The notes beneath the pieces were generated by a model. That model was not told the origin of the DNA, made no database searches, and saw nothing but the letters and a program-made list of their open reading frames with translations. A DNA stretch of 32,459 nt from NCBI GenBank assembly GCA_910592345.1, contig CAJVPI010000374.1, positions 1 through 32,459 on the forward strand, in the 5' to 3' direction. The DNA is from Paraglomus brasilianum (taxonomy: Eukaryota). Shown one piece after another: positions 1-32,459 of this stretch (positions are counted from its first letter, which is position 1; every line of letters starts with the position of its first letter). Position numbers and translations under genes: made by a program.

Positions 1-299
1 GTACACTCTTACCTACGGGAGATCTACCTAAACCAAGAAATAGCTATGATATGGATTCAGCTGCAGGTATGAAGACAACCCATTTGTATAAATAAAGTCA
101 ATTTACAATATTAACACCGTGCATTTCTTATAATTTAGATACGCAAACTCTTTTTTGAATAAACTTGTAATTCAACAGGCTTATCAGTTATACAAGTTTT
201 ATTCAAAGGTTTGAATTATATAACGATGTGCTGAAACGTATGTTAATATGGTTGAGTTAACAAAATGCCGAAATAAAATCGTACACGAAATCCTTATGT

Positions 300-631
300 T
301 AGCAACTGTAGCGTCTGTGTAAGAGCCGGAGCACGCAATCCACATCGGATGACATTTCAGCCTTCGATGGGCGTTGGTAATATGTGCCCATGATGATACG
401 CCTAACGAGTATTGTAGGCGACTGTGTTTCCTGTTTACCATGAATAAAAGTGATTTGAGATCGTTGAGCAGAGCATGAAACAGGCGAGTGAAGTTTAGCA
501 CTTGTGCATAAATGAAACAAGAACCGCACCAATATCGGCAAACTTTCTGTCCTCGAAAATCATAAAATCATGACTTTCTGACAATGCATGTAATTTTACT
601 ATTAAGTCTTCGTCAAAATCCTCAATAATAT
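300..631 (-). pseudogene. URA3: Orotidine-5'-phosphate decarboxylase (URA3/pyrG) pseudogene fragment
   Basis: Minus strand 631-530 reads [34 protein letters not shown], the OMPDC DxKxxDIG active-site motif. A GT-AG intron (529-431) follows, then GNTV, a frameshift, RLQYSLGVSSWAHITNAH, a deletion, AEMSS and (another frame) GSYTDATV. The N-terminus (KTH motif) and C-terminus are not found. Confidence 0.9.
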
Positions 632-1084
632 TGTATATTTCGTAAAGCGTCGGATTTATCTCTAGCCTGCCGGACCCAAACTTTATATACGTTCACGGGC
701 CAAAATGCGGTTGTTTCTCGTTGGTTTCCGTCAACGGATTAGTCTCGCTATATTCGGGATTAAGCGATTTGTATTTAGAAATTTGGAGTTTTATTGCTGA
801 TACTCTTCGTATTTGTATGTTTACAGCGAACAATTGCACGATTAATAATTGTATGTATTGCATATCCGCCGGCCAATTAAAACTTAAACTTGGATTTCTT
901 TGACGATATGGTACTTACAATGCCATCAATCATATAATCGATACCAGTAAAAAAATAGTTAGACAGGAATACAAAGTAAACCCGGTTACAACGAAGAGGG
1001 CGGTGCTATTGTATTAGTAAAAAAGTTTGGTTTAAACAAGGTTTACATAGTAAATTCGGTTTAATCACTACTCCTGGTTGGTTA

Positions 1085-2077
1085 ATAAATTCAGTTAATG
1101 AAGTTTGGCGTTTAGCCTTTTTCTACGGATTCATCTAAGCGTCGAATTATACTACGTATATATTTTACATCATTTTCTGTTGTAAACCCTTTTTGCTTAA
1201 CTATACCAAGTGCTTGTCTTCCCGTTCGCACAGAAATACCGTATTTCTCGACTAAAGTACCCCCTAACATAGTACCATCCCACCATTTTGAAGCCCATGG
1301 AATGTAAAATACCATGGTACTATGATTGGTTATACCATCATATATTCCTCTCTAAAACACCAGGAACGACGCTGTTTACATGTAATACGTGCCTTTCAAA
1401 TCATATTAAAGCAAGCAAGATGTTGCAAATTTTATTCGTGTTTCGTAAGATGCAAAATCTTTTTAAGTACGTTACAACCAATAAAATATTACATCGTCAT
1501 ATCATAATACGTACCACCCCTAGTATAATACCACTATCCGATCAAAGACCACTCCATGCATAGTACAACGAGGTTTTGTAAAATACCACTGGTACTTTAG
1601 TCCGAGAAATACGGTAATTTTTTCCTCCTCGTTGCTCGAGTTTTCTTCAACATGTTGCTGCAGTACACCTTCAGCCATCAGAAATTCCTCGAATATATCT
1701 TCTTCTGTTGGTAACTCTGTACTAACCGAGCTGTTATCACTTCAAGGTACTCATTCGCAAGCTTCAGATTACTTGGAGCTAAAAGTAAGTCGTTCATACA
1801 ATCATCCGCTTCATTTCATTTTTAATGGTTTCCACAGGTAAAATGCCTGTATTTTGCCAACAATTTTTTATAGTGGTTGGTTTGACTTTCCCCCAAGCAT
1901 CTGCAATAAAAGCTCTTTTTTTTTCGAAGAATGTTACTTATTGTCGAACGATCCACACCAAATTCGTTTGCCAATTTTTTATCACTTAGTCTTAGGTCGG
2001 TTTCTTTTCTTTTATTTTATCTTCAAGTGATAAATTTATTCTTTGCCTTTTTTTCTGATGTTTGCGGAACTATCCAT
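1085..2077 (-). mobile_element. Internally deleted pogo/Tigger-type transposase remnant, interrupted by a MITE
   Basis: From ATG 2077 a CENP-B-N-type HTH (NLSLEDKIK...LSDKKLANEFGVDRSTISNILRKK, frameshifted) joins directly to the post-DDE segment FIADAWGKVKPTTIKNCWQNTGILP. An acidic linker follows (ELPTEEDIFEEFL...NEEE) and, beyond the MITE, ISVRTGRQALGIVKQ...SVEK/KRQTSLTEF. Confidence 0.85.
1239..1614. mobile_element. 376-bp MITE (Tc1/mariner superfamily, pogo-like ends) with TA target-site duplication
   Basis: The left end is CCGTATTTCTCG-ACTAAAGTACC and the reverse complement of the right end is CCGTATTTCTCGGACTAAAGTACC (1 indel). TA flanks both ends (1237-1238, 1615-1616). Removing it rejoins the flanking transposase-like peptide. 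Confidence 0.9.
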
Positions 2078-2373
2078 ACTAAAATTGATTTTAATGATTA
2101 ATCGATAAGGATTTATTTTTTTAATAGCGGGAAGGTTAAGCAACACACACTCTTTTATATATTCGAAACTATGGTCTTGGCTTAAACGTCATCTGGTTTG
2201 CTAAAAGTGGCGTATTTATGACCTGATTGCTTTTCAACACGGTTTGGTATTTAACATATTGTAAAGATTGAATCCATATTTTTAAAGTTTGTTGCCTCAA
2301 CTCAGCCTATAACATCTATTTGCGCAATGCAAACATTTCCTTTTTCTAATGTAGACTTTTCTTTTTATTATCT

Positions 2374-2430
2374 TTTGGCAATGATCAACACCAAAAAACC
2401 CCTTTCGATTTAAAGTTACTAGATACTAGT
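2374..2430 (+). repeat. Dispersed short repeat, copy 1 (copy 2 at 14689-14736)
   Basis: TTTGGCAATGATCAACACC is identical in both copies and is followed by AAAAA.C..CCTTTC.ATTT...TACTAGT. Confidence 0.6.
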
Positions 2431-3439
2431 AGCTAGTAGCTATTGCTGTGGTGGCAAAAAATGCTTGTCGGAAAGCCACTTTATATATATAATTTGGTAA
2501 ACAATATATATATTATAAATAATAAAAATATATCGCCTTATAACATATAATAAAATAATTAGATCGGTTTGTTCATATAAAAATTTCAATCTAAGGTGTT
2601 GATCCGCTCAAAGCTATATGATAAACCAAGTGATCAATCATTACGGAAAATTGGTTGTAATTTTTTTTGTTATACCAGTTTCAATGGTATACTATCTAGC
2701 GCTGTCGCTTGCCTTCATGCCACTCTAAAGCAACTAACGATTAATTTCCTCATTTTCATGTGTTTGTCCTAAAAATAAACATGAGAACATTTTATTAATG
2801 TAAATAATTTTCGCATACACAACCAATAAATAGATTGGGATTGTTCTGTTCACGGCTAATGACGTTTAAAAATAAATTTCCTGTCTATCTCTAAAAACTT
2901 AAAATTTAGTTAGTATATTATCAAACACGTACTATTCTATTTGTCAACCCATGTGCTTATCTATTGCGGATTTTGCTCAAAACCTTAAATAATCAAATAG
3001 CCTTAAAAATCAATATTACCGAGTCATTGTACTTATACCTTTTTGTAGTCCCAGCAATAGTACAGTGTACAATAAATAGTTCGACTGAAAATATTAGTAT
3101 GAGTATTGTGAACGTTATATTAGTTTTTAACAGTATATCGATATCGGCTATTTTCCCGCATAAATAGAATGAAACAAATAAAGTTGTACAATATTTTTGT
3201 GTAAAATTTAACCCAATGACATATATGCATGTACAATACTTCCGGAAGTAAGAAAGAATCCCTAACTATCATCCGATGTTTACATTTTATTTTGTTCACA
3301 CGATACAATAAACGACATGTCACAACATGAAATAATATAAAAGGTGCAATCAATCGCAATCTTTTAATTATGTTCGCAACATACACTATAATAATCTTTA
3401 AGATTGTTGACAATTCGTTCGAAGGGGAAAGAAACGCTT

Positions 3440-3766
3440 AAAATCCAAACAACTCCCTCCTGTCAAACTTGACACACCGTCCAACATTACTCATATTTCC
3501 CCTCAACACATTATATTCAACACAGACCACAAATAAACGTTACTGTTTCTCAGTACAATCACCACCACTAATAACACATCCAAATCAACACACTAATCAT
3601 CAGACAACACACACCAGTCAAACCGGTCGAAAATAAACCATCCAATAAAGACTTTGATAATAAAATTCTGCAGTCAGAAAATAAATGTTTAATATCCTAT
3701 ATACCACCATTTTTCCCCCCGTGCTAGACTTTATTTAGACTACTCGGTATTCTAATTAAATCTATT

Positions 3767-3804
<38 letters not shown>
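3440..3804 (+). mobile_element. Probable 3' end of a non-LTR retroelement or retroposed sequence with poly(A) tail
   Basis: An A/C-rich, G-poor segment ends in AATTAAA (3754-3760) and a 37-nt poly(A) run (3768-3804). There is no convincing TSD and the 5' boundary is approximate. Confidence 0.5.
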
Positions 3805-3810
<6 letters not shown>

Positions 3811-4269
3811 GAAGACCTTGGAGCAGCCAAGTATTGACTTCTTTCTGTCAGAGACACATTTCGCAAGACATGGAAGGTAGTACGGCCTAGATTCCAACAA
3901 ACAGTGAATAATGAAGGAATTCCGGGATCTAGGTGGAAAAAAAAACTGAAAACGTCTTACTTAAAGGCAGAAGTTAACGGAACTCTGGCTTTGTATTTCA
4001 AGGGTCATATAGATGAGTATATGTGCATAAATTTTTATAAGCAATAGTAGTGAATGGTAAAAGTATCTTTAAGGAGCATGCCGTAGAATGGGAGAGAGGG
4101 ACGAAAGACGTAGGAATGATGACAGTCTTTCCATGTTTGAAAGCATTGCGCTGCTAGCTAATATCATTTATGAAAGGGAGGTGGCCCGCCTGTTTTTACA
4201 TTTTCTCAACTTAGGTCTATCACTGAAGCTAAGGAGAACAGTTAAGGTTTCGATCTAACGGCATCCTTG

Positions 4270-4665
4270 GGTGTTATATCGTTTTTTTCTTTGATAGATA
4301 CATTTCGGATACAAGTTTCTGTACGAACGCTTTGACTTCATGTTGTGTAATTCCAACGTGTTTCTCATACAGCATAGTGAATGTTTTATGATATTCAAAA
4401 TGAAAGGCCGCAACATGGAATTTCTCTAAGAGAGCTTCTCGTAATTCCTTGTCGTGTAAGTTAGAATTAATCGTTTTTTGATCCGTTGAGAGTTTTCGTC
4501 TGTCGGCTTCTCAGTATAAAATAGACAACCGCTCTTGTTGTCGTAAGTAAGGTCTTTACATCTCCGACGCAAATTGTACTTTGGCACAAAGACACCAGAC
4601 TGAAGATAAGAAACAATATCATTGAAGTCTTCAGGTGTGTCAGGTATTTTCGGTAATTTGACCAT
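4270..4665 (-). mobile_element. Integrase-like (Ginger/gypsy-type H2C2 zinc-binding region) remnant
   Basis: ORF 4426-4665 (IVSYLQSG...NLRRRCKDLTYD...CLFY...KKRLI) continues after frameshifts as REALLEKFHVAAFHFEYHKTFTMLYEKHVGITQHEVKAFV / ETCIRNVSIKEKNDITP. This is an HxxxxH...(C)xxC pattern. No catalytic core follows. Confidence 0.65.
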
Positions 4666-5520
4666 TATAAATGAAGCAACAATATAAAGTAAAGCGGATT
4701 AAGTAAGATAGGATAAACACAAAAAAAGTGCATTTTAGAAAAGAACTGAATCATCGCTATATAACAGTATTTACAGTAATCATCTGATCTTGATTCTTGT
4801 GTAGATATTTCGTAAACCACTAAAAATGGAAGATGGCTAAAGCGGAGTAGAACGTAACCTGATCCATGCAATTACATTAGTCAAATTTTACGTCAACCAA
4901 TGAAATTGTAAATAATCTAACCTATGCCCAAAAATAAAATATAAAAATGGGAATCGTCTGATTATCATATTAATATGGCAATTGGATTTCTTGCATTGTT
5001 TCCAAAATATTGACACGCAATTGTGTACGCAATTAAACGCGCAAAGATCCATACTCTCATCCTCGTGAAATATATAAATAGGACGTAAGAACATAATAAT
5101 AACATTTCTTTAATTTTATCCCTAAAACTCTTATATGATACAGCAATCGTAATATATGCAATACAGTCTGATTGACTTGTGAGAGCCACTGGATGAAGTG
5201 CATGGATAACAATAATAAAGTATGATTTGATTATGATATTTTACGTTGCACTCTATTTATGATATTCCTTATTGCACAATTTAACACGGTGATTATATGG
5301 CAAACTTTTTCTTAGTTCTCATCGCATACACGGTGAATTATAACCACCTTGTAAAATACACGTTATAATTATCTAATGATGATATTTACTATATGACTTC
5401 TTTTTTAACCTTCATCCATATTATCTTGATTAACTAAATTTGTGTATTTGTGCTACATTTCAAATGGTCCTCAAATTTTATCCCAAAAAAGACCCAGATT
5501 TTGTTTTAATCTGATCTGCC

Positions 5521-5845
5521 ACATTAATGCTGATGAAACAGCTCTCTTTTACCATATAAGACACTCTCTTCTCATTCAGTTTCTGGTGTTAAAAAGATAA
5601 AGGATAGGATAATCATTCTACTTGCTTGTAATGCAATTGGGACGGAGAAATTGCTTCTTCCCATATACAAAATACAAAACTCACGACGTATGAAGAATAT
5701 TAACAAAGACACACTCTCAGTACATTACTACTGGGACTCTTCCGCATGGATGCAATCAAGCACTGGCTAAATAAGCTAAATTCCGATATGCGTCATAAAC
5801 AACGAAAATTCTCCTACTTGTTGACACTGCCACTTCACACACACA
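5521..5845 (+). mobile_element. pogo/Tigger DDE_1 transposase catalytic-domain remnant
   Basis: Frameshifted peptides INADETALFY, SGVKKIKDRIIILLACNAIGTEKL, HYYWDSSAWMQ and WLNKLNSDMRHKQRK/LLLVDTATSH are hallmark DDE_1 motifs. Confidence 0.9.
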
Positions 5846-5894
5846 CCAGTTCGGTAAAGACTCATTATTTAGTAATATTACTGTTTATTATTTT

Positions 5895-6190
5895 CCAGTC
5901 TATCGTTAATCCAAAGTCAACGGGACCGAGGCTTAAATTCGATTAACGGCATTTTTGGATTTACGAGGTTTGTTCTCAATAATCTGAACACGCTATTGAA
6001 TAGTTTGGTTTGCAACTTAAGTCTTTGTAATTGTTTAGTTACCACAACATACACAAAATGGTTCTACACTCTTCCCACCTGCTAACATCTGATTATGTCG
6101 TCTCGTTTGAGGTGCAAAAAAACTGTCAATATGTAATTGTCGCTTACTTTGTATTTCAAGTACTTTAATTATTCGATGTAACTCTAAGAT
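5895..6190 (-). mobile_element. Terminus and C-terminal fragment of a second pogo-like element
   Basis: CAGTCTATCGTTAATCC...CGGGACCG at ~5896 resembles Tigger-type termini. The minus strand at ~6190-6115 reads ILELHRIIKVLEIQSKRQLHIDSFF, a KQxxIxxFF-type C-terminus. Confidence 0.45.
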
Positions 6191-6614
6191 CGACTGACTA
6201 CAAGGCGTCGAATTTCATATTTTTGTAATAGAGCTTAATGCTTTCATTAGCTAATGCAACGAAACTGGGCTTTTATTTTACACGGTTCGAGTGTTTCAAT
6301 GACGTCTTTATCAATAAAATGTTACATTCATTCGAACTGCGTGGCAATGTTCCACGACCTCGTGATAGTTGATTGTTGTACTCTAAGCCGTAAATTACAT
6401 CGCAGTCATTATATCATTTCTTGACCTGTTGCAACGGATTCATCAAATGCATTGATACAGTTTTCACACAAGTTTTCTGCTGGGACTACACAATAATAAA
6501 AATGGGAATAAAAATACAAAAAAATTTTCTTTCTTTATTTATGTACCAGATAACTCCTACATGGCAATGTATTACACACACACAAGCATATTAAATTTCC
6601 ATTATAATAAAAAT

Positions 6615-6865
6615 TTTTTCTTTGCCGATCCATTGCCGATCCGTTGCCGATCCATTACCGATCTTTCAAACTGAAGATACGCCCTCAAAATTTTGACAGC
6701 AGATCTGTTTCATAAAACAATGGACGTTTGCTTATTGGAGATTTTTAAAAACTGGTCTTTTTTATCTTTTTCGTAACAAAAGCTCAATTAGTTTATGAAA
6801 CAAACGTTAATCTATCTGGTGTCAAAAATTTGATGGCGTATCTTTTTTTCTTCGGCAAAGAAAAA
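6615..6865. mobile_element. Fold-back/MITE-like element with long imperfect inverted repeats
   Basis: TTTTTCTTTGCCGA (6615-6628) pairs with TCGGCAAAGAAAAA (6852-6865). AAGATACGCCCTCAAAATTTTGACAGCAGAT...TGTTTCATAAA pairs with the reverse complement of ~6792-6844. The left arm has about 4 copies of an 11-nt TTGCCGATCCA-like unit. Confidence 0.7.
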
Positions 6866-7782
6866 CTTTGTGCAAATATGGACCTCATGTTTGTAACAGT
6901 GGATATCGTACCCCCCAGTAATATGACCCGAGATCGGGAACACAGAATAGAGTGCATTTAGGGTATGTACATTTAGGGAATGTGCATTAGGGAGTGTCGG
7001 CTGAAGACTACGCCATCCTATTAAAGCAAATTGGTTGACTATGATCTGGGTACAGTATATTATCCTCTTGAAATACAGCTTTCTTTCCGGGCATTGATAA
7101 AGAGAGTGGATCATCTCATTTAACATAAATGCATTAATGACTGAGTTCAAGAGTAATTCTTGAATAAGAGCGATTAGAACAAGTAGCATCGAATTTATTT
7201 TACTTTATTAGCCACGTCTATTTGCTGACAAGACATTTTCATCGATAAGAGTATCTTTTTGCATTGTAGAAGTCATTCTACCTCAGAACTCGTCAATTTA
7301 GCATTTTCATCTGAAACTTTTTTCGAACAACGGCCAAAAAAATCATAACTATTTATTAGCTTCTGAAGGTAAGTCGATACGTCGTGACTTTTGGAGGCAG
7401 ACATGAAAGAGTAAAAATTTTTGAGACTACATAATTTTAACGTTTTAACAAAGGTATTTAAACAGTGTCTACTCTTATGTCTGGTTTTTTATTTTTTGAA
7501 CATAAGTAATTATCCATTTTTTTTGCTGCTACTAAACACCATTGATAAGAACGTAACCCAGACATACCAATCTATTCACTATTAGGTTATACTATCAAAC
7601 TTCAAAATTAACGCCCGCAACAATCTATTCCAAAGAGGATACGGAATACAACGGGCACAATACATCATAAGCCCCCTCCTCAAACATTTAGCAAAATCCT
7701 TACAACACTCCATTCGACTGCCTACAACCCGTCAACCAACTGACTACAACATAAAGATTACACATCCATCGACTACACAATT

Positions 7783-8644
7783 ATGGCTCGGATTCGGTAC
7801 AGATTCACTGAGGAAAAAAAACGTTGCTATTTCAAGTGTTATTGTTTTAGTTGCTTGTTTATAATTGTGGCTGCTATTATAATACCTATTACAATAGCGC
7901 TTCTCAAAAAAGATCTTCAAATTACGTTCGTGGGGGTGATACCATCACCTGACGAAACAATCTCGTATGCAGATAACAATACTGCATTCACTGCTAACGC
8001 GGGATTTCTTCGGTTTAATGTCTTCAATTCTCTCAGCGTTAAAACAACTGCTAGGATAAGCGCAAAGGTAATTATATTAATATATAAGGATAGTCCATAC
8101 CTGGAACCCATGCCATTTGAGTAATTTTATTTGTTTTCTGCACCTCAGCTGTCTGTTGCTAAATCGTATATTCTTTCCCTTACCCTTTATTCCCGAAAGG
8201 CTTACTATTCTTTTGGTTATACGAACAATTATTTTTACAAAGACGATTATTTTGGAATTGGCAGTCTAGACACACACCTGAAGGCTAAATCCAATACGAC
8301 AATAGATGTGCCCTTCTCGATCGACTATAATACAAATAGAGATTATAATCTGCCTATCATCAACGATATAATCAACAAATGTGGCTTCACTGGGAACAAG
8401 CCACTACCATTGCAAATCTATTATACGGTGAAATTTACTCAGGATATAATAGTATTTATAACACTCAGCGTGAATGATTGCAATGGCTTCACAGACATTG
8501 ATTGTCCATTTAAGGTGAGCGTTCAAGCCAATCGGCTGTTTGTGTAATGGCTTTAACTGATAGACTTTACCTTTCTTTGTACAGGATGGAAAAGTGCCTC
8601 CAATACCTGGTGTTTATATCGGTAATTCAACAGCTAAAAATTAA
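7783..8644 (+). CDS. LEA_2/WHy-like type II membrane protein (3 exons: 7783-8067, 8200-8514, 8585-8644; ~219 aa)
   Basis: A Cys-rich stretch and a single TM helix (CYFKCYCFSCLFIIVAAIIIPITIALL) precede a beta-rich domain (FNVFN...ISAK|AYY...GIGS...SNTTIDVPFSIDY...IINDIINKCG...IDCPFK|DGKVP). The phase-0 GT-AG introns 8068-8199 and 8515-8584 keep the frame. The start codon is uncertain. Confidence 0.75.
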
Positions 8645-9844
8645 AATTTACCTTTCAATAACACTTTTAATACCTGATATTGTACAAAAGATGAATATAA
8701 TAATGAGCTTACAACATATTTTTGCGAACTGCATGCAAGTTGCACAAAATCTTTGTAAATTATATGTACGGCCACAATAACATAACATCAGAAACATAGA
8801 TAATTTACTGATAATAGAAATACTGACACACTTGTTCCGACCCTGGTTTTACGGCTGAAAAAAAAAGTAACCGGTTTTGATATTACAGTTTTTAATCACA
8901 CAAATAATTGTATTATCAATTTTTTCCATTGTGCATGTCACATACGATATACGACAACCCCTACGACAACCCCACTACCGCAGATAGTCATTGGTTTTTA
9001 GAATAAAATTACTTATTATGGGCTGGGCAAATACAAACCAGCATATTATCTGTGTGCACATACTGGATATTTCAGGTGATTATTGATTTCTGGGAGCCTA
9101 ACGCTTGGATTATAGACGCAGCTATTAACATGAAAAATTTTATAATAACGCAGTCATCAGGTGGGGATACACTGAAACCGCTAAATAATAATAGCGGAGC
9201 CTTTTATCCTCAATCTATTCATTACCAGGTAGAGATTTTATCCCTTATGCAATTTATAAATTCTTATTCGCATTTACTTTTTAAATGACAACTGTAATTT
9301 TTATAGTAAATTGTTATTTATATTACATCTCCATCTCAGAGAAAATTTTAGCACGATTCATGTTCTGCGAAACCAAGCTTGTTTTACTAATAAGATTCTT
9401 AACGTTTTTAACAAACTTTGTACAGAATGTAATAGTAGAAATTATATGACAGTTTGTGTAATATTAGTGTAAAAGACTTCGAATAATGTTAGTAATCTCA
9501 AAGTCAGTGGACGGTTTATTAGACGTTCAGCTAAAAAGTCATTGTTTTATTGAGTAAGATAATGTTCTTTTATAATTACATATTCCCGCGACGATATCTG
9601 TATATAACTATGACGATATATATGGAATAAAAATATATGTATAATTATGACTAAATAACTAAATAATGATGCAATAAAAGCGTAAACATATTACGACATA
9701 GATAATACACTAAATAGTATCGTCTTCACTATTACTCAATGATTACGATATTGCAATATCATAATCGTAACAATTTGCAAATTGTTACAATTAGTATCAT
9801 ATAGTAATTAGGGATTGATTTGTAATGTTAGTACGTATATAGTG

Positions 9845-10062
9845 ACAGTAAAATAGGATATAACCGAGGTATGATATCTATATGATATGGTAATTTGGGA
9901 CGGCAAAGTATTGGGATAGTAATAGGGATATATCTGAAAGGGATACAAGTGAGGTAAATTTATATTGAAATACAATAAATAGAGGAAATCGTTCCGCTTC
10001 AGAGGTGGGATATATCTGAGGTTGGGATATTAAAGGGTGGGGATTTAAAAGAGGTATGACTG
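9845..10062. repeat. Cluster of GGGATA(N)nGAGGT motifs; probable DNA-transposon terminus/MITE remnant
   Basis: Repeated GGGATA...GAGGT units end in GAGGTATGACTG, whose reverse complement CAGTCATACCTC is a Tigger-like end. The same motif family occurs at 18141-18495. Confidence 0.5.
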
Positions 10063-11107
10063 TCGAAATATGTTCTACTATTGATCGTGAGTCAATTTTT
10101 GTTACTGCTGAGTGTAGCCGTCTTTCTTTATTAAACCTAGGTTAAATTATGTAGCAATAGCACCTATGATTTATCCTGTGATATTAATATGTTAAAAACT
10201 AGCTTTTGTGCGTCTCTGTATAGTTTGGCAATAAAAGTCATGCTCGATATTGTGCGTAGCCGTCTCCAACACACAATTAAAGCGAATGGTTAGCAAGGTT
10301 GTGTTTAGAGCTAAGCTGAGAAATCGCCTGGTCACCAATTAAAAACAACACTCTCAAGAAATCACACATCACATTAATATAACAATATTAATTTTTATTT
10401 TTCGCGAATGATTTTAGGCCACAAAAAGACTCGCCCCGTTTTGCTACGAGTAATAATGTTGACACAACATCATTAACTCTTATTCTTAGCGAACGTATTC
10501 AATCACGAACGCTTTTACTTTATTCTTAAACATGATCTTTCTCAGCGGAAAAGTATTGTTCCAATGAACTAATATGTCCGTAATAGAGCTTTATTTCATT
10601 ATAGCTTTCATTATCGCAGCGGAAGTCTTATAGTTAACAAGCTTTTATATCACTACGTTTATATCGTTCTGCTCCTTCTTCACAATAGTCGCTTCGGGAG
10701 ACTTAAGAACGATTATTCATTATCCTTTCATTCGAACTGATCGTTTTCAATAAGTTCACCGAGTTTCGTTATGCATTAGATTTCATATACTGATATGCAA
10801 GGTCGATCATGTTCAGGATTCCATTTATCAATGGTAATAGTTGAATTATTTTCGAGAATAAGGGTTAGAAATTATTTATTTGGTTGTTTTCAAGTTATCA
10901 AGACCAGATACAAAAAGTATGCAGAAAACTGCTTGGGGAGCAGTCATATTTAAGCATTTTGAGAACTAATTTCTGACTCCACAGCTAATTAATAATACAA
11001 AAATAAATTTTTAGTCATACTAATATAGGAAGAATTGGTAATAAGATATATAAATCCTATATTATAAGTTTTTAGATAAATATAAAGTGTCTGCAATTTT
11101 ATTTGCT

Positions 11108-13793
11108 TCATTGACATAAGTTAAAAAATTCTCTAGACTCCACTCCATCCTCTAATATGGCTTCAACTGCTGTTGCCATTTCTTCAGCAGTCATTTCCTT
11201 CTTCTCAGCAGCTTCTTCCTCCACTGGGTTTTCTTTTAAAGGGTTCTCTTCTTCTGCCTTTTCTTTGCCACTGAGAAGACCAAAATCTATCCCATCCACC
11301 TCATCTTCAATGTGCTTACACCTCCCACCAAGGTTTAGAAGTAAGTCAGCATCTCCTAAAGATTCTAACTCCATCAGTGACTTGGTCATCTCTGGATGAT
11401 GTAATTTGATAACTGGAGTTGGGGTAATAATTGGGGGGGTAGGATTGGTTTCTCCCTTTATCGATTTCAGTGGGATAGTAGTCGTCTTCTCCTTCTTCAA
11501 AGGCACTTTGTCCTCTAATTCTTCTGCTTTCCTCTTCATACCACTTGGCCTCAATTTCTCATCTCCTTTTATATTTTCTAGCCTCTTCTTTTCTTCACTG
11601 GGGGAGCCCAAAAAAATCTTCCTCAGGCATAGTCTCTCCTCTCCTTTGATCAAAGGTCCTAAAGACCCACCTTGCTTTGTCATAGATATACTCTCCAAGT
11701 CTTTTATAGGGAGACTTGGTTTCTCCCTGTTTATACCAGTTGACATTTGTTCTTTGGACTGGTTTGGAGGGCTCATAGATTTTTTATGGGAATTAGGGTC
11801 CTCTTCTTTTTGGGCAGTTGGCTGGACTGAATTGGAGCCTGGCTCCTTGGTCTTTTGCTTGGTTGGGGTCCTAATTCTGTAGACCCTTGTGTGGTATTCC
11901 TCATCACTTGTCCACATGGGTGTTGTGGTACCTGTGGGGTAATACTTTTGTCCCAGGTGGTTTTTGTGGATGTTGTGGAGTTTGTGTCAGACTCTGTGTC
12001 ACTGGTGGCTTGGGAGTGGCTTGGTTGAGAGATGGCTTGGGCAGGGGGCAGATATTGCTTGCTGGAAGTCATTTTCCTGCAGGCATCTTCCACTCTTCAA
12101 TAATCTGACTTGCAGAGGGATTAAACTTCCAGCTTCTGGCCCACTGGAAGCCATTGCACTCATTGTATGACTGGATGAGTTCCCTATTCTTGATTGCAGT
12201 GAGGAGGGAGAACATTTCTCCAATTGTTGATTTTGGCTTTCCCCAGATCAGGAGTTCATTGAGGATTGTCCAGAGGGAGACCACTTTCTGATTTTCTCTT
12301 CTGATCTCCATATAATTTCCTGTTGATCATCATCCTTAAAGAGACAATGGTTGGTACATAGGAGCCTGATAACTTTTCACAAAGCAAAATTAATATTAAG
12401 ACAAAAAAAAATTGTGTCAAAAATAATGTAACCTAATACTAACTGTTTCAGCTTGCTTTTGATATATTTATCATGCAATTTGCATGCTGGCAGACTAGTT
12501 ATGCTGAGGTACTCTATAAATATAAAAAAGTGTCTCATTAGATTATTAGCTTACTGAACATTAAGATCACTGAACATTCAGCAATTAGAAACCATCGGAA
12601 CTATTGTAATATGTAAATCTATATTAATATCTAGTCTTTTTTTTTTGTACAAGCATGACAAAAAAACAAACCTTTCATAAGCCAAAGTGAATAGTCATAA
12701 GACACTGAAAGAGTTTCTCTGTTGATTAATACTCCACACCATAAAAAGTCTAAATAAATACAATTTAGTAAATAGTGTTAAATACAAAGAGATTAATGTA
12801 GAAAAAAAAATTTTTTTGTTTGAATAATCTAAATATCATTTTCAATGACAGGAGATTCTGGTAAATGAACCTTGGATTTTATCTTATTGGTATGCCAACC
12901 ATAGTTTGGAAATCCTGGTCATATTAACATTAAAATTATTTACAAAATATAAAAAAAACAATAATGAATACTGTAAATATCATAAACTCTATACCATTTT
13001 CTATTTTGCTCACAAATGTTCTCACCAATTCATCATTGTGAGAAATTATGAGCATATCATCAATGCAGTTTTGGAAGACCTATGTGTGTTAAATAATGTT
13101 ATAGTAATAAAAAGTATTATTACTATAAAAATGCATTTTAATTTTACAATATACTGTCACACTTACACAGTCTTGCGATAGCACAAATGCCAGCTCTTCT
13201 TTTATTAAATTATTAAAGACTTGTCTAGCAGACCAAATTATATAGCCATTAATATTATATATTAATACAATACAAATACAAAGTAAAAGAATACCAATAT
13301 ACAATACCTGTAAACTGCATCAGATATTAATGCTCCTTGAGGAATCCCTCTTTTATACTTGTAATAACCACCATTGATCTGATTTTTTAATCTATGTTAA
13401 TGAGTATATTTAATATTTACCAATGTTATGTTCTAATAATGTATTAGCATAATTATAATGTGGCAAAAATCTTAACCTTAAATGTGGTTTCTGTTACAAA
13501 CTGCCCAATGGTTCTCATCACCTGTTCTTGAGAGAATGTCTCAACCTTCTTGATGAGAAATACCTTCTCATTCTTGCTAGGTCTGGGATTGGCAATCATC
13601 TCTTGAATAGATTCATCTACATCAGAATTTATCTCTATAAATAATAATATCTTAACATAATATTAATATATAACACTTGTGCAACTCAATTACCTGAAGG
13701 TGATGCAACCATTTTTACAGCAACAAGTGAAAAAACATTATATTCTTTACATTGTAAAGTTTGTTCTTTCATCACTTGTAGTAGCTTTTCTTG
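11108..13793 (-). pseudogene. TERT: Divergent telomerase reverse transcriptase (TERT)-like gene, multi-intron, 5'-truncated and disabled
   Basis: Exons 13793-13694, 13634-13477, 13378-13308, 13224-13167, 13079-12995, 12914-12837, 12749-12672 and 12513-12444 splice in consistent phases. They give QEKLLQVMKEQTLQCKEY...FVTETTFK|INGGYYKYKRGIPQGALISDAVYR|QVFNNLIKEELAFVLSQDC|VFQNCIDDMLIISH...FVSKIENG|FPNYGWHTNKIKSK...|DFLWCGVLINRETLSVSYDYS (IFD, motifs B', C, D, E). The donor at 12836 is AT rather than GT, and stops occur in the 3' part. Including 11108-12372 in the gene is tentative. Confidence 0.85.
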
Positions 13794-14500
13794 TTATAAT
13801 TAGACTTGCACTTGAAATGCAATAAACGGGGAAATATTCGTCTAGACATGTGTTTATCGTTATAATCCGTATAATCGTTAATCACACAGGCCCGGGAAAT
13901 GGCAGGCATGGTGTCATATCGAGAATAGCCAAGCCAAAAGAAGAATGCGTTTGCGGCAAACAATTCACTGATAGCCTGATCTTTGTCGTGTCGTTAAGTT
14001 CGACTCGCCTTAATGATGCCGCGAAGCTACTGTTAGAACCGTGCATGAAACTCGTTAGCAATTACAAAATTATCATCCTCACATTTTACCTTTCTAGCTC
14101 GTTGGCTAGTCTTATACCATCTTGCTTTAGATTCGAACACAACCACGACGCCAGTAGTTCCACGAGCAATTTCACTGTTCCAGTATCACTTGTTTGCATA
14201 AACATCTATTACAACGTATTTTGTAAGATTCTCAGATCCGATGGAAGTCGTCCCGAATGTATGACCCATCGCCCACGCAAACAGTGAAGTGAAGGCTTAC
14301 TGCCGAACGTAGGGAAATTATCGAAAGTCATCCATGACACTTGTTCCCATGCTCCATAGCGCGCTGCAAGCTGCTCGTGGTCATAATTGTCGTCTCATCG
14401 TCAGACCGTCTTTTACGCCCTCTGCGTAGCTACGAGCACTCTCAGCAGCCAATTTGGGACCTAATATGAGACCTTGCACCGTCACGGTGGTTCGGATCTT
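13794..14500 (-). pseudogene. Decayed spliced gene of unknown family
   Basis: CpG-rich segment with GTAAGC...TAG and GTAAAA...GCTAAC...CAGTAG intron-like signals. The spliced reading DNYDHEQLAARYGAWEQVSWMTFDNFPTFG|NVYANK*YWNSEIARG...RARK|LRGIIKASRT*RHDKDQAISELFAANAFFFWLGYSRY contains stops. Confidence 0.35.
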
Positions 14501-14688
14501 ATAAACTATTGTTTGTGTTTCAGAATCATGCATTTATAAATTTTATTGGGATATAAAAGTACGAAAGTCGGTTGAAAGTAGGGCAATATTTTTGATAATA
14601 CATGTGTATCAAATCATCTAGAGACATAATTCGAACAACAAGATTGAGATTAAGATTAAGATTTTAATCTACATTTCATTTCTTCATG

Positions 14689-14736
14689 TTTGGCAATGAT
14701 CAACACCGAAAAAACGCCTTTCAATTTTATACTAGT
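14689..14736 (+). repeat. Dispersed short repeat, copy 2 (copy 1 at 2374-2430)
   Basis: TTTGGCAATGATCAACACCGAAAAAACGCCTTTCAATTTTATACTAGT, matching copy 1. Confidence 0.6.
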
Positions 14737-14965
14737 ACCTAACTATTTATCCTATATGATTTCAGGAAATGTGACGGCTTTTGCTATCATGAATCGATAG
14801 GCAAATGACAAAGCAGTCAACCATGCACAAAGAAACTAGCATTCTCAATATCACACTGTATCTAAATTTACTTTATTATTGAATTGAACACCATCTTTTT
14901 TATTTACATTCAGTTCTCAAAACATGCCAATGGACATCAACCATCTCCTACCGACCATTTTCTCT

Positions 14966-17879
14966 TCACTTTCCTCCTCCAATAAAATCAAAAACATTTT
15001 CACCTAAGCCAGCCTCATTCATCACACGCCATAGTTGTCTCTCAGCTTCGTACACACCGTCAATGACTGGATCAACGATGGAGGTGTGAGCGTCGATTAA
15101 GCGTAGATGAGAAGAGAGAGAGTGCTTAAGATTGGATAATGAATCGGGCGACGGTGGCGACTGTTTAAAGGAATGCATGAAGGCAAATCAATAGAAATAG
15201 GGACTGTTAGTCGTGAGGGTGGAAACGGAGGAATAGTTAGTTTATCCTTCTCTCCATACTCACGGTCCATGAGACGTCTGTAGTCACATGAGTAAGATAT
15301 TTTTTGATTAAGTCGTTGTCGATGTCAACAAGATCATCCGGATCTTCCACCTCCTTCAGTAGAGGATGAAGCTAATAGGTTTGTATTAATTCAACCCAAA
15401 AGGGACGAGACAATAGACTTGATTAACTCTCATGGTACATTCCACGTTTATCGTACACACGGTATACAAATACATAATACGACAATCGCAGGTACCTTAG
15501 ATTTCTGCAAGGAACGATTTCTTGAATCGACCGACTTTTTAGCACTTTGCAAGCTCTTTAAGAATTCCGATTCTTCTTTTAATAGTCTACATATAAAAAA
15601 AGACACCTTTTATATCAATCTAGCCTTCCCCTGTACAACTCCCACTAAAGCAAAGATGCTCACCGCTTTTCTTTCTCCAACTGCATCTCCATTTGTTTTA
15701 TTTGGTCTGTTTCCTGTACCAGTAAAGCTTCAAGATCTTGCTTGTAAACATAATAATTTATATTAATAAAGACCCTTTAATAGACCGTAAAACGCGATAA
15801 GGAAAATGGGAAATATACATGATGCAAAGATAGCTTCTTGTAATCGAGACTACTGGTCGCGTTTGTAGCCACTGGAACAGTCAGGGTATCCAAGGATTTG
15901 CTTATTCTATTGGGATACAACAGGGTGTGAGACAAGCAAAAAGTAAAGCGACATACATCTGATAGCACTTACTGTAAAATCAACTTGTCCAATTCAACCT
16001 GCAGTTGCTTCCTCCGTGATGCTCCATTTACGTGGGCCAAGACGGCTCTTGAAGAAATACAGACAAACAACAATAAGACTCTCCGCGAATGTACTTCCCA
16101 TCCCACGTATTCTTACCCAAATATTCTCTCATGTCTAATCACGACGCTCTTTTGTCACTGGTGCCTATGTCAAAGACAAAATTTCAAAAGCTACTCACGG
16201 TACAGCATTTCGTAACAGCTTGTTGATAAGCCGTTTCGACGCAGCATCAAGTGGCCTCCATCTATTCTTTACTATTGATGAAGACACTGAACGTACTGTC
16301 TTTATAAGCGTCGTTGAAGATGAAGCAGGAGCTACAAGAGTAGGGATAATTAGGAACTATAGCGTTTAGACATTCAAACCCGATTGTCGTGCTATATTAA
16401 CTTTTATACCTTGACTTTCGGAATCATCATATTCAACGTCTTGCATCTCTTCATCCTCTTCGTCTTCTTTCACTTCTTTACCCCCTACAATCGCATCCCT
16501 CTCTTCGTCCTCGTACTCATCATCACCATCCCCTTCCTCCTCGCCACTCTTCTCCATTGTCCAATCGTCGTTTTCCTCATCATCTAAAATAACTCTCGCT
16601 CTCTTAAACCTTCTACTACTACTCTCGCGCCTTAAAGAACGTGTATTTTCTTCCACAATTTCACAATCTACTGCTTCAGCTATAGTGTCTACAGTTTCTC
16701 TTCGCGAGCTTCTCGGTGTTGTTATTCCTACCATTAATTCATCTATGAAAAAACCTTGATCAGCTACTCGAATTACCTCATTACCTGCTTCTTGAACTAA
16801 TTCATCAGCTACTTCATCAGATAGTCCACTAGTCACTTCATTAGCTAGTTCACCAACTAACTCATTAACTGCTGTGTCAGAAATTTCATCAGCCACTTCA
16901 TCAGGTGCCTCATCAGCCACTTCATCAGCCACTTCATCAGATAGACCACTGACTACTTCATCTACAGGTTCAACAGCTACCCCACCAGATACTCCACTGG
17001 TTCCTTCATCTGCAGGTTCATCGGCTATTTCGCCAGCTATTTCATCCACCATTTCATCTGCTACTTCATCTGCAACGTCATCCATTACTTCATCAGATAT
17101 TTCATTATTTATTTCATCCACAACTTCATTTGTCTCGGTTTCTATTTCTTCTATTGCATTTTCGACTGTCGTTCCCTCCACTGTTGCTGGTTCTGTCGTT
17201 ACTTCTACCACGACGGCTACAGTTACTCCTGGTGCAGCTATAGGAGATGCCATCTCTTCTTGATCTGATATTACATCTGTTGTTGCAAAATTCGATACAT
17301 TTTCTCTATTTTCATCAATACTAGCATTCTCTTCCTCCTCAATTCCTTCTACTTTATCTCCTTCATCATCTTCTTCTTCTTTTCTTGTCTGCGTCCTCTT
17401 AGGTGAGCCATTTTCCTTTTCTATACTCGCTTTTGACTCTAAATATTCGTCCACCGTTCGTTTCCTCAAATTCCTCCTCTCGGCGGTCGACGGAAGCTTG
17501 ACCAATTTTGCAATCACATCTGACGTGGGATCGGAGGCTTCACGATGGGAATTACCAGCAAGACGCTTAGAGTAACGAGTTAGTCGCGTGCGCGATTTCG
17601 TAGGAGGAGAGTGGGGAGAAGAGCGTGAGCGGGAAGGAGAGGAAGGTTTGGAATTGGTGAGAGCATTTGAACGTGTGCTTGAGCGCGTTTGATGCAAGCG
17701 TGTTTTTAAGCGTGAGCGGGAAGGTTTGGAATTGGTGAGGGCATTTGGACGTGTACTGGAGCGCGTTTGGTGCAAGCGTGATCTCAAACGTGTTTGCACG
17801 ACCTGTCTTGAGAAAGAAAAGTATTATAGAAGGGGAAGTACAGAGAAAAGAAGAAGAAAGGCAGAAAAGAACTTACCAT
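14966..17879 (-). CDS. CENPQ: CENP-Q/Okp1/Fta7-like inner kinetochore protein with long disordered N-terminus (9 exons, ~720 aa)
   Basis: Exons 17879-17877, 17802-16410, 16331-16199, 16047-15973, 15906-15819, 15740-15664, 15586-15496, 15371-15264 and 15160-14966 are all GT-AG and total 2163 nt open. The C-terminal part (IVKNRWRPLD...LLRNAVPAVL...LDYKKL...DLEALL...coiled coil...KLHPLL...SLSSHL) matches the pattern of fungal CENP-Q proteins. Confidence 0.8.
16790..17130 (-). repeat. Coding 12-nt repeat encoding (DEVA)-like tetrapeptides
   Basis: Repeated TTCATCAGC(C/T)AC units on the + strand encode VADEVADEMVDEIAGEIADE...SDEVADEVADEAPDEVADE. Confidence 0.8.
17642..17782 (-). repeat. 78-nt coding tandem duplication (26-aa period)
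   Basis: RLHQTRSSTR[P/S]NALTNSKPS occurs twice. The DNA copies begin at 17642 and 17720. Confidence 0.85.
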
Positions 17880-18140
17880 TGGAGAGGAGTGTTGTTTCTA
17901 CGGCCGTTGTAGTCAAGAAGATCAAATATAATTTACGTGCGTCAAAATTTATTTGTTACACGAACGATTATGTCAATTGCAGATTTGCTGTTCTGATAAT
18001 GATGTTACTGGCATGTATTCGGAATTAAATAATAATATTGGTTACCAGTGTGCAGGTAAATGTGGGATTTTAACACCAGTATAATTTTAATGGCAATAGT
18101 GCTAGTATAAAATAGTTAGTGCTAGTATAAAATAGTAATA

Positions 18141-18495
18141 CAGTTTATATCCCCGCTTTGGGACGGAGCTTTTTCGGAGATATATTCAAGGTGGGATACA
18201 ACTGAGGTATATATGTGCATGCAACGTTATTTAAAGCATGCAAATTTGTTGGTTAATAGACCTTGCGAAGATTAAGCAAAGATGCTCTCTCTTATTAATA
18301 TGTTTATTTTATGGCCTGATTTATGTGGCCTGAAGTTATTAAAAGTGGCATGATATTCAATTGGTAGTACAATCCTGGCACAGATTATATAAATAGAAAT
18401 AGTGTGTAATACAAGTGTCATAATATAGCGAGGCACAATCATATAAGGGCATGGGAAATCGGGACCGTGGGATACAAATGAGGTAGATTTATACT
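18141..18495. repeat. DNA-transposon terminus/MITE remnant related to 9845-10062
   Basis: Begins TA|CAGTTTATATCCCCGCTTTGGGACGG...GGGATACAACTGAGGTA. GGGATACAAATGAGGTAGATTTATA (~18469) matches GGGATACAAGTGAGGTAAATTTATA (~9940). Confidence 0.5.
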
Positions 18496-19517
18496 AGCCG
18501 AATGAGGTAATCAAGATATGAATACACTCCGTGGCGGAAACAGCCCATTCATTAATACATACAGAATCAACTACCTACTAATGACAGAAAACTGCTGAGA
18601 GAATGATGGATTAAGATTAAGTGATAACAAAAGATATCTCTTATCGCGTAGTCAACTCGGTCGGACGCTTCTTCCCTTTGCGCGTTAGTTTGCTGCCAAA
18701 GTCAGAACAAAGTGAACAACAACATTATCATAATCGTTATCGTCAAACGCCACGGTTTGCTACATACAAACCAATTCTTCTTAATACTATCAAGATCGAT
18801 TAAGTTGATTGCATATAAAATTACGTGTACCCATTGAAGGACTTCTGTTGTGCGGCCTAAATATGTTGTAGGAATTAAACAACGGCAATGTCTAACGTAC
18901 AATAATTACAGCTAGGAATTTTAGAATTGCCAGACGATTTACGAAATTTTTAGCAGAAATAAACTACTAATAAAAGACCAGAACAATTGCATGGGAGAAA
19001 CATACTCGGATCCAAAGTCATTAAAGGGTATAATCTATTTGCTATTTCTGGTCACACTTGATGCAAAACATATTTAATTATTCTTGTCACTGATAATATT
19101 AATTCCATTACTATTGTCTTCATTCTTCGCATATTCCATTAACTACAGTTAGATTGCCACTCTGACATCTTTTCGTGGACTTGTTCGCTTCACTGAAGAT
19201 AAATTTCTTGTTGTAGAGACATTCATTAAGTAACATATCTTAGATGATGAATCGAATCCAATACATAAGATCGTTTTTGGTTACATGTTATAGTCTTAAT
19301 ATTCTGGAGCTAGCATTACTGCATTACGAGTTGGTCATTACAGATTATGCCATTTAGCAATGAATCAAGAATGAAACCAATCAAAGGAATTCGATTGTGA
19401 AAGCAAGCATAGTACTTTTACGTTAATTTGATTGGCTATACTAATACGGGTTTTAATCATGTGATTGAACAATTTTCTGATCCGACAAAGTTGTGTTTTC
19501 TGCAAGATGTACAAAGT

Positions 19518-20523
19518 ATGCCTAAAGTGAAAGCGCGACGCACTCCTAAACTAAGTATGGCTTAATGTGAGCATTATGCACAACAGAAAAATGAAAGCTA
19601 ATACGAATGTATAATAAGATGCAGGCCAGCGTCTGCTGGAGCTACGACAGACATTGAAAAGACTAGTGAGAGATGACTTCCAGGCAAGTACCCTCACTGT
19701 CTAAAAGAGTGGATTGCAATGTTAAACGACAACCGTAATTACGCAGGATATGGAGCAAGTCAACATAATACTTGAACAAATTGAAAAAACGCGCGCCACG
19801 GTCCACATGCTTCAGGTAACAAAAAGTCCAACCGTCTTTCCGTTGCATATTGACATTTCAATTTACGTGACCTATCTTCCCCCTCCTTTACAAAAAATGC
19901 TCGCCCTATATCAGGAAAGTAATATAGGCAAATTGGTGCGCAAGATAGCCACTCTTGAAATAGAGCCAGATCCATACATGATCAAATCCCGCTGCCTTGC
20001 TTTGATGCAACGTTATCGGCGCACTCTCGAAAACTACAAACGTCGCCATGTTGCTGAATTTTACTACAATACCGATACCCCTGTCTCTACCATTTCCGAT
20101 GCTCCTGCTTATGAGTCAGAAGAATCTAATCCGTTTGTAATCCTTCAAAACGATATTGAAACTGATAGCGATTGTGGCGAAGAGGACGTCGAAGGTGGTG
20201 GGGGAACATATTTTATAGTATATGATGCGAGAGCTTGTGAAGATAACGTTAATGAGGATAATGATTATTATAACGATGTGAAGGAGGAGGGCAATGATGA
20301 GGCACTGCGAGAGGAGGCTATTGTTGTAAAACAAGAGAGTAATTTTGCTGGATATAATGAAAGCATTGATGATGTTGTGGAGGAGGTTGATAATAAGGGT
20401 TTAATTTTTGATGGAGATAAAATCAAGATTAAGGAAGAAGATAAGAAGACAAAGAAAGAGGAAGGGAACAGTAAAGAAACAGTAATGGTTAGGGAGAAGA
20501 GGAATAAGAAACAAAGTTCTTAA
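19518..20523 (+). CDS. TFIIS-N/Med26-like helical-domain protein with acidic tail (4 exons: 19518-19554, 19625-19683, 19747-19815, 19915-20523; ~257 aa)
   Basis: Spliced product: MPKVKARRTPKLSQRLLELRQTLKRLVRDDFQDMEQVNIILEQIEKTRATVHMLQESNIGKLVRKIATLEIEPDPYMIKSRCLALMQRY. The LQxSxIGKxVxKI...RCxxLxxxY pattern resembles the C-terminal helical domain of fungal PWWP proteins. Intron 2 uses a GCAAGT donor. Confidence 0.7.
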
Positions 20524-21159
20524 TTGTCATCGCCATAATAATCAGAAGAACTAGGATTATTAAAACGACAGCTGATTATACTTTTGCTGCCTCTGGATAA
20601 TCTGGTTAGTTCTTGTTATTTTGTTTTCTCGAAACAGCTATAATGTGATTTTACTGTCTCGAACCACCAGGTGTTGAAATAGCAAATGACTGCAAGACTG
20701 TCTTGCCATAAGCCAAGATGTGGTCTATTAAATAAATCTGCGTCAGAAAAAAACCTAATTTTCATGGCACGAAAATATCTGATATTTTACGCATGTTTGG
20801 TAGCATATAGTACAGTATATGGATATCTATATCTGGCGCATTGAGATAGTAAACAGCGATCTTGTTTATTAACACTATCGTTGTCTGAATCTTTGTTCCC
20901 TGCTGTGATATTGTAATGACATTATATGTACGTAAATATCCTGCCCATTTTGAATTAACGCACCCCTCTTACAGTCTAGCGTCAAATAACTTTTAGAAAA
21001 CTAAAAACTTATAAAACTTATCGAAATTCATACGTGTTGAGTTTTCTATGCATCCCTAATTTGTAATTTCCGTCACACACTTGATATTAAAATCTGATTG
21101 GTCAAAATCGATATTTTTCATCGAAAAAAGATTTCTCGCTCCCCACTTATGATTTGACA

Positions 21160-21799
21160 ATGGACGTTGATAGTCCGAGGGATGCGCCTTTGATTGTGGA
21201 TGATCTGGAGCTTACACCAGACAAGCTTGACTTTGTAAGGCCCGTTTTTATGTTACATATGACTTTTATAGTTTTTATGTCTTGCAATCATGCATCAGAT
21301 ATTGTTTAACATCTATCTTTTCTATTTACGATCAGACTGTTGGCCCTCATGGAGATAAGACCACCATCACGTTCGTTATAAAGAATGAAGATCACACTCT
21401 TGGAAATGCATTAAGATTCATGATAATGAAAAAGTGTGTATACTATTATATCGGGTTTTGCGTTTGATATGGATTGCAAGATATGAATTGTTAACTCTTG
21501 ATATGGTGATAGTCCCGAAGTCACATATTGTGGTTATTCAATACCTCACCCGTCAGAAGCAAAGCTTCACTTGAGAATTCAGACAACGAGTATGTATAAA
21601 CTGGTTTCTGATTCTAAGTAACGTCACCTGCTGACGACTTTCTTATCGTTCTGATTTAACTTCATCAGGCAACACAGATGCAATAAGTGCTCTCAAAAAA
21701 GGGTTACTTGATTTGGAAAAAATGTGTAGACATATACAAAAGGAGTTTACAAAGTCTGTTGAAGAGGGAAACTATGAGTGTGAAGTCGAAGCACCATGA
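21160..21799 (+). CDS. RPC19: DNA-directed RNA polymerases I and III subunit AC19/RPAC2 (4 exons: 21160-21234, 21336-21433, 21513-21589, 21669-21799; 126 aa)
   Basis: [46 protein letters not shown]...[13 protein letters not shown] is the RPB11/AC19 signature with the AC19-type [10 protein letters not shown]. All introns are GT-AG. Confidence 0.95.

Positions 21800-32459: not shown

Follow-up and report, generated by a model that had tools for sequence, protein, structure and literature searches.

A putative TERT-like pseudogene in a Paraglomus brasilianum genome with apparently locus-specific CpG erosion

Introduction

According to PMC7916837, TERT is single-copy in most eukaryotes, and truncated TERT paralogs or pseudogenes occur in plants, namely TERT_D and TERT_12exD of Nicotiana and copies in Populus, Vigna and Amborella. 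The locus described here lies in a window of 32,459 nucleotides (positions 1 to 32,459 of contig CAJVPI010000374.1 of Paraglomus brasilianum) and is likewise truncated, intron-bearing, disabled and broken beside repeats. The plant copies are recent near-copies of a working TERT, whereas the lineage in the window is approximately 33% identical to canonical TERT and carries the mark of purifying selection. Searches of the open-access literature turned up no description of a divergent TERT paralog in fungi.

Endonuclease-less (EN-minus) Penelope-like elements, such as Athena and Coprina (PMC8557442), have a telomerase-related reverse transcriptase (RT), retained introns and 5' truncation in common with the locus. 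On the other hand, neither a hammerhead nor a pseudo-LTR nor a telomeric tract was found at the locus, nor a family of copies; the relative L019 possesses a telomerase RNA-binding domain, and the locus retains introns of cellular TERT.

Gene-body methylation is found in plants and invertebrates. It has largely been lost in fungi, albeit with exceptions, as stated in PMC13297926. In Rhizophagus irregularis, for which methylation has been measured, transposable elements (TEs) are generally highly methylated and old, short TE copies lowly methylated (PMC8647823, PMC8298701). The former source further describes subsets of non-core genes of Rhizophagus as highly CG-methylated, and repetitiveness as not necessarily linked to methylation. 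In contrast to those measurements, the window offers a sequence scar alone, almost complete in its depleted blocks, with a CpG observed/expected ratio (o/e) of 0.02-0.05, and the adjacent high-copy repeats keep CpG, unlike the generally methylated TEs of R. irregularis. Our literature search found no report of CpG loss in fungal genes.

Results

Table 1. Positions of the CpG-depleted blocks, putative exons and neighboring pieces in the window
Feature	Position	Strand	Remarks
Last 10 codons of TERT-like gene, stop (10388-10390) and start of 3' UTR	10377..10421	-	outside the CpG hole
Repeat-family DNA	10425..11107	.	CpG-rich in 10425-10854 (o/e 1.75), CG-free in 10855-11107
CpG-depleted block 1	10855..13826	.	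by CG count; o/e 0.046
Non-TERT coding-like piece	11108..12343	-	85-aa frame to TGA, then 292-aa low-complexity frame
Next exon, start	12344..12372	-	L015 homology ends at ~12344
First C-terminal extension exon	12444..12513	-
Motif E exon (WCG)	12672..12749	-
Motif D exon	12837..12914	-	donor 12836 is AT; GT in L019 and L015
Motif C exon (CIDDML)	12995..13079	-	both aspartates retained
Exon linking motifs B' and C	13167..13224	-
Motif B' exon (GIPQG)	13308..13378	-
IFD exon	13477..13616	-	acceptor 13617, same in L019
Exon after RT motif A (IFD start), remnant	13694..13795	-	cut mid-exon at 13795
CpG-rich DNA of no relation to TERT, adjoining the cut exon	13796..14450	.
CpG-depleted block 2 (internal control)	21789..27562	.	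3 CG vs 163.9 expected, o/e 0.018
Intact two-exon TPR+LRR gene model, 1591 aa	22789..27683	-	CpG kept in exon 1, lost in body

The CpG hole over block 1

Block 1 contains 4 CG (11462, 11483, 12596 and 13176) against 86.8 expected (Poisson P 5e-32), and its bounding CG are at 10853 and 13827. A sequence-only reading of this DNA had counted about 4 CpG in about 3 kb by eye between flanks with CpG on most lines, and the count was exact. The comparison with the flanks that it had proposed gave a strong difference: the CpG o/e values of the flanks of equal length were 1.11 and 1.04, and 2000 shuffles of the block in 100-nt tiles contained 86 CG on average and never fewer than 58. The excess of TpG/CpA anticipated in the same reading is present but small (o/e 1.20 vs 1.10 in the remaining window), and the depletion is confined to the CG context, with CAG/CTG at 1.5 and CHH not lowered. 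RIP of the ascomycete type leaves repeated DNA with CpA loss and TpA gain. This signature was not found in block 1, in which CA and TA were 1.20 and 0.80, respectively (1.10 and 0.87 elsewhere).

Of the sharp bounds claimed earlier, the right one stood. The homology to TERT, as aligned with L019, stops mid-exon at 13795, 32 nt short of the next CG and thus near the resumption of CpG, as had been noted. Since 30% of the 32-nt windows of the right flank are free of CG, the break at 13795, evidently a true rearrangement junction inside an exon, may also be where the CpG hole ends on the right. The left bound did not stand: the HMM posterior is ambiguous across 10821-10979, and other copies of the flank repeat extend into the hole. 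The DNA beyond the right break had been called a CpG-rich pseudogene. At 13796-14428 it is indeed CpG-rich (o/e 1.25), and its frame carries several stops, but the pseudogene status found no support in Pfam (no match above the cutoff; best E 0.004) or PDB (no match).

Block 1 as a mosaic of three or more pieces

The TERT-like gene had been thought to fill the whole block, but it accounts for 49% of it (12344-13795, the left limit being set by the L015 homology). Approximately 590 bp of the 3' half of the gene are replaced by ~1.9 kb of unrelated DNA, and the left end of the repeat-family DNA, 10424/10425, is likely an insertion junction. The non-TERT coding-like piece has a CpG o/e of 0.03 and a second copy, ~85% alike, elsewhere in the likely source sample; searches of its frames, including Pfam, found no family for it, and the ESM Atlas matches of the 85-aa frame were all below 0.9.

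The end of the gene was recovered outside the hole. The segment at 10377-10421, with the last 10 codons and the stop (10388-10420), matches the gene end of L015 at 40 of 45 nt, on the same strand and in frame, and the best match among 232 other L015 probes and 500 shuffles was 32. As these last codons and the stop, the latter ~470 bp beyond block 1, lie outside the hole, the gene likely broke up in place. The matched segment is just 45 bp long, and the 200 bp in which it lies (10225-10424) recur with 2 differences at the end of another contig of 22.6 kb. The segment may therefore belong to a small repeat, or else 10225-13795 as a whole may be a duplicate that has moved.

The putative exons and their descent from cellular TERT

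GIPQG, CIDDML, GFPNYG and WCG occur in this order in the exons, in the TERT form of RT motifs B', C, D and E. The label "C-terminal extension" rests on an open spliced frame and on position; the last exons of L015 and L014 had no TERT match in PDB. Single exons, which are too short, and read-through frames gave nothing significant in Pfam or PDB. Compared with L019, the remnant at the cut has lost 33 nt in frame and is otherwise identical at 98 of 100 nt. The AT at 12836 is not taken for a non-canonical donor, since both relatives have GT there. Everything 5' of IFD is absent from the window copy, this donor is dead and the 3' half is interrupted; the copy does not present what a working TERT has, namely an unbroken frame that includes the N-terminal motifs, the T motif and motifs 1, 2 and A (canonical motifs as listed in PMC7658794). 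The window gene is predicted to make no working protein.

In the exons that were compared, L019 and the window are ~94% identical, with 31 differences across 202 codons. Its 5' part contains Telomerase_RBD (PF12009, E 4.3e-23, 82.4 bits), a domain absent from the window, and all of its 15 PDB matches are TERT; ESM Atlas gave no usable match for this part. In spliced alignments, five of the eight window introns share codon and phase with those of the canonical TERT L005 and three of the eight with those of L007, the remaining ones falling in poorly aligned stretches. Thus, the TERT-like gene, judged from its introns and from L019, is a descendant of cellular TERT. The window protein is 33-34% identical to the two canonical TERTs. 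The core of the T motif reads NFHMMS in L019 and SFFYVT/E in human. L019 may itself be damaged, since its frame is interrupted by a stop close to motifs 1-2 and it reads GIPRG in place of GIPQG. L015 is metagenomic and unbroken but covers only the C-terminal half; with L014, to which it is 99.5% identical, it counts as a single observation. Altogether, the alignments identify a very divergent TERT lineage, in which the catalytic aspartates appear to have been kept and the T motif eroded.

A phmmer search yielded four matches, of which three were short metagenomic ORFs of the divergent family; the fourth, P0006, was dropped as an unrelated tandem-repeat protein. Word-based protein searches found no scoring homolog, which is weak evidence. 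In a tree of 14 rows (11 different; L014 and loci of <90 aa left out), the divergent family joined L005 at 76/67 on a very long stem (3.18 changes per column), and its position was not used as evidence because of the low support and the stem.

Selection and the age of the CpG erosion

The dN/dS value was 0.29 between the window and L019 (17 N, 14 S; P 0.002), 0.28 between the window and L015, and 0.18 between L019 and L015. The divergent lineage was, by these values of 0.2-0.3, evidently under purifying selection. The counts per branch, which are small, were 6 N to 3 S for the window and 2 N to 7 S for L019.

The CpG o/e of L019 is 0.09 in the part shared with the window and 0.04 in 700 bp absent from it, and that of L015 is 0.10 in the RT part, 0.67 at the 3' end of the gene and 1.31 downstream. 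As L019 and the unbroken L015 are equally CpG-poor, the erosion appears to be older than the break. It is not general to TERT genes, as the canonical L005 (0.77) and L007 (1.20) are not depleted. Among the differences between the non-TERT piece and its second copy, of which 25 were listed, four have CG in the copy and TG/CA in the window (40 of the 301 differences to other copies were listed; the reverse direction is impossible here, the window being without CG at these sites), and one CG-restoring difference is the TGA stop of the window. By eye, position 10980 reads CA in the window and CG in one repeat copy. Methyl-CpG decay, the cause named in the sequence-only reading, is likely to be right, given that CG alone is lost, the excess of TG/CA is as described above, and these four differences run from CG to TG/CA.

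A larger hole over an intact gene

Block 1 is not the only hole in the window: block 2 is larger. The intact TPR-LRR ORF under it has a CpG o/e of 0.02, and 39 of the 41 Arg codons of its long exon are AGA/AGG. On the other hand, the high-copy flank repeats are CpG-rich (o/e 1.38 for the flank repeat at 9400-10854), for which the low methylation of old, short TE copies may be the explanation, and the short core-type genes of the window range from 0.72 to 1.49. The pattern resembles gene-body methylation in that CpG is kept at a 5' exon (TPR-LRR) and a 3' end (L015) and lost in intact gene bodies, and differs from it in that short core-type genes are undepleted and block 2 extends 1 kb past the stop codon. 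The repeat-like history of silencing proposed earlier was not borne out, the unbroken L015 and the intact TPR-LRR gene being as depleted as block 1 and the adjacent high-copy repeats keeping their CpG. Since an unbroken relative and an intact neighbor gene are also CG-depleted, methylation at the level of genes is favored over silencing of an element: CG was likely lost through long-term methylation of such genes, not through silencing of a newly inserted element.

Discussion

We regard it as fairly probable that block 1 is the middle of a broken, divergent TERT gene that likely decayed in place, and that its CG was lost through gene-body methylation predating the break. An ancestral cellular TERT would have given rise to a fast-evolving lineage with its catalytic aspartates kept and its T motif eroded. 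CpG methyltransferases would have marked the TERT-like gene, as they likely marked the TPR-LRR gene, and deamination would have brought CpG near zero, with the protein kept readable by selection. The loss of the 5' half would have followed in this genome, together with the uptake of a repeat and of a fragment of another gene; this inserted DNA likely underwent further CpG loss at the locus.

It is unlikely that the mosaic was built and methylated elsewhere and copied as one piece into a CpG-rich site, by segmental duplication or by capture of the Helitron or Pack-MULE type. Such a movement also predicts a true junction, like the one at which the cut exon and the right CpG border meet; it would agree with the second copy of the non-TERT half, with the recurrence of 10225-10424, with the repeats surrounding the left end, and with the transposon-aided shattering and transfer of TERT proposed for Nicotiana (PMC7916837). 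However, a repeat copy spans the left CpG border, beyond which the stop of the gene lies, the unbroken L015 is just as CpG-poor, and no direct or inverted repeat at four pairs of ends exceeded the random control (at the block ends, no direct repeat of at least 6 nt and one inverted repeat of 8 nt; 95th percentiles of the control, 9 and 8). The depth over 12515-13417 in run X3 is that of the locus's own contig alone (24.7), with no donor copy seen, and no second copy of the RT part at an identity of at least 80% was found in four runs of the likely source sample (4-36 Mb each, incomplete). The arrival as a unit that had been proposed is hard to reconcile with the mosaic, the outlying stop, and the lack of a second RT copy and of target-site or terminal repeats. 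Still less probable is that the TERT-like gene is the only TERT of the organism, in a lineage on the way to losing telomerase, with its chromosome ends maintained in some other way; if so, it would indicate that a fungus can lose telomerase. The four runs of one sample without a second RT-exon copy at the 80% level fit it, as does recurrent damage (the stop in L019, and the source of P0005, which departs from the window sequence within intron 7), but a canonical TERT with ~33% identity is undetectable at that threshold, the runs are incomplete, and TERT is usually essential (PMC7916837). The canonical L005 and the divergent L014 moreover share an assembly prefix, which fits two TERT types per habitat, not necessarily in one organism.

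The Penelope-like route suggested in the sequence-only reading, in which unspliced TERT-related RNA is retrotransposed without an endonuclease to leave a 5'-truncated copy, is very improbable. Penelope-like elements can keep introns and mobilise intron-containing host genes (PMC8557442), the window copy is 5'-truncated, and a telomere-like 8-mer lies at 10861. A second such 8-mer at 20487 marks these as background, however, the window holding only the two, isolated, and no telomeric tract; the introns are at cellular TERT positions, 9000-15500 has 0 Rfam matches (E <=0.1) and no hammerhead, the ends have no pseudo-LTR or poly(A), the site is internal (at least 10 kb from both window ends), and the 3' half is interrupted rather than terminated. 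The repeats listed, namely the 20 largest families of direct repeats and the 25 longest inverted pairs, included no pseudo-LTR and no tandem or inverted partial copy. An assembly or amplification chimera, or DNA of a CpG-poor contaminant, is hardly credible either. Runs X1-X4, possibly the source of the window, are small, uneven assemblies of one sample, but, among the pieces listed, single contigs span 13795, 12343 and 10855 in four of four runs and 10424 in two of four, and L014, one unrelated contig, shows the same switch from CpG-poor gene to CpG-normal DNA.

To the in-place decay of a methylated TERT-like gene we add a bolder proposal, to which we give a minor chance. The window and its relatives may represent a second, long-diverged TERT lineage with its aspartates under selection and its telomerase-specific T motif given up, a telomerase-derived RT with another job that is dying here, and CG methylation may lie on the bodies of selected intact genes and spare high-copy repeats, opposite to what is usual in fungi. 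If true, the roles of TERT beyond telomere synthesis could be tested in nature on such an offshoot, kept by selection although its T motif is eroded. With CpG almost wholly lost from intact genes next to CpG-rich repeats, this genome allows a direct test of whether gene-body-type methylation survives in early-diverging fungi. The TERT-like locus itself is a dead fragment, and a CpG hole by itself is no marker of a silenced transposon. The HMM also called two short holes elsewhere in the window, at 5417-5573 and 16779-17007, which we attribute to noise or low-complexity sequence.

Descent and breakage of the TERT-like gene

The TERT-like gene on the (-) strand consists of nine exon pieces running from 13795 to 12344, which we take to cover the IFD, motifs B', C, D and E, and the first part of the C-terminal extension; on their own, the exon pieces gave no Pfam or PDB match. 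When metagenome contigs were scanned for motif E, 26 loci were recovered, and the DNA of three of them matches that of the window's gene. One of them, L019 (1902 bp), reaches 700 bp farther 5', and this 5' part matched Telomerase_RBD (E 4e-23) and, in PDB, TERT in 15 of 15 matches. L015, together with which we took L014 (99.5% identical), supplies a C-terminal half free of breaks, in which 10 exon pieces give 273 codons up to a stop. Two canonical TERT loci from the same scan, L005 and L007, share five and three of eight intron positions with the window's gene, respectively. The Telomerase_RBD match of L019 and the shared intron positions together indicate that the gene descends from cellular TERT. 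Descent from a Penelope-like element was rejected on the same grounds, and no Rfam family, hammerheads included, matched in 9000-15500.

The window, L019 and L015 formed a single clade with a support of 100/100; its stem measures 3.18 changes per column, and the placement of this divergent clade in the TERT tree is unsure. The clade may be a paralog alongside a canonical TERT, or else the sole TERT of its lineage. The catalytic aspartates are retained in motif A (in L019) and motif C; Telomerase_RBD is present in L019 with the T-motif core replaced. Plants are known to have truncated TERT copies (PMC7916837); no fungal counterpart was found in the open-access literature searched.

Homology to L019 ends at 13795, inside the exon directly after motif A. 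This exon carries a 33-nt deletion relative to L019, and the donor at 12836 is AT in the window and GT in both L019 and L015. At the other end, homology to L015 stops at ~12344, and the last 10 codons of L015, its stop and the next bases recur at 10377-10421 on the same strand and in frame (40/45 identical, as against at most 32 for any of 500 shuffles or of the 232 remaining L015 probes). Approximately 590 bp of L015 between these points are replaced by ~1.9 kb of DNA unrelated to it. P0005 (window 12591-12759), which comes from a public run and is a closer relative, follows the window through motif E into intron 7 and then turns into unrelated sequence, possibly another, independent break.

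Features and their coordinates in the window or in the metagenomic relatives
Feature	Coordinates	Remarks
L019 RBD region	1066-1902	eroded T motif; motif A ends CFES; one stop near motifs 1-2
Unbroken C-terminal half	L015 676-2319 / L014 7388-8740	unusual surroundings of motifs B' and C (GALISDAVYR, NCVDDML)
CpG hole, block 2	21789-27562	o/e 0.018, 3 CG vs 163.9 expected; larger than block 1
TPR+LRR gene, two-exon model, 1591 aa	start at 27683	about 20 near-identical 84-nt LRR units
OMP decarboxylase-like gene	199-914	core-type, CpG near normal
Rpb11/AC19-type subunit gene	21158-21800	core-type, CpG near normal
RF-1-domain protein gene	28458-29230	core-type, CpG near normal; ICT1-like

CpG hole and its borders

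Between 10853 and 13827 there are only four CG (11462, 11483, 12596 and 13176), exactly those counted earlier by eye, against 86.8 expected (observed/expected [o/e] 0.046; minimum in 2000 tile shuffles, 58), unlike the flanks (o/e 1.11 and 1.04). CG alone is depleted in this hole (block 1, 10855-13826), CAG/CTG and CHH contexts not being lowered; the TG/CA excess is modest (1.20 vs 1.10 elsewhere in the window). RIP, by the signature used here, was ruled out as the cause, since the loss is limited to CG and TA is not raised.

The hole is real, but the TERT-like gene does not fill it, contrary to the sequence-only reading: with L015 homology ending at ~12344 and the gene end lying outside the hole, TERT-like sequence makes up 49% of it. 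The right border is a true junction at 13795, with the next CG at 13827. The left is blurred across ~150 bp and lies within a repeat copy, since the window's 10873-10902 and 10976-10994 are matched by loose ends of other repeat copies (by eye). One such copy has CG at the window's CA (by eye). The repeat DNA at 10425-11107 reaches a summed depth of 16,641. The region 11108-12343 is an orphan coding-like piece for which no known family was found; it contains a His-rich stretch and, after it, a long low-complexity frame that is acidic/basic. A second copy, ~85% alike over parts of 11130-12199, occurs in contigs of three of the four runs of one sample, and depth excess in run X4 roughly places the point where it ends at the TERT junction, near 12332. 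Among the differences to other copies (40 of 301 seen), four of the 25 listed for 12024-12168 have CG in the second copy and TG or CA in the window, and one such difference falls at the window's stop codon.

Timing of the CpG loss

L019 has an o/e of 0.09 in the part common to the window and 0.04 in the part the window lacks. In L015/L014 the gene body is CpG-poor and recovers at the 3' end (unbroken L015: RT exons 0.10, 3' end 0.67, downstream 1.31); the canonical TERTs are not depleted (L005 0.77, L007 1.20). The dN/dS was 0.29 between the window and L019 (202 codons, P 0.002), and over 109 codons 0.28 between the window and L015 and 0.18 between L019 and L015, indicating that the divergent lineage evolved under purifying selection. 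Replacement and silent changes numbered 6:3 on the window's branch vs 2:7 on that of L019; the numbers are small, but they agree with a recent relaxation in the window's copy. Given the depletion in L019 and L015 and the purifying selection, CpG was probably lost before the break, while the gene was still functional.

In-place decay or movement

Single contigs span 13795, 12343 and 10855 in all four runs and 10424 in two, the runs being of one sample, from which the window itself may come. Arrival as a unit found no support: no target-site duplication or terminal inverted repeat exceeded the random control at four pairs of ends, and no poly(A) was found at the block ends. The true right junction, together with the recurrence of 10225-10424 (200 bp, starting with the TERT-like stop segment) with two differences at the end of a separate 22.6-kb X3 contig, means that a larger moved duplicate including this segment could be involved; against it, no second copy of the RT exons at 80% or more was found in the contigs of these runs, and X3 depth over them stays level at 24.7, the value of the run's own contig.

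The mosaic structure, the breaks, the CG-specific loss and the loss within intact genes were observed directly. We lean towards reading the locus as a TERT-like pseudogene fragment that decayed where it lies, the CpG erosion of this genome being centred on genes; the methylation-type loss proposed earlier is kept, the inserted unit is not. Maintenance CG methylation would target the bodies of selected non-core genes, deamination would then drive CpG to equilibrium, the gene would subsequently decay and break up in place, and DNA inserted into the locus would lose further CpG. PMC13297926 attributes CpG depletion to 5mC deamination and states that fungi, apart from some exceptions, have for the most part lost gene-body methylation. 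Subsets of non-core genes in Rhizophagus are highly methylated irrespective of copy number, according to part of PMC8647823, and all five 5mC methyltransferase types are kept in arbuscular mycorrhizal fungi, according to part of PMC8298701. From its intron pattern, its GC content and the habitat in which relatives occur, we take the host to be a fungus of this kind.

CpG elsewhere in the window

Block 2 covers an intact TPR+LRR reading frame and extends 1 kb beyond its stop, up to the end of the Rpb11/AC19-type gene. This frame has an o/e of 0.02 though intact; CG is retained in exon 1 and absent from ~120 bp past the start. The short core-type genes range from 0.72 to 1.49. The high-copy repeat DNA at 9400-10854 is CpG-rich (o/e 1.38), the opposite of the usual fungal pattern. 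We consider that the interest lies mainly in the divergent TERT lineage and this inverted CpG pattern, and less in the dead copy itself.

A 485-aa frame at 16366-17823, with an acidic repeat region of 12-nt period and no family match, has normal CpG overall. CpG is also normal in the transposon remnants, namely an integrase zinc-binding-like piece (4274-4698, E 0.001), a DDE_1 piece (5537-5946, E 5.5e-8) and a 31-nt inverted-repeat pair (6674-6844).

What the first reader, a model, noticed from the sequence alone, without database searches (positions are those of the whole stretch)
12444..13793. Hidden, divergent, intron-rich TERT-like reverse transcriptase
Seen: eight small minus-strand exons (58-158 nt) splice in consistent phases into an RT domain. 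It has YYKYKRGIPQGALIS (motif B'), QNCIDDMLIIS (motif C, catalytic DD at ~13061-13056), GFPNYGWHTNKIKS (D) and FLWCGVLINRETLSVSYDY (E), preceded by an insertion-in-fingers-like segment starting QEKLLQV. Known: GIPQG, GFPxYG and WCGxxI with an IFD are typical of telomerase RT, and TERT is normally single-copy. Inference: departures from consensus (QGA for QGS, QNCIDDML for LRxxDDFL) in an otherwise open frame suggest a distinct TERT paralogue lineage that evolved under constraint before inactivation, rather than a decayed copy of the host TERT. It could belong to an amplified or mobile TERT-derived family.
Basis: partly seen in the sequence, partly recalled or inferred. Interest (0 to 1): 0.92.

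Follow-up and report, generated by a model that had tools for sequence, protein, structure and literature searches.

The report
Broken second telomerase gene in fungus
This is a cut-off, dead middle piece of a telomerase gene in what is likely a soil fungus; a related copy that keeps the catalytic residue missing here occurs in the same sample, and the pattern of differences suggests both copies likely worked for a long time before this one broke.

Summary
The RT is real and is TERT. Nine minus-strand exons (13795-12324) splice into 240 stop-free codons with IFD, B', C, D, E and thumb motif E-I, at near-human spacing. It is a dead fragment: it breaks just after motif A, ends early in the thumb, has an 11-codon in-frame deletion, and intron 6 begins AT instead of GT. 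Multi-copy DNA flanks both breaks, and soil contigs bridge both, so this is not an assembly error.

Public contigs show a sister copy in the same sample and in two soils. It shares the intron positions that could be compared, keeps motif A and runs on upstream. It also shares the odd motif C (QNC-[IV]-DD), so that oddity does not mark this copy as a separate lineage. The copies differ at dS about 0.4-0.5 and dN/dS 0.16-0.29, and this one has no stops, so it was constrained until recently.

Best reading: an old second TERT gene, recently pseudogenised. No sign of a mobile or amplified family. Not seen: the sister's N-terminus, any third TERT, and proof that both copies lie in one genome.

The parts
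13694..13795 (-). Exon 1 stump: start of the IFD (QEKLL). Broken at about 13796, so motif A is gone. 33-nt in-frame deletion at 13716/13717 relative to the sister.
   Evidence: X4 record 8; loose end at 13795; table 5c
13477..13616 (-). Exon 2, IFD. An alternative in-phase acceptor lies at 13634.
13308..13378 (-). Exon 3, motif B' (GIPQGA)
13167..13224 (-). Exon 4, B'-C linker
12995..13079 (-). Exon 5, motif C (IDD, 13061-13056)
   Evidence: the sister keeps DD
12837..12914 (-). Exon 6, motif D (GFPNYG, N..K)
12750..12836 (-). Intron 6, starts AT instead of GT; likely a dead donor
   Evidence: the base is the same in X1 and X3 contigs
12672..12749 (-). Exon 7, motif E (WCGVLI)
   Evidence: only PDB hits are human TERT, E 0.17-0.84; similarity to P0003/P0004 is concentrated in the exon
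12444..12513 (-). Exon 8, start of the thumb (CTE)
   Evidence: a sister piece is laid up to 12496 (X5 joint)
12324..12365 (-). Exon 9 stump, CTE motif E-I (HCLFKD); TERT likeness stops here
   Evidence: compared by eye with hTERT printed in PMC12137546
13833..13894 (.). End of a high-copy repeat, about 40 nt from the 5' break
   Evidence: 31-nt contigs at depth 3900 and 1450 against 25 and 8; different loose ends at 13892-13894
11036..12323 (-). Unrelated multi-copy ORF family abutting the 3' break
   Evidence: X1 records 3, 4, 6 and soil pieces end at 12323; no family assigned

Best explanation
This is a truncated piece of a telomerase reverse transcriptase gene that lacks its first catalytic aspartate, likely an old second copy of the host's TERT that probably stayed functional for most of its history and was only recently inactivated. 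Step 1 (inferred): a DNA-level duplication, since introns are shared, gave two TERT genes. Step 2 (shown by dN/dS and the lack of stops): both copies kept evolving under purifying selection while introns diverged beyond alignment. Step 3 (breaks shown, cause inferred): rearrangements at repeats removed everything up to and including motif A and most of the thumb; a donor G-to-A change and a 33-nt deletion go with this decay. Step 4 (follows from known TERT biology): with no TEN, TRBD, motifs 1, 2, A and only two of three catalytic aspartates, the fragment cannot bind telomerase RNA or polymerise. Step 5 (inferred): the sister copy is the working telomerase.
For: Motif order and spacing match hTERT as printed in PMC12137546 (counted by hand; window numbers): B' to DD 39 vs 38, DD to motif D 22 vs 22, motif E to E-I 52 vs 53, sister motif A Asp to Q 10 vs 10. 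Exon 7 hits only human TERT among 177,635 PDB sequences (weak E). The sister appears in 4 of 6 runs laid (X1, X4, X5, X6), at depth 8.8 vs 7.3-8.5 in X4 and 4.7-5.5 vs 3.0-4.7 in soils. It continues 682 nt (X4) and over 1 kb (X6) upstream, and its first 30 extra letters read as motif A in the exon-1 frame (by hand). Exon differences listed: 13 synonymous and 12 non-synonymous of 25, dN/dS 0.16. Exon 2 alone, 20 of 22 listed: dS 0.43, dN/dS 0.25-0.29, Fisher p 0.004-0.015. If this copy had been dead since the split, 6-10 stops would be expected; 0 are seen (P 0.0025 to 5e-5). Decay since inactivation is about 0.01 substitutions per site, upper bound 0.04-0.07. Both breaks are bridged by soil contigs with 0-1 differences.
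Against: No genome is held, so it is not shown that the two copies share one genome. The sister is at depth 4 vs 333 in X1 and is not among X3's 5 laid records. Its motif C lacks the Arg of LRLVDD and its motif A reads FE for YD, which is odd for a sole working telomerase. No Pfam family recognised any exon or frame, and exons 3 and 6 gave no PDB hit. dN/dS rests on 25 differences from a table that showed 40 rows and hid 30; hidden changes in the 3' half of exon 5 (14 in X5) could raise it. The stop-count test assumes an even split of dS and an exon model chosen for an open frame. The two soils are one study. A hybrid origin gives the same signature.
Confidence: 0.6

Rival explanations
1. Homeologue or introgressed copy: the fragment was the ordinary TERT of a related lineage, entered this genome by hybridisation or nuclear mixing, became redundant and decayed, like Nicotiana TERT_O. 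No long coexistence of two working paralogues is needed.
For: It predicts exactly long constraint followed by recent death. PMC7916837 (Discussion read) reports TERT_O pseudogenised in Repandae polyploids, with an in-frame deletion.
Against: No sign of second copies of other genes, but this was barely tested: the stretch laid (10500-16500) holds no conserved host gene.
Confidence: 0.2
2. Both this copy and the sister belong to a divergent TERT side-branch, possibly amplified or mobile, kept beside a canonical TERT that is under 80% identical.
For: Shared departures from consensus (no Arg before DD; FE in motif A). P0001 is a near-identical exon 7 with other flanks.
Against: Only one sister seen in 6 runs. 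No terminal repeats. Introns kept. No relative in 62 viral candidates. P0001 may be an allele or a chimeric protein assembly.
Confidence: 0.12
3. The sister belongs to a co-occurring relative, and this fragment is the wreck of the host's only TERT, meaning telomerase was recently lost.
For: No other TERT motif in the window.
Against: The sister is at equal depth in X4 of the same sample and travels with this copy in both soils. Depth in X1 varies widely between contigs (12 to 333).
Confidence: 0.06
4. A Penelope-like or LINE reverse transcriptase, or a chance pattern.
For: No Pfam hit, and PDB E-values are weak.
Against: A long A-B' insertion (about 100 aa), WCG motif E, the E-I motif, 8 introns, human-like spacing, and 0 of 300 in shuffles.
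Confidence: 0.02

Closest known systems
TERT (human, PDB 7qxa/7trd/7bg9; sequence printed in PMC12137546)
   Same: IFD, B', C, D, E and E-I in the same order with near-identical spacing; motif D aligns without gaps with G, P, Y, G, N, K kept; motif E is the PDB hit.
   Different: Only about a quarter of the gene. No TEN, TRBD, T, 1, 2, A or most of the CTE. QGA for QGS, QNCIDD for LRLVDD, shorter D-E linker (29 vs 40).
Extra and pseudogenised TERT copies in plants (Nicotiana TERT_O and TERT_D, Populus, Vigna, Mimulus; PMC7916837, abstract and Discussion read)
   Same: A redundant TERT copy that decays by in-frame deletion, fragmentation and association with high-copy repeats.
   Different: Here a fungus-like host, no polyploidy shown, and deep divergence (dS about 0.45) with constraint up to the recent past.
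Two full-length TERT genes in petalurid dragonflies and partial copies in Hetaerina (10.1101/2025.05.20.653629, passages read)
   Same: Long-kept TERT duplicates and partial extra copies.
   Different: There both copies are full length, tandem and transcribed. Here one copy is dead and linkage is unknown.
Penelope-like endonuclease-deficient retroelements (relation to TERT: PMC7658794 passage; motif details recalled)
   Same: Related RT; can retain introns (recalled).
   Different: This fragment has TERT-type B', D, E, the IFD and the thumb motif; no terminal repeats or telomeric repeats in the window.

Membership tests
TERT | RT motifs B', C, D, E in order with TERT spacing | tested here: met
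   hand count against hTERT; PDB hit for motif E
TERT | Insertion in fingers between A and B' (PMC2943602 passage) | tested here: met
   Q to G of GIPQG: 90 aa here, about 101 in the sister, 108 in human
TERT | Catalytic triad: one Asp in motif A, two in motif C | tested here: not met
   The window copy has only DD; motif A is lost. The sister has all three (by hand).
TERT | N-terminal TEN and TRBD (CP, QFP, T) and motifs 1, 2 | tested here: not met
   No T, 1, 2 or A pattern anywhere in the window; no Pfam hit upstream. Not visible for the sister.
TERT | C-terminal extension E-I to E-IV | tested here: inconclusive
   E-I-like HCLFKD is present (by-eye match); the rest is cut at 12323.
TERT | Placement within TERT in an RT tree or by a TERT profile score | not testable with these tools
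   No full-length TERT protein could be fetched, and the remote tools take no spliced peptide.
TERT | Binds telomerase RNA and adds telomeric repeats | not testable with these tools
   Needs bench work; not expected for this fragment.
Penelope-like / mobile RT | Terminal repeats, endonuclease or telomeric-repeat junctions | tested here: not met
   Window self-blast and telomeric-repeat search negative; no nuclease family in flanks.
Penelope-like / mobile RT | Many genomic copies | tested here: inconclusive
   One sister at 80% or more in 6 runs; contigs show presence, not absence; copies under 80% are invisible.
TERT pseudogene (duplicated, unprocessed) | Disabling lesions with introns retained and a more complete copy elsewhere | tested here: met
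   5' and 3' truncation, AT donor, 33-nt deletion; sister with motif A. Same-genome location is inferred.

The most novel reading that the evidence does not exclude
This fungal lineage keeps a separate, selected clade of divergent TERT paralogues (no Arg before the catalytic DD, FE in motif A) beside a canonical telomerase. The sister would be a live second TERT with its own job, such as another template RNA, repeat or non-telomeric synthesis, and the window copy a recently dead member of that clade.
Probability: 0.12. Interest if true: 0.8.

Novelty: new member of a known kind. Interest (0 to 1): 0.4.

Why it matters
Most eukaryotes carry one TERT (PMC7658794 passage). Known extra copies are mostly in polyploid plants and a few insects. 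A fungus in which two TERT genes were both under selection over dS of about 0.45 would add a kingdom to that list and raise the question of what the second one did. My paper searches listed no such fungal case, but the library lacks most subscription journals and I opened no supplements. The sister also appears to be a divergent TERT that the protein collections did not return as a full-length protein. The fragment itself is dead and has no function of its own.

Tried and rejected
No whole genome held. Pfam on 56 ORF pieces and 9 read-through frames: no RT or TERT family. PDB: no hit for exon 3, exon 6 or the D+E frame. Word-based homologue searches: 3, 2 and 17 candidates, none scoring. Full HMMER scan: 3 hits, of which P0002 is a repetitive chance match and was dropped; P0001 and P0003 are exon-7 ORFs. 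Metagenome pattern scan for motif B': 48 loci, none TERT; most look like gyrase B by eye. This spent the one scan, so the 8.7-kb contig behind P0004 could not be fetched. Prokaryote genomes: 3 of 40 candidates, spirochaete matches at 45%, treated as chance and not examined further. Viral contigs: 0 of 62. Atlas: no hit of 0.9 or more for exon 7 and nothing usable for the downstream ORF. No RNA holder listed. Run X18 (same species label, another study) gave no cover over the exons, which is no evidence either way. Earlier findings: nothing for this genome or sequence. Transposon capture with paired ends: the 13882-13894 end has no partner in the window. U12 splicing of intron 6: ATATTT does not fit the RTATCCTT consensus (recalled). 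One search had exon 6 mis-set by two bases; this was fixed and does not touch the codons counted. Passages of PMC5405514, PMC12449055 and PMC9498494 gave nothing on fungal TERT copies.

Full report
Observation. On the minus strand, short GC-richer blocks alternate with AT-rich introns. The model 13793-13694, 13616-13477, 13378-13308, 13224-13167, 13079-12995, 12914-12837, 12749-12672, 12513-12444, 12365-12324 gives 240 codons without a stop. Seven of eight introns are GT-AG; intron 6 starts AT. The only in-frame GT alternative deletes the N..K half of motif D. Motifs B', D and E never co-occurred in order in 300 shuffles. Assembly is sound: one X3 contig spans 12280-13960 with 1 difference and an X1 contig covers 12169-16500 with none, though these runs may be the source of the window. 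Soil contigs from one other study bridge the 5' break (X5 13736-13890, X6 13744-13941, 0 differences) and the 3' break (X6 12280-12355, 1 difference).

Identity. Exon 7 finds only human TERT in the PDB (E 0.66-0.84 alone, 0.17-0.23 as a profile). Other exons and Pfam gave nothing, so the case rests on anatomy. Against hTERT as printed in PMC12137546 (passage; counted by hand): B' to DD 39 vs 38, DD to motif D 22 vs 22, D to E 29 vs 40, E to E-I 52 vs 53. A 90-aa segment lies in the IFD position; the IFD is a TERT-specific feature, and the catalytic triad needs an Asp in motif A (PMC2943602 passages). No T, 1, 2 or A pattern exists in the window. The fragment is about a quarter of a TERT with two of three catalytic aspartates. 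P0003 and P0004 are metagenome ORFs whose likeness is concentrated in exon 7, which supports its boundaries; they may be the sister or an orthologue.

Host and setting. The source is coded 'organism A'; near-identical DNA occurs in soil metagenomes. Neighbours include an RPC19-like gene (Pfam RNA_pol_L_2) and, by eye, a peptidyl-tRNA-hydrolase-like gene, both with short introns, a TPR+LRR ORF and transposon relics. I infer an ordinary chromosome arm of an AT-rich fungus; the lineage was not determined. No telomeric repeats are in the window.

The sister. Laying contigs at 80% likeness showed a second, diverged locus in X1 (depth 4), X4 (8.8), X5 (4.7-5.5) and X6 (5.4), and not in X3 or X18. 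It matches exons 1-5 and part of exon 8, with joints at introns 1, 2 and 3, which differ in length and sequence. It has 33 more bases in exon 1 and continues past 13795. Its next 30 letters, read by hand in the exon-1 frame, give DISSCFENM before KQEKLL, which is motif A with the Asp 10 residues before Q as in human. Around motif C the listed changes are three synonymous and one I-to-V, so the sister also has QNC before DD. This assumes the table is complete there, which I judged from how its rows are ranked. The Ala of QGA lies just outside the readable part.

Timing. Of 25 listed exon differences, 13 are synonymous, and 16 fall at third positions (dS 0.53, dN 0.085). Exon 2, where 20 of 22 differences are listed, gives dS 0.43 and dN/dS 0.25-0.29. 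A copy dead since the split should carry 6-10 stops and 5-8 splice-site hits; it has 0 and 1. The decay clock gives about 0.01 substitutions per site, upper bound 0.04-0.07, against a branch of about 0.2-0.25. So this lineage was constrained for most of its separate history. Caveats: 30 of 70 rows were hidden, the branch split is assumed even, and there is no outgroup.

What broke it. The 5' break lies about 40 nt from the end of a high-copy repeat (13833-13894). The 3' break falls at 12323, where an unrelated multi-copy ORF family begins. No paired termini were found, so I infer repeat-associated deletion or rearrangement, not capture in an element.

Comparison. Extra, decayed or fragmented TERT copies are described in Nicotiana, Populus, Vigna and Mimulus (PMC7916837, abstract and Discussion), and duplicates in dragonflies (bioRxiv 10.1101/2025.05.20.653629, passages). 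Searches listed no fungal case; supplements were not opened.

Verdict. A real TERT fragment, dead, with a more complete sister. Old duplicate recently pseudogenised 0.6; homeologue or introgression 0.2; divergent side-branch beside a canonical TERT 0.12; sole TERT lost 0.06; not TERT 0.02. New member of a known kind; interest 0.4.

Noticed in passing
window 14530-13895 (minus): Heavily decayed gene with a weak Pfam Apiosidase-like hit (E 0.024, below cut-off); related copies elsewhere in the source run.
   Followed up: partly
window 12323-11036 (minus): Multi-copy family with a broken 5' part and a 292-aa low-complexity ORF (11986-11111); another copy joins 11036 to 12207; no family found.
   Followed up: partly
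window 10500-10900: Very high-copy repeat (depth up to about 11,500 vs 333 in X1).
   Followed up: no
window 22792-27483 (minus): 1564-aa intronless ORF with TPR repeats and about 19 28-aa leucine-rich repeats, NLR-like by architecture.
   Followed up: no
window 21160-21800 (plus): Intact-looking RPC19/AC19-like polymerase subunit gene with short introns; a good probe for the hybrid hypothesis.
   Followed up: partly
window 28460-29390 (plus): Peptidyl-tRNA-hydrolase (ICT1-like, GGQ) gene with short introns, recognised by eye.
   Followed up: no
window 5537-5767, 4277-4698, 1115-1741: Transposon relics: DDE_1 (E 5.5e-8), integrase H2C2 (E 0.001) and an unassigned broken ORF with a 29-nt inverted pair.
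   Followed up: no
window 16369-17823 (minus) and 7744-8544 (plus): Acidic 485-aa ORF with a 12-nt tandem array; a LEA_2-like membrane-protein gene (weak, E 0.12).
   Followed up: no
P0001 versus window 12750-12590: Near-identical exon 7 and start of intron 7, then unrelated sequence: an allele with an insertion, a third copy, or a chimeric assembly.
   Followed up: partly
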